Source: a phage. Taken from it: a stretch of DNA of 64,000 bases. Position numbers and translations under genes: made by a program. The notes beneath the pieces are model-generated. The model searched no databases. It was not told where the DNA came from and worked only from the letters and a program-made list of their open reading frames with translations. Positions 1 to 64,000 of the stretch are shown here, in pieces. Position 1 is the first letter of the stretch, and each line of letters opens with the position of its first letter. Location of the stretch: the sequence record NC_102531.1; one strand, 5' to 3'.

Positions 1-867
1 CTCTTGGAATCCACCATCGTCGTGCCCCTCTATGGTCCATTCGCGCCCAGGATTAATATTGCAATCCCCGATAGGGATCTCTACACAGATTGCAGGGTAG
101 TCTGTCAATGTTTCCAGAAACTTAGAGCGGTAAGGTTGGTGTCCCATCACCACACGGCTCTCATCAGAGCTGGTATAACCTTTCAGGATGGTCATTTTCC
201 AACCATCTTTCTCGTAGCGATACTGCGCCTCAACCTTGTCACCTTCCAGCATCTTACTGGTCATAGGGTCGGTAACGGTAAACGGAAACTTTGCATAGCG
301 TAGGCATGACGCAATAGCAGTGCGATATTTCAGAACATGCTCTTTCTTAACATGGAACTGAACTTTTACCCCGTTGTGCTCTTCAGTCTTCCGCTCGCGG
401 ATCTTGGTAACGTTTGGGATACCCTGATCCAAGAACAACAGATATGTGCTTTCAACACCGTTGTGCACACTGATCACATCGAAAGTGTCCACCATGCTGA
501 ACGGGGCCTTTGAACCTACACCTTTATTACCTACCAGAGCGTTGCTGTTGCGCTTGGTTGACTCCCCGAGGTTCATGAAAGTGTTGCGGACCATCTCTTC
601 CGACATGCCCAATCCAACGTCCTGCACAAAGAAGTATGGTTCAAGGTCTGTAGGAGAGTGAATGATGATCGGTACATCACCCCGTCCAGACTCAACATGG
701 GAGTCCACAGCATTGAAGATTGGTTCACGGCAGCTTGCCAGCACCTTATCTTCGTAAATCCCTTTAATGATTAGCCCAAAAGTCTCTTTGTTCAGAGAAA
801 TTGAGCCCCTGGTGACCTCCATATTTCCGGTTAGTACTGCTTTAGTTTCATTACTGTTTACAATCAT
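1..867 (-). CDS. HSP90/MORC-like GHKL ATPase, N-terminal ~289 aa; gene continues beyond window start
   Basis: Absent from ORF track because truncated by the window edge. Minus-strand translation from ATG 867..865 (ATGA overlap with upstream stop) is open to position 1: MIVNSNETKAV... Bergerat-fold motifs REPIFNAVDS, VQDVGLGMSEEMV, GNKGVGSKAPF. Confidence 0.5.
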   Translation of the reverse strand, partial: MIVNSNETKAVLTGNMEVTRGSISLNKETFGLIIKGIYEDKVLASCREPIFNAVDSHVESGRGDVPIIIHSPTDLEPYFFVQDVGLGMSEEMVRNTFMNLGESTKRNSNALVGNKGVGSKAPFSMVDTFDVISVHNGVESTYLLFLDQGIPNVTKIRERKTEEHNGVKVQFHVKKEHVLKYRTAIASCLRYAKFPFTVTDPMTSKMLEGDKVEAQYRYEKDGWKMTILKGYTSSDESRVVMGHQPYRSKFLETLTDYPAICVEIPIGDCNINPGREWTIEGHDDGGFQE

Positions 868-1364
868 TTATTGCGCTCCTTGTAGTAGATATGACTCCCG
901 AATTGAGCTGTCCTCTGCATCTTTTTTGCCCATTTCGGTCGTACTTTGGTTGTATGGTAGTGTGTTGCTCCACCTGTTATGTCCATAGCCATGTATGCAA
1001 CATGGTTGTTATTATAGACCTTTAGAAGCATCTTTGCAAGACTTTTAGCGTGATCCCATGAATCTTTTTCTGTCACCTTAAAAGTTTTGCCGTGGTTTGT
1101 CCACGAAAACTGGTTAGGTTGGTAGACAATCTTTCTTATAGTGTCTGGGTATTTGGGGTGAGATTTCCTGTTTAGTGTGGCAAACCCTGATGCCAGCATA
1201 CCCATCGTGCCATCCCCTCTAGCCTCCCTGTAGATATTGCATGCCAGAATGTTTTCCTTAGTATCTGAGGGCTTGCAAGTATGATATACTTTTTGTTTTG
1301 GTGCTGCAACAACAGGCAGCGATAAAAGTGCGCTCAAAATAATAGCAAAGATCTTAATTTTCAC
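864..1364 (-). CDS. secreted cell-wall hydrolase, SleB/Hydrolase_2 family (candidate signal-peptide endolysin)
   Basis: GTG start with GGAG 5 nt upstream. N-terminal signal peptide MKIKIFAIILSALLSLPVVAAP; motifs ILACNIYREARGDG...ATLNRKSHPKYPDTIRKIVYQPNQFSW and GGATHYHT match the SleB-type fold. Confidence 0.6.
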   Translation of the reverse strand: MKIKIFAIILSALLSLPVVAAPKQKVYHTCKPSDTKENILACNIYREARGDGTMGMLASGFATLNRKSHPKYPDTIRKIVYQPNQFSWTNHGKTFKVTEKDSWDHAKSLAKMLLKVYNNNHVAYMAMDITGGATHYHTTKVRPKWAKKMQRTAQFGSHIYYKERNK

Positions 1365-1384
1365 AATGACTCCAAATAGAAAAT

Positions 1385-1400
1385 CCCCGCCGAAGCGGGG
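1385..1400 (-). terminator. rho-independent terminator, UUCG-tetraloop hairpin plus U-tract
   Basis: Plus strand ccccgccgaagcgggg preceded by an A-run; on the minus transcript this is ccccgcUUCGgcgggg followed by auuuucuauuu. Sits between the 1413 and 1364 genes. Confidence 0.5.
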
Positions 1401-1412
1401 AGGTCTTAGAAA

Positions 1413-1793
1413 TTAATCGTAGTGTGCCAAAATCTCTCCATCGTTGCAAGTTCCCTCTACAAAGTTATGAAGATTCATGCACTCATCTTGATAGAAGAAT
1501 TTACCGCTTTTCAGCCGTAGGCCAAACAACTCCGCATCTCCACGATGGCAAGCCTCTACAAGTTCATAGATTTCATACGGCAACTCTCCGTCGTCATGGA
1601 AGAATCCAGCCTTATCGTTGACATAAATGAAGAAATAATCACTGCTATCGCAAGCATCCAATATTTTAAACCAGATTTCATCTACATCTTTTTCTCGGAT
1701 ATCGATCACGCAAGTGGAGCTGCATTCGTACTCCTTCTCCGGCTCCTCGGTCAATACCACCAGGTAGTTTCCCCGCTTACCTACTTTAGCCAT
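1413..1793 (-). CDS. hypothetical protein (126 aa from internal ATG)
   Basis: ORF track 1413..1841; ATG at 1793 has SD GGGGGG 4-5 nt upstream and overlaps the stop of the AAA gene. No recognisable domain. Confidence 0.45.
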   Translation of the reverse strand: MAKVGKRGNYLVVLTEEPEKEYECSSTCVIDIREKDVDEIWFKILDACDSSDYFFIYVNDKAGFFHDDGELPYEIYELVEACHRGDAELFGLRLKSGKFFYQDECMNLHNFVEGTCNDGEILAHYD

Positions 1794-1803
1794 ACAACCC
1801 CCC

Positions 1804-2988
1804 TTAAGCTTTAGCCAAAATGGCGCTAAACTCTTCACCAAACTCTTTTACAATCTTCATCAGGTTTGGGTATGCTTTGATCAGCTGAGCAACAATCTTG
1901 TCACGCCCTTTACCGATAAGCAAGGCATTTCCTAAGGCATTAGGTTTCATCATCGCCATAAAGACTGAGAATACAAAATCTCGGTTCTCGTCCTTGAAGT
2001 TTTCCCAAAGGAAATCGAGGAAGTTTGCCACGCAGCTGACAAGATCTTCGTCTGAGATACTTGCATTTTCCATCATATTACGAATAGCGATACAACCTTC
2101 AGATCCAAGAATCCACAAAATGTCTGGCTGCTTAGGACCTACGTATTCTTTGCAGCCACCTGCCATAATCCGACCGATTTCCGGTAAATTGCGTTTCTTG
2201 GTGTGGTATGTCCAGATCTCTACCGCTGCAGTGTGACCAATAGCACCTTGCAGAAGAATACGGGACATAGCGTCAGAAATAATACCGCTGTCAAAATCGT
2301 GCAAGATGTCAGATGCAGCAACCCAAGATCGTGGTGTGGCAAAAGATGGACAATTAATCTCAGCCATAGCCTCATAATTATCAATAGCTGATGGAACTCT
2401 TTTCAGATACCCAATTACAGAGGAGTGAACCCCGTTGAGGAATGCGTAGTCCTCAATAAACACCTCTGCATTGCTTGTAACCTCTACAATGATAAAGCGG
2501 TTAGCCAGAGGGGCTTCGAGCGCCGAAAGAACCGCACCATCTGTAGAACGGTTACCCGCAGCCACAAAAACAGAACCCTTAGGGAATGCATAGGTGCCGC
2601 ACTTGTGGTCAAGCATAATTTGCATTGCAACCTTTTGCAGGTAGTTATCTGCATGAGTGAGCTCATCCAGAAAGATAATTCCGCTCCAGTCAGGATCCGC
2701 AGGCCAAAATTCTGGAATTGCAAACACTGTACGTGTAGTTCCATCCGCTTCTACAGGGATAGGTAGCCCAGATAAGTCGGCAGGATCTTTATCTGACAGT
2801 CGCACGTCAACAAGGTTGTCATCTCGCTCACCGAACATATTATCAGCGATCTGCTTCATCACCTGGCTTTTACCCACACCCATTGGTCCCAAAATTAGGA
2901 CAGATCGGCTATGACGTTGGGCAAACTGAATAATAGCTGGCAACTCACGGACAGTGATTTGACCACTTTCGAATACGTTTCTTGACAT
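1804..2988 (-). CDS. MoxR-like AAA+ ATPase (AAA_5/CbbQ-type)
   Basis: 394 aa. Walker A GPMGVGKS, Walker B IIFLDELTHA, single AAA core with C-terminal extension. Family assigned from motifs only. Confidence 0.65.
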   Translation of the reverse strand: MSRNVFESGQITVRELPAIIQFAQRHSRSVLILGPMGVGKSQVMKQIADNMFGERDDNLVDVRLSDKDPADLSGLPIPVEADGTTRTVFAIPEFWPADPDWSGIIFLDELTHADNYLQKVAMQIMLDHKCGTYAFPKGSVFVAAGNRSTDGAVLSALEAPLANRFIIVEVTSNAEVFIEDYAFLNGVHSSVIGYLKRVPSAIDNYEAMAEINCPSFATPRSWVAASDILHDFDSGIISDAMSRILLQGAIGHTAAVEIWTYHTKKRNLPEIGRIMAGGCKEYVGPKQPDILWILGSEGCIAIRNMMENASISDEDLVSCVANFLDFLWENFKDENRDFVFSVFMAMMKPNALGNALLIGKGRDKIVAQLIKAYPNLMKIVKEFGEEFSAILAKA

Positions 2989-3257
2989 TAGTAAAAGTCC
3001 TCTACTTGTGTGTAAGTGTTTTCAAAGTTTTCCAAAACAGATATCACATCGAATCTGTCAATATCATACGTGACTCTCCAGTTGTACGCAACCCTTTCTG
3101 CTGTTGCCTCTTCTGGCGCTAGTCGTCTGCTGGCATAAAAGAGTGTTGGAGTACACTTTCTTGCTTGCCCTCTAACTTTCCCATAATAATATCTGTGAAT
3201 ATCTTTGTCAAAATTTAACTCTTTTTCTGCACGAAGTTCATATTGCTGGTATAACAT
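2988..3257 (-). CDS. hypothetical protein (89 aa)
   Basis: ORF track; tightly packed in the minus-strand operon; no recognisable motif. Confidence 0.45.
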   Translation of the reverse strand: MLYQQYELRAEKELNFDKDIHRYYYGKVRGQARKCTPTLFYASRRLAPEEATAERVAYNWRVTYDIDRFDVISVLENFENTYTQVEDFY

Positions 3258-3301
3258 CTCTACTACTCCTTAAGCAGCATCCTTGCCGCCATTCCTGCCC
3301 A

Positions 3302-3682
3302 CTAAAATGCAGTCCGAATCCAGACAAGGTTCTTATCTGCCCAATCATAGAGGCAAGTCATTGCACTATTGAATTGCTCACACGGAGGATAATCTTCTTC
3401 CATCTGGCGCATAGCAGAGCCTTGTGGGTAAAGCTCCCGTGCTGCAAACCACGCATCGTAGTCATCCACGGTATCGAAGTAGTATACAACATCCTCCAAC
3501 TCAGGATCGAACTTTGAACTATCAGGATCCAGTTGTTCAGGGAACTTGGAGCGTAACTTGCCAGCCACAATACTTGCCAACTCGCTAACATGCTTATTGT
3601 CCCACTCCACTAGCTTCCCGTCTTCAGTGATGCGTCCTAACCACTGATCATGAAGGTCAACTGTTGTCTTCCACTGAGCCAT
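3302..3682 (-). CDS. hypothetical protein (126 aa)
   Basis: ORF track; start immediately downstream of the 3685 gene stop; acidic; no recognisable motif. Confidence 0.5.
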   Translation of the reverse strand: MAQWKTTVDLHDQWLGRITEDGKLVEWDNKHVSELASIVAGKLRSKFPEQLDPDSSKFDPELEDVVYYFDTVDDYDAWFAARELYPQGSAMRQMEEDYPPCEQFNSAMTCLYDWADKNLVWIRTAF

Positions 3683-3684
3683 TA

Positions 3685-3942
3685 TCAGTCCACCTCTTCT
3701 TCTCGTTGTAGTTCAAGATACCCGTAGGTCTGGACATCTTGAAGGGTGTGGAACTCCCCCTCTGCCGCTAAGGCACGAACAACTTGGCACAAAACCTTAT
3801 GAGGAACTTCATCCAAACCTAGATTCAGTGCAGGAAACACCTTATCTAAGTCAACAAAATAAACGAACTGTAGCTCACCAGCTTCAAAAGGTGTATCTTC
3901 AATAAACATCTTCTCGGCATTAGTCAAGATCTGCACTTTCAT
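3685..3942 (-). CDS. hypothetical protein (85 aa)
   Basis: ORF track; start overlaps stop of upstream gene at 3942. Confidence 0.45.
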   Translation of the reverse strand: MKVQILTNAEKMFIEDTPFEAGELQFVYFVDLDKVFPALNLGLDEVPHKVLCQVVRALAAEGEFHTLQDVQTYGYLELQREEEVD

Positions 3943-4298
3943 TATTCTACCTCCTCTTCTTTTTCTTCGGCATTAGTTTCATGGCTACTCCACTCGGGAG
4001 TTTCTACCTCGACAGTAAACTCACGCACTACACGGTAATTGCCCATGAAGCGCTCTACTTCGTCAAGGCTTATGGAGAGGCCATTGGCAACCAGGTCTGC
4101 AGCACCCTCTTCTACCAGGTAGTCCAGATTGGCTTCCAGAGCCTCAGGTTCAAACCCTGTCAATGCAATCAGATAACCTTCCCCTTCATCAGGGAGGACA
4201 ATACAGCCCAATTGATTTTCTTTAAAAAGGCAGTGACCATCATTATTGATTGGGTGTTCATTGCAGTAAATAGCTGCACGATAAGTAACTTTAGACAT
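3942..4298 (-). CDS. hypothetical acidic protein; start inside a 29-bp inverted repeat
   Basis: ORF track 3942..4319; ATG at 4298 has SD AAGGAGA 8 nt upstream, giving MSKVTYRA... First codons lie inside the repeat shared with 6137..6165. Confidence 0.45.
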   Translation of the reverse strand: MSKVTYRAAIYCNEHPINNDGHCLFKENQLGCIVLPDEGEGYLIALTGFEPEALEANLDYLVEEGAADLVANGLSISLDEVERFMGNYRVVREFTVEVETPEWSSHETNAEEKEEEVE

Positions 4299-4311
4299 CG
4301 GTAAGGTCTCC

Positions 4312-4590
4312 TTAGGCAATTGTCATTTTACATTCTTGAAATTTTAACACAAGACGGTGATTGTGTCTAGTGTCTAAAAAGATTTTTTCAACCATCAGGC
4401 ACACGGTATAACCGTCCATCTTGTTGACAACAAAATCTCCAGGATGAGGGAGGATGTCTCCCGGATTGGGGAAACATAGTCCACTCAGAAAGGCATCGTC
4501 AGTGGTGGACTTAATAGATTTCCACACACTGTCTGCCTGAACATGTTCGCCGACGTAATATACATTACCACATGCCTTCATCATAGTCAA
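4312..4590 (-). CDS. hypothetical protein (92 aa)
   Basis: ORF track; start overlaps stop of the 4587..5486 gene. Confidence 0.45.
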   Translation of the reverse strand: MTMMKACGNVYYVGEHVQADSVWKSIKSTTDDAFLSGLCFPNPGDILPHPGDFVVNKMDGYTVCLMVEKIFLDTRHNHRLVLKFQECKMTIA

Positions 4591-5486
4591 ACCCTCGCAT
4601 AAATTAAACTTGTATCAGTATACTTCTTTAATGGGTAAATATCCTGTCCATAGATGCAATCATTAAACACCTCATCTACCCAAAGGCTACACTTATATCC
4701 CATCATTTCTAAAACACCCATCTCTTCTTCGGTAAACTTATCACCGCTCTTGCAAGATGTCAATACCTCATTCTGAACTCTTGCTACCTCGAAGCGGTTA
4801 TTGGCAATATCGCTATTGGCGATCAAATACTCACCTAGAGGGTGTGCGGCATTAAAGATGCACAGTGGACGGCTGACGTAATAGTCTCCGGGTGTATAAA
4901 AATTGTTGAGGTCTTTCACTAGAACATTCTTATCAGTCACTTCATTTATAACATCATGCATATCGCACATCTTTATATGTTTGAGGATTCCATCCCCCAT
5001 CACAAAATAAAAACTTGCTGAGACACTTTCGGCATAGATCTTACTAGATCCGTTGTAGTTGTATTTTACTCGGATGCTAACGGGGGTTTTTCCTGTCGCG
5101 TTAGCCATCATCCAAAGAAATGGCAGCTCATACTTCTCCTCTGAGGAAACAAAAGGTGAGGTAGCCAGAGATCGAAAACCTCCAGAGAAGTTGAAAGTTA
5201 CAGAACCGCTCCGGCGGTATGATACCGCGTATTCTACTTTTATATCGACGTACCCATTGGAATAGGTGTGTCCTTCATTATCTAAATATGTCCACTTATC
5301 AGACCCAGATACCAATCTACGCTCAATAACCTTCATCACTACAGGAATTAGTGGGTTGGTACAAACCGCTTTTGAAGTAGCTTTATCATCTAAAGCCTCG
5401 TAAATTGCAGAAAGGATGTCCCCAGCTGAAAGATTGGTTGTTATGTCCTGTTTCCACCGCGTACTAAAACTGTTAAGATTTGCCAT
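4587..5486 (-). CDS. hypothetical protein (299 aa), first gene of minus-strand early operon
   Basis: ATG at 5486 with SD AGGAG 9 nt upstream and a sigma70-like promoter further upstream. No recognisable domain. Confidence 0.55.
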   Translation of the reverse strand: MANLNSFSTRWKQDITTNLSAGDILSAIYEALDDKATSKAVCTNPLIPVVMKVIERRLVSGSDKWTYLDNEGHTYSNGYVDIKVEYAVSYRRSGSVTFNFSGGFRSLATSPFVSSEEKYELPFLWMMANATGKTPVSIRVKYNYNGSSKIYAESVSASFYFVMGDGILKHIKMCDMHDVINEVTDKNVLVKDLNNFYTPGDYYVSRPLCIFNAAHPLGEYLIANSDIANNRFEVARVQNEVLTSCKSGDKFTEEEMGVLEMMGYKCSLWVDEVFNDCIYGQDIYPLKKYTDTSLIYARV

Positions 5487-5526
5487 AAGTAAGTGCTCCT
5501 ATGTTAGTTTTCTTTCGAATGGGTGC

Positions 5527-5555
5527 ACTATATTGTGGAGTTAGAGTAAAGTCAA
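5527..5555 (-). promoter_or_regulatory. sigma70-like promoter for minus-strand operon
   Basis: Minus-strand reading: TTGACT (5555..5550), 17-nt spacer, TATAGT (5532..5527), then leader with AGGAG before ATG 5486. Confidence 0.5.
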
Positions 5556-5568
5556 CACGTTTTTGATG

Positions 5569-5597
5569 TTGACATCTGTTGAGACAATTGATACGAT
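5569..5597 (+). promoter_or_regulatory. sigma70-like promoter for plus-strand operon
   Basis: TTGACA 5569..5574, 17-nt spacer, TACGAT 5592..5597. Lies inside the TTG-initiated N-terminal extension of ORF 5563. Confidence 0.45.
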
Positions 5598-5628
5598 TTC
5601 TTCACTTACAGAGCACGAGAGACGACTC

Positions 5629-6606
5629 ATGAATCTTGAAAAATATTATACACCAGAAGAGTTAGAGCGCTTGCTCAAAAAATATAGACGCAAACAGAAT
5701 AACGCACGGAAACGAGATATAGAGTTCGACCTGTCATGGGAAGAATACCTCCTATTTGGTAAAAAACTTTTAGGAGATGGAGTATGCGACTATACCCTTA
5801 TACCTTTTGACATGCACACAGATGAAAACGGGCTGGGAAATCCTTTCTACCCATCTCTGGAGCGGATAGATGATGAAGGTCCTTATGCGGTTGATAACTG
5901 TTGTGTGGTGGGATTGAGATGCAACTCTCTAAAGGACTGTCTGGTAGATAAAAAGACTGCAGTCTTGATTAAAGACGAAACTGATCGAAAAATTGTCCAG
6001 CAGATGATGCTCCACCTGAGCGAAGAGCGTATGGAGAAATTGAAAGGTGATTATACTTTTGAAGATTTCATCTTGCAATATGGAACGGAAGAGGATAAAC
6101 TAGCACTCTTTGACGAAGAAGAGGAGGAAGATATGCTACCGATGTCTAAAGTTACTTATCGTGCACCCAAGAAGCACATTTCCGACATTGTAAACGAGCC
6201 TATCACAGAAGAGATTGAAGAAATGACGCAACAGGTGCATGAAGAGGAAAAAGAGACTCAGGAGGTCGAAGAGGAGCTTACAGAAGAGGTTCCTGCACTA
6301 CCTGATGATGTTGAGATTGCCAAAGCTTACACTTTCTATTGTCAAACGTTCTACGATGTAGGTATGAAAGTTGATCTGTCGTTCAGCCAATTTAAGAGTT
6401 CGTATATTCGCAAATGCTGTGCTTTAACTGGTGAACGTCTTGAAGCTGGACTTAAACCTCTGTTGGTGACCGACTGGAATAAAGGTTTCACTAAAGGAAA
6501 CTTTATGGTAGTATCTCCAATTATGGAGAAAGCTATGACAGATCTTATGAAGACCACCCGCATGACAATGACCGAGTTGGCAGGTATTTTCAAACACGTT
6601 AAATAA
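5629..6606 (+). CDS. HNH-like (His-Me finger) domain protein with acidic linker
   Basis: ORF track 5563..6606 (TTG start); ATG 5629 lies downstream of the promoter. Motifs CDY...DMH...SLERID...NCCVVGLRCNSLK; second half starts MSKVTYRA inside the 29-bp repeat. Confidence 0.4.
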   Translation: MNLEKYYTPEELERLLKKYRRKQNNARKRDIEFDLSWEEYLLFGKKLLGDGVCDYTLIPFDMHTDENGLGNPFYPSLERIDDEGPYAVDNCCVVGLRCNSLKDCLVDKKTAVLIKDETDRKIVQQMMLHLSEERMEKLKGDYTFEDFILQYGTEEDKLALFDEEEEEDMLPMSKVTYRAPKKHISDIVNEPITEEIEEMTQQVHEEEKETQEVEEELTEEVPALPDDVEIAKAYTFYCQTFYDVGMKVDLSFSQFKSSYIRKCCALTGERLEAGLKPLLVTDWNKGFTKGNFMVVSPIMEKAMTDLMKTTRMTMTELAGIFKHVK

Positions 6607-6639
6607 TAACAGGGGCCAATGGCCCCTTCTGGAGTTTTA

Positions 6640-8100
6640 ATGGATAGCAGAAGTTCAGAAATCATTGCCTCGCAGAAAGATGATGCCCTGAGAATGTTGC
6701 AGGCTGCACGTATGTATCTCCTTGAAAAGCTGCCGTTCTATGGCACACTACTGTCAGGGTTGCAGTTCGTAGAAAACCACACATGGTGCTCCACCATGGC
6801 AACCGACCATAAACGCATCTATTACAGTCCTGAGTTCATTATGGGATTGGCTGATGAACGCAAGGCTATTCTTAAGGCTTCTCTAACTGACGAGCAGTTT
6901 GAGATGGCTGAAGTTTTCTATTCCCCAAAATCTGTGAAAGAGGTGGCCTTCCTTCTGTCACATGAGGTGGGGCATATTATCTGTGATCACCTAGTCCGTG
7001 GTAAAAGCTTTGAGCCGGAACTGTTCAATATTGCTTGTGATCACGTTATCAACACAGGCCTTGTGGTTGACTTTAGCAAACCTCCTTGTGTTTTCTTCCC
7101 GAAGGGGAAAAGCACTACGTTCGTGAAAGGTAAGCCTTTTGGCTTCTTAGCCAGCTGCTACTGCGACATGAAGTTTCATGGATGGATTGCTGAGAACGTT
7201 TATGCAGTTCTTGATAAGCAAAGAGATCAGAATAACGGTAAAAGTAAGAACGGTAAAGGTGAGAACTCTCAAAGTGATAAGCGACAAACCGATGATCACA
7301 TGAGTGGGAACGGTGGCACCAATGATAATCTTGGAAAGGCTATGGGGTATGATCAGCCACAACCTGTAATCAGCCAATCTGATAAAGATCAGGCCATGCA
7401 GGACTCTGGTGATATGCTGGAGGCAGCAATGCAAGCGTCCGGAGGCCGTTGCCCTGAGGCGGTGCGTGAGTTTGTCAAGAACAGAGGTAAACCTGTAATC
7501 AACTATATAGACATCATTAAGCAACGCATGTTGTCTAAAAGAAAGGCCGAACTGACCTACAGAAAACCTGGTCGCCGATCTGGGTCTTTGACCAGCACAA
7601 TGCGAAAAGTTGGGGCTATAAACAAGAACCAGCACGTTATTGTTCCTGGTCGTAATCCGGAAAACACTATAGATATTGTGGTGGCTTTAGACGTTTCTGG
7701 CTCGATCTCTCAAAGAACTTTAAAGAAAATGTTCAATGAAATCACCGGATTGTGCAATCTGTATAAAGAGTTTAAGGTTACAATGTTCTGTTGGTCAACT
7801 GAGGTTGGAGAGGTTAAAGTATACACTCGCGGCAACATAGACGAGATGATCAACTATGAGGTCCACTCAACATGGGGCACAACAGCTGCTTGCGTGTTCG
7901 AGTATCTGGATGCCAACATACCTAATGCAAAAGATGTCATCGTCCTGACCGACCTATACTTTGAGCATAACTTTGAACAAAAGGTTGTTGACAACAAGTG
8001 GAAAAAGTACGATACTCTATGGGTCCTCACTGAGGGGTATAATAAAAATTATATCCCGAGCTTTGGGAAAACTGTGGAATTAATCGAGTACGCTAAGTAA
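6640..8100 (+). CDS. vWA-domain protein with N-terminal HExxH putative metallopeptidase domain (DUF2201-like)
   Basis: ORF track 6619..8100; ATG 6640 has SD GGAG 5 nt upstream. N-terminal PFYG...TMATDH...LSHEVGHIICDH...FNIACDHVIN; C-terminal MIDAS-like DVSGSIS. Long Asn/Gly/Ser/Asp-rich linker. Confidence 0.6.
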   Translation: MDSRSSEIIASQKDDALRMLQAARMYLLEKLPFYGTLLSGLQFVENHTWCSTMATDHKRIYYSPEFIMGLADERKAILKASLTDEQFEMAEVFYSPKSVKEVAFLLSHEVGHIICDHLVRGKSFEPELFNIACDHVINTGLVVDFSKPPCVFFPKGKSTTFVKGKPFGFLASCYCDMKFHGWIAENVYAVLDKQRDQNNGKSKNGKGENSQSDKRQTDDHMSGNGGTNDNLGKAMGYDQPQPVISQSDKDQAMQDSGDMLEAAMQASGGRCPEAVREFVKNRGKPVINYIDIIKQRMLSKRKAELTYRKPGRRSGSLTSTMRKVGAINKNQHVIVPGRNPENTIDIVVALDVSGSISQRTLKKMFNEITGLCNLYKEFKVTMFCWSTEVGEVKVYTRGNIDEMINYEVHSTWGTTAACVFEYLDANIPNAKDVIVLTDLYFEHNFEQKVVDNKWKKYDTLWVLTEGYNKNYIPSFGKTVELIEYAK

Positions 8101-8115
8101 GAGAGGAGGTTATTT

Positions 8116-8379
8116 ATGGCAACAGAGTTAAAATTTGCATCAAACCGTAAAACTAAGAAGTATCTGTCCTCAGTAGCTCCAGGCACTGTGGTGATGTTTG
8201 TTGATGAACTTGGGGATGTGAATACAGCACTTGTTGTAAAATCACATCCTGCAAACATATATGTTGGGGTATTTGACCTGTTCAGAAAGGTGTTTGTAGA
8301 ACTACCTCACAGTTTGGTTGTTACAGAAATGGATGCCTGCATAGAAATTCTTGGCGAAGTTATGGTGGAGGAACAATAA
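8116..8379 (+). CDS. small protein, paralog 1 of a tandem four-gene family
   Basis: 87 aa; SD GAGGAGG upstream; shares MAT..F.S..K.KK...GTVV...VK...FDL...LP...VTE.D..I.ILGE pattern with the next gene. Confidence 0.6.
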   Translation: MATELKFASNRKTKKYLSSVAPGTVVMFVDELGDVNTALVVKSHPANIYVGVFDLFRKVFVELPHSLVVTEMDACIEILGEVMVEEQ

Positions 8380-8642
8380 TGGCTACCAGCATTGTATTCA
8401 ATTCTAAGGTGAAGAACAAAAAGCGTGCAGACAGCTTTCCGTGTGGGACCGTGGTAAGTTGCGACGGAGACGGCATTCAAAACATAGTTATGATTGTCAA
8501 AACAGGAGAACATTGTGTGTGGGGGTTCGATTTAGAAAATAATGAGTTGTACGATCTGCCACCAAACATGAAAGTTACAGAGCTTGACACCAAAATTACC
8601 ATCCTTGGAGAGACAAGCTATTCAAAAGAAGGAGGAGAATAA
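8379..8642 (+). CDS. small protein, paralog 2 of tandem family
   Basis: 87 aa; TAATG stop/start overlap with paralog 1; SD GGAGGAA upstream. Confidence 0.6.
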   Translation: MATSIVFNSKVKNKKRADSFPCGTVVSCDGDGIQNIVMIVKTGEHCVWGFDLENNELYDLPPNMKVTELDTKITILGETSYSKEGGE

Positions 8643-8905
8643 TGACCACAAAAATCACTATCGCAGAACCGAAAGCTAACACTCAACCTATCGAAAAGTT
8701 TAAGTGCGGTGAGGTGGTAACATTCACACCAGATAATGAAGATGCTAAGATTTTCGCAATGGTCACAGCTGAGTGGATGTGTGACAACACCACACAGGTT
8801 CTGCGTTTTGACACCTATCTTACCGATGAAATCAGGAACGACAAGATTGTGACTGGTGTGGATACTGAGATTGTTTTCTACAAGAGCTTTTTAGAGGGTT
8901 TCTGA
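8642..8905 (+). CDS. small protein, paralog 3 of tandem family (more diverged)
   Basis: 87 aa; TAATG overlap; KFKCGEVVTF and RFDTYLTDEI...VTGVDTEIVF align to paralogs 1 and 2. Confidence 0.55.
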   Translation: MTTKITIAEPKANTQPIEKFKCGEVVTFTPDNEDAKIFAMVTAEWMCDNTTQVLRFDTYLTDEIRNDKIVTGVDTEIVFYKSFLEGF

Positions 8906-8906
8906 T

Positions 8907-9140
8907 ATGGCAAAAATTCGTAAATTATCTAGTAATCAGGTTGTGAAAGACTTTGAATCTGGAGAGATTCTTTATGTTCGTGATGCAGATGACGAAGGTG
9001 AAGATCTCGTTATGTTGGTGGGGCACGCTGAGGACGGATGCATCCAAGCTGTTTTTCTTGAAACAGCTATGGTGCACTGGATAGAGCTGGACCTGAAAGC
9101 ACGAAAACCTAAAGCAGAAATCCTGATTTACGAAGATTAA
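8907..9140 (+). CDS. small protein, paralog 4 of tandem family (diverged, 77 aa)
   Basis: Starts 2 nt after paralog 3; GEILYV...LVMLVGH...AVFLE...WIELDLK follows the same pattern. Confidence 0.45.
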   Translation: MAKIRKLSSNQVVKDFESGEILYVRDADDEGEDLVMLVGHAEDGCIQAVFLETAMVHWIELDLKARKPKAEILIYED

Positions 9141-9155
9141 TAAAAGGAGAGAGCC

Positions 9156-9605
9156 GTGTTGAGCAAACGTGAATGCGACAGCATTAGCCTGAATTCTTAT
9201 AAGAAACAATGGTTTGGGGTGGAAGTTTGCCGACTGCGGCTAGGCTCCTACCTGAACTTCGTTTATTATGAGAGCGACAGTCGTATCGTTTCTTATGAAG
9301 TGTTCTACACTAAGAACACATTCGAACTGCGCCGTAAAGTAGAGGGAGGGAGAACTACCGCCCAGAATAATTGGGAAACTATTCTGCCTCCAGATGTTAT
9401 AGGAAGCCCCCTGAATGTATCTGAAGATGAAAATCTTATGGTTCATGCTATGATGGGACTTGACAGCTTAGAGCTGGCGATCTATGATATGTCCATCGAA
9501 GCAGTTAAGCTGGACTACATCGAAAACACTTTAGAGGAAGGTATCAAGAAGTTTCTCAGTGAGAAATTAAAAGACCACTTTCATAAGGAGCTATATCTGT
9601 TATGA
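9156..9605 (+). CDS. hypothetical protein (149 aa)
   Basis: GTG start with SD AAGGAGAGAG upstream; no recognisable domain. Confidence 0.5.
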   Translation: MLSKRECDSISLNSYKKQWFGVEVCRLRLGSYLNFVYYESDSRIVSYEVFYTKNTFELRRKVEGGRTTAQNNWETILPPDVIGSPLNVSEDENLMVHAMMGLDSLELAIYDMSIEAVKLDYIENTLEEGIKKFLSEKLKDHFHKELYLL

Positions 9606-9847
9606 AGACCCGTAAAGAACGTAACAAAATTTTACCTGGAGCTCTCGAACACCTGATGAAGTGCAGATCTATTTGGCACTCTGCCAAGGAAGGGCAGAAG
9701 GTGGTTGTGGTTAGTGACAATGCCAACCCGTTTGGAGATTATACCACCATGATGGCCCCATATGTCCGTGATGGCGTTGTAGAAGTGGTCCCTTACAACG
9801 GTTTGCATGAACGGCACTTTGAAAGCACTTTGCTAGTGGAGCTATAG
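9602..9847 (+). CDS. hypothetical protein (81 aa)
   Basis: ORF track; ATGA overlap with upstream stop. Confidence 0.45.
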   Translation: MKTRKERNKILPGALEHLMKCRSIWHSAKEGQKVVVVSDNANPFGDYTTMMAPYVRDGVVEVVPYNGLHERHFESTLLVEL

Positions 9848-9849
9848 TC

Positions 9850-10416
9850 ATGGCGGTCAATGTGGCTTACAACACAGGAAAGCTTGACAGAGACATTGGG
9901 TGTCTTGTCCTTTCAGATACAGAAGAGTATTGGGGTTATGGGTTGCTGTCAGACCCACACCCGAGCAACCTTGTATCAACAGTGCTATACCGCTACGACC
10001 CTGTGCCAACGGTACACGACAAAGACATTCACGACCTTCGGATCAAGTGTCTGGAAGATCTGCTGAACAATGGTTGCAACGATCTGCAGGTAGCCAAGGA
10101 GAAGCTTACAAACATTCACAAAGAGGAAGTGATGAGTACCCTCAGTAAAAGATCAGTGCACAAAAAGATGATGCTGAACTTTGCAATGGGTATCTACATG
10201 GATGGGTATAAGGGAGGGGATCCGATCCTCAAGCTTCGCTGCCCGACACTGTGGGAAAGAGTGGTTGACAGTAAGGACGGTACTGCCCTGCTCGAACTCC
10301 ACACTGCAGGTTGGATTTGGCGGTATGTAGACGGATACCCTCTGTGGGCATGTGGACCTGGGGAATTTGTTGACAGACCTAGCGCGGTGGTGGACTTACT
10401 ATTGCAGTTTGAATAA
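9850..10416 (+). CDS. hypothetical protein (188 aa)
   Basis: ORF track; starts 3 nt after upstream stop; no recognisable domain. Confidence 0.5.
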   Translation: MAVNVAYNTGKLDRDIGCLVLSDTEEYWGYGLLSDPHPSNLVSTVLYRYDPVPTVHDKDIHDLRIKCLEDLLNNGCNDLQVAKEKLTNIHKEEVMSTLSKRSVHKKMMLNFAMGIYMDGYKGGDPILKLRCPTLWERVVDSKDGTALLELHTAGWIWRYVDGYPLWACGPGEFVDRPSAVVDLLLQFE

Positions 10417-10473
10417 AAAGGTGAGGTATAAGGTATTCATACACCTACCAACAATACAACAGGAGAGACTAAG

Positions 10474-10749
10474 ATGACGAAAGAAGAGGCCGACGTATTA
10501 GATTTTGCACTAGAGGCTACGCAGGAGGCTTTGGTGTTAGCTTGGAAAATGAACCAGCGTGCTGCAGAATGCAACCGCCGCATCAATGAGATCTTGGGCA
10601 TGTCTATGTATGATTTCACCATGCATGCCGGAGAGATTCCTGAATTAACTGCCGAGATGAATGATCTTGACGATAAAATTAATATCATTCTGAAGACAGC
10701 AGAAACAACTCACCAAACCGCCCGTAAATTTATCAACGAGAAGGTGTGA
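10474..10749 (+). CDS. hypothetical protein (91 aa)
   Basis: ORF track; SD GGAGAGA upstream; predicted helical. Confidence 0.45.
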   Translation: MTKEEADVLDFALEATQEALVLAWKMNQRAAECNRRINEILGMSMYDFTMHAGEIPELTAEMNDLDDKINIILKTAETTHQTARKFINEKV

Positions 10750-11216
10750 ATATGGACTACAGCTACTGCGGGGAAGAAGTCCCTTTTAATTACAGCAATC
10801 TTACAACGAGCAATCCATATGAGACTCGCCACGGCACGCACATCATTGCCATCGACTTTGATGGAACGTTTAATGCGAGCCCTTTCATCTTCTCCCGCCT
10901 GATCAGGGATCTGAAGAAGGAGGGGTGGACAGTCTACCTTGTGACTTTCCGATTCATTACTCAAGACAATGTAGACATTGAGTATTGGCGCAAGGAGCTC
11001 GATGTTGGTGTGTTCTACACAGGTGGTGTTCAGAAGGCAGCCTACCTGGCGCAGTTTGATATCTACCCAGATATCTGGATTGATGATTCTCCGGCATGTA
11101 TTCCGGCTAAGAATCAGTTAGAGTTTGCAATGAAGGAGATTGAGTATAAGTCTGAGGCTAAGCGGAACGGATGGCCCTTTATTATTGAAGATTACCCAGA
11201 TCCTGAACCGGAGTAA
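10746..11216 (+). CDS. HAD-superfamily-like small phosphatase/nucleotidase (tentative)
   Basis: 156 aa; HIIAIDFDGTF matches HAD motif I (DxDGT); possible motif II VYLVTFR. Weak, motif-only. Confidence 0.4.
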   Translation: MNMDYSYCGEEVPFNYSNLTTSNPYETRHGTHIIAIDFDGTFNASPFIFSRLIRDLKKEGWTVYLVTFRFITQDNVDIEYWRKELDVGVFYTGGVQKAAYLAQFDIYPDIWIDDSPACIPAKNQLEFAMKEIEYKSEAKRNGWPFIIEDYPDPEPE

Positions 11217-11221
11217 GAGCC

Positions 11222-11392
11222 ATGAGGCGAAGATATCATTACCTGATGTGGAAGTTATATCAAAATGCTGCCAAAGCCTATCATACCATGTTTGGCAATG
11301 ACGATCACTACATCATGTTACATCTCACCGCTATTGAGCATCACAATGAGTGGATTCATGCAATCGTGGCAGGTGATAAAGACTTTAAGTAA
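11222..11392 (+). CDS. small hypothetical protein (56 aa), below ORF-track cutoff
   Basis: ATG 11222 with GGAG about 9 nt upstream, read by eye: MRRRYHYLMWKLYQNAAKAYHTMFGNDDHYIMLHLTAIEHHNEWIHAIVAGDKDFK, stop 11390..11392. Confidence 0.35.
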   Translation: MRRRYHYLMWKLYQNAAKAYHTMFGNDDHYIMLHLTAIEHHNEWIHAIVAGDKDFK

Positions 11393-11442
11393 AGTATACC
11401 TCAAAAACGTATAGTGCGGCTTTCTAGACGGAGACTGATTAA

Positions 11443-11823
11443 ATGTGCAAGTGTAAATCCTATAATTGGAAAGTGAAAGGTGCCAAGCATCCAAATGTTA
11501 TCGTTGATGTGCCTAAAAATCTTCGTGACGGCAAAAAACGTGTGTGCCTTGATAAGTGTATGGCTAAGCCTATCATGAGTTTGTGGGCAGCAGGTTTGAA
11601 AACGCTAAACTGCTGCTGTGGTCATAACAAAGATATTCCAAGCATCATTATCCCAGAAGATGCAGATCCTAAAGCTTATGCCAAAATACTGACCCGCTAT
11701 CCCAGCACCTTCCTGATCGGAAAATGGTGTCACGATGAACTCCAATGGTGGATAGCCTATGGTAGTATAGGCACTACTTTTGGCTTCCCAGCTTTGTCAG
11801 AGCGCTATGTCAAAGTGTCATAA
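11443..11823 (+). CDS. Cys-rich small protein (126 aa)
   Basis: ORF track; clustered cysteines MCKCKS...CLDKC...NCCCGHNKD...WCHD suggest metal binding; family unknown. Confidence 0.5.
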   Translation: MCKCKSYNWKVKGAKHPNVIVDVPKNLRDGKKRVCLDKCMAKPIMSLWAAGLKTLNCCCGHNKDIPSIIIPEDADPKAYAKILTRYPSTFLIGKWCHDELQWWIAYGSIGTTFGFPALSERYVKVS

Positions 11824-11832
11824 TAGAATTTA

Positions 11833-11850
11833 AGGCCTCAAACGAGGCCT
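11833..11850 (+). terminator. stem-loop downstream of 11443 gene (weak terminator candidate)
   Basis: aggcctc-aaac-gaggcct hairpin right after the stop; trailing U-tract is poor. Confidence 0.3.
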
Positions 11851-11927
11851 GTGCCTTCATAAATTTCCCCACCCTGTGCGATTGCCTTCCTGAATAAAAT
11901 ACCCTCTCAGATCTCTTAAAATTAAGC

Positions 11928-11956
11928 TTGACACCACCACCAGATCTATATATAAT
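11928..11956 (+). promoter_or_regulatory. consensus sigma70 promoter
   Basis: TTGACA 11928..11933, exact 17-nt spacer, TATAAT 11951..11956; then AGGAG and ATG 11985. The ORF track's TTG start at 11928 is the -35 box. Confidence 0.6.
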
Positions 11957-11984
11957 TCTCACCAACCAAACAGAGGAGATCGTC

Positions 11985-12389
11985 ATGGATAATCTTGCAG
12001 ATGTAAATGTCGAAATTGTTAAACTAAAGTTCTTGGGCTTTCGAGACCATTCTTTAACAGCCATACTAATGGATACTCACTTCACACCAGGTAAAGAGTA
12101 CACTGCCTTCCGTTATATTTGCGGAGATCACGAATCAGCTTACAGTGTGAATACAAACCTCGGCGAGGGATATTTCATCAGAGATATCACAGATCACTTG
12201 TGGGGCATGTGGGAGTTGGTGGAGGAAGAGAATAAATCCCTTCCTAAAGAGATTTGGGTGCACACCTTCCACACAGGTAAGTTTGGAGGTACGGAACATA
12301 AGTCTATCCACTATGATGAAGAAAGTGCCATCAAACAACAAGCTGTGCTTGGTGGATCTATAGAAAAATTTGTTAAATGCGAGGACTGA
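11985..12389 (+). CDS. hypothetical protein (134 aa)
   Basis: ATG 11985 with SD AGGAG 7 nt upstream, downstream of the consensus promoter. Confidence 0.55.
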   Translation: MDNLADVNVEIVKLKFLGFRDHSLTAILMDTHFTPGKEYTAFRYICGDHESAYSVNTNLGEGYFIRDITDHLWGMWELVEEENKSLPKEIWVHTFHTGKFGGTEHKSIHYDEESAIKQQAVLGGSIEKFVKCED

Positions 12390-12392
12390 GAA

Positions 12393-12593
12393 ATGGCTGA
12401 TTTTTGTAAAGATTGCTCTGAAGAGTTGTTTGGCTTTGACTGCAAAGATTTGGAAGGTCTGATCACTGAGGATCAGTGGAAGGAAGGCTATGCAGCACCT
12501 GTTATTTGTGAAGGTTGTGGCTATACCTATGTTGACCATAAAGGTAAGCGCGTCAAGCCGTCTGAAGATGGGGCATGTTGGGAGTATTACTAA
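12393..12593 (+). CDS. small zinc-ribbon-like protein (66 aa)
   Basis: Two CxxC pairs (CKDC ... CEGC); last plus-strand gene before the convergent terminator. Confidence 0.45.
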   Translation: MADFCKDCSEELFGFDCKDLEGLITEDQWKEGYAAPVICEGCGYTYVDHKGKRVKPSEDGACWEYY

Positions 12594-12603
12594 CTATAAA
12601 AAG

Positions 12604-12627
12604 AAAGGGGCCGTTTGGCCCCTTTTT
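12604..12627. terminator. bidirectional rho-independent terminator between convergent operons
   Basis: aaaggggcc-gttt-ggccccttt hairpin flanked by A-run on one side and T-run on the other; sits between the plus gene ending 12593 and the minus gene ending 12641. Confidence 0.6.
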
Positions 12628-12640
12628 ATTTACCCCCTTG

Positions 12641-15600
12641 TTAACGAGAAAAGGTTGCGTAGGCTTCTAGACGATACTGCTGGTCACCAGGGAACATAAC
12701 ACCTATAGAGGCTGTCCCTAGAATCCTGCCTTCCTTTCCAGACTCCATTCTGAACCCTACCCATCCTGAACTCCTTGCAGCCTCGATGTTGTCGCTATAC
12801 CCGAAAGTGGCAAGATCGTCAACACCAGCCCCAAACAGCAACTGAAGCTGACTTCTCGGAAGCCCTATAATTTCAGGAATATACGCACCAAAGTACACCA
12901 TCTGCCCTACCTTAGGACCGCTGCCGTACTCCATCGGTTTGCTTGTAGAGAAAGTCTTCATACCAGAAGTACCTGCCGGATTAGGGTATGCCCCGTTTGT
13001 TGCTGTACCTATCCACATTCTCCACTGTGGTGCCATCTGTTTGACAGTAAAAGATGTTGAAGACGTTTTGCGCCCTGCATCATCTGTAACTACAAACTTT
13101 ATGGTGACATTCCCAGTAGCTTTAAATGTTACCAGTCCTGTGGTGGCATCCACTGTTGCAATGTTGGTATTACTACTTTCCCAAGTCTTTCTAATCCCGG
13201 ATACGTTGGAAGGGGTAATAGAAGGTTCCTGCATCTGCAGTTTACCCCCAACAATCCCTATGCCGTTGCCCGGATTATACAGCACACCAACCTCGTCTAT
13301 AATGTTCCCTGCTTTGAGACTATACTTCCTTGAGAAGTTGTAGGTTCCGTTATAAGTGTGTGTCCCCGAGAAGGTGACATCTGCCTTCCCGTAAGAGATG
13401 CAAACCAAAGCATACTTCCTGTCAGGCAACGTTTCTCCAGTCTCTGGGTGAGTTTTACCTACCTGGAACACACTCGGGTCAGTAGAGTCGTGACTATCAC
13501 TAACGGAGCTTGGACCGCCCATCAACTGTGACAAACAATTCCTTACCCATGTCCAGTTATTATCGCTGGAGAAGTCCACAGTCAAATCAAACACAACCCA
13601 CTCATTTGGCTTCCACACAGGTGTTGTAATGGACTTGCCTACACCACCTCCTTGGAGTGTTGCCGACTGTTCAGTGATCAGGGCCGCATAGGCCAGAGTT
13701 CCTAAACTCAAAGTCTGGCTTGCTGTCCTCACTACCTTAGAATCAGCATCTGTGAAGTTGTTGATGATCTGGAATGTGCCATAAGTGTTTTTACAGGTAA
13801 TTCTGGCGTTCAGCGTGTCAATCTTCCTCACATCTGCCATAGCAGTGTTAGACACAGAGAAGTCAGAAGCTTTAGCTGAGTTTGCCGCAACAGCAGGATC
13901 AACGTTAAGAGTTGCGTTGAACTGACAGGCAGGGGTAACCAGCAGCTTGTTATCACCTATTTGCTTCCATGAAATACTTTGGACAGGTAGATTCCATTTA
14001 ATACCTGAGAAAACTTTAGCAACCCTTGGCCCCAAAGCTCCAGTCCTGTTGTCTTTACAGCACATAGACATGGTGATCGTTGACGGAGTTGCTTGACCAA
14101 ATAATTGCTGTGCTTTTGCAGAGGACATAGTGTAGAAATTGTCCTTAACAAACTCATCAGCAGCTAAAGATCCATCAGCTCTCCACCACTGAACCTGGTA
14201 CCCTGTTTTGTCCCAACCACCGACCTGCTTCAAGTCCTCCCAGGAGATTTCTAGATCCCCAGTGGTAGGGTTGATTGCAGCAGTTCCCGGTGTTCCGGGT
14301 GACCACAATGGGATATCGAACCACGCTGGTTTAACAGATTGTACTGCGTTCGGTCCTATTGCAGCAGCAAGTTGCTGACCCATCAACACACGAGCATCTT
14401 TTACCAAGCCCCATTCAATCATGGACCCGGAGTAGCCTTCTTTCTTATAGGCCGAAGATCCGTTCAAATGGATAAGTCTGCTGCAGTCGAAACCATACGC
14501 CCCGCCACCGTTAGGATCTGCAAAGTTAGTTATGATTCTATCCCTTATATTTTTCCATGCCCTGCCTCCAATCTCATAGTCATGGTCATAACATCTCTGC
14601 AGCGTTGTCCAGCAAATGATTGCCATTCTTCTGCCACCAGTAAACCCGAAAGCGCCGTCATTCAACTCTTTCCACAGATAGCAGTTAGTTGCCCACATAG
14701 CTCTGTGGATATTGAACCAGTTTATAGACTTAGCAGAATTGTCCCACTGAGTTCCAGGTAATTCAGGCCACACCGCATTCACCAGCATATCCTCTGTGCC
14801 AGCATCGACCAGGAAGCCTCTTACCTTCCTACCCATCCCTTCTCTGTCTTTAGCAATCCAATTGCCAAACAGCCTCAGTTTTGGACCATAAACAACATCT
14901 TCAGGGTGCTCAAAAGAGACATACTTCAAGTATACCGTAGGATCACCGTAGGTGCCATCACAAACACTTTTATGCATGTTCTCACCCAGGTCTAGACGAA
15001 GTCCTGTCACCACTTTAGATGTGTCGGTGAATTTGTCTGTTAAATCAAATTCATACCACCACCATCCGCCACCAAGCATAAATTTCTTGCACCGCGCAGT
15101 GTCTGTATCTGATATTCTCTTATCCCCTGCAAAAGGTGAATCAGCAAACTGATAGTGCAGAGCAGTCTCAAATAGATGTGTTGAGGTTCCGTTTTCTGCA
15201 AGAACTTGCTTACCTATTAAGTCACACTTAATAATCATCACAACACGCTTGTAGCCGTTTGTTATCGGAACCTGCATAGATATGGATGTTCCGTCCATGT
15301 TCGATCTTAGTGCGGTCATGATGATGTAAGGATCAACAGCATTACCCAAAGTTTCAGGTCCTGGAATTATCTTGTACTTCTTGACCTGCCCCATGAATCT
15401 GTCACTGGCGTAAGTTGCAGCCTCGAAGCAAGACCCACCTCCAGGTAGTTCCCCCGGACCCCAGAAAAATGCGCCATAACAGTTATAAAACCATTTGTTA
15501 GGGTCATATTTATTCTTGAAGGTCTGAACCTCGTTGGCCTGTTTTGTCAAGAAAACCTGCGTGTCTGTGAAGATTGCAGGGTTTACTCTCGCCTGTCTTG

Positions 15601-18277
15601 GAGGGTAACCTGTAGTTTGGTTAAACCACAAATTACAAGAGTAATCCCTCATATAGTCATAATCAGAGTATTTGTTTACATCTTCGTTCCAACACATGTT
15701 TAGGTTGGTACCGCCCATGCATACAATATATTCTGCGACATACTTATCACTTCTGGTAGGAATACCTATGAACCATCTGTTAACAGGCTCATCCCAAGCT
15801 GTGCGCTCATCTTTAACGCAGATAGCAATCCAGTCATGTGTTCCTGTTTTCTTGCACACATCTCGCTTCATACCATAGTAGAACTCTTTAGTATTCGGCT
15901 CAGGTGCATTTATCAGGTAACTCCATGCCTGATTTGCATAAGTTCCATTGGTGCGTGGATCATGATCAAAGGCATACATGATGATCCTTTCCCCACCAAG
16001 ATGTTCGCCAAGAGTAACTTTGACATTCACATCGCCGTAACCATTGCGAACAACCTCCATATTATCAATAGAGATACCTCTGGGCGTGTAGGCAATTTTC
16101 AGCGAGTTATCTTCACTAGTGCCGCCAAGTGTAATCCCTATGTTGTTTGTTGTCCCGTCGACATATCTTACTGTAGCTTCCCAGCGTATTCCGAAATATC
16201 CTGCATCATGGCTGACAATTTTCAGTGTACGAGCTCCCGGGTGAGGTTTTCCAGGATCAGGCCAAGGGTCTGGGTGTTCGTGAACAGTCAACGACGTTCC
16301 GTTCTGCTCATTAACCTGCAACATTTTACCACCCTTGCCATTAGGATTGAACTCCCACAAGGCTTGTGTTTTCACAATATTGTCATACGTGGCGCGTCTT
16401 TGATCGTAGATCTCTTGGGTCACATCATAAGTTACTGATCCAGCATCCATTCTGTGGAGTCTGACCATATACGATGTATCCCCTTCTACTGCAGGCTGGG
16501 TCCCATTCAGCCCAAAGTATACAGTATCGTTAACATGGAACTGCTTGTTTCTACCAACGGTATGCCACTTGCCGTTGGACGGATACGCAGGAACTATGGT
16601 GTTCCAGTTCAAAGTCCTTGTCGTGTGAGTTCTGCCTGTGCCATGCTTGTCATGATAGGTTATTTTTACAGAGTACAGGCCACGTCTGTTAACATTTCTG
16701 TTATACTGGGTAACAACAACTTCGTTGGCCCCGCCGTGGTTCCAGTTGGTGGAGAATTGGTAATTTGCATCTGTAACAACCGTACCTGCAGCATTCACCA
16801 GTTCAATCTTGTCAATGATGAACGTAGCTCCCTCTGGCTGAGGCTTCAATTTCATCTTGACCGTGTCACCAATGTAGATATTGCTAACACTGCTAACACC
16901 ATTAACGTCGAAAATATCATCAACGCCCCAACTGTCTACTGGGACATTTTTATACCAATTCTCAGGAACCTCTGTGAACCCCTGACTATTAAGTCTGCCG
17001 CCAAACAGGTTATTAGAGCCTGTAAAACTTCCCCTTGGGATACCTGACCACCAAAGTTTACCATTAACAACAGTAAAGGTCCCTAAGAAACCTTCTCTGT
17101 GGATGCCTTGGAAATAAACACTCTCTGTCCAGCTGACTGGCAGGCGTTGCTCAACATATTTAGCTGTAGCAAGAGCTTGATAGTGGATAAAATCGGCCCT
17201 AGGACTATTGTTTGCAGATTGTGCACCAATATCATTACATAAGTTGCGAGAGAACCCACGATACTGCTTAGTGCCATTATTGAAGAAAATGCCACTTGTG
17301 CCGTACCCACGAGCCATCATTACCTCATGGGTGTAGGTGATATTCAGTTCCCGCCATGTATCATCTCCCCAAATGTTTTGACCATAAAATACGTTAACAA
17401 GCTGCTGGTCATCGGGTCTATGCATCCTCTGTGTAGCAATTACTGCCCCGTTAGGACCACACATAAACCCTTTCCACTCCTCATCTGCAGGAATGCCCCT
17501 CAAATCGTTACGAGTAATCTGCACAGGAGGCCAAACAAGGTCGTTTCTACTGTTATTTCTCAGAAAGTCGTATCCAGCAATCCAGAAACCCCTAGGACCA
17601 CCGAAAATAACAGAGTTGTCATGCACCTCACAGTTGATGCTTGGGTTTTTCCAAGGGCCTGTTTCAGGATTTTCCGATGTCTCACCAATCTTTACAGGGG
17701 TTGCATGCTGATTTTTATCTACATGCAAAGATCCGTAGGTGTTGTTACCAGATCCATACAGGTTAAGTATGCCAGTACCTTCTGCCTCTGCAATAACCCA
17801 GACAGTGTTGTTAATACCGCCCATCACCTCAATAAGGCGTTCTGGGTGGGTGTCAAGGTGCAATCCTTTAACAATCTGCTCTGGGAGTGGTGTCCACTCG
17901 TTTACGCAAACATCATTACCGCCTGCCGCAGTGGATCCGATAAGACCTGCAGTGCAGCCGATGTAGAAAAACTGGTTATCAAAAGTCCGGATCACAAACG
18001 CGCGGTCTGCTCTCCACACATGATCAACATTCCAGGCTGTTTCGCTCGGATAGTTTATAGGGCTACGATCCCCAGTGCGGCACTCTCCGAACTTGTTATA
18101 GCCAGTAATATTAAGCTGACCATCATCAAAAAGTATAGCTAAGCTATTTACATAGGATACTGTGTTGCTTGTACCATCACTGTTGTCTATTGGGTATGAC
18201 AGAACAGCAAGTTCCTTAATTCCACCCCTCTTATCGAGGAAATGACGACCAAGTTTTAGCAAAGGGATTGGAAGCAT
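12641..18277 (-). CDS. giant tail fibre/adhesin (1878 aa) with C-terminal Ig-like domain
   Basis: Single 5.6 kb ORF at the distal end of the tail-fibre block; Ig-like segment IRKTWESSNTNIATVDATTGLVTFKATGNVTIKFVVTDDAG near the C-terminus; Gly/Asn/Thr-rich. Confidence 0.55.
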   Translation of the reverse strand: MLPIPLLKLGRHFLDKRGGIKELAVLSYPIDNSDGTSNTVSYVNSLAILFDDGQLNITGYNKFGECRTGDRSPINYPSETAWNVDHVWRADRAFVIRTFDNQFFYIGCTAGLIGSTAAGGNDVCVNEWTPLPEQIVKGLHLDTHPERLIEVMGGINNTVWVIAEAEGTGILNLYGSGNNTYGSLHVDKNQHATPVKIGETSENPETGPWKNPSINCEVHDNSVIFGGPRGFWIAGYDFLRNNSRNDLVWPPVQITRNDLRGIPADEEWKGFMCGPNGAVIATQRMHRPDDQQLVNVFYGQNIWGDDTWRELNITYTHEVMMARGYGTSGIFFNNGTKQYRGFSRNLCNDIGAQSANNSPRADFIHYQALATAKYVEQRLPVSWTESVYFQGIHREGFLGTFTVVNGKLWWSGIPRGSFTGSNNLFGGRLNSQGFTEVPENWYKNVPVDSWGVDDIFDVNGVSSVSNIYIGDTVKMKLKPQPEGATFIIDKIELVNAAGTVVTDANYQFSTNWNHGGANEVVVTQYNRNVNRRGLYSVKITYHDKHGTGRTHTTRTLNWNTIVPAYPSNGKWHTVGRNKQFHVNDTVYFGLNGTQPAVEGDTSYMVRLHRMDAGSVTYDVTQEIYDQRRATYDNIVKTQALWEFNPNGKGGKMLQVNEQNGTSLTVHEHPDPWPDPGKPHPGARTLKIVSHDAGYFGIRWEATVRYVDGTTNNIGITLGGTSEDNSLKIAYTPRGISIDNMEVVRNGYGDVNVKVTLGEHLGGERIIMYAFDHDPRTNGTYANQAWSYLINAPEPNTKEFYYGMKRDVCKKTGTHDWIAICVKDERTAWDEPVNRWFIGIPTRSDKYVAEYIVCMGGTNLNMCWNEDVNKYSDYDYMRDYSCNLWFNQTTGYPPRQARVNPAIFTDTQVFLTKQANEVQTFKNKYDPNKWFYNCYGAFFWGPGELPGGGSCFEAATYASDRFMGQVKKYKIIPGPETLGNAVDPYIIMTALRSNMDGTSISMQVPITNGYKRVVMIIKCDLIGKQVLAENGTSTHLFETALHYQFADSPFAGDKRISDTDTARCKKFMLGGGWWWYEFDLTDKFTDTSKVVTGLRLDLGENMHKSVCDGTYGDPTVYLKYVSFEHPEDVVYGPKLRLFGNWIAKDREGMGRKVRGFLVDAGTEDMLVNAVWPELPGTQWDNSAKSINWFNIHRAMWATNCYLWKELNDGAFGFTGGRRMAIICWTTLQRCYDHDYEIGGRAWKNIRDRIITNFADPNGGGAYGFDCSRLIHLNGSSAYKKEGYSGSMIEWGLVKDARVLMGQQLAAAIGPNAVQSVKPAWFDIPLWSPGTPGTAAINPTTGDLEISWEDLKQVGGWDKTGYQVQWWRADGSLAADEFVKDNFYTMSSAKAQQLFGQATPSTITMSMCCKDNRTGALGPRVAKVFSGIKWNLPVQSISWKQIGDNKLLVTPACQFNATLNVDPAVAANSAKASDFSVSNTAMADVRKIDTLNARITCKNTYGTFQIINNFTDADSKVVRTASQTLSLGTLAYAALITEQSATLQGGGVGKSITTPVWKPNEWVVFDLTVDFSSDNNWTWVRNCLSQLMGGPSSVSDSHDSTDPSVFQVGKTHPETGETLPDRKYALVCISYGKADVTFSGTHTYNGTYNFSRKYSLKAGNIIDEVGVLYNPGNGIGIVGGKLQMQEPSITPSNVSGIRKTWESSNTNIATVDATTGLVTFKATGNVTIKFVVTDDAGRKTSSTSFTVKQMAPQWRMWIGTATNGAYPNPAGTSGMKTFSTSKPMEYGSGPKVGQMVYFGAYIPEIIGLPRSQLQLLFGAGVDDLATFGYSDNIEAARSSGWVGFRMESGKEGRILGTASIGVMFPGDQQYRLEAYATFSR

Positions 18278-18298
18278 TGTGTTCTCCAGATAAGAAAA

Positions 18299-18316
18299 CC
18301 GCCCCGTCAGGAGCGG
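18299..18316 (-). terminator. hairpin plus U-tract between fibre genes
   Basis: Minus transcript ccgcucc-ugac-ggggcgg followed by uuuucuuaucu; located between the 18326 stop and the 18277 start. Confidence 0.4.
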
Positions 18317-18325
18317 TTAGATATA

Positions 18326-20071
18326 TTAACGTTGTGCAATTACTACGTCTACGATATCACCAACACCACAATACGTTAATTGCAGCAAGGTAACACTGTT
18401 AGCCTTGTTGTTAATAACAGGTGTTGCCGACAGGATAGCATACTTATCGTGCAAAGTCACGTTGTGACCTACAGCATCCTGAATTACATAGATAACCGCA
18501 GTGAATGGATAAGGTTTATCTTCCGCTGATGTCCCAGGCCACTGTCCTATTGTAAAATCCCCTTTCGCGTGAACAACATACATACTGGCCTGCCCGTTAG
18601 GTGTCCATGTCCCACTGGACGCGTCAACCTCCTCTAAATCAAAATCTACCTTTCCTGCGTGGAAAGTAGGGGCAGTAATGGTTTTACCCGCCTCAATTTC
18701 TTGAGAGGTGGTTATCTTGCCACTGGAGTTAATGCCATTACAGACAAAGTTGACATTAGAGAAGTCAGGCAACCACCCAGTCACCGTGCCGGATATTTCA
18801 AGGTTGTGAACAGAGGTGGTGCCAGTCCCTGCTGCGTTTAAACTGACATCTCCATTTACCTGCAAGTTGCGGGTAACGTTGCAGTTTTCAGAGTTTGCAG
18901 TTGTTGCAGTTAAAGTGGTTGTTGTCAGCTCGGTAATTACACCTTTGTTGGCTGTAAGCCCTTCTCCTTCAAAAGTTGCACGCTCATTGACTCTTAAGGT
19001 ATTCAGAGCTATGTTTTGGATAGAGGCCGTACCTCGAATAACTACAGACCCGCCAACCTCCAAATCGCCATTTATCAATGCATCACCAGTGCTTTCAATA
19101 TAGCTAGGGTAGATCATGGTGCCATCGACAGAGTATGTTATCCCTGTAACGGTACCTGTCACCTCAAGGTTCTTAACCCTGGTGGTCCCATCTACCTGCA
19201 ATGTCGGTTCGGTTGCTGCCTTCATGGCATTACCACGAATGTACACGTAGTCAAAAAAGTTATTACCCAGGCCATCAAAATGCACATCGTTATTATTAGC
19301 CACTGGTTTCCCAGAAGTTATAGTGTCAGCTATAACCCTGTGGGTGGACACTTCATGAGGTTGCAGCTCTGTACTTCTCCAGTCTGCATGCTTAGGATCG
19401 CTCCACGCAAAAGTAAGTGTAGAAGTATTTGCCGTGAGGATTAGATTCCTAAAGCGTGCAGTAGAATCTGCCCCATTAACAGGTCCATGTAAGGTAAGGG
19501 TGCCACCAACTATAGTGTTAGCGAGTTCTGTAAGACCTTTTACCACCAAAGACCCTACAGTAACTTTCATCCCCTCCATGGCTTTAAATATGCTATCAAC
19601 ATAGTCAACAACAAACTCTGTGTTTGCTATGGACTCTGACTTATCGTCCATTGGAGGTGTAGGTACTCGTGGGTCACCTTCGAACCTCGGGCTGTTAAGT
19701 TTTGCGTAGTATTTTGCCATTACTGCAGAGTCGGTGTATAATCTCCAGTTTGGAGATTGTGAAGGATCTGCTGGCATTCTAACCGGGTTAGATTTTGATG
19801 CTGCGGGAGCGTACCACCATTGAGGGCCTGTGTCCCCTTTAAACTCATACAGCTGGTTAAAAACTGTTGTGGATGCACCATACGCCCAAGGGATCGGTGG
19901 CGTTTTAAAATAAAGGTTGTCAAGCATGGCTTTTCGTACCGTAGGGATGGTGGTCCCATCCTCTACGACAACTTCATCCACAGCGTTACCGTTGACAACC
20001 AAGTGCAAACGTTCAGAATCAACAATTACTTGATCTACCGCCTGCTCAAAGCTTGTCATGTCTTGCGCCAT
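18326..20071 (-). CDS. tail fibre protein (581 aa)
   Basis: ORF track; Thr/Gly/Asn-rich beta-repeat composition (TGTVTGITYSVDG, NLEISGTVTG) typical of fibre shafts. Confidence 0.5.
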   Translation of the reverse strand: MAQDMTSFEQAVDQVIVDSERLHLVVNGNAVDEVVVEDGTTIPTVRKAMLDNLYFKTPPIPWAYGASTTVFNQLYEFKGDTGPQWWYAPAASKSNPVRMPADPSQSPNWRLYTDSAVMAKYYAKLNSPRFEGDPRVPTPPMDDKSESIANTEFVVDYVDSIFKAMEGMKVTVGSLVVKGLTELANTIVGGTLTLHGPVNGADSTARFRNLILTANTSTLTFAWSDPKHADWRSTELQPHEVSTHRVIADTITSGKPVANNNDVHFDGLGNNFFDYVYIRGNAMKAATEPTLQVDGTTRVKNLEVTGTVTGITYSVDGTMIYPSYIESTGDALINGDLEVGGSVVIRGTASIQNIALNTLRVNERATFEGEGLTANKGVITELTTTTLTATTANSENCNVTRNLQVNGDVSLNAAGTGTTSVHNLEISGTVTGWLPDFSNVNFVCNGINSSGKITTSQEIEAGKTITAPTFHAGKVDFDLEEVDASSGTWTPNGQASMYVVHAKGDFTIGQWPGTSAEDKPYPFTAVIYVIQDAVGHNVTLHDKYAILSATPVINNKANSVTLLQLTYCGVGDIVDVVIAQR

Positions 20072-20080
20072 GATTTCTCC

Positions 20081-20347
20081 TTAAGCTTTTTGCTCTTCGT
20101 TTTTAACGTGGTCAGGGTGCTGGCAACCCCACCGGAGCGAGATGAATTTGCTAATAAGCTGGGGGCAAGCTACTGAAGGCGCGTATATCCACGCATACCA
20201 TTCAGGAAGCGTATCATTATACCCCATATGAATAAACACCCCAGTCATCACCGCCATGCCTATGTTCGACCATAGCTTAGATTGGGATACTTTCGTAGGG
20301 TCATCAGATGCCGCAACCAGTCCCCATAAAAACTGAGTTAGTTTCAT
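20081..20347 (-). CDS. small hydrophobic protein (88 aa), possible fibre chaperone or membrane protein
   Basis: ORF track; hydrophobic stretches FLWGLVAA and IGMAVMTGVFIHM; immediately downstream of the 347-aa fibre gene. Confidence 0.4.
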   Translation of the reverse strand: MKLTQFLWGLVAASDDPTKVSQSKLWSNIGMAVMTGVFIHMGYNDTLPEWYAWIYAPSVACPQLISKFISLRWGCQHPDHVKNEEQKA

Positions 20348-20358
20348 TTACCCTCTTT

Positions 20359-21402
20359 TTAAGCATAAGATATAGTGATCCATTGACCATTTACAAGTTT
20401 TTGGATAGCACCTGTCCAGTAATCACCTTGATAAGGGTGTTTATAAGCGTAGTTACCAGAGCACATCACATGTCCAGGGTAGACTCTTGACTCTCTGTAG
20501 GTGGTTTTGAAACGGTTTGCTATCCTTACATCATCAACACCTCTGCTGGGCATAGGGATAGTAAGGTTACCACTACCGTCTGCGCTGTTACCATTTACCC
20601 TACGGACCACGTTTCTTCCACCAACTGTTGCATATTGGCCCCTGACGGTTTCATCGTTACAATCAACTCTTCCACCTATTTGAGCGCTTCCGCAGGATTG
20701 TTGTCCGTTAACAGTGGCTCTTGGTATCGTAACTGCATTGGCATTTGCAGAGGAACTTTTTGCGTCGTTGCATTCAAGATTTCCTTGGATAGCCAGTCTT
20801 GCACGGTTGGCAGTTATAGCATTGAGCTTCATAGCTGAAAACACAGGCTGCCCACCAGAAGGTTGAAATCTCCAACGGAACCCGTCTATTTGGTGAGAAG
20901 GATCATCAAGATCTGTGCCGTCAGCACCACCGATGTTGTCCATAATCCAGAAATCCATCATCGTCTTGTCTGAGGTTATGGTGGTATATATTGCCGCACT
21001 GTCTGTTGACGCAGATGCAAACTCGATTCTTTGGAGACCTAAAGTTTGAGTCTGAATCATTATGTCTCCAGACTTGTCAACATATAGATCGTCCATTTCT
21101 TCAGGTGAATATACATTGAGAACTTGACGTGCAGCAGCTTTGTCTGGAACGTCTGCTAGATTATTAGTGACCCTTAAGAATCTATTATCCCATCCTGGGA
21201 CAACATCTTCTGTTAAATGCTTTAACCACGCAGAAAGCATGTGAAGTTCAAAGTTAACAACTTCACATGCCACTCTTTGTGTCATATCCCAACCTTTCAA
21301 TCTCTCTTCTTTTTTTGGTTGAGACTTATTCAATTCTCCCGTATTTTCAAGCACAACATCCTGATTGGCCCAAATATCAAGAGGGATAACTGGTTTAGTC
21401 AT
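20359..21402 (-). CDS. tail fibre protein, paralog B (347 aa)
   Basis: Shares N-terminus (M.KP..PL.IWA..D.VL.NT) and C-terminus (QKLVNGQWIT.SYA) with 22417..23457; central region diverged. Confidence 0.6.
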   Translation of the reverse strand: MTKPVIPLDIWANQDVVLENTGELNKSQPKKEERLKGWDMTQRVACEVVNFELHMLSAWLKHLTEDVVPGWDNRFLRVTNNLADVPDKAAARQVLNVYSPEEMDDLYVDKSGDIMIQTQTLGLQRIEFASASTDSAAIYTTITSDKTMMDFWIMDNIGGADGTDLDDPSHQIDGFRWRFQPSGGQPVFSAMKLNAITANRARLAIQGNLECNDAKSSSANANAVTIPRATVNGQQSCGSAQIGGRVDCNDETVRGQYATVGGRNVVRRVNGNSADGSGNLTIPMPSRGVDDVRIANRFKTTYRESRVYPGHVMCSGNYAYKHPYQGDYWTGAIQKLVNGQWITISYA

Positions 21403-21491
21403 CGCGTTCTCCTGAGAAAATTCCTTAGGACTATTTTAACACTTTAGAGAACAAAATGCAAGAACGGAGTCCTTTCCGTTCTGACCTTTGT

Positions 21492-21806
21492 TTACCTTTT
21501 ACTATGCTCTACGAGCATGTGCAAAATCTTTTGTACATCAGCTCGGATACCGGAGACATCTGTCCTGACATCCTGCTTAAGGTCGTTAATATCGGCCTCT
21601 AGCTTGCTTAACCGGGTCTCGATAACGGAATCAAGTCTATCTTTTGTAACCATACTGTTTTTCACTAAGATGAGGTCTTTCTCCAGCTCATCTAACCTCT
21701 TGGAAATGCCTTTCCATTTGGTGTGCCACTGGTTGAAAGCCCATACACAGATCGGGACAACGGTACCCATGCAGATACCGTACAATGCCGCCAAATCCAA
21801 CTCCAC
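21492..21806 (-). CDS. small membrane-anchored coiled-coil protein (104 aa)
   Basis: N-terminal hydrophobic helix LAALYGICMGTVVPICVWAF followed by heptad-like sequence; function unknown. Confidence 0.4.
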   Translation of the reverse strand: MELDLAALYGICMGTVVPICVWAFNQWHTKWKGISKRLDELEKDLILVKNSMVTKDRLDSVIETRLSKLEADINDLKQDVRTDVSGIRADVQKILHMLVEHSKR

Positions 21807-21817
21807 AACACCTCCTC

Positions 21818-22402
21818 TTAGAGGGTAGGTCGCTCCGGGAAGAAAATGTCAGGGGCTTTAGATGTATCTATTTCAAGAAGTTTTACCCTGTACATTTTCA
21901 AATCTCTGATGTTACGTTTCTGGTCATCAGTAAGATCATATTCAAGGTCAATCATGTCTTGATAGGCACCAATTCTAGCAGTAGCCCAAGCAAGTTCTGT
22001 CTCTATGACACCCTCTGCCTGTTGAACAAAGAATTCATTGTCTGTGACAAATTCATCACCAACTAAACGCAAAGCGTCGTGGTGAAGCATAATGTTTTCT
22101 GGTACCTCTTCTTTTTTGGCGATAACCACACGAAGACCTGGAGCAGGCCATAAGGCATCAGGTTCTTCTGTAGATGTCTTAAGAATTCCCTTTTCGTCAA
22201 CAAGTAGGAAGATACAACCCGGATTTTCTTGTCGTAATGTTCGTGACTGCACATACCAATCGCCATCATCATTACGTAAAAAATACCCAGTGTATGCGGT
22301 GTAATCCTCAACCTCTTGAGGGGTCAGCTCTTTGGTTTCCTTGTTGGCGTGGTATTCGCCAGATCCCGGTTGGTAAAGTTTAAACTCTTGAAGTATTTTC
22401 AT
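21818..22402 (-). CDS. tail fibre assembly chaperone (Tfa-like)
   Basis: 194 aa directly downstream of fibre paralog A; C-terminus ...QKRNIRDLKMYRVKLLEIDTSKAPDIFFPERP resembles the conserved Tfa C-terminal motif. Confidence 0.5.
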   Translation of the reverse strand: MKILQEFKLYQPGSGEYHANKETKELTPQEVEDYTAYTGYFLRNDDGDWYVQSRTLRQENPGCIFLLVDEKGILKTSTEEPDALWPAPGLRVVIAKKEEVPENIMLHHDALRLVGDEFVTDNEFFVQQAEGVIETELAWATARIGAYQDMIDLEYDLTDDQKRNIRDLKMYRVKLLEIDTSKAPDIFFPERPTL

Positions 22403-22416
22403 GCTAGTCCCCCGAT

Positions 22417-23457
22417 CTATGCATAATTAACAGTGATCCATTGACCATTTACAAGTTTTTGTAAAGGTCCTGCCCAGTAAGTTGAACCACGCATCTCTTT
22501 TTTGTCACCGAAATGCCAGCCTGTGACAACGTAGCCGTTGCGGATTGGGGATTCAGAAACGCCGTCCACAAGTCTTGCACCGATTCTGATGTCTTGCACA
22601 CCTGTCTGCGGGATGGTGATCGTTACATCACCGTTACCGTTAGCCGTCACTCCGTTCACAGAGCGAACCACATTTCTGTTACCGACAACACAGTGCTGGC
22701 TTCTTACAACCATACTGTCACAACTTGCACCACCATTAACATATACTGACCCAGCCGTCAATTGACTAGCCACATTACAGTTGGTGAATGTTGCTGTATT
22801 GCTGATAGTAAGGTTATTACACCTCATGTTATCGACAACTTCAACATTGCCTACCACTTTCAACAGCGCACGGTTAGCCGTGATCGCGTTAAGGTACATC
22901 AAAGTGAACTCTGGATTAATATCCGGCTGAGTTGGCTGGAATCTCCAACGAAACGCATCTATTGTAGATGTGCCACCATCATCAAACGACCCAATATTAT
23001 CACTTAACCCAAAGTCGAGAGTTGTCTTATCTGGGCCAATAGTTGTCTCTATCCAAGCCTTATCTGTATCGGCAGCTTTAAAGTTGATACGTTGCAAACC
23101 CAATGGGCCTGTCATTGTATCACCTGTAACTTTTACATACCTGGCGTCTGCCTCTTCCTTAGTAATAATCCCAAGGTTTCTACGGGCAACAGGGATGTTC
23201 AAAAGATCACTCAAGTTATTATCACGTACCAGATAACGGCCTTCTTGAGCGGGGATCTGCTCGTCAGCAATGTATTTTGCCCAAGTTCCGAGCATATTGA
23301 AAATATAGTTAAGTTCTTCACATGAGGGCTTTTGACCAAGATCCCAACCTTTTCTCCACAAATCATCAATCGGGCGTAGCCTGTTCTGTCTGTGGGTGTT
23401 AGGCAGAACCTGATCCTCCTCTGCCCAAATCTCTAATGGAAAACTAGGTTTTGACAT
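22417..23457 (-). CDS. tail fibre protein, paralog A (346 aa)
   Basis: See paralog B; C-terminal ...QKLVNGQWITVNYA resembles P2 gpH-type fibre tips (from memory, not searched). Confidence 0.6.
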   Translation of the reverse strand: MSKPSFPLEIWAEEDQVLPNTHRQNRLRPIDDLWRKGWDLGQKPSCEELNYIFNMLGTWAKYIADEQIPAQEGRYLVRDNNLSDLLNIPVARRNLGIITKEEADARYVKVTGDTMTGPLGLQRINFKAADTDKAWIETTIGPDKTTLDFGLSDNIGSFDDGGTSTIDAFRWRFQPTQPDINPEFTLMYLNAITANRALLKVVGNVEVVDNMRCNNLTISNTATFTNCNVASQLTAGSVYVNGGASCDSMVVRSQHCVVGNRNVVRSVNGVTANGNGDVTITIPQTGVQDIRIGARLVDGVSESPIRNGYVVTGWHFGDKKEMRGSTYWAGPLQKLVNGQWITVNYA

Positions 23458-23469
23458 TTTATCTCCTGA

Positions 23470-25542
23470 TTATGAGAAGTCTGGCGGGACAACATCTTCT
23501 ACATACCCTTTCAGAGCAACCTGCCCCATATGAAGCACGGTAGAATCTCTAGCGGTAACAGTGATGCTGTCAGACATTACTTGCGGGTATGCCCACACAT
23601 ACTGTTTTACCTCAGGATATCTATACTCTATAGTTGCCATGTTTCCGCAAATACATCTCCATAAAAATTCTTGGTAATTCCTAGTTGGGTCGTAACCATA
23701 TACCGGAGCAAGCTCTTTACTAGGAACGAACCCTGCAAGGTATTGTATTTCAGACGGTTGCCAACCTAACTTAACGATAGGTATGTTTACAGACTCTTTT
23801 GCCTTTTCAATACCTCCCTGCATCACCCAATCGTAGCACTCGGTGCAGAAGAAATCAAGAGCACCTGCTTCCTTTTTATATTGGTCAGCAAGGTTCAGCT
23901 TTTGCGTAAGCTCAGTTTCCATAATGGTTGGGAAAAACAACAAAGCTGTCATCTGAGCTGATGCAGCGTGTGCCTTTATTGCCTTTGAAATAGCCGCAAT
24001 ACGAGCGCCAAGCTTACCACGACAAAATGCTACATACTTGTCGTAAACACCGCCAGTTTTAGGATCGTCAATAGTCCCAATATCTAATGCATACTCACCT
24101 GTCTCATCATAAAACGCCTGCTTTGTAGGGTAATCATAAATACAAGGTCTACGAGTATCGGTATTGTACCACCACCACGGTTCACCAACCTGCATAATCA
24201 CTGGCAGGTTGTTTCTCATAGCGGCTGATGCAAAATTCTTAAATACTGCAGTAAGGAAATTCATACCCTCTTCAATGGTTGGAGACAGGAGGTAGCTACA
24301 AGGTGTATACCCTGTTTTAGCGTAGTTATCGTTCCAGTCTCTTTGGGTCCATTCCAACGGGCAGGCATCGCTGAAAAGCTCAAAACTTACAGACTGCATA
24401 ACGTCGAAGTTATGTCGTTTGGCATTGTACATAAAATCATCATGCCATTTATAGGCTGCAGCGTTTAGCGCTCCTGTTCTGTTTATAGACCATTGGGTTC
24501 CTGACCATGTGTAGTCATAATAATGACTCATACCAACATAATGGTTTATGGTTCCGGTATAGCCCAGACGCTTGATATTGTTCAACACCCTTAAAGGAGA
24601 TACGTTCCACATATCGTCATATGCGGTGCAGATCCCAACGTCGTGCTCTCTCACCTGAATATTGTTAAGTTGCATCATTTTCCAGCCTGTGTCTGGCTGA
24701 AGCAGATCTAGGCGCAACTCACACTCTACGTTTTCCGTTCTCGGGTCTGTGCTGTTACTTACCCAGTCTTTAGGCATGAGCGGTATTAAAATCCTTCTCA
24801 CCTGCCGAGGATCAACACCCATCATGTTGTTGTTCTGGTCCATCCCAACGCAGTCCTCAAAATCAATATGAATTTCTGCAACATTCTTATCCTCTGAGAT
24901 GCTGACAGCATATTGAGCTAAAGGAACATAGATGATTGTGCCATCAACAAGGTCTACAGTCATAATCATCTTTTCAGGGGTGGAGAAGTTGCTGGCGTTG
25001 GTTATTGACATTCTGAACCAAAGCTTGGTGTTTCTCATCTCATAATGATCATCAAATCCAATACCGAAATGGTCATACTTGTCAACTGTTTCCCAAATGC
25101 ACCCAGCCATACCCCCATATGTTCTTGACACTAAACGGTTAATACAACAGTTGTTATCTGCAACAATACAGGTACTTTCAGTCTGCTGAGTAGTTGTAAC
25201 CCAATATCTTGGGTGAAACATTCTCTCCTCAACAGTATCCCAAGATATCCTGTCAAGATTCTCATCTGAAACTATTGTACATTTCGCCCTTTGTGTCCCG
25301 ATCATCACCCCTTGGGATTTTGATGAAAACTCCATAAAGAAGCTTCTTGGCAACCTGTTGGGTAATTTGTCAACAATTTCCACCGGGATCTCAATACTGG
25401 TTGCCCCAACTGGGATAGTTACATCGCCCTCAACATGATCATAATCCCTACCCGGAACGGCAGTATCCTGAACTGTGCGGTAATGAAACCGTGCAGCCAT
25501 TGTAGAGTAATCACGGTAAGGTTTAAAAACAGCTGTTGCCAT
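23470..25542 (-). CDS. tail/baseplate-associated protein (690 aa), possible carbohydrate-active domain
   Basis: Large ORF between baseplate genes and fibre genes; Trp-rich MQVGEPWWWYN segment; no firm family call. Confidence 0.45.
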   Translation of the reverse strand: MATAVFKPYRDYSTMAARFHYRTVQDTAVPGRDYDHVEGDVTIPVGATSIEIPVEIVDKLPNRLPRSFFMEFSSKSQGVMIGTQRAKCTIVSDENLDRISWDTVEERMFHPRYWVTTTQQTESTCIVADNNCCINRLVSRTYGGMAGCIWETVDKYDHFGIGFDDHYEMRNTKLWFRMSITNASNFSTPEKMIMTVDLVDGTIIYVPLAQYAVSISEDKNVAEIHIDFEDCVGMDQNNNMMGVDPRQVRRILIPLMPKDWVSNSTDPRTENVECELRLDLLQPDTGWKMMQLNNIQVREHDVGICTAYDDMWNVSPLRVLNNIKRLGYTGTINHYVGMSHYYDYTWSGTQWSINRTGALNAAAYKWHDDFMYNAKRHNFDVMQSVSFELFSDACPLEWTQRDWNDNYAKTGYTPCSYLLSPTIEEGMNFLTAVFKNFASAAMRNNLPVIMQVGEPWWWYNTDTRRPCIYDYPTKQAFYDETGEYALDIGTIDDPKTGGVYDKYVAFCRGKLGARIAAISKAIKAHAASAQMTALLFFPTIMETELTQKLNLADQYKKEAGALDFFCTECYDWVMQGGIEKAKESVNIPIVKLGWQPSEIQYLAGFVPSKELAPVYGYDPTRNYQEFLWRCICGNMATIEYRYPEVKQYVWAYPQVMSDSITVTARDSTVLHMGQVALKGYVEDVVPPDFS

Positions 25543-26228
25543 TAACCCTCCTGTCTAGTTGCGTTTACTGTAATACTTTCACAATAAATGGTTGTGGTGT
25601 CCCAATCAGGTCTTACGTCAGGAACATACAGCAAAGTAGCCAGCCCACCAACTCCGAACTGGTTTTCTTCCCATACTGATCCGAAGCCAAGAGCTGTGGA
25701 GTCCCCTTCAAAACCAAAAGCTTGCCCTTGCGATTCTGTAAGGCGCAAATGACAAGGCAATGGCAGCATATCTAAGATCTGATCGATAGACTGCAATATG
25801 TCAAAGCAAGTTTTTCTAATGTTTATGTCAAACCTGAAGTTGTCTCCTTTCCACGTATCGAAATTGTTTCTTCCGAACAATTGTCGCAAGGTGGAGATGA
25901 CATCTTCGCGAGTCCCTCCCCTTGATGCTGCGGCCTGCTGAATAATTAGTGTGGCACGAAAATCAGCATCTGAGAGTCCATTCCTAAGAATACCAAGTTG
26001 ATTACCAACTTCGTCAAGGTATCTTCCGCTGGCATTGTTAAGCAATCTTCCTTCAGCCAAACCTACCAGCATCTTATCAACATCCTCCAACCTTTTAAGG
26101 TACACGGTTAAGAATGTGACTAAATTAACCTTCTCAGCCAGAAAATCTCCAGGCAGGTAGTCAAGACCTCCCTGAACAAAATCTGGCAGAGTGTGGATGT
26201 GGTTAACATCCGACTTAATCTCTGCCAT
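25542..26228 (-). CDS. baseplate wedge protein (P2 gpI-like, tentative)
   Basis: 228 aa immediately downstream of the baseplate J-like gene, the J-I order seen in P2/Mu-type baseplates. Confidence 0.4.
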   Translation of the reverse strand: MAEIKSDVNHIHTLPDFVQGGLDYLPGDFLAEKVNLVTFLTVYLKRLEDVDKMLVGLAEGRLLNNASGRYLDEVGNQLGILRNGLSDADFRATLIIQQAAASRGGTREDVISTLRQLFGRNNFDTWKGDNFRFDINIRKTCFDILQSIDQILDMLPLPCHLRLTESQGQAFGFEGDSTALGFGSVWEENQFGVGGLATLLYVPDVRPDWDTTTIYCESITVNATRQEG

Positions 26229-26239
26229 ATCTCGCCGCC

Positions 26240-27730
26240 TTAAATAGTTTGTTGGAAAGTTATATTACTTTCGTCGAGGTCAAACACCTCGGTCATGTTC
26301 GCAACAATATCGTTTGTAGTGTAAGCTTCATCAGAAGCTCCTACTGGTTTAACTTGAATTACCAGTCTATTAAATCTGCCTATAGACACAGCAGCAGATG
26401 CAGCACCGACCAATTGGATATTGTACAACGTATCTGCAACATCCAGTCCGTTAACAACCTGCAAAAGAGCCTCTACAATGGCATCTTTTTCGGTTGTGGA
26501 AAGCGCAGCACCGGAGTAGGTAATTCTTACATCCAGGCGGTAGGTATTTGCCTTGGAATAATAAATTCTTTCAGTTTGACCGTCAGATGTAGTGACATCG
26601 TAGAAAATATTACCATAAGTCCTGTTCGTACAGGCTATAGTTTGGTAAAGTGCTTGGCAAATGTCCTCCGTTGCACCACCAAACACAACCACTTGGAACT
26701 TGTAAGGAGGTATACCTTTAGCATCAGTTTTATCGGTGTTGTTGGAGAACACTCTCACTTTCTCAACACCTTTTACCTCGCTTACAGCGCTAAGGATTGC
26801 AGGACGGGTAGCCTTCGATGTTAACTGTTTTGTGCTGGAAGCTCTTAAGCGATACTCTGAGTCTTTTTCAACATCCCTTCCCTCATTGAATCTTTCTCGG
26901 TTGGTAAGCTTAATAAATCCACTGGGGGTAGGCGACATTGTTGTCACGGTTTCTGCCTCTCTTGACAGCTCACCAGCCTCGTTAGCGATAACATCTAGGG
27001 TGATAGTTCTTTCCCCTACAATCGGGGATACTCTGAAATCTACCCTACTATTAAGTCCAACTTGATCAAGATTCGAATTGTACCCTATCCACAACGTTCC
27101 TGTCAACATATCGATTTGAATCAAATCGTCGTTCAACAGAGTTGTATTATCGACAATGAATTGCTTAATCTCTCCGTAAAAGCTTGGCAGATCAGAAGAG
27201 TCCAGAGCCTTATCTGTTAAAACCAGACTTTTTGTTTTGATACTTCCATCTGTCTGGTTGGTAATTTGAAAGTTGTATTTCCCAATTCTTAGATCTGGAG
27301 CGTTTATCCTGTGAGCAATAAGATTCCCTGCTACCTGCACGTCGTTGCTAAGAACAAAGTTCCCACTGTCTAATGTGTAAGTTTTGGAATCGTAAATCAT
27401 GTTGTACGGCACAGTTGTGTTGATCGTCAACTGGCAGGTACCTGATGATTTAGAACGGCCTCTTCGGTAAATACCCTGTCTTCCAAGAAGTTCATCTAGG
27501 TAAATACCTTCTGCCCCATACAGCGTCTGCGATGCGTATACAGATGCTGCCATAAGAATAAGTTGATACTCTCGCTCGTTGAAGATAGTGGTCAGCTTAT
27601 CTGCAACGGAGTTACTCTGTACGTTGAAGTTTTCGCCAAAAGCACGGATCAGGCTTTGCTTAGTTTCAACGATTAGGTCATTTAGGGTTGGTATAACGAA
27701 ACCAGCCTCTGTCAATCCATACTTAGCCAC
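26240..27730 (-). CDS. baseplate J-like protein
   Basis: 496 aa; N-terminal region ...SQTLYGAEGIYLDELLGRQGIYRRGRSKSSG fits the Baseplate_J pattern (A.G..LD...G..R). Confidence 0.5.
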   Translation of the reverse strand: MAKYGLTEAGFVIPTLNDLIVETKQSLIRAFGENFNVQSNSVADKLTTIFNEREYQLILMAASVYASQTLYGAEGIYLDELLGRQGIYRRGRSKSSGTCQLTINTTVPYNMIYDSKTYTLDSGNFVLSNDVQVAGNLIAHRINAPDLRIGKYNFQITNQTDGSIKTKSLVLTDKALDSSDLPSFYGEIKQFIVDNTTLLNDDLIQIDMLTGTLWIGYNSNLDQVGLNSRVDFRVSPIVGERTITLDVIANEAGELSREAETVTTMSPTPSGFIKLTNRERFNEGRDVEKDSEYRLRASSTKQLTSKATRPAILSAVSEVKGVEKVRVFSNNTDKTDAKGIPPYKFQVVVFGGATEDICQALYQTIACTNRTYGNIFYDVTTSDGQTERIYYSKANTYRLDVRITYSGAALSTTEKDAIVEALLQVVNGLDVADTLYNIQLVGAASAAVSIGRFNRLVIQVKPVGASDEAYTTNDIVANMTEVFDLDESNITFQQTI

Positions 27731-27810
27731 GTCACTCCTCCGGTATGAAAATCTCTACAAGGTATTTTACCAAATTTTGTAACAATAGTCAATCTGAGCA
27801 TAAAAATAAA

Positions 27811-27826
27811 CCCCGCCGAAGCGGGG
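27811..27826 (-). terminator. rho-independent terminator, UUCG-tetraloop hairpin
   Basis: Exact ccccgccgaagcgggg copy (same 16-mer as at 1385), A-run on plus side; directly downstream of the 27836 stop. Confidence 0.5.
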
Positions 27827-27835
27827 CTTTAAAGG

Positions 27836-30800
27836 TTAGTCGTGAGACTCGTTCCAAGGTCCTTGGAAGCTTGAGTTAGAACGGCTTACCACAACAGTAG
27901 GACAGGATATTGCGACCCCTGTTACAGAAGACGTTGACCATGGTGTGTAGATTTCAACAACAATATCTATGGTTTGTTCACCAAGACCTGTTATCCCTAC
28001 CGCACACATGCCGTTGTTGTCGTTTCCGTACTTCTTACCTGCAAGGATTTGATGTCCGGCTATCCAAACGTTGAGCTGGGAGCTGGCAAGAGTACCATTC
28101 AGTTTAAAGAAGAATGTTACGTTCTTACCCTGACCTGAAACGTTATCTACGTATCTCCACCTCCAACGGCAAACCCTTTGCTGGGAGTTATATACTGGAG
28201 CACAATCCCCGTAAGTCCTATGTGCAACAATTGCACCTTCGAACTGGTTAGCACGGATAACAGAAGCTTCTACACGACCACGGAAGGTACCTCCGGTTGC
28301 ATCTATGGTGCCCCTAAAGCTACCATTATTGGCATAAACATCCCCACGGAAGGTACCACTAGTGGCGTTAACTGCCCCTGTGAAGTTACCAGAACTAGCG
28401 TTGATGTTGCCTTTCACCCACACATCCATAAATTGGGCGTGCCCGTTCTTGTTAATATACCAACCGTATTTATGGTACCCGTTGCCATCGTAGTTGTTTG
28501 ACGAGATTTCTTGTGCGATCTTGGCAGAGGAGATCGTGCCATTCTCTATAAAAGCGTCTTTCAAGAACGCTTGGTTGTTCTTGATTGCGAAAGCAAGGGT
28601 TGCTGTTCCATTTCCTGGGTTGTATACCGCAAAATTGTTTGCACTAACCATGAAGTAGGATTGAACTTGGCCTCCAGACCCTTCCATCCCCAACTGAATA
28701 CCTGCAACATATTTATTCCCTGCGGAGTCTACCTGTATTTTTGTGCCCCATTGAGCATTTACTTTACCCTCTAAGTCGGTTACAGCCTTAGATGTTGTAG
28801 CTACTGCAGCCCTGATCTCAGACACATCCCCAACATCATCCATGATCTCCTGCTTAGCAACAGCAAGTTCTTGACGAATAGCTGACGCTGTGCCGTTGAT
28901 AAGGTCCACAGTGGCTTTGTTGGTATCGGAAATTGTAGCATCCAGCGCTGTTTTTGTGGAGGTCAGTTTTCCATCCAAAGCATCAATCGCTTGCTTGTTG
29001 GTAGAAATCTCCCCACGTGCAGAAGTTATCTGCTCTGACAGTGCAGATGTTTTCTGATTAAGCAGGTCAGTGGTGGCCTTGTTGGTATTGGCAATCAAGG
29101 TGTTGAGGTCAGTTTTTGCGGTAGTTATCTTTCCGTCAAGGGTGGTATAGTTTTTAGATACCGTCGCGTTTGTCTGACTAATCTTTTGATCCAGAGTTTC
29201 AGATGTCCTGTTCAGAAGATCTACAGTGGCTTGGTTAGTGCTCAAGATGCTTGCGTCAAGTTCTGTTCTCTGAGTATTGATCTTACCATCCAGAGTTTTA
29301 TCTCCGGCTAAATACCCGCTCTCAACTCCATCTATCTGCTCTACCAGCTCACCTTTGGCGGCAACCAATTTCTCATCTAAAGCCTCTGTCTTTTTGTTCA
29401 GAAGATCAGTAGTTGCTTTATTGGTTGTCTCAATCAGAGATGCCAATCTTCCACTTTCAGTGTTCAGATCGTTGGTGAACTTGTTCTGTGCAGCAACAAG
29501 TTTCCTATCCAGCGCTGTGATATTGCCATTGACATCCTCAAACTTCTGAGTTGTCTCTGTAACTACCGCACCTATTCTGTCTCCAAGTTGCTGGAATGCC
29601 TCATCTACCCTACCATCCATGTATTTATTAAGCTCTGTGACACGATTTTCAACCTCTTCAATAGAGGAATCCAAAGTGCTCATCAACTCTTTATAAGTTT
29701 CTGTCTTTTTGAATTCAGCATCTATCTGAGGCATCAAATCCTCGATAGAGGTGTAGCAGCGTGCAGCGCATTCTACAAACTGAGAACTACCAAAAGCGTT
29801 TGTGGTTCTAATATACCAATAATAAACCTTATCGTTCTGCAGACCTTCAGATGTCCAAGTTGAACCAACACCCATACGAGTGGCTTTTGAAGTAACAGTT
29901 GCATCACTGGTGTCGGGCAACCTTGTCATACCAGATGTCCAAAAGTCATACTGGGTACTTACACTTGCCAAATCCCTGCTGTGTGGAATCAAGGTGATAG
30001 CAAAGTATCCCTGCTTAACCTCTACAGAAACCGGAGCCTCAGGTGCCTGAATGTTAAACTCGCAGTACGCTTCTGGAGATACACCACCTTTATAAGATGT
30101 TGCAACCACGGTTGCTGTGTATGACCCTTTGGTCAAGCCTTCTACTCGGACAAACTGCTCAACTGTTTGTGCTGTCCAAACAATCTCTCCGTTCTTTCTT
30201 ACCTGCACAATATTTTGAGCGTATGTCCCAACGTTGTCCCAAGCCAAAACACCGTGAGTTACTTCTCCAGCTTGGAGAACGGAATATCTGAAGTTTTGCG
30301 GTTGAGCTACACCAGATGGAGATATTGGAATATCTACATCGCCAGAATCCGGAAGTTGCCCTGTGGCATCATTCCACTCTTTAGCATCTTGACGAAGTTT
30401 TACCTTGACACCACCCTTTTTAGTAAACTCCCATTCAAGAACTCTCATTTCTTGGCCCACTATACCAATACTTGGGAGGTCCATTGTAACGTAACGACCA
30501 GGTTTAAATTTGAAACCTCGCATATTGCAGGTGACTTCAATAATCCTGCCAGCTCTGGCACGTCTTAGGAAGATTGCAGAAACACGCTGAGCTTGATAAG
30601 GGCTGGTAACAAAGCGATAGTCTATATCGATTATCTTTCTTTCTCCATCCTTCTCTATCCACTCTGGGACAAACACTGATGGGAAATCTGTTTCAGAATA
30701 CCCTTTGGTCGGACTAGTGAATCTGCCAGTTATTGTGTTAGATCTTTTGTCAAATGAGGCTTCCGGATAGATCTTAACCTCACCACAGACACAGTCCTCA

Positions 30801-31675
30801 CTAAGTGTCATTGTTGCTGGGCCATAGTATGCACCAACCAGCAAACCATACTTACCAGCAACATAACTAAGATCTGCACCGCAAGCTTTCAGCATTTCTG
30901 CCATAATACTTGCTGGGGCCTCATCCATGTCAAACTCACCGTTAATGGTGTAACGGCGCTCACTGGTTCCGTCTGCGTTTTTTACCGCCTCGTCGCATAT
31001 GTTGGCAGCCTCCTTAAAGGACTCCCAGTTGATGGTTTCGTCAGGACATTTAAGGTACGTTCTTAAATAGTCTAGGATCACCAAGGCAGCGTTATTGGTA
31101 TACACCTCTTTACTGATGCGAGGATCATAGCATTTTTTACCAACCTTGACGAGTGTAACGTTTGGCAACCCAAAAGGAAACTTGTTAGGGTCAAACTTGA
31201 AACTGGCACGTAGCCAACTGATCCCTCTACCTATCATGTCGGGTGACCATGATGGGCAGTGTGTACCCATGAAAGGATCAGATGTTTTTCTGTCGTTATG
31301 TAGCTCCCACGATACCAGATCTCCATACGAGGAAATAGGATTACCGTCGATAAGTATGTCTTCTATACCTTCCAGAGGATGATTAGCAAGAACAATGGCA
31401 CAATGGAGGGTTCTGTCTCTGTCCTGCTCCAAAAACGCAAGCAGTCCAGACGTGCGTGTCTTCCCATACACTACAGAGCAAGGTGCAGCAGAAGATCTGA
31501 GAAGCTTTTGTCTATCTTGCTGACTTCTGTAAGATTTGTTGCCCTCAAAAATCTTATCCAGAGTTCTGGTGGTAACAGTGTTCAGGCTGTCAGCCAGAGC
31601 TGCCTTGGATGCGTTCCAGTCATAACTTGAAGATCTTGCAGAAGCAACGATGTTATCAATCATTGCAATTGGCAT
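27836..31675 (-). CDS. tail tip/central fibre protein (1279 aa) with FN3-like segment, coiled-coil repeats and C-terminal Gly-rich repeats
   Basis: QGYFAITLIPH...YYWYIRTTNAFGSSQFVE resembles the FN3 region of lambda J; repeated TDLLN.KT..L...I heptad blocks; C-terminal (S/T)G.FRG repeats. Confidence 0.5.
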   Translation of the reverse strand: MPIAMIDNIVASARSSSYDWNASKAALADSLNTVTTRTLDKIFEGNKSYRSQQDRQKLLRSSAAPCSVVYGKTRTSGLLAFLEQDRDRTLHCAIVLANHPLEGIEDILIDGNPISSYGDLVSWELHNDRKTSDPFMGTHCPSWSPDMIGRGISWLRASFKFDPNKFPFGLPNVTLVKVGKKCYDPRISKEVYTNNAALVILDYLRTYLKCPDETINWESFKEAANICDEAVKNADGTSERRYTINGEFDMDEAPASIMAEMLKACGADLSYVAGKYGLLVGAYYGPATMTLSEDCVCGEVKIYPEASFDKRSNTITGRFTSPTKGYSETDFPSVFVPEWIEKDGERKIIDIDYRFVTSPYQAQRVSAIFLRRARAGRIIEVTCNMRGFKFKPGRYVTMDLPSIGIVGQEMRVLEWEFTKKGGVKVKLRQDAKEWNDATGQLPDSGDVDIPISPSGVAQPQNFRYSVLQAGEVTHGVLAWDNVGTYAQNIVQVRKNGEIVWTAQTVEQFVRVEGLTKGSYTATVVATSYKGGVSPEAYCEFNIQAPEAPVSVEVKQGYFAITLIPHSRDLASVSTQYDFWTSGMTRLPDTSDATVTSKATRMGVGSTWTSEGLQNDKVYYWYIRTTNAFGSSQFVECAARCYTSIEDLMPQIDAEFKKTETYKELMSTLDSSIEEVENRVTELNKYMDGRVDEAFQQLGDRIGAVVTETTQKFEDVNGNITALDRKLVAAQNKFTNDLNTESGRLASLIETTNKATTDLLNKKTEALDEKLVAAKGELVEQIDGVESGYLAGDKTLDGKINTQRTELDASILSTNQATVDLLNRTSETLDQKISQTNATVSKNYTTLDGKITTAKTDLNTLIANTNKATTDLLNQKTSALSEQITSARGEISTNKQAIDALDGKLTSTKTALDATISDTNKATVDLINGTASAIRQELAVAKQEIMDDVGDVSEIRAAVATTSKAVTDLEGKVNAQWGTKIQVDSAGNKYVAGIQLGMEGSGGQVQSYFMVSANNFAVYNPGNGTATLAFAIKNNQAFLKDAFIENGTISSAKIAQEISSNNYDGNGYHKYGWYINKNGHAQFMDVWVKGNINASSGNFTGAVNATSGTFRGDVYANNGSFRGTIDATGGTFRGRVEASVIRANQFEGAIVAHRTYGDCAPVYNSQQRVCRWRWRYVDNVSGQGKNVTFFFKLNGTLASSQLNVWIAGHQILAGKKYGNDNNGMCAVGITGLGEQTIDIVVEIYTPWSTSSVTGVAISCPTVVVSRSNSSFQGPWNESHD
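28880..29450. repeat. degenerate in-frame tandem repeats inside the 1279-aa gene
   Basis: Recurrent DNA blocks aaggtccacagtggctttgttggtatc / aagcaggtcagtggtggccttgttggtattggc / cagaagatctacagtggcttggttagtgct / cagaagatcagtagttgctttattggttgtctc. Boundaries approximate. Confidence 0.4.
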
Positions 31676-32112
31676 TAATACCTCCAGACATCAACAACGA
31701 TAGAATCTTTCATGTCGAACATAAAGACCCCTTTATCACCTTTAGCCCAAATCTGGTTGTTCCAGAACACACCAGCGGTGAGCCCGTTCAGACCTTCGAA
31801 AATGACAATATCTCCACGCTGAACCTGTTTAGGAGTATCCAGCCGAGTCATAAAGAGATCAAAAATAGTGGGCAGGTGTGTGGTTTTGAAACGGAGCATG
31901 CACCATCTTTTGCTTTCCAACTCTGTTTTATACGTTCCTTCAAAATTAGAAAGAAAATCTGTTCCGTATTGGGCATCAACACACTTAGCTGCAAAGGTGC
32001 AACAATCGTGGAATCCCCATTCAAAAGGTATGGTGGCCTCTTCGTCAAACACTTTCCACAATCTTTCTTGCCAATCCACTAAACGAGGGTGTGTGCTCAT
32101 TAAACCTCCCAA
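31675..32112 (-). CDS. tail-associated protein (145 aa) with conserved HDCC motif
   Basis: ORF track; WGFHDCCTFAAKC hints at a Cys/His active site (peptidase-like), unverified. Confidence 0.4.
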   Translation of the reverse strand: MGGLMSTHPRLVDWQERLWKVFDEEATIPFEWGFHDCCTFAAKCVDAQYGTDFLSNFEGTYKTELESKRWCMLRFKTTHLPTIFDLFMTRLDTPKQVQRGDIVIFEGLNGLTAGVFWNNQIWAKGDKGVFMFDMKDSIVVDVWRY

Positions 32113-32666
32113 ATGATCGGGCGGCTCGCCACCTGATCCACATATTTAAAAAATCTGTCGTTATCGTTTCTTGAACTGTGGCTTTCCTCCGTGTATCGAT
32201 AAGGAAAACCTCTTAACCAGCTGTTGAAGATAGAAGAGATGGATATGGACAAAGCGCTATTCTCCCCTGTCTGAATAGCCATATCTGTTATAAGGCCGTC
32301 AAACAAGCCATTAGTTGTAACAGGCAGACCATTCTCCATAGCGGTAATGTACAGTGTGGCACGACAACCAGAATACTCTGTCTTCAGCAGATCACCCACA
32401 TACTTAGGATCAAACCCGTTCAATGTTGCTACCACAGATCCGAAGTTGGTGGCATCTTTCTCAGACACAGCAGTCAATGTTGCTGATCCACCTATCCCTA
32501 TAAAATGTTGCCCCTCAATTACCACAACACCAGTGCCTGAGCACACCCTGACAGTTCCTGTCGGTAGCTCCAGCTTTGCAGCAATTAAGATCTCAACACC
32601 ATCAAGCTCCAGCTTTTCAAGAAATAAATTATCTAATGGCGCTCTGATCATCTTAGAAATCCTCAA
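32100..32666 (-). CDS. tail tip structural protein (188 aa), hypothetical
   Basis: ORF track; Gly/Thr-rich beta-type composition; position upstream of the J-like gene. Confidence 0.4.
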   Translation of the reverse strand: MRISKMIRAPLDNLFLEKLELDGVEILIAAKLELPTGTVRVCSGTGVVVIEGQHFIGIGGSATLTAVSEKDATNFGSVVATLNGFDPKYVGDLLKTEYSGCRATLYITAMENGLPVTTNGLFDGLITDMAIQTGENSALSISISSIFNSWLRGFPYRYTEESHSSRNDNDRFFKYVDQVASRPIIWEV

Positions 32667-32678
32667 AGAAGTTGATAA

Positions 32679-33242
32679 CTATATTATCACCTTTTTGCAT
32701 AGCATCGACTTTTTGCTTAATTTTATAAATATCTCTGATATGAAACCTACCCTTTGGGGATTGGTTATTATCTTCATAGTATCCCCTGCGGCAATAGGTT
32801 TTCTAAGTCTTGGAGATATGCTTATAACAGCAGACCCAACACCATCGCTGCGCACTGGAGCTGTTACCACTTTCAATTCATCATTGACAGATATTTTATC
32901 TCCAGCTCTGGCTATGTCTCTGTTCGGCTCCCACCCGACCGTCTTCAAAAAATCGTCGTTACCAGTAGGCCCAAGGGCGATTGGCTCATTAGCTGTTACC
33001 GAGTGACCATAAGTTTTAATAAGAAAGATGTTTCCATCTTTATACACCTGATCAACAAAGCTCTTAAGCTCTAGCAACTGTGACTCGCTGATATTGGAGA
33101 CCGTCAAAGTGCCTTTCCAGTTAGGTGTGGCATAGGTTACTTTTTGCGTTTTACCTGTAAACGGACTTTTAAACGTAACAATATCTGCCAGCAGCTCCAA
33201 TCTAATATCTGGAAGGTATCTAGGCCTTTCCCATAAAAACAT
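32679..33242 (-). CDS. tail tip structural protein (187 aa), hypothetical
   Basis: ORF track; first gene after the 33316 terminator. Confidence 0.4.
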   Translation of the reverse strand: MFLWERPRYLPDIRLELLADIVTFKSPFTGKTQKVTYATPNWKGTLTVSNISESQLLELKSFVDQVYKDGNIFLIKTYGHSVTANEPIALGPTGNDDFLKTVGWEPNRDIARAGDKISVNDELKVVTAPVRSDGVGSAVISISPRLRKPIAAGDTMKIITNPQRVGFISEIFIKLSKKSMLCKKVII

Positions 33243-33315
33243 TGTGCCTCCAGGTTAAACAATCATGATAGCTATTTTACCAGATTTTGAGTTAATACGC
33301 AATACAAACAAAAAG

Positions 33316-33333
33316 CCCCCGCCGAAGCGAGGG
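33316..33333 (-). terminator. rho-independent terminator, UUCG-tetraloop hairpin variant
   Basis: cccccgccgaagcgaggg (one-base variant of the 16-mer at 1385 and 27811) with A-run on plus side; downstream of the 33341 stop. Confidence 0.45.
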
Positions 33334-33340
33334 CAATACT

Positions 33341-33673
33341 TTAAAGTGCTTCCAAGGTAGATACTGATTGGTCGAACATGTTCAACCTTATCGGATCTAC
33401 AACTTTTCCGCTTTTCGAGACGATGTTTTCTGCATTCTCGTCCAAGGCCAGAACGTTGACATAAAACAATTTACTTTTCTCGCAAACTGGATAGACAACC
33501 ATGTTGCCAAACTCATCCTCGGCCTCATAAGTGTCTTCAGTTTCTGTGTAAATGAACCCGACAACCTCTACAAGAAGGGTGTTTTGCAACACCTCATTCT
33601 CGTAAAAGCCAATTTCGTCCATGAAACCGTTAAAATCCTCCCTGTCAGTAAACCCAAGGGTAAAAGTATTCAT
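33341..33673 (-). CDS. hypothetical acidic protein (110 aa), possible fibre chaperone
   Basis: ORF track; start overlaps stop of the 1481-aa gene. Confidence 0.4.
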   Translation of the reverse strand: MNTFTLGFTDREDFNGFMDEIGFYENEVLQNTLLVEVVGFIYTETEDTYEAEDEFGNMVVYPVCEKSKLFYVNVLALDENAENIVSKSGKVVDPIRLNMFDQSVSTLEAL

Positions 33674-36600
33674 TATTCAACACTCTCCATCATAAGCTGG
33701 GTATCTGTCAGTGCAGAGTTCCAAACTCTTATGTCCTTAATATGACCAAATAAGTGTCTTTCACCTGTCGCCGTTTGCCCACCAATGCGGATGAAAGCGC
33801 CTCCTGCTAGGAATTCCCAAGAAGACTGCGTTTCCGTGCTCACCAGTCCGTTAGCAAAAGAGCAGGTTTTACCGTCACCTTTTATCCTGAACCCGATTTT
33901 CAATTTACGGGCTTTAGCCATTTCGTAAACACGTCTGTTTGACCCTCCAATATCACAGTATGGATAGCCATCATCCGCAATATTTGTTGCAGAGCCAAAC
34001 CCCATGATAAATGCAGCACCAGATTGATGACCCTCTGTATCGATAACCCTAGGAGCTGCGTTAGGAGCTTTACCCCAACCTCTCCAGTTGGCATCCACCG
34101 TAGCAGCGATAGTGAATGGTCTAGGCGCTAAGTTATCCGTCATTGGGAATTTACAAAGATCTGCCGCCCTGGTTACAGATGAAGACCCTGTAGGGATAAA
34201 CGAGGACTCACAGGACCCTAACTCAAATTGAGGTATTGCAACATCAACCCAATCTCCTACGGCATGTTGAGCACCTTCTGGTGGAGCAATTTGGAACTGG
34301 CACCCGATCTTATTGTCAGAGGCCACTGCTTCAAACGTAGCAGCAATCCTTATCCAAGCAGGACCTGCTGTTTGCCATCTCTCAGCTTTTACTTTAATTC
34401 TCCCAGCTGCATCCCCTGTTGTTTTAACTTCAAGTGTTGACAGGTTAACATAAGCGTCACCTTGGAACACCGTGGTGGATCCATTGTACATGTCGAATCT
34501 TACACGCAGTCTCTGGTGGGCTTTACCACCTCTTGCAATAATAGACCCAGTACAGAATTTCTCAGCACCTGTCACATCGGCACCCCTAGTGGCTGGAACA
34601 GTGGCAAGGTTTAACGCTGTTGTTTCTACACCGGATGTGGTGTTTACTGTAAATCTTGCGCCTTTTGTGCCGTTAGTATTTGTTACAGTGCTACCGACAG
34701 TAATCGCTTGCTGTGCACCCCACTTGCTTGGGTCCTCACTGTTGAGCATGAGGTTTGTCCTTTGCCCCTCGATAAGCAACCCATCTCTTTCAAAACGTGG
34801 TTGGTTTGCTTGTGCAACAGCCATAACACCCCGCTTAGTGAAATAGGTTGCTGTGGAAGGTCTGGAGAAGACCATCTCACCTTCACCCAATGCAGGTTTT
34901 AGGTTAGAGGTTAAAGGCAACCACAAGTCAGGCATAACTGGAGCAGTTGTGTTTTCTGGGAAGCTTGTTCTCTTCCAAGGACTCCAAGCCATTCCGCTGC
35001 CAAGGTTATTGTAATACCTTTCCCATGTTCCACCAAGATACATTTTATATATCTGGATACAACCTGTTCCTTCATTAGCGGAGTTTCTAAGAACGATCAG
35101 CGTACCAGCCATCTGCTGTCCTGGTGGGTAATTTCTTTCCGCTGTGGCGTTGGCATTTGCCTCTTGATGGTAAATCCCTTCACGATCTGCCTTGTAGTCG
35201 TTAAGGTCATTAGTTCCCAACCCTTGACCACGGTGCTGAATAACTTTGTTCCACGCTCTGTGGTCTCCCTGCTCTATGGAACGAGTATACAGCTGGTCTA
35301 AACGACCTGCCATCTGGAAAGCGTAGTTTCCAGAAAATGCCACAGACAACCCGCCAACAACCATTGAACCTTCAGGTCCGTTGACGTTGCCAGCCAGTAT
35401 TTTGGATGGGTTGTTAGGCCCAAACTGGTTGTTCCAGTCTGCACCAGTATGACATACAAAACCACCCGGTGCTGAGAAAGTGCCATCTTTGTTGAAGTTG
35501 TAGAATCTATGAGCTGTGCCTACAACATCGCGAACGATAACTTGACCAGCTTCCGGAGTAGATCTGAACTCTGCCTGGCCTTGCAGTCTTGCACCATTAC
35601 CACATTTAGAGGTAAAGGTGTTGTTGATCAGATCCTCTGTTCCTTCCGATGCAGCTTGGAACCCTGCGTTAGAGAACAGTGCTTTTCTAGTGGTCTGACT
35701 ACCAGGACAAATGTAGTCAATACCGTCTGCCCAAAGCTCGACTTTGGGCATGTTCATTTTGCTCATCACTGCATAGCGTTCAGGAGTCCCCAGGTAGTGC
35801 CACATAGTTCCACCACCAGTGTAGAAACCTGATGTTCCTTTGAACTCAACCAGAGGTCTGGTGTTTGTTACATCATCACCTTTGATTGCAAGACTCAAAT
35901 CTGCAGATTCCAGAGGAGCACAGAACTTGACACCATCTTGGTTACCTGTCACGTTGCCTACCTGCCAATCAGCCTCCCTGGTTGACACTTCTATTACAGT
36001 AGCGCCAGCATATACTGTAACAGGGAATGCACGTGCCTCTACATAGAATGCAACATACTCCTGCTTACCTCTGGTTGGAGATACACATCCGAGGATTGCT
36101 TGCTCGTTTTGGTAGAAATTAATAACCCCTTGGAAAGAATCACCTCTGTCTGTCCAGCCACCAGTTCTGTAGTGACACTGTAGTGTAGCACAGTTCATTG
36201 GGTCGCCGCCAGAAGAAGATCTGGTGACAATGGTTAAATCTGTCCCGATAGTTGCTGCAAAGTTGGGGTCAGTTCTGACGATAATAGGATAATACTTACC
36301 GTCCTGCATAGCTGCAGTTCTAGGCAGGTTTACATATGGTCTAGCACCTGCTGCCAGAGGGATTCTGAATTGTGCTTGAGCATCCCCTACAGTCCTGGCA
36401 CTGGTACCACCACAAGCTATCGGTAGTGGTTCCCATTTGGCTTTCCGGTTGTTATAAACACCCCACTCAAGCGTTCCTTCACCTTGCTCGTCCATACCGC
36501 CATCCCAGATGACCATCTTGGCGGCTTTCTTGGACCCCCAGAAACCTCTTTCTGCCCCTGAACTACGGATCCACTCTCCAAGTCCCCAGTTTGTCAGCTG

Positions 36601-38118
36601 ACCAGTAAGATCCCCAACTTGCATATATTTAGGGCAGTCTAATACACCGTCTTCGCGGAAACCTAAATATCTATGAGTTTCAGATCCTTTTGCACCTTTG
36701 TGGAGGTGGATTGTCAACCAAGCCTTATTGTCGTTTCTTACCTCAGAGTAGATCCTATATCCATGCTCAAGGACACCGTCAGCGCTGTATTTGTCCCCGT
36801 TAACAATACCGGATGCTGACTTAACATCAGCAGAACTTTGAGACAGGTAAAGGTGCCCGAAGGTAGGAGAATTTCTAGACCCGAGACCGATGTGCGATCT
36901 AAAGGTATCATCGTTACGAGGTCTAACCATCGGCTGCCATGCAGTCCACTGATTTGTGTTGGCCTGATAGGTTCTCAAATACCAAACATCTACGTTAGAG
37001 AATGGGTAGTATTCCTGACGACAACCTGTACCGCCGTTAGCATTGTTCTGCCAAACAATCAAGTGACCAGCACCAGAACCTGCAGGGTAACCATTTGCCT
37101 CAGTTGCATAAGCAGTCATCGGCTGGTAGTATACACCATCCTGATTACCAGTCAAGTTATTGATATTGAAATTTGGCTCAAGGGCTGCACGTTGCTTATA
37201 GAAAGCACCGATATTGATACGGACTCCAGCGGCATCTCTAGCCCCTGTGCCGCCTTGCTCTATAGCAAGAGGTTGCCACGAAGCTGTTTGTTGGTTCCAC
37301 ATACCCCAACGGCCTGTTGCATCAAGCTGCAAGTACCCTGCCGTATTTAAATCATCTCCAGCACGGATAACTGTTCTTGTTGGGTTGTTTGCCTCTAGGC
37401 GTTTAAATTCATCACGAAGTGCTATTCTTTTCGTTGTTGCTACACCGTTGGTTACTGCAATGGTGTACATGGCTCCGGTGGTAGCGCCACGGAAAATACC
37501 ATCAACAGTTGTAGTATCACGGCGAGATACCACACCGTTCAGAAATTTTTCACCAGCTGCTACAGAAGGGTAGTTGGTGGTTCTTCCCTCTTCAATAACT
37601 GCAGGGCCAACAAAGTTATCAAGGTGAATAACATCGCCTACGGTGTGCACTGTACCAAAATCTACACGCTGTGCAAGTGCTTTAGCATCGTTAGCTGTCT
37701 GAACAGTAACATCCATTACATCCTGGACAGACTGCCCTTCGGCTGTCATGATCATAGATGCGCCAATGGTAGATTCCAGCTCCTCCCTTAGGGACGGGTC
37801 AGTATATACCATCCATGCAGCGTCAGTAATCCCACCATCAGCGTACGGTGAAGACAGTGCAGGAACAGTGTGCGGAAATTCGCCTTTCCAACGCAGGTAG
37901 AGGTCTTCCTCTTCGAAGTAGGCAAAATCCATTGGGCCGTTTAACTTACCACCTTCCTTAAAGGAGATTACATGAGAAACAGTCCCATCCACATGGACAA
38001 CATCGCCAATTTTTACACGACGGGTCAGGTCTGGTTGCTGAACAACCAGGTAATCATCCTCTGTCACTGCGGTAGTGGCAGGAAGAGATTCAATTCTGAC
38101 AACTTTAATATCAGCCAT
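33673..38118 (-). CDS. tail fibre/tailspike (1481 aa) with conserved N-terminal anchor module and internal duplications
   Basis: N-terminal ~85 aa (DDYLVVQQPDLTRRVKIGDVV...FKEGG...DFAY) homologous to the N-terminus of the 222-aa protein at 40754; internal repeats GGTGARDAAGVRINIGAF / GGTSARTVGDAQAQFRIPLAAG. Confidence 0.55.
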   Translation of the reverse strand: MADIKVVRIESLPATTAVTEDDYLVVQQPDLTRRVKIGDVVHVDGTVSHVISFKEGGKLNGPMDFAYFEEEDLYLRWKGEFPHTVPALSSPYADGGITDAAWMVYTDPSLREELESTIGASMIMTAEGQSVQDVMDVTVQTANDAKALAQRVDFGTVHTVGDVIHLDNFVGPAVIEEGRTTNYPSVAAGEKFLNGVVSRRDTTTVDGIFRGATTGAMYTIAVTNGVATTKRIALRDEFKRLEANNPTRTVIRAGDDLNTAGYLQLDATGRWGMWNQQTASWQPLAIEQGGTGARDAAGVRINIGAFYKQRAALEPNFNINNLTGNQDGVYYQPMTAYATEANGYPAGSGAGHLIVWQNNANGGTGCRQEYYPFSNVDVWYLRTYQANTNQWTAWQPMVRPRNDDTFRSHIGLGSRNSPTFGHLYLSQSSADVKSASGIVNGDKYSADGVLEHGYRIYSEVRNDNKAWLTIHLHKGAKGSETHRYLGFREDGVLDCPKYMQVGDLTGQLTNWGLGEWIRSSGAERGFWGSKKAAKMVIWDGGMDEQGEGTLEWGVYNNRKAKWEPLPIACGGTSARTVGDAQAQFRIPLAAGARPYVNLPRTAAMQDGKYYPIIVRTDPNFAATIGTDLTIVTRSSSGGDPMNCATLQCHYRTGGWTDRGDSFQGVINFYQNEQAILGCVSPTRGKQEYVAFYVEARAFPVTVYAGATVIEVSTREADWQVGNVTGNQDGVKFCAPLESADLSLAIKGDDVTNTRPLVEFKGTSGFYTGGGTMWHYLGTPERYAVMSKMNMPKVELWADGIDYICPGSQTTRKALFSNAGFQAASEGTEDLINNTFTSKCGNGARLQGQAEFRSTPEAGQVIVRDVVGTAHRFYNFNKDGTFSAPGGFVCHTGADWNNQFGPNNPSKILAGNVNGPEGSMVVGGLSVAFSGNYAFQMAGRLDQLYTRSIEQGDHRAWNKVIQHRGQGLGTNDLNDYKADREGIYHQEANANATAERNYPPGQQMAGTLIVLRNSANEGTGCIQIYKMYLGGTWERYYNNLGSGMAWSPWKRTSFPENTTAPVMPDLWLPLTSNLKPALGEGEMVFSRPSTATYFTKRGVMAVAQANQPRFERDGLLIEGQRTNLMLNSEDPSKWGAQQAITVGSTVTNTNGTKGARFTVNTTSGVETTALNLATVPATRGADVTGAEKFCTGSIIARGGKAHQRLRVRFDMYNGSTTVFQGDAYVNLSTLEVKTTGDAAGRIKVKAERWQTAGPAWIRIAATFEAVASDNKIGCQFQIAPPEGAQHAVGDWVDVAIPQFELGSCESSFIPTGSSSVTRAADLCKFPMTDNLAPRPFTIAATVDANWRGWGKAPNAAPRVIDTEGHQSGAAFIMGFGSATNIADDGYPYCDIGGSNRRVYEMAKARKLKIGFRIKGDGKTCSFANGLVSTETQSSWEFLAGGAFIRIGGQTATGERHLFGHIKDIRVWNSALTDTQLMMESVE

Positions 38119-38154
38119 TCTTTCTCCTGAAAGGGGGCAAACAGCCCCCCTATG

Positions 38155-40752
38155 TTAAAGGTACAATCCACGGTATTGAGCATAAAGGCCCAGACCGCGA
38201 AGGATTTCGCCAGAGTGATAGCCAACCGGATCAGAAACTGCCCAGCAGCCGTTTAAAATATTATCCCCATTAATGAAGTGGTGCTTTTGCAGTAGCTTCA
38301 CACAGGCTTCTACAACAATATCTATTTGAGGTATTGTCTCTGAATACCCGCACAGACCTAGCCAGCAGCAACCTGCAAGCCATTCACCTACCACCCACAT
38401 CCTGTCCCCTCTGTCTTGATAAGAGTATCCCCCAGAGGTGTTAAAGTCTGTAGGCAGATTTCCTGAATGAGATGACTGGAATCTGTTGAGGAACCATGCC
38501 CATTTCTGGCAGAACAGGAATAGTCTTTCATCAACAGGTTCTTTATGTTTCTTGAGCTCATATATTGTGCGGCACGCAGCAACAAAAGATCTTGACTGTA
38601 GTTTAGAGTTATCTACCATCTCCCACCAACCAGTCAACCCTTCATTGCCTCTCTGCCATACATAACGCGAGGCAACTGGACCTTCTGTCTTAAATGTATT
38701 GTTATACCAGACTTGAGCGTCATACAGAAAGCCTATTGTATTTGACAATCTATGGCGATCTATGTTTTCTGCACCCATGCAGTAGACTGCTGGGTATTGC
38801 ATGCCAGGGTAGGGCCAATTTGGCCTTTCCTCCAAGAGATAGTTTTCCTTATCTATCACCTTTCCGGCAGGGAACACACCGGGTGTGTGCCTGTATGCAC
38901 CTTGCTTGTAGTTTCTGACATAGCAATCGCCAACCTTAGCGGTTGATTCTGTCTTGCTTGCCATCCATACGCTAAACCAGATTAGATAAGCATCCCTATC
39001 TGCAATATAAAATTGCGGCAGTGTGTTGACGCAATACAGATCAAACAAGCCATTACCTATCTGCCTGTCGCTTAGGCTGAAATCTACAGAGGTGAGCCCC
39101 TTAGGATTAGCAAAGAAAGGTTTAATCTCTTCTTCGGCGTGATGAGGCTGTGTCGGATCTAGTTTGAAATCTCCTAGAGTAAGAGTTTCTGTTATCCATT
39201 GTCCATTAGTGGCATATAGATCAGCATACCATAACCACCTGTCTTTGTCAAGAAATTTGACCCTTACCATCTCATCATCTGATCGATAAGTTACTGAGTT
39301 TAAAGAAATCTCTCTTCCAAAATTGAAAGTTACTTTACCTCTTGCTATATTACAACGGGTGAAGTTGTCAGAGTGGTTGTAAATGTCGGTATCATACTGC
39401 ATACTAACACTAGCACCACCGCTTACGGCAATGTTTTCCTCTTTAGGTAAGAGATACGGATTACCGTCTTTACCAACTACCTCTACGAAATCAGTAACCT
39501 TGGCAACTATTTCTGTTACCTCTGCACCTCCAAAAGGGACACCTATCCTGTACTGTTTTTTGTTATTGTTGCCATCATTAAGGATGAAATGCGGCTGGAA
39601 CAGAACACCTTCTCCTCCGAAATTCATAACAATTTCAGCATCTCTGCCTATTTTGTATGTAGTCCCTTTTTGAATTATTTCGCAAGGCTGGCGTGCGTTC
39701 ATTCTAAAATTGATATACCCGTCACTGTCCCTGCTCATGACAGGAACTGTTCCTGCAACAAGACAAGTACCATCTGTGAACGGTGCCTTAATCAACGTGG
39801 TCTTTCTAAACAGTTTGTCGTAGGCGTTTATATCACTGAAATTAAGCAACTTGTTGTAAGACTGTTCAAACGCGGTGTAATACTTTTCCTCACCTGTCAA
39901 GGTGTAGAGTTGATAACAAGCGTCACACCACATCTCTTCCCCGTCCAACTCCGGGGCTTGATTATCTGCAATCACGTTTATAGGATTTACAATTACAGGG
40001 GATCCTGCAGGTATCACCGATCCACCCTGCTCTTGAGGTAATCTTACACAATAGGTCACCTTGTGGCTGCCTGTAACACCCTTATCTTGTAATTGGATTG
40101 TGCCGAACTCTACAGACGTATGACCACTGTCGGCTATGCTACCGTTAGCCCAATAGCGGTTACCATCCCATGCTATGTACCACTCAACCCACCAACTTAA
40201 TCCGGATGTTGTCCAATCTGGGTTAGCATCTGTGCCACCGTAAACATCAGAGTCTACAGTGTTTCTTCCTAACACACCGTTATACGCTTGGAATGCCTTG
40301 TCCAGATATTCCCCCCATGTCGGAGATCCGGCTGGGATTTTTCCTCTACCGTTGGTAAAAGACACCACCACATCTTTAAACCCACCGTGTGATGGAACCC
40401 CATCTGTGGATAGAGGGTAGTGGGACAATCTTTGCATTTTACTTTCTACGGCATATGCACCCAGAAGATGACTATTGTAAGCTTCCCAAGCATCTTTTGC
40501 CCTATCCAGATAGAAATCGCTTTTCGATGCCCTATATGCTTCAATGTATCCCAGAATCAACACAGCTTGGGACTCATGCATTGCCCAATCATTATTTATC
40601 TTATTACCTGCCCACCCTGCAGCTATAAGACCATCAGGGTTTACTAGCTTATTTTGTGTAGGGGTGTTGGTAATACCTGTGTTGTTATCGAGGCACTTCC
40701 TGTGCCCCTCAATCATCTGAAATACGTTATCAATGTTGTGTTGAATACGCAT
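38155..40752 (-). CDS. tail-associated protein (865 aa) with putative polysaccharide-degrading domain
   Basis: Follows the 222-aa anchor protein by 2 nt. N-terminal GLIAAGWAGNKINNDWAMHESQAVLILGYIEAYRASKSDFYLDRAKDAWEAY loosely resembles (alpha/alpha)6-barrel glycosidases. Confidence 0.45.
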   Translation of the reverse strand: MRIQHNIDNVFQMIEGHRKCLDNNTGITNTPTQNKLVNPDGLIAAGWAGNKINNDWAMHESQAVLILGYIEAYRASKSDFYLDRAKDAWEAYNSHLLGAYAVESKMQRLSHYPLSTDGVPSHGGFKDVVVSFTNGRGKIPAGSPTWGEYLDKAFQAYNGVLGRNTVDSDVYGGTDANPDWTTSGLSWWVEWYIAWDGNRYWANGSIADSGHTSVEFGTIQLQDKGVTGSHKVTYCVRLPQEQGGSVIPAGSPVIVNPINVIADNQAPELDGEEMWCDACYQLYTLTGEEKYYTAFEQSYNKLLNFSDINAYDKLFRKTTLIKAPFTDGTCLVAGTVPVMSRDSDGYINFRMNARQPCEIIQKGTTYKIGRDAEIVMNFGGEGVLFQPHFILNDGNNNKKQYRIGVPFGGAEVTEIVAKVTDFVEVVGKDGNPYLLPKEENIAVSGGASVSMQYDTDIYNHSDNFTRCNIARGKVTFNFGREISLNSVTYRSDDEMVRVKFLDKDRWLWYADLYATNGQWITETLTLGDFKLDPTQPHHAEEEIKPFFANPKGLTSVDFSLSDRQIGNGLFDLYCVNTLPQFYIADRDAYLIWFSVWMASKTESTAKVGDCYVRNYKQGAYRHTPGVFPAGKVIDKENYLLEERPNWPYPGMQYPAVYCMGAENIDRHRLSNTIGFLYDAQVWYNNTFKTEGPVASRYVWQRGNEGLTGWWEMVDNSKLQSRSFVAACRTIYELKKHKEPVDERLFLFCQKWAWFLNRFQSSHSGNLPTDFNTSGGYSYQDRGDRMWVVGEWLAGCCWLGLCGYSETIPQIDIVVEACVKLLQKHHFINGDNILNGCWAVSDPVGYHSGEILRGLGLYAQYRGLYL

Positions 40753-40753
40753 C

Positions 40754-41422
40754 TTAGATAGCTCCTGCGATAATCAGTGCCCCGTACCAAGTTAACCCGT
40801 TGTCGTAGGTTTCCAACTTGAAAATGTCTGTTGCACCAGCTGTAAATGTTAGGATAGGATCTCTTCCGTAGGACCATTTAACATTACCAGGCCAATAGAC
40901 TTTGTTGCCGCCAGAGGTCTGAGTAATGCATACGGTTATAGTTCTCGCCACCCCTTCAAGACCTTCTGTTTGATTTTCAAAAGAGATTGTGGTATTTGAA
41001 GTTAGTCGAACCTTAAAGGTATCCGCAACTTCAAGATCCATATCAAGCTGACCACCGATAGATCCGTAATCAACTATTCTGCCAGAAGAAGTTGCAGCAA
41101 GCTCACCAAAAACAGACCAGGCATTTGCAGACACACCCCCAGCACCCTCTACAGTGGAGTCTGGGAGGATTATTTTAGGATAATCCCCGTTCCACGTGTA
41201 GTAGCGCTTAGTTTCTGGATCATAAGCAAAGTCCTTCTTGCTCTTAAGATAACCACCCTCTGTGAAATAGACTATTTTAGTAATGCTGAGATCGTTGACA
41301 ACATCATCAATCTTAGCCTTTCTTGTCCCATCAGTCTGGTTGACAACCAAGAAGTCATCACTCAGGACTGTTTCTGCATCTTCAAGATCTGGAATTGGTA
41401 TTGTAGGATAAGCTACAGCCAT
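40754..41422 (-). CDS. tail fibre anchor/adaptor protein (222 aa) carrying the shared N-terminal module
   Basis: N-terminus DDFLVVNQTDGTRKAKIDDVV...FTEGGYLKSKKDFAY aligns with the N-terminus of the 1481-aa protein. Confidence 0.5.
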   Translation of the reverse strand: MAVAYPTIPIPDLEDAETVLSDDFLVVNQTDGTRKAKIDDVVNDLSITKIVYFTEGGYLKSKKDFAYDPETKRYYTWNGDYPKIILPDSTVEGAGGVSANAWSVFGELAATSSGRIVDYGSIGGQLDMDLEVADTFKVRLTSNTTISFENQTEGLEGVARTITVCITQTSGGNKVYWPGNVKWSYGRDPILTFTAGATDIFKLETYDNGLTWYGALIIAGAI

Positions 41423-41431
41423 GATTTCTCC

Positions 41432-42148
41432 TTAGTTAACATCAATAGCACGACCAGACTGGTTGGCAATAGCCTCATCATTGGAGGTAGCAATAACACC
41501 AGAGTATTCGCGCTCATCTGGAGCAAGCGTCCAGGTATTGCGGTTAATGGTTTGTTCTGCCTCAGTCATCAGCAGATCTTTATCCTGAGTCAACAGAGAG
41601 CCTACAGGGATCGGGTTTTCCATCTCAGGACCAGCATACTGGTTCCACCATGTGGCATCTCCGGTTCTAGGCAATCTGAAGTTGATCAGGTAGTACAGTT
41701 TATTAGCCCACTTAATCCAACCTTCATCATCACAGAGAGAGGTTGTCCCAGAATCAGGCTGTGGGTAGGTAAACTGATCAAGACCTACAAAAGCCAGCCT
41801 TACAATCTCGTTCTCTTTGGTAACAACCTCAAAGAACGCTTGGTATGTTCTCGATCTTCGATCCATGGTAGACTGGAAGTTTACGATGTTTAGTACATCC
41901 GGCTCTTGTCTTGCCACTTCCATAATCTTGTTATCAAGAACAGTCTTCATGACCTTCTTACTGAGAAAGTCCATATAAGGGAAGCCAAACAACTCGTCAA
42001 AGTACCAGCTCCCCTTCCACGTATTAAACCTCATCCACAAGCGCTGGCGTAGACTTACCTGGTTTGAATCTATCAACTCAAGACCTTTGTCTATCGCCAA
42101 ATCGCCTGTCTGTGGGTCCATCAATATATCACTATAAAGCGTAGCCAT
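41432..42148 (-). CDS. baseplate protein (238 aa), hypothetical
   Basis: ORF track; located between the spike gene and the fibre anchor gene. Confidence 0.4.
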   Translation of the reverse strand: MATLYSDILMDPQTGDLAIDKGLELIDSNQVSLRQRLWMRFNTWKGSWYFDELFGFPYMDFLSKKVMKTVLDNKIMEVARQEPDVLNIVNFQSTMDRRSRTYQAFFEVVTKENEIVRLAFVGLDQFTYPQPDSGTTSLCDDEGWIKWANKLYYLINFRLPRTGDATWWNQYAGPEMENPIPVGSLLTQDKDLLMTEAEQTINRNTWTLAPDEREYSGVIATSNDEAIANQSGRAIDVN

Positions 42149-42160
42149 GAAAGCCCTCTA

Positions 42161-42838
42161 TTAGTGCGGTCCACTTGTCTCGCCATCAGGGCAAGAGTGG
42201 GTATGACCTTTATATTCTGCATAGAATGAATCCAAATCCACACCAGCAGCAGTTATAATTCTACCAGATGGGTCTATTGTGGCACCATTCATTCTGATAT
42301 TTCCATCCACAGCAGCTCGCAAATTGGCAGCACCGTTAGTGAAAGAAAACTCCCCGCTGCTGTCGCACCGTAATGTCCCACCCGGTGTTTGAAGCTCAAA
42401 ATCTCCAGAAGGTGTCAGTTTAAAATAGACCTTATCATTCCATAACTCTACGTTATCAGGATCGATCTGTAAAGCGTTTGAGTCTGAATGAACAGAGGTT
42501 ATTGCCCACCCAGGAAACAGGCCGTGAGTTTGTTGATCGTCGTTATTGTTTTCATTTCTCTCTGAAAACTGCAATCCTACAACATCACCAGCTTTAATAG
42601 GAAGTGTTAACCTTGCCTTTCCACTGTTTGCAGACATCACCTGAATTGGAACGTCATAGATAAGAGGGTATCTCTCCACATCTCCGTCATCAAACGTGGT
42701 TTCAGCTATTGGCTGCACGGCTGCAGAAGGGATACTGTAGTCTACACTGACAACTCTGGCCCTGATACTGGTGTGGTAGTCCCTCATTATTTTTTCTATA
42801 AAGGATCTTACAGCAGCATCTTTCCTATTTATTGCCAT
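42161..42838 (-). CDS. baseplate central spike protein (gpV-like, tentative)
   Basis: 225 aa; C-terminal YKGHTHSCPDGETSGPH (HxH apex) resembles the tip of P2 gpV-type spikes. Confidence 0.45.
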   Translation of the reverse strand: MAINRKDAAVRSFIEKIMRDYHTSIRARVVSVDYSIPSAAVQPIAETTFDDGDVERYPLIYDVPIQVMSANSGKARLTLPIKAGDVVGLQFSERNENNNDDQQTHGLFPGWAITSVHSDSNALQIDPDNVELWNDKVYFKLTPSGDFELQTPGGTLRCDSSGEFSFTNGAANLRAAVDGNIRMNGATIDPSGRIITAAGVDLDSFYAEYKGHTHSCPDGETSGPH

Positions 42839-43842
42839 TATACCTCCTCAGTTTTGTCAACAACCCCACCGACTGTTTCCCCAAGGCCAAGCTCTGTGAT
42901 GTAATCACCTCCTTCTATGGTTCCTTTATGATGCACCGTGATCACCTTATAGAAGCCTGTATATTGCTTGCTTTTAAGATAAATAGTGGACTCTGGGAGG
43001 ATAGCTCCGTTAAGGCATGTGGTTACAGTAAGGCCAACATCCTCTCTCGGGTTTTTCTTTTTCTTTTTAGATGTCGAACCACCTTTGGCAGCAGCTTTAG
43101 CTTTTCGTTTTTTAGCAGGTTCTGGATTTTTAGGGGTAGGAGATCCGTGCATCCCAGACTCTGCACTTATTTCAAACACAGAGTCTTTGAACCTTTTTCC
43201 AACCTTGGTCCAATACAAAGCCCCATCCTGAACGCTAAATGTGGAGTTGGTCAGCCTTGCAAACCTGCGGAGGTTCTCTGCAGTGTTTCCAGAGAAAGCC
43301 ATAGAGTATTGCAAAGTCTGGTTTCCAAAACCAACAACCCTACCTTTTGGCAAGTTCATATCCTTCAGCAGGTCATTAAGCACAGAGTTCAGAGGTGTGC
43401 CTTTCTGATAAGATCTTGTGCTTTGGCACTTAATGATGTTCTCAGTGCCATCCCCGAAGATGAACTTAGTTTTTCTGGTCGGACCTTCCCATCTGTCTTC
43501 AACAAACTCCACAGTTCCGGAGAATATTAACTGGTTCTCATTATCATAGCCAGCTTCAAACATAACTGCAAGGGCATCAGCCTGATGCATATCCAAATAG
43601 TTAACTGTATCGTCAGACAGGTTGTAAACTGTCACATAACCTTTGTTTGGCTCTTTGGTATTGTCCTTTTGTATGTCAAACTCTATATTGGCAGCACCAG
43701 TGTCCGAGCTAACTTCATAAACTCCGGAATCACTCTCCCCTTTCTTTTCAACAGATTTTGGGATATTGGTTTTTGATTTACCGCCATGTTCTACAGGACG
43801 ACCAAACAATAATCGCCATGTTCTACGTCTGTACTCTGCCAT
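42838..43842 (-). CDS. baseplate hub-like protein (334 aa)
   Basis: ORF track; Lys-rich patch KKRKAKAAAKGGSTSKKKKK; position between tape measure and spike. Confidence 0.4.
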   Translation of the reverse strand: MAEYRRRTWRLLFGRPVEHGGKSKTNIPKSVEKKGESDSGVYEVSSDTGAANIEFDIQKDNTKEPNKGYVTVYNLSDDTVNYLDMHQADALAVMFEAGYDNENQLIFSGTVEFVEDRWEGPTRKTKFIFGDGTENIIKCQSTRSYQKGTPLNSVLNDLLKDMNLPKGRVVGFGNQTLQYSMAFSGNTAENLRRFARLTNSTFSVQDGALYWTKVGKRFKDSVFEISAESGMHGSPTPKNPEPAKKRKAKAAAKGGSTSKKKKKNPREDVGLTVTTCLNGAILPESTIYLKSKQYTGFYKVITVHHKGTIEGGDYITELGLGETVGGVVDKTEEV

Positions 43843-44222
43843 TATTCTAACCCTTGCTGTTCCTTGTAAAGATCAACCGGGGTGCCGTATACAAGTTGTA
43901 GCTCAGATCTCGCCCCAAGGTTATATCTTCCAACCCTGCCCCAATATTGATCGTCTTTAAACGACAGCGCCATCAGTCTACCTTTCGGTAAATCATCTCG
44001 GTAATGCAGTCCGTCTAAAATATCTTGACAAGCTGTTACTTTTCTGGTTACTAAAGGGCTGTCACCTACTGGACCAAGAGATAACCACCAGGACTCATCC
44101 CTCTCATTCCATTGCATACGCATTTCATACGTTTCATTGTCTAAAACAACACGCATGGTTTGATCAGGAAAGCCGTCAATGTCCCACACAAAGGTAATTA
44201 TGCACCAATCTTTAAGCTCCAT
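43842..44222 (-). CDS. hypothetical tail protein (126 aa)
   Basis: ORF track; start overlaps downstream gene stop. Confidence 0.4.
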   Translation of the reverse strand: MELKDWCIITFVWDIDGFPDQTMRVVLDNETYEMRMQWNERDESWWLSLGPVGDSPLVTRKVTACQDILDGLHYRDDLPKGRLMALSFKDDQYWGRVGRYNLGARSELQLVYGTPVDLYKEQQGLE

Positions 44223-44234
44223 TATACGCTCTCC

Positions 44235-45146
44235 TTATTTCCCGTTAACTTTGTTGTAGTTTCCCTGCTCAGAGGGGACTATGGTAGAAGGTCTTCCATA
44301 TTCCTGATAATACCAATCCGCAGCCGATTTGGTAACACCGTTTTCATCTGTCCACATCATAGATTTGTATGGCTGCCACTCCTCTGCAGCGTTTGTGGAT
44401 GCAGTGTCTGCGAATGCTCCTGTGTCCCTCTTGTTACCCACGTTACTGCCATTCTTACAGTCGTTGACAGCACCTTTTTGCTGGGTTTTGCCTACTTTCT
44501 TAGGATTGCTGTATACAGTTGCATTAACAACCTTATTCAAGTAGAATGTGCGGAACTCTGTAAGCTCTACATCAAACACCATTGCAGCGCCTTCACCAAC
44601 AGACTTGTTGGCAGAAAGACTGGTTATGATGTAGTTCTCAAGAAGTCTCTCCTCGGTAACCAAAGAAACCAACTGTCGCTTATTGATAATCTCAGTCAAA
44701 GCCTCCAATGCAGCGCCTGGTCGCATAGATGCTGCAGGGTTTTTAGAGTCAGTATTCCTATCAATGTAGTTTTGCTCATAAATTATGTGTGGAGATGTAT
44801 TTACCCTACCAGTAAAAGAAAATACACCATCTTTAATTACAGCGTGGTCTGACAGGGTAGATTTATCTTCCACCGCAAACCCAGTCTTATCAACAGAATG
44901 TTTGAAAGAGTAATTCTCAACCTGATCGAAGATAATGGCAAGATCGTTAGTAAAGTTTTTACCCTTCATCTCCGTATTGCGACCGCCATAGTTAAGACCG
45001 CTGACAAACATAGTGTACTTTACATCGCTTTCAGTTTGCTGCTCTGCCTTTTCAGCCTTTGGAGATTTAACCTCTTGAGGCTTGTACAGGTCTTTTTCAT
45101 CAACTATATTGCTTGGCATAACCTCTCCAGGACACTCCGATACCAT
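44235..45146 (-). CDS. tail protein downstream of tape measure (303 aa)
   Basis: ORF track; first gene after the 45197 terminator. Confidence 0.4.
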   Translation of the reverse strand: MVSECPGEVMPSNIVDEKDLYKPQEVKSPKAEKAEQQTESDVKYTMFVSGLNYGGRNTEMKGKNFTNDLAIIFDQVENYSFKHSVDKTGFAVEDKSTLSDHAVIKDGVFSFTGRVNTSPHIIYEQNYIDRNTDSKNPAASMRPGAALEALTEIINKRQLVSLVTEERLLENYIITSLSANKSVGEGAAMVFDVELTEFRTFYLNKVVNATVYSNPKKVGKTQQKGAVNDCKNGSNVGNKRDTGAFADTASTNAAEEWQPYKSMMWTDENGVTKSAADWYYQEYGRPSTIVPSEQGNYNKVNGK

Positions 45147-45196
45147 CTAGATATTGTATCATAAAATAGCCGTTTTTACAACACCGATAAAATAAA

Positions 45197-45214
45197 GGGG
45201 GGCCGGAGCCCCCC
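45197..45214 (-). terminator. rho-independent terminator after tape measure gene
   Basis: ggggggc-cgga-gcccccc hairpin with A-run on plus side (U-tract on minus transcript), 12 nt downstream of the 45226 stop. Confidence 0.5.
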
Positions 45215-45225
45215 TGCACAGTTTA

Positions 45226-47562
45226 TTACCAAAGGTCGGTAGACATGAAGTTGATATCTTTATTGTTCTCCCACTCAAGTTTTGCATCAAATATTTTGTT
45301 AAACTCACCCTCATCTATTGAAATCGTGATTTTCCCATCACTGATCTCTAAAGGTAGCATTTCCATAGTTCTTAATTGAGAAGCAAAACCAGGTCCACCC
45401 GGCAACGGAAGAGTCCCGCCCGGTAAGGTGTCCAAAGGATTAACAAGCCCGTTACCTCCCGATATGATATCTTTGCGAATCATATCGCTGATAGTATCCA
45501 GCTGCTGATTTCTTTCACTTAGTGGGTTGTAACGGTCATTAAATAATTCCCCGGCGCTTAGTATTGTACCGATAATGCCCAGCTTACCGAGCAGACCAAC
45601 TTTGCCACCAGGTGTCTTGAGGCCACCTCCACCTTTTCCTGCCGGAGCTCCACCACCAGATCCTTCTGTAGTAGCGGCACCCGCTGCTCCAGCTGCACCC
45701 CTTAGAAAGTTAAGGAATTTAAAGGTTTTTACAAGCATAGATGCCATGACAAAACCTTTTGTTAGGGCGTTGACGACCAGCATGATGGCAGCAGCAAACC
45801 CTGCCCATTTAGCGTAGCTAAAGGTGTCATGAAGCTCTTCAGAATATTCCTTCGTCTTGGCTGTTATGAACCCCCATTTAATCCCCCATTCAAGGAAAAA
45901 CATGCGGATCTTGACTATAGTGTTGTTTAGTTCACCAACTACCCAGTTAAGGCCTCTCACAAACCCGCTAACAAAATCACCAGAGGCATCCCACACAAAT
46001 TGCAGAGTCTCACCAGTGCGGATTAGTGTATAATAGAACTCTGTTAGTTCGTCAGACCAACGGGTGAACAGTTTCTGACGAGTCAGTTCGATAAAGGTTT
46101 TCAGTCTGTTTTCTGCCAGCACGTTAGACTTCTGCATTCTTTCATAACCAGCTGCAGATGCCTCGTTCATGTACTTAGCCACATACTTCATGATCTTGGC
46201 TGTTTTAACCTCGCCTTTCTTCATCATATCCATGAACTGATCCATGGAGAGTTCAGAAAGACCAAAAGCCTCTTTGGTGGCCTTGATAAAAGGTTCGTAT
46301 GCACCAGGCAATGCTTCAGCAAGCTGTTGCTTCAGTTCCTCGGACATTACTTGTCCCTTGCCAAGCATCTGTTGGATTGCCATAATACCGCGCTGGTATT
46401 TTACCTCATCGGCACCATAAGCAGCAGCATACTGGGAGTATGCAGAAAACAGCTCATGCACTTCCTGATTTGTCATCTGGTTTTTGGCGTTTACCGACAT
46501 CTGGGCGTAACCTTGAAGACCAGATTTGAGATCAAAACCAAGACGCATAGCCTCTTGCTGGACAAACGCAACCTCACTGTTGGCTTTGTTTGGATCTCCA
46601 GTAACAGCAGTAAGAGCAGCACTTGCCCCCTCCATCATGTGACCGGATCTGTTAACCGCAGCAAATCCAGAAAAAGCTGTATACGCAGCTGTTGCATTAA
46701 TAACAGATCTACGTAAGTCTCTCATGGCATCGCCTAGTGTAAGCGTTTGGCTGGTGGCGCTTTTAAACCCAGACTGCAGCGCTGACAGGTGGGCGTTAAA
46801 GGTTGACTTCTTCATCTCCCCGCGAGCAAACCTGGACTCTAACTCTGAGTATCCTGGCAAGCTTCCACGGAATCCGGCCCCATACTTGGCAGAAAGTCTT
46901 ATCGCGGAGTTGTAGAGGTGGGTTCTCCTTGCCTCACGATCCGACATAAGCCTATTATCCATACCAGCTTTACTGTCTCTTCTTAGCTGTCTATGATAAC
47001 GATTCATAGCGGCTGTCTGAGCTTTCACAAGGTTAGGGTCGGAAGCCACACCACCCATATTAGGGTTACCGGGGATATATTTGAAAGATTTGGCATTAGC
47101 CAAAACTCTTGCCTTAGGTGCCTTATAACCACCGTAAGACACTGGTGCAGATTTGGCAGCCTTTTTGGCCTCTTTAGCTTGCTGCTGGTAGAACTTACGC
47201 ATCCTAGCCATTTCTGGATTTTTAGCGGTAAGATTACCTACAGCTTGTTTACGTCTCGCATTCTCCCTACGTTCTATTGCAGCCCTTACTGCAGCCTCTT
47301 TCTTGGCCTGTGCTACGCTCTCTCTGTGCAGTTTAGCATTTGCCTGAGATTGCTGTCTGGCAACCCTCTGCATTGTCTGCTGGGTTTTAACAGCTACCGC
47401 CTGCCATCTACTCATGGGGTTGGCTGAGTTAAAATCCTCGCCCAGTTTCCTGAACTCCCTCCCAATACTGCGAATTTTCTCTACAGCTTTTTTGTAGGAG
47501 GAGTTCTCTATCTCAAAGCCAATCTTGTTGACTGTTGTGGCAACTATTTTGTTTGTAGCCAT
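45226..47562 (-). CDS. tail tape measure protein
   Basis: 778 aa; long helical Ala/Gln/Lys-rich sequence; Gly-rich C-terminal region GAAGAAGAATTEGSGGGAPAGKGGGGLKTPGG; follows the chaperone pair. Confidence 0.65.
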   Translation of the reverse strand: MATNKIVATTVNKIGFEIENSSYKKAVEKIRSIGREFRKLGEDFNSANPMSRWQAVAVKTQQTMQRVARQQSQANAKLHRESVAQAKKEAAVRAAIERRENARRKQAVGNLTAKNPEMARMRKFYQQQAKEAKKAAKSAPVSYGGYKAPKARVLANAKSFKYIPGNPNMGGVASDPNLVKAQTAAMNRYHRQLRRDSKAGMDNRLMSDREARRTHLYNSAIRLSAKYGAGFRGSLPGYSELESRFARGEMKKSTFNAHLSALQSGFKSATSQTLTLGDAMRDLRRSVINATAAYTAFSGFAAVNRSGHMMEGASAALTAVTGDPNKANSEVAFVQQEAMRLGFDLKSGLQGYAQMSVNAKNQMTNQEVHELFSAYSQYAAAYGADEVKYQRGIMAIQQMLGKGQVMSEELKQQLAEALPGAYEPFIKATKEAFGLSELSMDQFMDMMKKGEVKTAKIMKYVAKYMNEASAAGYERMQKSNVLAENRLKTFIELTRQKLFTRWSDELTEFYYTLIRTGETLQFVWDASGDFVSGFVRGLNWVVGELNNTIVKIRMFFLEWGIKWGFITAKTKEYSEELHDTFSYAKWAGFAAAIMLVVNALTKGFVMASMLVKTFKFLNFLRGAAGAAGAATTEGSGGGAPAGKGGGGLKTPGGKVGLLGKLGIIGTILSAGELFNDRYNPLSERNQQLDTISDMIRKDIISGGNGLVNPLDTLPGGTLPLPGGPGFASQLRTMEMLPLEISDGKITISIDEGEFNKIFDAKLEWENNKDINFMSTDLW

Positions 47563-47583
47563 GGTTTCCTCATAATAAAAAGG

Positions 47584-47613
47584 GCCAGATCCCAGAAAAG
47601 GAATCCGGCCCTT
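47584..47613 (-). promoter_or_regulatory. stem-loop plus U-tract ~20 nt upstream of tape-measure start (possible attenuator)
   Basis: Minus transcript gggccgga...ucuggccc (8-bp stem with one G-U) then uuuuuauuaugaggaaacc AUG. Confidence 0.35.
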
Positions 47614-47616
47614 AGA

Positions 47617-47865
47617 TTATCCTCTCCTGCGCTTAGCTTTCGCAGCAGCTGCGGCAGCCTTCTGCTCCCGCTCCATTTCCCTGTTTTGGACGGTATCTAG
47701 GAATTCTTCGATATCAAGATACTCACAGAGCTTCAGGAAATACGCCATATCTGCAAGATTTAGCGATTCAAAATTTTCCCCTTTGAAATTCTTGAGCACC
47801 CTGCACCAAAGAAAGTCGAACCAGTTGAGTGAACTGTTCTTGGCTGCCCACTCACTGGCCCTCAC
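47617..47865 (-). CDS. tail assembly chaperone, downstream (-1 frame) segment; possible GT-type frameshift extension
   Basis: 82 aa from GTG; its frame is -1 relative to the 47877..48350 ORF and stays open for at least 25 codons upstream across that ORF's stop. Confidence 0.4.
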   Translation of the reverse strand: MRASEWAAKNSSLNWFDFLWCRVLKNFKGENFESLNLADMAYFLKLCEYLDIEEFLDTVQNREMEREQKAAAAAAKAKRRRG

Positions 47866-47876
47866 AACAACCTTGC

Positions 47877-48350
47877 TTATTCCTGCTCTTCCGGAGTCTG
47901 ATCCAGGTTGTTCACCTGCTGAATCATACCCATCTGCTGTAACATCTCCAGAAGGCTTCCTAAACCGTCTTGTGTGAAAAAACAGCCGTAGTTAACCTCC
48001 AGAACCTTACCTGCCAGCTTAATCATCCCCAGCAGATGCCCTGCAAACACAACATCCGGGTTAAGCTTATCCACACCATCTACGGTAATATCTTCGAACA
48101 AGATTTTAAATAGCTCTTCAATAGAGTTATCATCAAGTTCTTGGAACAGGTAAGCCAGAGCTGTAGGAAGGACCTCTGCCATGTTCTGACCGCCTGAGAT
48201 AATAGATCCACCGATAGCACCTAGCGGGACAGCCACAATCTTACCGATTTTAGGCATGTTTTTCATTGCTTTCATCGGTCCCCAGTGGGTGATCACAAAG
48301 TTGTGCCCTGCTAAATCAATCTCTGTTGTAGGTCTAAAGTTTATAGCCAT
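47877..48350 (-). CDS. tail assembly chaperone (G-like)
   Basis: 157 aa between tube and tape measure, the canonical chaperone position. Confidence 0.5.
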   Translation of the reverse strand: MAINFRPTTEIDLAGHNFVITHWGPMKAMKNMPKIGKIVAVPLGAIGGSIISGGQNMAEVLPTALAYLFQELDDNSIEELFKILFEDITVDGVDKLNPDVVFAGHLLGMIKLAGKVLEVNYGCFFTQDGLGSLLEMLQQMGMIQQVNNLDQTPEEQE

Positions 48351-48474
48351 TTTATAGCATCCTTATTAGTCATGTTGTGCACCATATTTGTGTATTTTAC
48401 CATGATTATGGTGCATTGTCAATTTAACCTTTCAAGCAATTCAAGAACGTGTGTCAAAACCATAAAAGCAAAAA

Positions 48475-48494
48475 GCCCCACCCGAAGGTGAGGC
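48475..48494 (-). terminator. rho-independent terminator, UUCG tetraloop, after tube gene
   Basis: gccccacc-cgaa-ggtgaggc with A-run on plus side; on minus transcript gccucacc-UUCG-gguggggc then cuuuuugcuuuuau. Confidence 0.5.
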
Positions 48495-48512
48495 TTATGC
48501 TAAAGTGTGCCC

Positions 48513-48986
48513 TTAGATAATACCTGCAAGACCTGCGAGGCCAGTAAGAGCACCAGTGATGTTATCACGGTTGAGCCATGCATCCAGAATACCGATATCC
48601 CAGTCCAGCTGACCTACTTCGGTTCCGTAAGTCAGGTCAGGCTGTTTCTGGATCCAACCAATTGTGGAAATACCAGGGCCCTGGCTACCTTCCAGCAGAA
48701 CCGGGAAGAATACCAGGCCAGTAATCGATGCCTGTTTCTGCCAGTCAGAAAGGTAAGCGTTCCATACAGAAGTGTTCTGCAAAGATACAGTCATAACACC
48801 AGATTGGTTACGAGACAGGGCAGCAGACATTTCGCCATCCACACCAACGTGAGGGTAGATGTTGTCTTCGTTTCTTGAAACAACGATCTTGGTGTCAGCA
48901 GCGAAGCCAGTGACACGCTGCTGCATCAGATACAGTTTGACCTTTTTAGGGTCATACGCATAAGGAGTTAAAATTTGAGTTTCCAT
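48513..48986 (-). CDS. tail tube protein
   Basis: 157 aa immediately downstream of the sheath-sized gene and upstream of the chaperones. Confidence 0.5.
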   Translation of the reverse strand: METQILTPYAYDPKKVKLYLMQQRVTGFAADTKIVVSRNEDNIYPHVGVDGEMSAALSRNQSGVMTVSLQNTSVWNAYLSDWQKQASITGLVFFPVLLEGSQGPGISTIGWIQKQPDLTYGTEVGQLDWDIGILDAWLNRDNITGALTGLAGLAGII

Positions 48987-48996
48987 CTAGTCTTCC

Positions 48997-50373
48997 TTAT
49001 TCAGTCATTGCAACAGCATTGGTGGATTTAGAACCAACTTTGTCCAGAAGAACGTTGATCCGGATACGAACGAAGTGCAGGGCGTTGTTATACACCAGTT
49101 CTACTTTCACACCTTCCAGAACACGAGCAGCCAACTGATTGGTTGGGATTTCTGCACGTTTAGGAACTGTGATGATCGGGTCGTAGAATACATTATTGTC
49201 TTCGTCGAAACCTGTCAGGATCGCACCATTCTTAATGCCAGTGTTGATTGGGTTGTTCATCAGGACAGACTTGATAACCGGAAGATCATCATCAGACATC
49301 TTCATGCTTAAACCCATGTTGGAGCGACGATGCATGTACCCAAACATAGATTCTTCAGATCTGAACTTGATCCAGTGTGCAAAACGAATAGCGTCTGCAT
49401 ACTGACCTGAAGCACACTTACCTTCCCAGAAAGCGCCAACACCGTTAATCATTCTGTAGAAGTTAACGTGGTTTTCCCAAATAGCCATACGCTGAGTTAA
49501 AGTCAGAGACGGTGCAATCACACCTGGCATCTGTTTTAAGTGCAAGCTGTCGCCGTAAGACGGATCGTTGGATGCCATAGCACCTATGATACCACCCTCC
49601 GGGAAGTCCTTATCTGCACGAGGATCGTACATGCCGACACTGTCATATTGTGCAGCTTTCAGTTTGGTGGCGATGTTATTATCTTTACCAGTCACATCTT
49701 CTGCAGTAGAGTAGACATGCAGCTTGTAGTTAGCCTGAGCCCACTTAGCACATGCTTCGATGTCGGTGTGGTCTTCATGGCACAGGAAGTACCAATTGTC
49801 ACGCTCAGCATTGATCTTATCAACTACTGTAGAAGGTTTTTCAGCATTGGCGATATTTTTGATTGTATAGTTACCAGTATGATAACCAACGGTACAGTCA
49901 CCAGTGATGGTGAGAACACCTTCAGCAGCCTCTACAGTGATATCGTTCAAGCTGTCATCTGCTTCAATTTTAGTCTTCATTGACTCTGCAATCTGAGTTG
50001 CACCTGTTCCACCAGAGATAGGCACTATCAAAGAAGTATTGTAGCTACCTTTTGCAATAGTCATTACGACATCGGTATCAGCTGCGGCAGCAATACCTTT
50101 AAAATCTACAGTGGTCTTTTCTTTGGCCTGTCTGCCGATCATAACGTATTGTGGAGGGAATACACCACCAAAAGCTTTTGCTGCAAACTCATACGCTGCA
50201 GAGCCTTGTGCGAAACCATCTTCCACCATCTGATCCAGCTCTGCATATACGCGAGCTCGCTCAGTAAAGTTGTTGTGGATAGCGATGAACAGGGGAGTTT
50301 CGAAACCTACAGTGTCAATAGGCTGGGTTCCGAGGTTAACTGTAACATCTACCACTTTATCTAAATATGGCAT
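48997..50373 (-). CDS. tail sheath protein
   Basis: 458 aa; sheath-tube-chaperone-tape measure order as in P2/Mu-type contractile tails. Confidence 0.5.
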   Translation of the reverse strand: MPYLDKVVDVTVNLGTQPIDTVGFETPLFIAIHNNFTERARVYAELDQMVEDGFAQGSAAYEFAAKAFGGVFPPQYVMIGRQAKEKTTVDFKGIAAAADTDVVMTIAKGSYNTSLIVPISGGTGATQIAESMKTKIEADDSLNDITVEAAEGVLTITGDCTVGYHTGNYTIKNIANAEKPSTVVDKINAERDNWYFLCHEDHTDIEACAKWAQANYKLHVYSTAEDVTGKDNNIATKLKAAQYDSVGMYDPRADKDFPEGGIIGAMASNDPSYGDSLHLKQMPGVIAPSLTLTQRMAIWENHVNFYRMINGVGAFWEGKCASGQYADAIRFAHWIKFRSEESMFGYMHRRSNMGLSMKMSDDDLPVIKSVLMNNPINTGIKNGAILTGFDEDNNVFYDPIITVPKRAEIPTNQLAARVLEGVKVELVYNNALHFVRIRINVLLDKVGSKSTNAVAMTE

Positions 50374-50445
50374 TTGTTTCCTCTTAATATCTGTGCACGG
50401 ATATCAAACACGCAGTGTAATCATTACACTACACAATTATAACGA

Positions 50446-50997
50446 TTACTGACCACTGTCTGTAACCGCTTTACCAGAATTGGGTGAAGGGAAGTGTGTG
50501 GTTATTTCAGCCTTAATTCCCTCAAGATCCTCAAAAGCCCCAATGTCTGTTTCAACAAACCTTACGTTAAATGTCAGCATCACAGTGGCTCTATTTTCAT
50601 ACGTCTGCTTATTCAACGGCACTCTTTGAGGTGAGATTGTTGAATTGTTAGAGTAGGCAAAGCACGATCCCAGAGGGAAATACTTGTCATAAAACATTGG
50701 AAGGTTTATTGCTTGCAATACTCTGCTAAGTGCAGCATATGCCCTGCCACGATAAGCTGTTAGCAGATAGGTAACAGTGTAGCTGTGGGTGACGTAAGCA
50801 TTACCCTCCGCATCTTGAAACTCATTATCTTCCCAAGTGGTGGGATTGATCGCCAAGGTTTGTAAGAGTACAAACTCACCTTCCGGCTTCGGTATGGTAG
50901 AGCTTTCTGCCAGAACTACAGTTCTTCCTGTGGCAACCTTGACAAGCTTAGCAATGGCTGTTTCAAGATCAGAAAAAACTTTTTCGAAAGCTTCCAT
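50446..50997 (-). CDS. neck/tail completion protein (183 aa), hypothetical
   Basis: ORF track; between head genes and sheath. Confidence 0.4.
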   Translation of the reverse strand: MEAFEKVFSDLETAIAKLVKVATGRTVVLAESSTIPKPEGEFVLLQTLAINPTTWEDNEFQDAEGNAYVTHSYTVTYLLTAYRGRAYAALSRVLQAINLPMFYDKYFPLGSCFAYSNNSTISPQRVPLNKQTYENRATVMLTFNVRFVETDIGAFEDLEGIKAEITTHFPSPNSGKAVTDSGQ

Positions 50998-51422
50998 CAG
51001 TTTTCTCCTTCAGGCTCTTCTACCACAAAAAATCTATATCTCCCACCACCAGAGGTAACATATGCATCGCATTTTAAAACGGTAAACCATTTCAAGTCAC
51101 CACGGATGTTAGGAAGTTGAATTTGATCAGCCATTGCATATGTTCCTTCATCCGGACTATACAACTTGGTTGAGGAGTAAACTGTAAAAGCCTCGTACTG
51201 TCTGTCACCTTCAGGGTTTATTTGAGAGGAGTAATCTTTGGCTGCCCTTCCTGTCAACGGCTGCACAACACACTCTAAGACATCAAACTCTTCATACTCA
51301 AGTTCTAACCCCTCGTTGGCAAAAGGGCCACCAACTGTTTTGTTATACACTCTGTGGCGACCTTTGAATGTTTTACGAGGTATTAGTCTGTTCTTTCCTA
51401 TCAGCTTATAACCTGCTGCCAC
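50997..51422 (-). CDS. head-tail joining protein (141 aa), hypothetical
   Basis: ORF track; start overlaps downstream stop. Confidence 0.4.
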   Translation of the reverse strand: MAAGYKLIGKNRLIPRKTFKGRHRVYNKTVGGPFANEGLELEYEEFDVLECVVQPLTGRAAKDYSSQINPEGDRQYEAFTVYSSTKLYSPDEGTYAMADQIQLPNIRGDLKWFTVLKCDAYVTSGGGRYRFFVVEEPEGEN

Positions 51423-51437
51423 TCAACCCCCTTATTT

Positions 51438-51908
51438 TTACTGTCCGATTTTAAAGGTTGCAGATTCAAGCAGCACATCGTAATGCCGCATAGCCTCGTT
51501 GAAGCCTTTCTCTTGTGCCCACTGCTCGCTAACAGTAGGATTACTAAACTGCCCAGCCTCAATAACAAACTGGATAGCTTTGGCCCCTGTGTCCCCCATC
51601 TGCTTAAGAATAGCCTCTGCACTTGATCCTCTAGCCATAGCTCTCAACAATTTTTCTGTCAAGGTCTGTAATTGAGTGCTGTGAAATGCAAAGGCTGTCT
51701 CCATGAAATTGCGAACAGGCAGCCCGTTCCAACCGAAGTTGTGAATGGCTGCCAATGTTGCCATATTTAAGCCTGACGGGTGAGGTTCGTCATAAAAGCC
51801 GTAGGTTATTGTTTTACTTTCAAGTCTCACAAGTTCTTTGTAGAAGCGATCTAAACGCTTTAGGTTGAACCTTGTTTGACATTTAACCTTTAGCATTATA
51901 TCCCTCAC
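51438..51908 (-). CDS. head-tail connector protein (156 aa), hypothetical
   Basis: ORF track. Confidence 0.4.
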   Translation of the reverse strand: MRDIMLKVKCQTRFNLKRLDRFYKELVRLESKTITYGFYDEPHPSGLNMATLAAIHNFGWNGLPVRNFMETAFAFHSTQLQTLTEKLLRAMARGSSAEAILKQMGDTGAKAIQFVIEAGQFSNPTVSEQWAQEKGFNEAMRHYDVLLESATFKIGQ

Positions 51909-51949
51909 TAATGTATTTTACCACAAAGATACATCAAAAGCAACAATTT

Positions 51950-52570
51950 TTAAAAACTGCGTTTGCGTCTTGGGTGTCGAGGAGGTTGGTTATTTAGACC
52001 ACTGATAGGTGTAATCCCCTGGACATCGAACGGTCCGTTGCTGTTTTCATTAAATTTAACCCGAATTCCTTCGTCTACACGAACACCACCAATGATAATC
52101 ATTCTGCTGTAAGCATCTAGCTCAGAATCTACATAGTCTGGGTGTGCCAGCAGCCAATCAAGGAAATCCTTCCATTGGGCGTAGGAAGATCCACCACGAA
52201 TCTCTATGGTCTCATCACCTATTTTTTCCAGACGGGAAGTTATACTTGCATTACCACTGGACACTTCCTGCATCATCAGCCACCGCACAAGCTGCACAAG
52301 CACATTGTACTTAAGCAGAGGTAGCTTATCAGGGTCTGCTGGATAATTTAGTTTCAGCTTCTCCATGTCAAGGAATGTTTTAATTACCTCGTCAGGGAGG
52401 GTTTCCTCATCAACATTGCCAAGCAACAACCTCATAATATTAATAAGGGGTTGGTCTGGATCAGGTTCCGGAGGTACAGGGTCTTCTTTTGGTGGTTCTT
52501 CTGGGGTATCAACTACACCATCATGGTTAGGCGGGGACTGGATAATCTCTTCATCTTCATACCATGCCAT
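51950..52570 (-). CDS. head completion protein (206 aa from internal ATG), hypothetical
   Basis: ORF track 51950..52627 begins at a TTG; ATG 52570 (MAWYEDEE...) has GAGG 9 nt upstream. Pro/Glu-rich N-terminal linker. Confidence 0.4.
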   Translation of the reverse strand: MAWYEDEEIIQSPPNHDGVVDTPEEPPKEDPVPPEPDPDQPLINIMRLLLGNVDEETLPDEVIKTFLDMEKLKLNYPADPDKLPLLKYNVLVQLVRWLMMQEVSSGNASITSRLEKIGDETIEIRGGSSYAQWKDFLDWLLAHPDYVDSELDAYSRMIIIGGVRVDEGIRVKFNENSNGPFDVQGITPISGLNNQPPRHPRRKRSF

Positions 52571-52629
52571 TTGAAAATACCTCGTAAAAATAAAGCCCCA
52601 TTCCTGATTTGGAAGGGGCCTTAACAAAA

Positions 52630-53478
52630 TTATGCCAGTGCAGCCTCAAAATCTTTCATCATATTTTGGAAAGTTTTTGCCTTACTTAAGGTAACACCGT
52701 ACTCTTTGGCGAAGGTTTGGAGTGCATCTTTTGAACCACTTTTGTCATCTTCGTTGTTAAGAGCTGCGGCCTGCTGTAGTATGGCATCAACATCACTGCG
52801 AGAAGATCTTGATTCTTGTGCCTGTTCAGGATCCTGCTCAGTGCCTTCCTCCGGTGCAGTCGGGCCTTGGGATTCTTCACCACCACCACCAGGTTCAGTA
52901 GGACCTACAGGCGGCTCCGGCTCTGGTTCAGGCGGTGGAGCTATCGTAGAGACCAGTCCAAGATTTACAACCTGAGAACGTTTCTTAGGCCACTCAATGG
53001 TGAAAGTTTGGGTATCTTCTTCATAAACAATGCTGCATTGCTCATCGTTTATGGTCACTTTTTTAGGCATCCCTACAGGGTCCCATAGATGGCCCTCTGC
53101 CACGGAAACTTGGAAAGCCGCATCTACCTCTTTAAACACTGACGGGGTGAGTGTGATATTGACATCCCCGCTTTGCAGTGTTAAAGTGCTTTCATCAAGG
53201 TTCTCTGTGAAGAACAGAAGAATAACACCCATACGGATAGTTGAAATACCAGTATCAATTGGCAGTCCTGTATGTTTTGCAATCTTCTCGAAGAAGTCTA
53301 CAATCGTTCTGCACGGATAGTGAACACTGCCGATAACGAATTCTGTTGGTGGCAGAAGGGCTGATAAGCCAACATTGATTTCTGGGTTATATTGTGCTAA
53401 AAATTGATAAAAACTTAACTGATTGTTGAAAACTCTTAATAGAGGATCATACTCAACTGGGTAGACGGTTCGCTTCAC
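52630..53478 (-). CDS. hypothetical head-associated protein (282 aa) with Pro/Glu-rich linker
   Basis: ORF track; PPPEPEPEPPVGPTEPGGGGEE linker; first gene after the capsid terminator. Confidence 0.45.
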   Translation of the reverse strand: MKRTVYPVEYDPLLRVFNNQLSFYQFLAQYNPEINVGLSALLPPTEFVIGSVHYPCRTIVDFFEKIAKHTGLPIDTGISTIRMGVILLFFTENLDESTLTLQSGDVNITLTPSVFKEVDAAFQVSVAEGHLWDPVGMPKKVTINDEQCSIVYEEDTQTFTIEWPKKRSQVVNLGLVSTIAPPPEPEPEPPVGPTEPGGGGEESQGPTAPEEGTEQDPEQAQESRSSRSDVDAILQQAAALNNEDDKSGSKDALQTFAKEYGVTLSKAKTFQNMMKDFEAALA

Positions 53479-53511
53479 GGGACACTCCTGTTAAACCCTA
53501 ATAAATAAAAA

Positions 53512-53535
53512 GGGGAGGGGGAGAACCCCCTCCCC
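53512..53535 (-). terminator. strong rho-independent terminator after major capsid gene
   Basis: ggggaggggg-agaa-ccccctcccc perfect 10-bp stem with A-run on plus side (uuuuuauuuauu on minus transcript). Confidence 0.6.
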
Positions 53536-53559
53536 ATATGGGATGAATCACCGTAGTGA

Positions 53560-54561
53560 TTATTCACTTTTCAGAGTTGCTTTAACAACCAGCTCTGGAC
53601 GGGTGTTAACTGCCAGCATAGAGGTTTCAGATTCGATTTTCTGTTCTCTCAGGTAGGCAGAGTGTTTATACCACATATACAGTTCTTGTGCTGGGGTATT
53701 TGCATCTTCCACAGTGTCAGCTGGAGCAAAGTGCAGCTGGAACATCTGATCGATACCCATAGGCATCAGGCGAGCCTCACCGTCCGGAATGTTACCAGAG
53801 ATGTCTTCGATGAAGGTCATGCCTTTGTGTTCGAACACACGGTAAATGCTCTGTTCGCCACCTGCACCCAGACGACGACGCAGCGGTTCCTGAGAAGAGC
53901 TGTAGTAGGTGTAAGCCAGCTCTACCAGCGGATGATGAACCAGTGCAGAGAAGAATTTCGGAGAGCACAGCGCGATGATGTTGTAAGCACCAGCGTTGTC
54001 GCCAGCCTGAAGAGCAATGTGCAGACGTGCATCTTCGATTACTTCCATCGGGTCCTGTGCTGCATTTTTAGGATCGATTTCGATAGATTTCTGGGAAACG
54101 CCCCACAGTTTGTAATAGTCATACTGACAGGTTGCATCACCAGGTGCATAGGATTTACCCAGAACTGCAGCAAAAAGAGCTTTTTCACGTAGGGTTTCGT
54201 GGCTCAGACGAATACGACGAACTACACGAGTAACCACGTCTTGCACAGTTTTCGGTGCATCCGGAGTGAAGTAGCGACGGAAGTTCTGAACGTCCGCAGC
54301 AGTGATTCCCTTATCCAGCGGGAAGAACGGGATGTTCAGGTTTTTGATCTGTGCACGTTCGCTATCAACGTAGTTACGTTCACCACCACGACGACGAGCG
54401 GCGATATCACCAACCACTTCATCAACACGTTCGATCTGTGCGATTGTTGAGGTGCCAAGATGGGTTTCAAACAGATCCATACCAGTGATCAGGCGATATT
54501 GGCGCGGAACCAGTTCAAGAGTAGCACCTAAATCAACAATACCAAAATCATCTTTACGCAT
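53560..54561 (-). CDS. major capsid protein (lambda gpE-like fold)
   Basis: ORF track 53560..54573 (TTG start); ATG 54561 has GGAG 6 nt upstream. ~333 aa, followed by a strong terminator and preceded by a decoration gene. Confidence 0.6.
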   Translation of the reverse strand: MRKDDFGIVDLGATLELVPRQYRLITGMDLFETHLGTSTIAQIERVDEVVGDIAARRRGGERNYVDSERAQIKNLNIPFFPLDKGITAADVQNFRRYFTPDAPKTVQDVVTRVVRRIRLSHETLREKALFAAVLGKSYAPGDATCQYDYYKLWGVSQKSIEIDPKNAAQDPMEVIEDARLHIALQAGDNAGAYNIIALCSPKFFSALVHHPLVELAYTYYSSSQEPLRRRLGAGGEQSIYRVFEHKGMTFIEDISGNIPDGEARLMPMGIDQMFQLHFAPADTVEDANTPAQELYMWYKHSAYLREQKIESETSMLAVNTRPELVVKATLKSE

Positions 54562-54608
54562 TATTTTCTCCAAATAACTTTAAAATTTTGTTTCCCAAAG
54601 ATCTAGGA

Positions 54609-54983
54609 TTATTCCTGAACTTTGTTGCCTTTGGCTTCGAGAGCTTCCAGAACTGCAGCAGGTGCAGCCGTGCCGCCAGCCACTTTAAGATGTTTTTTAG
54701 CGAAAGTAACGCCACGAACAGCAACAACCAGTTTATACTTCTCGCCAACTTTCAGAGGCTCTGCCAGATTAACTTTACCAGAATCGTCAGGCAGAAGAGC
54801 GCGGTCAACCAGTACACCAAAGGTATCTGAGCCATCTTGATTAGCCAGAGTGCCAGTTTTGGTAACTACTGCGCCAGCAACGTGATCAGCAGTAAGGGTA
54901 ATTTCAATCTCTTTAAAGTTGAAACCTGCATCGCTTGCATCTACTTTGCCGAGCACGATATCAGAATATTGAGTGGTGATCAT
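54609..54983 (-). CDS. head decoration protein (lambda gpD-like)
   Basis: 124 aa, Gly/Ala/Val-rich beta-type protein immediately upstream of the capsid gene; SD AGGGGA 6 nt upstream. Confidence 0.5.
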   Translation of the reverse strand: MITTQYSDIVLGKVDASDAGFNFKEIEITLTADHVAGAVVTKTGTLANQDGSDTFGVLVDRALLPDDSGKVNLAEPLKVGEKYKLVVAVRGVTFAKKHLKVAGGTAAPAAVLEALEAKGNKVQE

Positions 54984-55004
54984 TATTTTCCCCTATTACG
55001 CAAA

Positions 55005-55985
55005 TTATTTATTAGATTCTTTACGTGCACGAGCCAGAGCTTTAGCGACGTTTTCAGCAATAATATCTTCAGCAGATTTAGCAATGTCATCTACTACGAC
55101 ATCACCATCTTTGCCTTGCTCGGTAGTTGCGAACTCATCTTTAGCTTTTTCAACCTCAGCTTCCAGTTCAGCAATACGAGCTTGGGCTTTTTCCAGCAAT
55201 GCAACAACAGAAGCATTAGCTTTGTCCAGCATGAATTCGACCAGAGTTGTGTGATCTTCTTCAGTAGCGAAGCTTAACGCTTGAGCTTTTTCCAGCATTT
55301 TAGCTTTTTCAACTTCTACCTGAGCCTTGATGATTTCTTCAGCTTTTTCATTGGTAGCCTTCAGTTCTTCGAACTGTTTCAGCAGGTCCAGGTACTCTTG
55401 AGACTTGGTTACGTCTTCCACCGGATTCTCCTCGGTATTTGCGGATTTATCAACATTGTCCACAGCATCAGTAACAACCTCTTCTGTGGTTTCCTGTGCC
55501 GCTTTAATAAGTTTCCCTTCTTCATCGAAGAGATCAGCGGTCATCTGCTCAAAAACTTGTTGGGTTTTTAACAGGGTGTATTGGTCAACAATACTTAAAT
55601 CTTTACCTTCTTTAGCAGCTTTGTGAATGGTTACGTTGTCACAACGTTCTTCTAACCACCGCACACAAGCCTCTGCATCAGCCTGCGCCCACTCCCAATC
55701 TGGGTGTTCTTTTGCCCAAGCTTCTTCTTCAATCTCGAACCCGAGCAGGTGAGCCAGTGCCTTAGCATCGTCATACCACATATCGAAGAAACGACGAAGG
55801 TATTCTTCAAAGCTAAGTTCAACAGTAACTTGGCGAAGAGCCTTAACAATATCCTCTGTCAACTGCTCAGGCTGAAGATCGCTCTTCATTAAAAGAGATA
55901 CAGGTCGATTGTTAGCGCTATAGCCTTGCGCCTTATGGCACAGGGCAATCCCTTTCTCTTTAATAGTGATTGTTTTTTCAGACAT
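55005..55985 (-). CDS. scaffolding protein
   Basis: 326 aa, very acidic, C-terminal half with coiled-coil character; between portal region and decoration/capsid genes. Confidence 0.5.
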   Translation of the reverse strand: MSEKTITIKEKGIALCHKAQGYSANNRPVSLLMKSDLQPEQLTEDIVKALRQVTVELSFEEYLRRFFDMWYDDAKALAHLLGFEIEEEAWAKEHPDWEWAQADAEACVRWLEERCDNVTIHKAAKEGKDLSIVDQYTLLKTQQVFEQMTADLFDEEGKLIKAAQETTEEVVTDAVDNVDKSANTEENPVEDVTKSQEYLDLLKQFEELKATNEKAEEIIKAQVEVEKAKMLEKAQALSFATEEDHTTLVEFMLDKANASVVALLEKAQARIAELEAEVEKAKDEFATTEQGKDGDVVVDDIAKSAEDIIAENVAKALARARKESNK

Positions 55986-56404
55986 TACTCATTGCCCTCT
56001 TCTACAACACTGATCCCGAAGTTTACGTTGGTGATCTCTCCAGTTTCTTCATCAACATTACCAGTTGCCTGAATGCTTAGGCCACCAACAATGCCAGCCT
56101 TCTTAGCTTCCCATAACTCAGGATTATTGTATTTAACTTTAGCAACCCAAGAGCCAGCCTTGATGACCTGCTCAGTGCCAATTACTACAACATCAAACTC
56201 TTCTTGAATCCACGTCTTTTCAATAGTGAAAGCATCTGTAGAGGTCAAGTGAAAAAGGTTTTCAGAAACTAGGCCTGCGGCGTATGCTGCGTCCCAGTTA
56301 TCTTTAGCCTTTTTGATGGTGTCTTTACTCATCCACTCACCGTGAGCATCTTTAGTGTCAGGTTCGTAGATGATTTCGTAGGAAATCATTTCTTCCTGTG
56401 GCAT
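55985..56404 (-). CDS. hypothetical head morphogenesis protein (139 aa from internal ATG)
   Basis: ORF track 55985..56560 would overlap the portal gene by 89 nt; ATG 56404 has GGGGAA 6 nt upstream. Function unknown. Confidence 0.35.
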   Translation of the reverse strand: MPQEEMISYEIIYEPDTKDAHGEWMSKDTIKKAKDNWDAAYAAGLVSENLFHLTSTDAFTIEKTWIQEEFDVVVIGTEQVIKAGSWVAKVKYNNPELWEAKKAGIVGGLSIQATGNVDEETGEITNVNFGISVVEEGNE

Positions 56405-56471
56405 CTTATTCCCCATGTGGATTATTTTATCACGCCAAAGGAGGTTTTGCAACCCCCTGTGTTGATAATTT

Positions 56472-58028
56472 TTAATTTTCCATGTTGGATATGGAATTAT
56501 CTCTGGTTGATGACATCTTAGAAGTGCCGTTGCCAGTGGATCCTGCAGCCATTCCATCACCAGCCCTACTAATGTCCTGGCCCAAGAGCTTCATCAGCTC
56601 TTCCTGATCCATGTCCTCGTCAAATCTTTCATCAAACCCGCCTACTTCAAGAATCTTATTAATTACCGCAGGAGTTTTTGGCAAGTAACCTACAGCACCG
56701 ATCCTCTGGACAAACTTGGAGAAGCTCTCCATATCCACTTCTTCAATCAGACCAGGTTTCAGTTTAGGCATATCATCATCTTCAAGGATGATACCATTCA
56801 ATGCCAGAAGCTGTGGAATAAGATCTTTATTGAAGGCCTCAGTGATAATATCTATATCACGCTGAACAAAATGACCATGGATAGACTGTTTTGACTCAGA
56901 CAGAGAGAAGGATCCAACGTTATCGTTACCGAGGTTAATAAAGCCAGCACCGAAACGGTCAAGAATCGCCTTCTTACGGGCATCAATCAAATCTTTAGTG
57001 GAATACTGCTTACCCATACCGTCAACCCCCTTCAGGGTCATGGAGTAAAGCTCTTTACCAGACTTATCTCTATCAGACGGAAGTATAAAGAAACTTTGCT
57101 CACCACTATGGGCGTTTGCTGCGTCAAGCATAAGGTCTGCAACCATCCTCCCTTCCATTGAATTCGGGTCAATGCTGGCCTTGTTCAAAATATTGGAAGG
57201 AATTTTCAGCTCAAGCACACCACCAAGGTCTTTGGAACAGCCAACAACCTCAAGGTTTTCAATCAGAACTTTCTCACGGAAAGATCTGTAGCAACCTATC
57301 ATCGGTGACACACCTGCGGGGTTAGATTCTGTTCCTGACAGGGTCATGAGCATAAGCTTTTTAGCAGGGATGAAAATTTCAGGCTCATTAAAGCCTTTTG
57401 AAGGCATTGCAGCAAGAGGTCCAGCCCAGCGTGCATTCTGAGTGTTTAGAAATGCATTAGGTGATTGATAAATACCTGTCAGTGTTCTACTATTCTTGTC
57501 AAAGACAAACGGCTCTGATCTGGACAAACTGGCCTGAGGTCGGAATGCAATTTTATCAATAAGAAGCATCCCGGCATATTTACCTTCTTTCTCTCTGCGG
57601 TATACTTTCTCAAACAGTGAAAAACCATACTCGTTAAAGGTAGCCGCGCTTCTTGCAATATCTCGAAGAGTTTGTTGGTTTGCCAAATTACGCAAAGAAT
57701 ACTCTATAAGCTCGGCAGCTTTCTTAGAGTCTTCACTTTTAACATTATAAAGGATCTTAAAATCATTGAATGCTTTCGTGATGAAAACATATTTTGTATC
57801 TAAGGCAGTAGCAACTGTGGAATCACATTTCATAGTCTCCACTGTAGCAATCAGTTGAGGCCAACGCAATTCCTCAACCATCATAGATTGCGATTCTGCC
57901 ATAATTTGGGAAAGTGCGCCAGAACCGATCTCACTCATACGAACATTATGAGTTGGTGCGCCTGCGTTCCCAGATTTATTCACAGTTTTGGCTGTGGCGT
58001 TGTGTTTCCTGCGGTTCTTTTTGGACAC
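56472..58028 (-). CDS. portal protein
   Basis: 518 aa between terminase and scaffold/capsid genes; basic N-terminus and acidic C-terminus; positional call. Confidence 0.55.
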   Translation of the reverse strand: MSKKNRRKHNATAKTVNKSGNAGAPTHNVRMSEIGSGALSQIMAESQSMMVEELRWPQLIATVETMKCDSTVATALDTKYVFITKAFNDFKILYNVKSEDSKKAAELIEYSLRNLANQQTLRDIARSAATFNEYGFSLFEKVYRREKEGKYAGMLLIDKIAFRPQASLSRSEPFVFDKNSRTLTGIYQSPNAFLNTQNARWAGPLAAMPSKGFNEPEIFIPAKKLMLMTLSGTESNPAGVSPMIGCYRSFREKVLIENLEVVGCSKDLGGVLELKIPSNILNKASIDPNSMEGRMVADLMLDAANAHSGEQSFFILPSDRDKSGKELYSMTLKGVDGMGKQYSTKDLIDARKKAILDRFGAGFINLGNDNVGSFSLSESKQSIHGHFVQRDIDIITEAFNKDLIPQLLALNGIILEDDDMPKLKPGLIEEVDMESFSKFVQRIGAVGYLPKTPAVINKILEVGGFDERFDEDMDQEELMKLLGQDISRAGDGMAAGSTGNGTSKMSSTRDNSISNMEN

Positions 58029-58060
58029 AAGCTTTACCCCTCAAAACAGTATAACAAAAT

Positions 58061-58080
58061 AGCCCTCGTGTTAGAGGGCT
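58061..58080 (-). terminator. hairpin plus U-rich tract between terminase and portal
   Basis: agccctc-gtgtta-gagggct on plus; on minus transcript followed by auuuuguuauacuguuuu. Confidence 0.35.
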
Positions 58081-58130
58081 AGTATCTCCGATTACTCTAT
58101 TCTACCACATCTAATTAAGATTGGCAACAC

Positions 58131-59255
58131 TTAGATAAAACGCTTGAACATAGAAGGTGATGAGATTGATGGAATCACACAAGGAAGTGCTACCTCCTCT
58201 TTCTCCAGGAAATTAATCGCAGAAGCTACACAGTCAGCCCAGTCGTCTTTTCTGTTAAATGTTGATCTTTCCCCGTTGAATTTTTCAAGTTCGGTCAGAA
58301 ATGCTTCCAGAGTATCAGGATGGAAACTGGATTTTACAATCCTTACCATTCCTTGTTGGGCAAGATTGGCAAAAGGTGAGAACCTTGTCAGTTTAGACTT
58401 GTTGGAAGGCATTGGGTCTTCTTCAACCCTAAACCCTTCGGCAAGCAAGGATCTGGAGGAGGTTAAGAACTCACTCTTACCTGCCTGACCGGGGTCCACA
58501 GAGAATACGATTATACAATCATCACCATCAAACTGCGCCTGTTTCCTGATGATCACATCTCGTTCACCAGCCTTTTTACAGAACTTACCTTCCAGACCTG
58601 TGGAATACCTCCCGTCATCCACGTTCTCAGGACAATAATCCCCGGACAGGTAATAAAAGCCGTCGCTATCTTTACTTACCTTAACACTGGCGGTAAAGTC
58701 AGGAAATTTATTACCGGAAGTTCTCTCGGTTCCTGCTTTATCCCATGCCCTGCAAGACACTGATCCAAGGGGTACTCTATCGGCATCACGAAGGAAAGAT
58801 CTTTGAAAATAGTTTGCACCCTCAGGCTTTGCAAACCAGTTACCATGGAGAAGCTGAGCTTTTTCAAGCTCGGGCAGACCTTCAAGGAAAGCAAGGTATT
58901 CTGGGTTGTCTCTCAAGCAGACAGGATTATCGAATATTGTTGCGCCTATAAACGAGAATGACAACGGTCTCGGCTTGATCTCTACACCCAGTCCGTTAAC
59001 AGTGGTGTATTTCTCTATCAACTCTTCTTTAGAGTCTCCCCAGATAAATTCACCGTCGCGTCGGATAAAATATCTTTTCTTACCGCATTTCTCCGGATCT
59101 GGATACCCCTCATCGTCCAACCACCACCTAACCAGTTTGGCAAGCATGTGTTCTGAATCGGGGTTACAGCTGATAACCATTCTTGATGGATACTTTGACT
59201 GAGATCGCAGACGAGACATCAGGTAGTCTATCTGCTCCCATTCGAATTGTGTCGT
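58131..59255 (-). CDS. terminase large subunit, C-terminal part (exon 2 or second half of split gene)
   Basis: ORF track 58131..59219; frame stays open upstream to 59255 (..TTQFEWEQIDYLMSRLRSQSKYPSRMVISCNPD..), as expected directly after a Walker B motif. 5' boundary unresolved. Confidence 0.55.
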   Translation of the reverse strand, partial: TTQFEWEQIDYLMSRLRSQSKYPSRMVISCNPDSEHMLAKLVRWWLDDEGYPDPEKCGKKRYFIRRDGEFIWGDSKEELIEKYTTVNGLGVEIKPRPLSFSFIGATIFDNPVCLRDNPEYLAFLEGLPELEKAQLLHGNWFAKPEGANYFQRSFLRDADRVPLGSVSCRAWDKAGTERTSGNKFPDFTASVKVSKDSDGFYYLSGDYCPENVDDGRYSTGLEGKFCKKAGERDVIIRKQAQFDGDDCIIVFSVDPGQAGKSEFLTSSRSLLAEGFRVEEDPMPSNKSKLTRFSPFANLAQQGMVRIVKSSFHPDTLEAFLTELEKFNGERSTFNRKDDWADCVASAINFLEKEEVALPCVIPSISSPSMFKRFI

Positions 59256-60131
59256 TTATGTTCGGGCAAGGTCGCTAGTCTTGCCCCGCCATTTTCAGGC
59301 AGCTGCATGTCTCCATGCAGACCAGACTATATCTTATGAATGTGTAAATACTCTGCCGCTCTAAGAATAGTTTCCTCATCTTCTTGGAAGAAACCTAAAG
59401 CTCTGTTGCATTTATCACAAAGCAACCCTCTTACAGCACCAGTTTTATGGTCATGATCAACACAAAAGAAATCTCTGTACCCTTGCATCCTATACTCATT
59501 AAGAGATATTCTACAAATGGCACACTTATGATCTTGATCTGAGAGTAGACGATAGTATTCATCTTTTGTTATGTGAAATTTCTTCTCAATCTGATAAAAC
59601 TTTTCACACATCTTACACCTGTTCGTAACCAGATATACTTTACCATAGTCACGTTTTGTGTAAAAACTATCAGCGAGCATACTTTCATGACAAGATTTGC
59701 ATTCAAAAAGTTCACCTTTCTTCAGCAAGTCTTGAATAAACAATGCTGCGTCATCTCTCTTAACCATATTTTTATTTTTACGAGATCCACCCTTCCTGTA
59801 GTACATATAGCATTCCTTGCATGTACCTGAGTATCCATCCTTGCTCTTAGATGATAAAAAGAAATCATCAATAGGCAGAACTCTTTGGCAATCCATACAT
59901 TTTTAGTATTACACATTCACCCTCCCGTTTCGAATCGCTTGATTCTACGTCTTTCGACTAGTCGTTGAACGTTCATCCTCTCGGATGCTTCGCTGCGGAT
60001 TATCTAAATTAACACACTGTTACCCTACCTTCGATCTCTCTTCGAAGCCTCTATTATGTTACCATAACAGGTTGGTGGTGTCAATAATAAAGATTTCCCC
60101 GCAATTAGGGAGGTTTTACGAGAGCTACAAA
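59256..60131 (-). mobile_element. intervening sequence splitting the large terminase gene (putative group I intron or free-standing homing-endonuclease insertion)
   Basis: ~0.9 kb between the stop after Walker B (60132) and resumption of terminase-like frame; contains HNH ORF flanked by ORF-free, GC-richer segments. Splice sites not determined. Confidence 0.5.
59327..59896 (-). CDS. HNH homing endonuclease (endonuclease VII-like)
   Basis: 189 aa; Cys clusters CKECY, CKSCH, CKMCE plus FFCVDHDHKTGAVRGLLCDKCNRALG, a classic EndoVII/HNH zinc-finger motif. Confidence 0.65.
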   Translation of the reverse strand: MDCQRVLPIDDFFLSSKSKDGYSGTCKECYMYYRKGGSRKNKNMVKRDDAALFIQDLLKKGELFECKSCHESMLADSFYTKRDYGKVYLVTNRCKMCEKFYQIEKKFHITKDEYYRLLSDQDHKCAICRISLNEYRMQGYRDFFCVDHDHKTGAVRGLLCDKCNRALGFFQEDEETILRAAEYLHIHKI

Positions 60132-60560
60132 TTAACCCTCATCGAAGCAAACCATGGTGTACTCAAGACCCTGATGGTTAAGCTTATCTTGCACATACTC
60201 CATATGGCAGTATTTTACAACAGCTCCCTTTTTGCTTCTATCCCACTTACCAGTGTTCGGATCAAACCGTGGAAAAATGAACTTATGATCCTTCTCTCTG
60301 AACTTTGGCTTAATGTTTTCAGGCAGATCACTATAAATAGCTACTGCTTTAGGCCATAGTCCACCCTCACCTTCCAACTGTGGGGTTGTTCTTCGGAACA
60401 TAACCACAGAGCTGTGTGGGTCATCAATAATTTTAAGTGGCATCAACTGCAAGAGGAACGACTTGCCAGACCCTGCGGCACCGCCGATTACCAAGATATC
60501 TGCATCGTTTTCGAGGATCATCTTCTGCTTTTCAGAACACGGTCCGTAAATCTTAGACAT
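60132..60560 (-). CDS. terminase large subunit, N-terminal ATPase part (exon 1)
   Basis: 142 aa; Walker A VIGGAAGSGKSFLL; ends ...EYTMVCFDEG (Walker B) immediately before a stop codon. Confidence 0.6.
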   Translation of the reverse strand: MSKIYGPCSEKQKMILENDADILVIGGAAGSGKSFLLQLMPLKIIDDPHSSVVMFRRTTPQLEGEGGLWPKAVAIYSDLPENIKPKFREKDHKFIFPRFDPNTGKWDRSKKGAVVKYCHMEYVQDKLNHQGLEYTMVCFDEG

Positions 60561-60847
60561 TAACCTCTCTCCTTTGGAAACAGTGTTCTAATATAGTCTT
60601 GCAAAATGATCAATTTAGCTCTATCATTGCTACAAGACAGATTATTATCCCTCATAATGCCAGAATTCACTGCATCTGGCGCACCTTTCTTCAAAGGCAT
60701 AGCTTTAGCAGGTGGTTTCATGGCACCTTCTGGGGGTTTAACAATCAACCTTCCTACATCCGGAGGGTCAATCTTGTATTCTCTCTCAACGCTGGTTGCA
60801 CACCCACATAATAACAAGCACGCAATAAACAGTGTGGCAACTCTCAT
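60560..60847 (-). CDS. o-spanin (Rz1-like outer-membrane lipoprotein)
   Basis: 95 aa; signal with lipobox-like FIACLLLCGC; Pro-rich mature part; conserved Cys near C-terminus; overlaps i-spanin by 4 nt. Confidence 0.55.
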   Translation of the reverse strand: MRVATLFIACLLLCGCATSVEREYKIDPPDVGRLIVKPPEGAMKPPAKAMPLKKGAPDAVNSGIMRDNNLSCSNDRAKLIILQDYIRTLFPKERG

Positions 60848-61242
60848 CGATCCTCCTGATTGATACTCTCATTATAAATATCTATAAGCTGATCAGGAAG
60901 TGTTGACTTCTTACCTTCAGGTGATTGGAGGTAGATAATCTGCTTTTCTCTACCTGCCCTCTCAGCTATATTTAATTTATCCTGTAGATCAGAAAGGGAT
61001 TTTTCAAGGTTTTTAACCTCCTCTGCGTGGCCCATTTTAATTTTGTCGGCCTGCTTTTGTTGATGATCAAGGATCCGTTCCCACTTCAACTCTGTTGCTA
61101 ACACACCTTCTTGGTAGGCTTCATTAAGCTTAGAGTTAAACCAATACACGGCCCCAAGATAAGCTGTACCTATAGCCGCTGCAAAAACTAAACCTTTTAT
61201 GATCCCTCTATACCTACTCAGCCATGTTAAACCTGAAATCAT
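60844..61242 (-). CDS. i-spanin (Rz-like inner-membrane protein)
   Basis: 132 aa; N-terminal TM helix GLVFAAAIGTAYLGAVYWF followed by coiled-coil periplasmic region; directly upstream of the o-spanin. Confidence 0.55.
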   Translation of the reverse strand: MISGLTWLSRYRGIIKGLVFAAAIGTAYLGAVYWFNSKLNEAYQEGVLATELKWERILDHQQKQADKIKMGHAEEVKNLEKSLSDLQDKLNIAERAGREKQIIYLQSPEGKKSTLPDQLIDIYNESINQEDR

Positions 61243-61266
61243 TTTAAGGCTCCAGAAACGAAAAAA

Positions 61267-61296
61267 CCCCGCAGCTATACAGCTAACGGGGCGGGT
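61267..61296 (-). terminator. GC-rich hairpin plus U-tract downstream of the 61348 gene
   Basis: On minus transcript ccccg...cgggg stem followed by uuuuuucguuu; exact pairing ambiguous. Confidence 0.35.
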
Positions 61297-61347
61297 TAAA
61301 ATTTAGTAACCTAAATAGATCGAAACTAACTAAAAGGAGACTAATAC

Positions 61348-61617
61348 TTATCGAGGCACTCGGTGGATGATTCTAACAGTAACTGCGTTTTCATTCATCA
61401 AGTATGCATCTACATCTCTGTAAATATAAAACTTCTGCTCACTATCAACAACACAAGCTACCGCCCCTTCAGAGTTGTCTTCAAAAAAGACCACCACTGC
61501 ATCGCAGCTGAGTTCATGATATGACTCTCGAAGATTTACAGACAGAGGATTGAAATCGTCACGAAAATCTACGGTATGGGTTGGATTTACACGCTCTACA
61601 ATTTTAAGTGTATACAT
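61348..61617 (-). CDS. hypothetical protein (89 aa)
   Basis: ORF track; between tRNA cluster and spanins; no TM segment. Confidence 0.45.
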   Translation of the reverse strand: MYTLKIVERVNPTHTVDFRDDFNPLSVNLRESYHELSCDAVVVFFEDNSEGAVACVVDSEQKFYIYRDVDAYLMNENAVTVRIIHRVPR

Positions 61618-61663
61618 TTTAAAGGTTCCTTTTGTTTATATATGTTTAAAGTATAACTGAAAG

Positions 61664-61740
61664 TGGTCTCCACGGAGTGATTCGAACACTCGACCTCCTG
61701 ATCCCAAATCAGGCGCTCTACCAAGCTGAGCTACGCGGAG
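61664..61740 (-). tRNA. tRNA-Pro (anticodon TGG)
   Basis: Manual cloverleaf on reverse complement: acceptor CTCCGCG/CGTGGAG, D-stem GCTC/GAGC, anticodon loop TTTGGGA, T-loop TTCGAAT, CCA encoded. Confidence 0.7.
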
Positions 61741-61751
61741 TATTTACTATT

Positions 61752-61826
61752 TGGTGGCCCTGGGTGGAATTGAACCACCGTCTGGCGATTATGAGTCGCT
61801 TGCTTGAACCTTCCAGCTACAGGGCC
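61752..61826 (-). tRNA. tRNA with CAT anticodon (Met, or Ile if lysidine-modified)
   Basis: Acceptor GGCCCTG/CAGGGCC, anticodon loop CTCATAA, T-arm GGTGG-TTCAATT-CCACC, CCA encoded. Confidence 0.65.
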
Positions 61827-61827
61827 T

Positions 61828-61903
61828 TGGTGCTGATGGCAGGACTTGAACCTACAACCTATTGATTACAAATCAATTGCACTACCGATTGTGCTACATC
61901 AGC
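61828..61903 (-). tRNA. tRNA-Thr (anticodon TGT)
   Basis: Acceptor GCTGATG/CATCAGC, D-stem GCAC/GTGC, anticodon stem ATTGA/TCAAT with loop TTTGTAA, T-loop TTCAAGT, CCA encoded. Confidence 0.7.
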
Positions 61904-61910
61904 AAAAAGG

Positions 61911-62007
61911 TGCTAGGTGATGGAATCGAACCACCTATGTATTCAACGACTACCTCGTCTATTTTCAGGATTAAAAATCCTCGCCCTTGCCAAAGGGCTT
62001 ACCTAGC
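61911..62007 (-). tRNA. atypical 97-nt tRNA-like element (perfect acceptor and T arm, expanded core; identity unresolved, possibly anticodon TTT)
   Basis: Acceptor GCTAGGT/ACCTAGC 7/7, D-arm GCCC-TTTGGCAA-GGGC, T-arm GGTGG-TTCGATT-CCATC; only plausible anticodon loop is TTTTTAA, followed by a 30-nt region with hairpin GACGA-GGTAG-TCGTT. No CCA. Confidence 0.35.
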
Positions 62008-62105
62008 TCAGTATGTTGACCATGTTGCTAGTCGGCGATGACGACTGTAACATTTGATAATCCGGTTCTGCTTCCGGCTTTCGCTTAATTACAAGGTCAA
62101 CAATG

Positions 62106-62196
62106 TGGCGGAGAGTAATGGAATCGAACCATCATCGAGTCATACCCAACGGGACGGTTTTCAAGACCGCTTGAGCACCATTGCTCCCTACCCTCC
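62106..62196 (-). tRNA. tRNA-Ser (anticodon TGA), long variable arm
   Basis: Acceptor GGAGGGT/ACTCTCC, anticodon stem GCGGT/ACCGT with loop CTTGAAA, ~20-nt variable arm, T-loop TTCGATT, CCA encoded. Confidence 0.7.
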
Positions 62197-62310
62197 TTTA
62201 TAAATTATACTGATAATGACACTGATTTTCGAGCAGTTAGTGACTAGTATAAACGACGATAAATATCAATGCCATTATCTGTATTATTTATGCATCTAAA
62301 AATATAAATT

Positions 62311-62397
62311 TGGTGGGGAGTGGTGGAGTCGAACCACCCGAGTCGCAATGACAATAGATTTACAGTCTACACCGCTACCTCTACGGGATAACTCCCC
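62311..62397 (-). tRNA. tRNA-Tyr (anticodon GTA), long variable arm
   Basis: Acceptor GGGGAGT/ACTCCCC, anticodon arm GTAGA-CTGTAAA-TCTAT, variable arm ~15 nt, T-arm GGTGG-TTCGACT-CCACC, CCA encoded. Confidence 0.7.
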
Positions 62398-62401
62398 AAT
62401 T

Positions 62402-62476
62402 TGGCACCCCGTACTGGACTCGAACCAGTGTCAACGGCTTAGAAGGCCGCTGCTTTATCCACTAAGCTAACAGGGC
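62402..62476 (-). tRNA. tRNA-Arg (anticodon TCT)
   Basis: Acceptor GCCCTGT/ACGGGGT (two G-U), D-arm GCTT-AGTGGAT-AAGC, anticodon arm GCGGC-CTTCTAA-GCCGT, T-arm ACTGG-TTCGAGT-CCAGT, CCA encoded. Confidence 0.7.
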
Positions 62477-62572
62477 ACTGGGTGGCTTTCTTTTACACCT
62501 TAGCCGCCAGAAAAGGTGGGAGACCATGTTTACAATATTACACTGTTAAGCAAAGTTTGTCAAGAAAATATT

Positions 62573-62911
62573 TTAGCTATTGCCAACAGGCTGTATTTCT
62601 GTAGTAAATGGCATAAAAGGTGCTGGTTTTTCAGCCTCTTCCACTACCACCTCTTCCTCTTCACCAAACATCTCATCATATTCTTCCTGCATTCGGTCTG
62701 CCTTATCAAGAACATACTCTGCAATGCTTTGACGAATATTTTGTTTGGTTTTCGGGTCCAACATCAGCTCTCTTAAAACTTTGTGAGCTTCTGGAACCAT
62801 CGCTATAAAAGATTCCTTCATATCAAGGATGTTCTTCTCTAGCTGAATGGCGTTGGACTCCTCTTTCAGAGGTCTGCCTCTACGGCGACGCTTTTTAGTT
62901 GTATCCGCCAT
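62573..62911 (-). CDS. small basic protein (113 aa from internal ATG), possible DNA-binding
   Basis: ORF track 62573..63031; ATG 62911 gives MADTTKKRRRRGRPLKEES... with acidic C-terminal tail; the longer start would run into a GC-rich structured region. Confidence 0.4.
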   Translation of the reverse strand: MADTTKKRRRRGRPLKEESNAIQLEKNILDMKESFIAMVPEAHKVLRELMLDPKTKQNIRQSIAEYVLDKADRMQEEYDEMFGEEEEVVVEEAEKPAPFMPFTTEIQPVGNS

Positions 62912-63257
62912 GTTTCCTCCATTATCACGTGATAGGTGGATTTTATCATAGCAAATACTGATTGTCAAGTTCGCCGCAGGGTGGTATTCCCTGCGACTTG
63001 TCCAGCGTCCTGGACCAGCAAGACCCAACAAGTGGGTTACCAGAGGCCTATTACCCGCGCTTCGGCTCGACCTTGTTACAGGTTGGCTGGGGTCACATCG
63101 TCATGTGCTGGCTGCCCCTACCATTTTAAGTGTGGTGCACTATCAAGCCCTCTAAGGGGAACTCAGTCTTCTCTGAACCCTGTTTCAAAGCATCCAGAGA
63201 TAAAGCCATCAAATTCATCTTTAAATTGGATATTCATCATGATACACGAAAACAACC

Positions 63258-63500
63258 TCATTGTAAAGCACAAATAAATAAAACATACTTAATTTGTTTG
63301 TTATCAGGCTCAGGGTAGAAGTAGAAGATCTTGCTATCACCGATCTGAACACCACCATCCCAACAACATAGCCCATAACCTGTATTCATACAAGCTAAGT
63401 CGTTGGCAAAATCTATTGCATCATCCAGTGCACGAAATTCACCTTCATCTTCTAAATAATCCTCATTCATGGAACGAAAAACGAGCTTAACCTTAAACAT
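63258..63500 (-). CDS. hypothetical protein (80 aa)
   Basis: ORF track; no recognisable motif. Confidence 0.4.
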   Translation of the reverse strand: MFKVKLVFRSMNEDYLEDEGEFRALDDAIDFANDLACMNTGYGLCCWDGGVQIGDSKIFYFYPEPDNKQIKYVLFICALQ

Positions 63501-63576
63501 AGCATTACCTGTAGACCTCGTAAGTTAAAATTGTATAACATCATATTGCAGATCTTATCAGGTAACATTATTTTTG

Positions 63577-63765
63577 TCAACAGATTCCGGCCTTATCTCG
63601 CCTGTCTGCGTATTCTTTAATCGCAACCTCATCTGCATTAGTGACTAAATCTTCAAAGTAATTCTCAAGCTCCTCGTCAATGTCAGGAGACCAGCTCTTT
63701 TTCCTGTCAGTGTGAATCGCAGACTTGTTAAACTTATTACAGTTCTTTGCTACCGGATTGTTCAT
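63577..63765 (-). CDS. hypothetical protein (62 aa)
   Basis: ORF track; SD GAGGGGG 5 nt upstream; starts 9 nt after the stop of the partial gene. Confidence 0.4.
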   Translation of the reverse strand: MNNPVAKNCNKFNKSAIHTDRKKSWSPDIDEELENYFEDLVTNADEVAIKEYADRRDKAGIC

Positions 63766-63776
63766 TAATCACCCCC

Positions 63777-64000
63777 TCATCGTTCACAGTAAATCTTATT
63801 TAACATTACCTCATCATTTGCAGAAAGGATATCTAGATATGCATCACCAAATCTACCTGCAACAACCTCTGCATGATACATCACTTCGTTAATATCGTCA
63901 AGAGTGATAACCGGATGACCGTATCTCTCTGAGTATTGTCTCAGAGTGCGATGTAGAGAGTCGTCATCATAGGAAGACTTTTTAATATCACAAACACGAC
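63777..64000 (-). CDS. hypothetical protein, C-terminal fragment (gene enters from beyond window end)
   Basis: Minus-strand frame open from position 64000 down to TGA at 63779..63777: ...RVCDIKKSSYDDDSLHRTLRQYSERYGHPVITLDDINEVMYHAEVVAGRFGDAYLDILSANDEVMLNKIYCER. Confidence 0.4.
   Translation of the reverse strand, partial: RVCDIKKSSYDDDSLHRTLRQYSERYGHPVITLDDINEVMYHAEVVAGRFGDAYLDILSANDEVMLNKIYCER

What the first reader, a model, noticed from the sequence alone, without database searches (positions are those of the whole stretch)
61911..62007. Atypical 97-nt tRNA-like element inside the tRNA cluster
It has a perfect 7-bp acceptor stem, a good D-arm and T-arm, and sits exactly where a tRNA is expected between tRNA-Thr and tRNA-Ser, but the core is about 20 nt too long even for a class II tRNA. 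The only plausible anticodon loop is TTTTTAA with one mismatched stem pair, followed by an extra hairpin. It could be a tRNA with an insertion, a pseudogene, or a tRNA-derived regulatory RNA.
Basis: seen in the sequence. Interest (0 to 1): 0.5.

Follow-up and report, generated by a model that had tools for sequence, protein, structure and literature searches.

The report
Conserved non-decoding tRNA-shaped phage RNA
A 97-base gene inside the tRNA cluster of E. coli phage rV5 encodes a tRNA-shaped RNA that is conserved across a whole phage subfamily but is not built to read codons, so it is probably a tRNA mimic of unknown role, not the lysine or suppressor tRNA that database records call it.

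Summary
Window 61911-62007 (minus strand) folds into a five-helix cloverleaf (MFE -34.2 kcal/mol, z = -4.1). ARAGORN calls it "tRNA-???", and Rfam's tRNA model scores it 35.5 bits against 60-77 for its neighbours.

The window is phage rV5 (Vequintavirus). I found 28 distinct homologues, all on Vequintavirinae records or comparable phage-like contigs. Across them 99.2% of base-pair cells are kept and 13 of 22 pairs show compensatory double changes. The tertiary elbow pair 19:56 switches G:C to U:A.

It is not a decoder. The "anticodon" hairpin is 14-16 nt instead of 17. Its minimum-energy loops are 3, 5, 6 or 7 nt and differ in sequence. The clade with a 7-nt loop has A, not U, at position 33. 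Only a 4-bp reading gives rV5 a Lys-like UUUUUAA loop.

The most conserved parts are two single-stranded linkers (GAAAA..., ...AUACAUA) that flank a fast-evolving extra hairpin. Two rV5 relatives have lost the element by deletion, so it is dispensable for growth.

Best reading: a tRNA-derived, tRNA-processed mimic RNA. Its partner is unknown, possibly within the tRNA-centred phage-host conflict. GenBank labels (Lys, TERM, OTHER, or none) are inconsistent. It is a new variant of a known kind; the closest analogues are T4 RNAC and RNAD.

The parts
61911..62007 (-). Whole tRNA-shaped RNA gene (97 nt, from 5' G at 62007 to discriminator A at 61911)
   Evidence: Infernal tRNA model 35.5 bits, full length; ARAGORN tRNA-???; family model R1 102 bits; MFE z = -4.09
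62001..62007 (-). Acceptor stem, 5' strand GCUAGGU
   Evidence: Pairs with 61912-61918. In the family all 7 pairs are 100% kept and 5 of 7 show double changes
61983..61998 (-). D arm GCCC-UUUGGCAA-GGGC, preceded by A8 A9 (61999-62000). Can also be drawn as a 6-bp stem with a 4-nt loop
   Evidence: 3 of 4 stem pairs show compensatory changes (GCCC/GGGC, GACC/GGUC, GCGG/CCGC). RNAalifold and the MFE folds draw 6 bp + 4 nt, but the extra U-A pairs never vary. The second G of the loop's GG (G19, 61990) covaries with the T-loop C (C56, 61928)
61967..61981 (-). Hairpin 1, the vestigial 'anticodon arm' AGGAU-UUUUA-AUCCU (15 nt; a UUUUUAA loop if only 4 bp form)
   Evidence: Stem covaries (3 of 5 pairs with double changes). 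Length is 14-16 nt in all members. MFE loops are 3, 5, 6 or 7 nt and differ in sequence
61960..61966 (-). 5' linker GAAAAUA, single-stranded
   Evidence: The G and the run of A are invariant or nearly invariant in 28 distinct sequences
61945..61959 (-). Hairpin 2, the extra (variable) arm GACGA-GGUAG-UCGUU
   Evidence: A hairpin is predicted at this place in almost every member, although the sequences are unrelated. Avunavirus has GACGG/CCGUU, a compensated change
61936..61944 (-). 3' linker GAAUACAUA, single-stranded
   Evidence: AUACAUA followed by GG is invariant in all 28 distinct sequences. It is the longest invariant run outside the T loop
61919..61935 (-). T arm GGUGG-UUCGAUU-CCAUC
   Evidence: 100% of pair cells kept and one pair with double changes. 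Loop UUCGAUU, or UUAGAUU where the D loop reads UUUGUCAA
61911..61918 (-). Acceptor stem 3' strand ACCUAGC plus discriminator A73
   Evidence: N73 is A in Vequintavirus, C or U in Avunavirus and U in all others
61904..61910 (-). 3' trailer CCUUUUU up to the 5' end of tRNA-Thr. CCA is not fully encoded here
   Evidence: All 18 distinct members outside Vequintavirus and Avunavirus encode U73-CCA
62535..62563 (-). Promoter-like site TTGACA-17-TAAUAU upstream of tRNA-Arg, the presumed start of the tRNA operon that contains the element
   Evidence: Annotated as P(tRNA) in the rV5 RefSeq record
61664..62476 (-). The tRNA cluster that hosts the element: Arg(UCU), Tyr(GUA), Ser(UGA), element, Thr(UGU), Met/Ile2(CAU), Pro(UGG)

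Best explanation
The element is a real gene for a tRNA-shaped but non-decoding small RNA: a tRNA mimic derived from a class II-type tRNA and conserved across the phage subfamily Vequintavirinae.

Shown by sequence and comparison:
- It keeps a 7-bp acceptor stem, a D arm, a T arm and the D-loop/T-loop elbow pair, so it should adopt the tRNA L-shape.
- Its anticodon arm is shortened and variable. It lacks the geometry needed for codon reading.
- Its variable region (31 nt here, 36-41 nt elsewhere) is a fast-evolving hairpin held between two invariant single-stranded linkers (GAAAA..., ...AUACAUA).

Inferred:
- It is transcribed with the phage tRNAs from the promoter upstream of tRNA-Arg.
- It is cut out by RNase P and the tRNA 3'-end machinery and ends in CCA (encoded in most genera, added or repaired in rV5).
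- It accumulates as a stable RNA of about 100 nt.
- It works by occupying a protein that recognises tRNA shape (acceptor end and elbow) while presenting the conserved linker and extra-arm surface.

The most likely setting is the contest over tRNAs between phage and host. The phage's other tRNAs match known targets of host anticodon nucleases, and an rV5-like genome carries RNA ligase, polynucleotide kinase and phosphoesterase genes about 3.5 kb upstream. The partner and the benefit are unknown. The element is not essential for plaque formation.
For: Identity and annotation:
- The window is 99.8% identical to phage rV5 over the cluster.
- The element is missing from the rV5 RefSeq annotation and paper, which list six tRNAs. 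Other records call it tRNA-Lys, tRNA-TERM(tta), tRNA-OTHER or tRNA-???(atcc).

Family:
- Homologues occur in Vequintavirus, Avunavirus, Seunavirus, Henunavirus, Mydovirus and in metagenome or viral contigs up to about 150 kb.

Structure:
- On a MAFFT alignment of 16 sequences RNAalifold predicts the cloverleaf on its own, and 99.4% of cells pair.
- On 28 distinct sequences 99.2% of cells pair and 13 of 22 pairs have double changes. The covariation score is 0.50, against 0.19 +/- 0.013 in shuffles (0 of 500 reach it) and at most 0.10 when partners are slid.
- The elbow pair 19:56 is G:C in 20 sequences and U:A in 8, and never mismatched.

Not a decoder:
- Hairpin 1 is 14-16 nt. Its MFE loops are 3 nt (rV5, Avunavirus), 5 or 7 nt (Henunavirus-like) and 6 nt (Seunavirus, Mydovirus).
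- Loop sequences include UUUUUAA, UUUAUAA, CAUCCA, CAGCCA, CCUCAA, YAUCAAA and GUGAUA. The 7-nt-loop clade has A at position 33.
- ARAGORN does not call the Seunavirus, Henunavirus or Avunavirus copies at all.
- A Seunavirus copy reaches only 27.5 bits, on the tRNA-Sec model (gathering score 47), and nothing above the tRNA gathering score.

Selection on non-tRNA parts:
- AUACAUAGG and G-AAAA are invariant.
- The variable region stays at 36-41 nt (38-41 in all but one member) although the hairpin-2 sequences are unrelated.

Processing context:
- In most genera the element starts 2 nt after the CCA of the preceding tRNA and is itself followed by an encoded CCA.
- A promoter-like site lies upstream of the cluster.

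Dispensability:
- Phages V18 and JES2013 carry deletions that fuse the 5' part of tRNA-Tyr to the 3' part of the element.

Context:
- RNA ligase, polynucleotide kinase and phosphoesterase genes lie upstream of the cluster in phage AlexBoehm.
- Phage tRNAs and tRNA repair enzymes counter PrrC, PARIS and retron-Eco7 (papers PMC2610378, PMC11464382, PMC11555353, PMC10264068).
Against: - There is no expression, end-mapping or aminoacylation data for this RNA in any phage.
- No partner has been identified. The neighbouring proteins have no Pfam domain.
- The decoy or anti-defence role rests on genomic context only.
- Covariation counts sequences, not independent events. The elbow switch is probably a single event inherited by one clade.
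- The rV5 copy can be drawn with a Lys-like 7-nt loop and has the A73 discriminator of tRNA-Lys, so decoding by this one lineage is not strictly excluded.
- Natural deletion mutants are viable, so any benefit is conditional.
Confidence: 0.68

Rival explanations
1. It is a working elongator tRNA-Lys(UUU) with an outsized variable arm, as annotated in the BASEL phages. It might be a nuclease-resistant substitute for host tRNA-Lys when PrrC, RloC or PARIS cleave that tRNA.
For: - Infernal aligns a UUUUUAA loop (anticodon UUU, A37) and the score, 35.5 bits, passes the Rfam gathering score of 29.
- The discriminator is A73, which together with the UUU anticodon is the E. coli LysRS identity set (my own knowledge).
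- BASEL records call it tRNA-Lys, codon AAA.
- Phage tRNA-Lys genes do rescue phages from PrrC and PARIS (PMC11555353, PMC11464382).
Against: - The 7-nt loop needs a 4-bp stem plus a G.G mismatch. The MFE fold closes the hairpin to 6 bp with a 3-nt loop.
- The nearest relatives (Avunavirus, 93% identical) have UAU instead. The other genera have 6-nt loops, or 7-nt loops with A33, while every other part of the molecule is conserved. Selection is therefore not acting on an anticodon.
- The score is 25-40 bits below the six true tRNAs beside it.
- CCA is not encoded, unlike all six neighbours.
Confidence: 0.1
2. It is a decaying tRNA pseudogene, or a relic kept only as a processing spacer: an RNase P landmark that helps release the neighbouring tRNAs, with no function of its own.
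For: - It is dispensable in V18 and JES2013.
- The anticodon arm is degenerate.
- In most genera it abuts another tRNA with a 2-nt spacer, like the dimeric tRNA precursors of T4 (T4 precursors from my own knowledge).
Against: - A neutral relic would not keep 99.2% of pair cells with 13 compensated pairs across five genera.
- It would not keep the elbow pair through a double change.
- A punctuation role needs only the acceptor and T arm. It does not explain the invariant AUACAUA and GAAAA linkers, the constant length of the variable region, or the conserved GAAYUAACAGUA loop of hairpin 2 shared by clades with different stems.
Confidence: 0.1
3. It is a stop-codon suppressor tRNA: UUA in rV5 as some pipelines say, or UCA in Henunavirus.
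For: - It is annotated tRNA-TERM(tta) in JLBYU08 and SophiaRose, and 'suppressor' in Erwinia phage pEp_SNUABM_01.
- The Henunavirus-like clade has a 7-nt loop YAUCAAA with UCA at the centre.
Against: - In rV5 the UUA reading needs an anticodon stem that does not pair (checked by hand).
- The UCA clade has A33 in place of the universal U33, and only a 4-bp stem.
- I know of no sign of stop-codon recoding in these phages; this was not analysed here.
- The loop is not conserved across the family.
Confidence: 0.03
4. It is a tRNA precursor with a protein-spliced insert. The linker-hairpin 2-linker segment is cut out and the halves are rejoined by the phage kinase, phosphoesterase and RNA ligase.
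For: The healing-and-sealing enzyme set is encoded 3.5 kb upstream in an rV5-like genome. The insert has conserved boundaries.
Against: - After any such excision the anticodon arm would still be non-canonical.
- No splicing endonuclease is known in these hosts or phages.
- No bulge-helix-bulge motif is present.
- The most conserved sequence lies inside the supposed insert.
Confidence: 0.02

Closest known systems
Phage T4 small stable RNAs RNAC (species 1) and RNAD (species 2)
   Same: Both are non-tRNA stable RNAs encoded inside a phage tRNA cluster and co-transcribed with the tRNAs. RNAC carries a tRNA-type T arm (CCGGGUUCGAAUCCCGG) and a closing stem. Their roles are still unknown (PMC3014915, PMC9697503).
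   Different: There is no sequence or structure homology: family model R1 finds only ordinary tRNAs in the T4 region, at 22.7 bits or less. The T4 RNAs are longer (139 and 119 nt) and lack a full cloverleaf. This element keeps all four tRNA arms plus an extra one.
Class II (long variable arm) bacterial tRNAs: Leu, Ser, Tyr
   Same: Five-helix cloverleaf, 7-bp acceptor stem, 5-bp T stem, G18G19 and UUCGAUU loops, and an extra arm between the anticodon arm and the T arm. The best non-family hits of model R1 are ordinary tRNAs, among them the class II Ser, Tyr and Leu, at 20-30 bits.
   Different: The variable region is 31-41 nt, with 7-9-nt unpaired, invariant linkers on both sides of the arm. 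The anticodon arm is 14-16 nt with a non-canonical loop. A8 and U14 replace U8 and A14. No anticodon is conserved.
tRNA-Sec and allo-tRNAs (RF01852; Mukai et al. 2017, from my own knowledge)
   Same: Long extra arm. The D arm can be drawn as a 6-bp stem with a 4-nt loop. Position 8 is not U. One clade has UCA at the centre of the loop. A Seunavirus copy scores best on the tRNA-Sec model (27.5 bits).
   Different: The acceptor/T geometry is 7/5, not 8/5, 9/4, 8/4 or 9/3. The discriminator is A, C or U, not G. The score is far below the gathering score of 47. The loop has A33. The extra D-stem pairs never vary, so they are untested.
Non-decoding tRNA mimics in bacteria: YrlA Y-RNA tRNA-like domain, tmRNA tRNA-like domain, Bacillus cereus tRNA-Other (from my own knowledge)
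   Same: All are RNAs that keep the acceptor, T arm and elbow, use tRNA-processing and tRNA-binding proteins, and do not read codons.
   Different: No Rfam hit to YrlA or tmRNA at this locus: the weak YrlA and tmRNA hits lie over other tRNAs. There is no Ro-binding helix, no tag reading frame, and ARAGORN finds no tmRNA. This family keeps a D arm and a short anticodon-like hairpin.
Phage tRNAs used against tRNA-cleaving defences (T5 tRNA-Lys against PARIS, T5/SP15 tRNA-Tyr against retron-Eco7, tRNA-Lys against PrrC)
   Same: Located in a phage tRNA cluster. The rV5 copy carries a Lys-like loop and A73. tRNA repair genes lie nearby.
   Different: Those are functional decoding tRNAs that replace cleaved host tRNAs. 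This RNA lacks a usable anticodon arm in most or all lineages.

Membership tests
Canonical tRNA (Rfam RF00005) | Score at or above the curated gathering score (29 bits) | tested here: met
   35.5 bits for the rV5 copy, with a 26-nt insertion and two non-standard pairs flagged. The neighbours score 60-77 bits. A Seunavirus homologue does not reach it.
Canonical tRNA (Rfam RF00005) | 7-bp acceptor stem, D arm and T arm with a T-psi-C-type loop, G19:C56 elbow pair | tested here: met
   All are present and kept by covariation. The 19:56 pair is G:C in 20 sequences and U:A in 8, with no mismatch.
Canonical tRNA (Rfam RF00005) | Anticodon arm of 5 bp with a 7-nt loop, U33 and a purine at 37 | tested here: not met
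   Hairpin 1 is 14-16 nt in all 28 distinct members. MFE loops are 3, 5, 6 or 7 nt. The 7-nt-loop clade has A33. rV5 needs a 4-bp stem plus a G.G mismatch.
Canonical tRNA (Rfam RF00005) | Anticodon conserved among orthologues | tested here: not met
   The central triplets read UUU, UAU, UCC, GCC and UCA, or are undefinable, in orthologous positions.
Canonical tRNA (Rfam RF00005) | Variable region of 4-5 nt (class I) or up to about 21-24 nt (class II); U8 and A14 | tested here: not met
   The variable region is 31 nt here and 36-41 nt in other genera. A8 and U14 are invariant. The class II upper limit is from my own knowledge.
Canonical tRNA (Rfam RF00005) | Aminoacylation and use on the ribosome | not testable with these tools
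   Needs acid-gel or periodate assays and polysome association.
tRNA-Sec (Rfam RF01852) | 13-bp acceptor plus T helix (8/5 in bacteria), G73, UCA anticodon, score at or above 47 bits | tested here: not met
   The geometry is 7/5. An eighth acceptor pair would be an A.C mismatch. N73 is A, C or U. The best score is 27.5 bits, in a Seunavirus copy.
tRNA-Sec (Rfam RF01852) | 6-bp D stem with a 4-nt D loop | tested here: inconclusive
   RNAalifold and the MFE folds draw it that way, but the two extra U-A pairs are invariant, so there is no covariation for or against.
T4 RNAC / RNAD | Sequence or structure homology to the T4 species 1 or species 2 RNAs | tested here: not met
   Model R1 finds no match over rnaC or rnaD in T4 69500-74500 at E <= 10.
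T4 RNAC / RNAD | Stable non-tRNA RNA processed from a phage tRNA operon | not testable with these tools
   The location inside the operon is met. Stability and processing need RNA data.
tmRNA | tRNA-like domain plus a tag-peptide reading frame | tested here: not met
   ARAGORN reports no tmRNA. Rfam gives only a 17-bit permuted-tmRNA hit, over other tRNAs.
YrlA (bacterial Y RNA-like) | Rfam RF02553 match with a Ro-binding helix | tested here: not met
   The only hit (25 bits, gathering score 69) spans 61687-61799 over tRNA-Pro and tRNA-Met, not the element.

The most novel reading that the evidence does not exclude
The RNA is an identity-matched tRNA decoy. It keeps the acceptor end, the elbow and a short anticodon-like loop whose central triplet matches its discriminator: UUU with A73 (the Lys identity set) in rV5, and UCC or GCC with U73-CCA (the Gly identity set) in Seunavirus and Mydovirus. 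A host protein that reads tRNA identity could therefore bind it: an anticodon nuclease of an anti-phage system, or an aminoacyl-tRNA synthetase. The RNA cannot enter translation. The invariant linkers and extra arm would then trap or block that protein. This would be an RNA-only anti-defence device of a kind not yet described for tRNA-targeting immunity.
Probability: 0.15. Interest if true: 0.8.

Novelty: new variant of a known kind. Interest (0 to 1): 0.45.

Why it matters
Phage tRNA clusters are now known to be counter-defence loci: replacement tRNAs act against PrrC, PARIS and retron-Eco7. A conserved cluster member that has the tRNA shape but cannot decode would be a different kind of player. 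It could be a mimic, a decoy or a scaffold. It would also be the first such RNA since T4 RNAC and RNAD to offer a clean comparative signature and ready genetic handles: natural deletion mutants and well-studied coliphages, including the BASEL collection.

In practice, more than a hundred GenBank records label this gene inconsistently as tRNA-Lys, suppressor tRNA or tRNA-OTHER, or omit it. This distorts tRNA counts, codon-usage arguments and 'suppressor tRNA' calls for therapeutic phage candidates. A covariance model such as the one built here would settle the annotation.

Tried and rejected
1. ARAGORN's own fold for rV5 (stem AUUUU/AAAAU, 8-nt loop, 4-base anticodon AUCC). The pairing does not exist in Seunavirus, Henunavirus or Mydovirus sequences. 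Rejected.

2. A kissing interaction between the hairpin 1 and hairpin 2 loops. UCCA/UGGA are complementary in five Seunavirus-type sequences and change together to GCCA/UGGC in L039. No complementarity exists in the rV5, Avunavirus, Henunavirus, FENT2, L033 or L061 types. Rejected as a family feature.

3. Watson-Crick pairing between the two linkers. GAAAAUA and GAAUACAUA are not complementary. A loop-E-like non-canonical pairing cannot be tested here.

4. Homology to T4 rnaC and rnaD. No model hit.

5. tRNA-Sec or allo-tRNA membership. The geometry and discriminator do not fit.

6. A search for members outside phages. None scored above 27.6 bits with the family model, and those hits are ordinary tRNA-Tyr genes. 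The absence is therefore not exhaustive.

7. Neighbouring genes as clues. Window 61348-61617 and 62573-62911 and their counterparts have no Pfam domain and belong only to PHROGs of unknown function. The upstream gene in other genera is a tail-fibre-family protein.

8. Literature. No paper in the searchable library describes the element. The rV5 genome paper lists six tRNAs without it.

9. My first alignment used the wrong strand for three loci and was discarded.
Full report
WHAT IS THERE

The window's last 2.4 kb carries a tRNA cluster on the minus strand. ARAGORN finds Arg(UCU) 62402-62476, Tyr(GUA) 62311-62397, Ser(UGA) 62106-62196, a "tRNA-???" at 61909-62007, Thr(UGU) 61828-61903, Met/Ile2(CAU) 61752-61826 and Pro(UGG) 61664-61740.

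Rfam's tRNA model aligns 61911-62007 end to end at 35.5 bits. The gathering score is 29, and the neighbouring class I tRNAs score 60-77 bits. The alignment has a 26-nt insertion in the variable region and a flagged non-standard 27:43 pair.

Read 5'->3' the RNA is: GCUAGGU | AA | GCCC-UUUGGCAA-GGGC | G | AGGAU-UUUUA-AUCCU | GAAAAUA | GACGA-GGUAG-UCGUU | GAAUACAUA | GGUGG-UUCGAUU-CCAUC | ACCUAGC | A, followed by CCUUUUU and then tRNA-Thr.

Its minimum-energy fold is this five-helix cloverleaf: -34.2 kcal/mol, z = -4.09, with 0 of 200 shuffles as stable.

The one exception is size. The excess over the co-resident class II tRNAs is about 9-13 nt, not about 20.

WHERE IT COMES FROM

The cluster is 99.8% identical to Escherichia phage rV5, genus Vequintavirus.

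The rV5 RefSeq record and the rV5 genome paper list six tRNAs and omit this gene. Other records call the identical sequence tRNA-Lys (AAA), tRNA-TERM (tta), tRNA-OTHER or tRNA-???(atcc), or leave it blank. So it has been noticed by pipelines but never resolved. I found no paper that discusses it.

A CONSERVED FAMILY

Distant BLAST, pattern scans of viral and metagenome contigs and a covariance model (R1) recovered homologues in:
- Vequintavirus and Avunavirus
- Seunavirus (PVP-SE1, EspYZU12, NINP13076, LNA4, EC152, FENT2)
- Henunavirus and Mydovirus
- uncultured viral and metagenome contigs of up to about 150 kb

Together these give 28 distinct sequences in the main alignment, scoring 79-119 bits, plus three more found later. 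There is one copy per genome.

None is a family member.

THE FOLD IS UNDER SELECTION

On an unbiased MAFFT alignment of 16 sequences, RNAalifold predicts the same cloverleaf by itself, and 99.4% of pair cells are standard pairs.

On 28 distinct sequences:
- 99.2% of cells pair, and 13 of 22 pairs show double, compensatory changes.
- The covariation score is 0.50, against 0.19 +/- 0.013 in shuffles (0 of 500 reach it).
- The score is at most 0.10 when partners are slid by 1-3 columns.

Examples of compensated changes:
- Acceptor stem: GCUAGGU, GCUGGGU, GCCUGGU, GCCGGGU, GCAGGGU, GCCGGAU and ACCGGAU, each with the matching 3' strand.
- D stem: GCCC/GGGC, GACC/GGUC, GCGG/CCGC, GCAG/CUGC.

Most telling, the D-loop GG becomes GU exactly where the T-loop UUCGAUU becomes UUAGAUU. 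The tertiary elbow pair G19:C56 is replaced by U19:A56 in 8 of 28 sequences, with no mismatched combination.

This is probably one inherited event rather than several. It is still what an L-shaped tRNA fold predicts and what a DNA-level or coding feature does not.

IT IS NOT BUILT TO DECODE

The hairpin in the anticodon position is 14-16 nt in every member, never the canonical 17:
- In rV5 and Avunavirus it is AGGAU-UUUUA/UUAUA-AUCCU. The MFE fold is 6 bp with a 3-nt loop. A 7-nt loop (UUUUUAA or UUUAUAA) needs a 4-bp stem plus a G.G mismatch.
- In Seunavirus and Mydovirus it is 5 bp with a 6-nt loop: CAUCCA, CUUCCA, CCUCCA, CAGCCA or CCUCAA.
- In the Henunavirus-like clade it is 4 bp with a 7-nt loop YAUCAAA or AAUCAAG (MFE closes two of these members to 5 bp with a 5-nt loop). 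Position 33 is A there, where tRNAs universally have U.

ARAGORN does not call the non-rV5 copies at all. A Seunavirus copy reaches only 27.5 bits on the tRNA-Sec model (gathering score 47) and nothing above the tRNA gathering score.

The "anticodon" thus changes between genera (UUU, UAU, UCC, GCC, UCA) while the rest of the molecule is held. Selection is not on codon reading. The labels "tRNA-Lys" and "suppressor" are artefacts of forcing a tRNA model onto the sequence.

WHAT IS CONSERVED INSTEAD

Outside the D and T loops, the invariant positions are the two single-stranded linkers. These are G followed by a run of A after hairpin 1, and AUACAUA immediately before the T stem. AUACAUAGG is invariant in all 28 sequences.

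Between the linkers sits hairpin 2. Its sequence turns over completely, but a helix is always predicted. One loop type, GAAYUAACAGUA, is shared by clades whose stems differ (GCC/GGC, GUC/GAC, AGCG/CGCU, UCCU/AGGG).

The whole variable region is 31 nt in Vequintavirus and Avunavirus and 36-41 nt elsewhere (38-41 in all but one member).

A8 and U14 are invariant, in place of the usual U8 and A14. The D arm can be drawn as 6 bp plus a 4-nt loop, as in tRNA-Sec. Those two extra pairs never vary, so this stays untested.

ENDS AND PROCESSING (INFERRED)

- A sigma-70-type promoter (TTGACA-17-TAAUAU, 62563-62535) precedes tRNA-Arg. It is annotated as P(tRNA) in rV5.
- In most genera the element begins 2 nt after the CCA of the preceding tRNA and is followed by an encoded U73-CCA.
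- In rV5 the 3' end reads A73-CC-U. All six neighbouring tRNAs encode CCA.

This layout fits excision by RNase P and the tRNA 3'-end enzymes. No RNA data exist to confirm it.

DISPENSABILITY

Phage V18 and phage JES2013 carry deletions that join the 5' part of tRNA-Tyr to the 3' part of the element. In V18 the join lies at the extra-arm region, in JES2013 at the T arm. Both deletions remove tRNA-Ser and the 5' half of the element. The RNA is therefore not needed for growth on laboratory hosts.

HOW IT PROBABLY WORKS

The safest statement is that this is a tRNA mimic. It is matured like a tRNA and presents the acceptor end and elbow to tRNA-binding proteins. It is excluded from decoding, and its specific function resides in the linkers and extra arm. 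I put this at about 0.7.

The partner is unknown. Three pieces of context point to the tRNA arms race:
- The other tRNAs of the cluster (Lys-like, Tyr, Arg, Thr, Ser) overlap the known targets of anticodon nucleases.
- Phage tRNAs are documented counter-measures to PrrC, PARIS and retron-Eco7 (PMC10264068, PMC11464382, PMC11555353).
- The rV5-like phage AlexBoehm encodes RNA ligase, polynucleotide kinase and a phosphoesterase about 3.5 kb upstream of the cluster. This is the healing-and-sealing enzyme set T4 uses against PrrC (PMC2610378).

A further observation is suggestive but rests on very few independent lineages. The loop triplet tends to match the discriminator according to E. coli identity rules (my own knowledge):
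- UUU with A73, the Lys set, in rV5.
- UCC or GCC with U73-CCA, the Gly set, in Seunavirus and Mydovirus.
- Avunavirus (UAU with C or U73) does not fit, and UCA with U73 has no cognate set.

This leaves open a decoy for an identity-reading protein, either an anticodon nuclease or a synthetase. I rate that at about 0.15.

RIVALS

- A functional tRNA-Lys in the rV5 lineage alone: about 0.1.
- A neutral relic or mere RNase P punctuation: about 0.1. The conserved linkers contradict it.
- A suppressor tRNA: about 0.03.
- A protein-spliced precursor: about 0.02.

COMPARISON WITH KNOWN RNAs

Functionally the closest are T4 RNAC and RNAD. These are stable RNAs from the T4 tRNA operon whose roles remain unknown. 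The family model finds no homology to them.

Architecturally the element is a class II tRNA with an over-long, linker-flanked extra arm and a truncated anticodon arm. It fails defining tests for canonical tRNA (anticodon arm, conserved anticodon, variable-region size), tRNA-Sec (7/5 helices, discriminator, score), tmRNA and YrlA.

I therefore class it as a new variant of a known kind: tRNA-like small RNAs of phage tRNA clusters.

VERDICT

The element is a genuine, selectively maintained, subfamily-wide tRNA-shaped RNA that databases mislabel. Its function is open. Interest is moderate (0.45). It would be high if the decoy reading proved true.

Noticed in passing
window 62008-62105 (minus strand), core about 62020-62090: The 98-nt spacer between tRNA-Ser and the element holds a ~70-nt core (UAAUUAAGCGAAAGCCGGAAGCAGAACCGGAUUAUCAAAUGUUACAGUCGUCAUCGCCGACUAGCAA). 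It is 83-90% identical in unrelated phages: lambda 44866-44952 (between orf-64 and S), the P1-like phage D6 (also right after a homologous tRNA-Ser(UGA)) and siphovirus ST1UNAM. It occurs in 433 of 5426 complete E. coli genomes and was not annotated in any of the records listed. It has two inner hairpins, one with a compensated G:C->U:A change in rV5, and a closing stem that differs between phages. No Rfam hit; MFE z = -2.6. It is an unrecognised small structured RNA or a mobile module.
   Followed up: partly
window 62197-62310 (minus strand): The 114-nt A+T-rich spacer between tRNA-Tyr and tRNA-Ser folds into a long, nearly perfect hairpin (GAUAAUGGCAUUGAU...AUCAGUGUCAUUAUC; MFE -26.2, z = -4.45, 0 of 200 shuffles). 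It overlaps a promoter-like site, TCGAAA-17-TATAAT at 62232-62204, just upstream of tRNA-Ser.
   Followed up: partly
L024 (phage V18) 560-646 and L025 (phage JES2013) 540-631: Natural deletions created chimeras of the 5' part of tRNA-Tyr and the 3' part of the element, removing tRNA-Ser and both spacers. The acceptor halves no longer pair (GGGGAGU or GGUGAGU against ACCUAGC). These phages have lost Tyr, Ser and the element in one step by recombination between tRNA-like repeats.
   Followed up: yes
MZ501048 (phage AlexBoehm) 129167-131175; would lie beyond the window's end, about 3.5 kb upstream of tRNA-Arg: RNA ligase, polynucleotide kinase and a phosphoesterase (a tRNA healing-and-sealing set) sit next to the tRNA cluster, with a sirtuin-domain protein beside them.
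   Followed up: no
L005 1310-1495; also L004, L007, L018, L022: In Seunavirus and Avunavirus the element is followed by another conserved non-coding stretch (AAGUGCAUUAGCUCAGAUUAUUUGA...CUGAUCAUCUGUG...GAGAAUGAGCC). It begins like a tRNA (UAGCUCAG D-arm motif), but neither ARAGORN nor Rfam at E <= 1 recognises it. It may be a second unrecognised small RNA in these clusters.
   Followed up: partly
window 61752-61826 (minus strand): The tRNA with anticodon CAU is called tRNA-Met in rV5 but tRNA-Ile (codon AUA, that is, a lysidine-dependent tRNA-Ile2) in the BASEL annotation. Its identity was not resolved here.
   Followed up: no
window 62950-63170: A G+C-rich (54-56%) intergenic stretch of about 200 nt sits in an A+T-rich region between two small ORFs, upstream of the tRNA operon. 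It has no annotated gene in rV5 and no Rfam hit, and its fold is not better than shuffles (z = -0.95).
   Followed up: partly
window 62106-62196 and 62311-62397 (minus strand): Infernal assigns the two class II tRNAs (Ser, Tyr) to the tRNA-Sec model, below its threshold (41.6 and 33.7 bits against 47). This is only because Rfam's general tRNA model handles long variable arms poorly. It is not evidence for selenocysteine tRNAs.
   Followed up: yes
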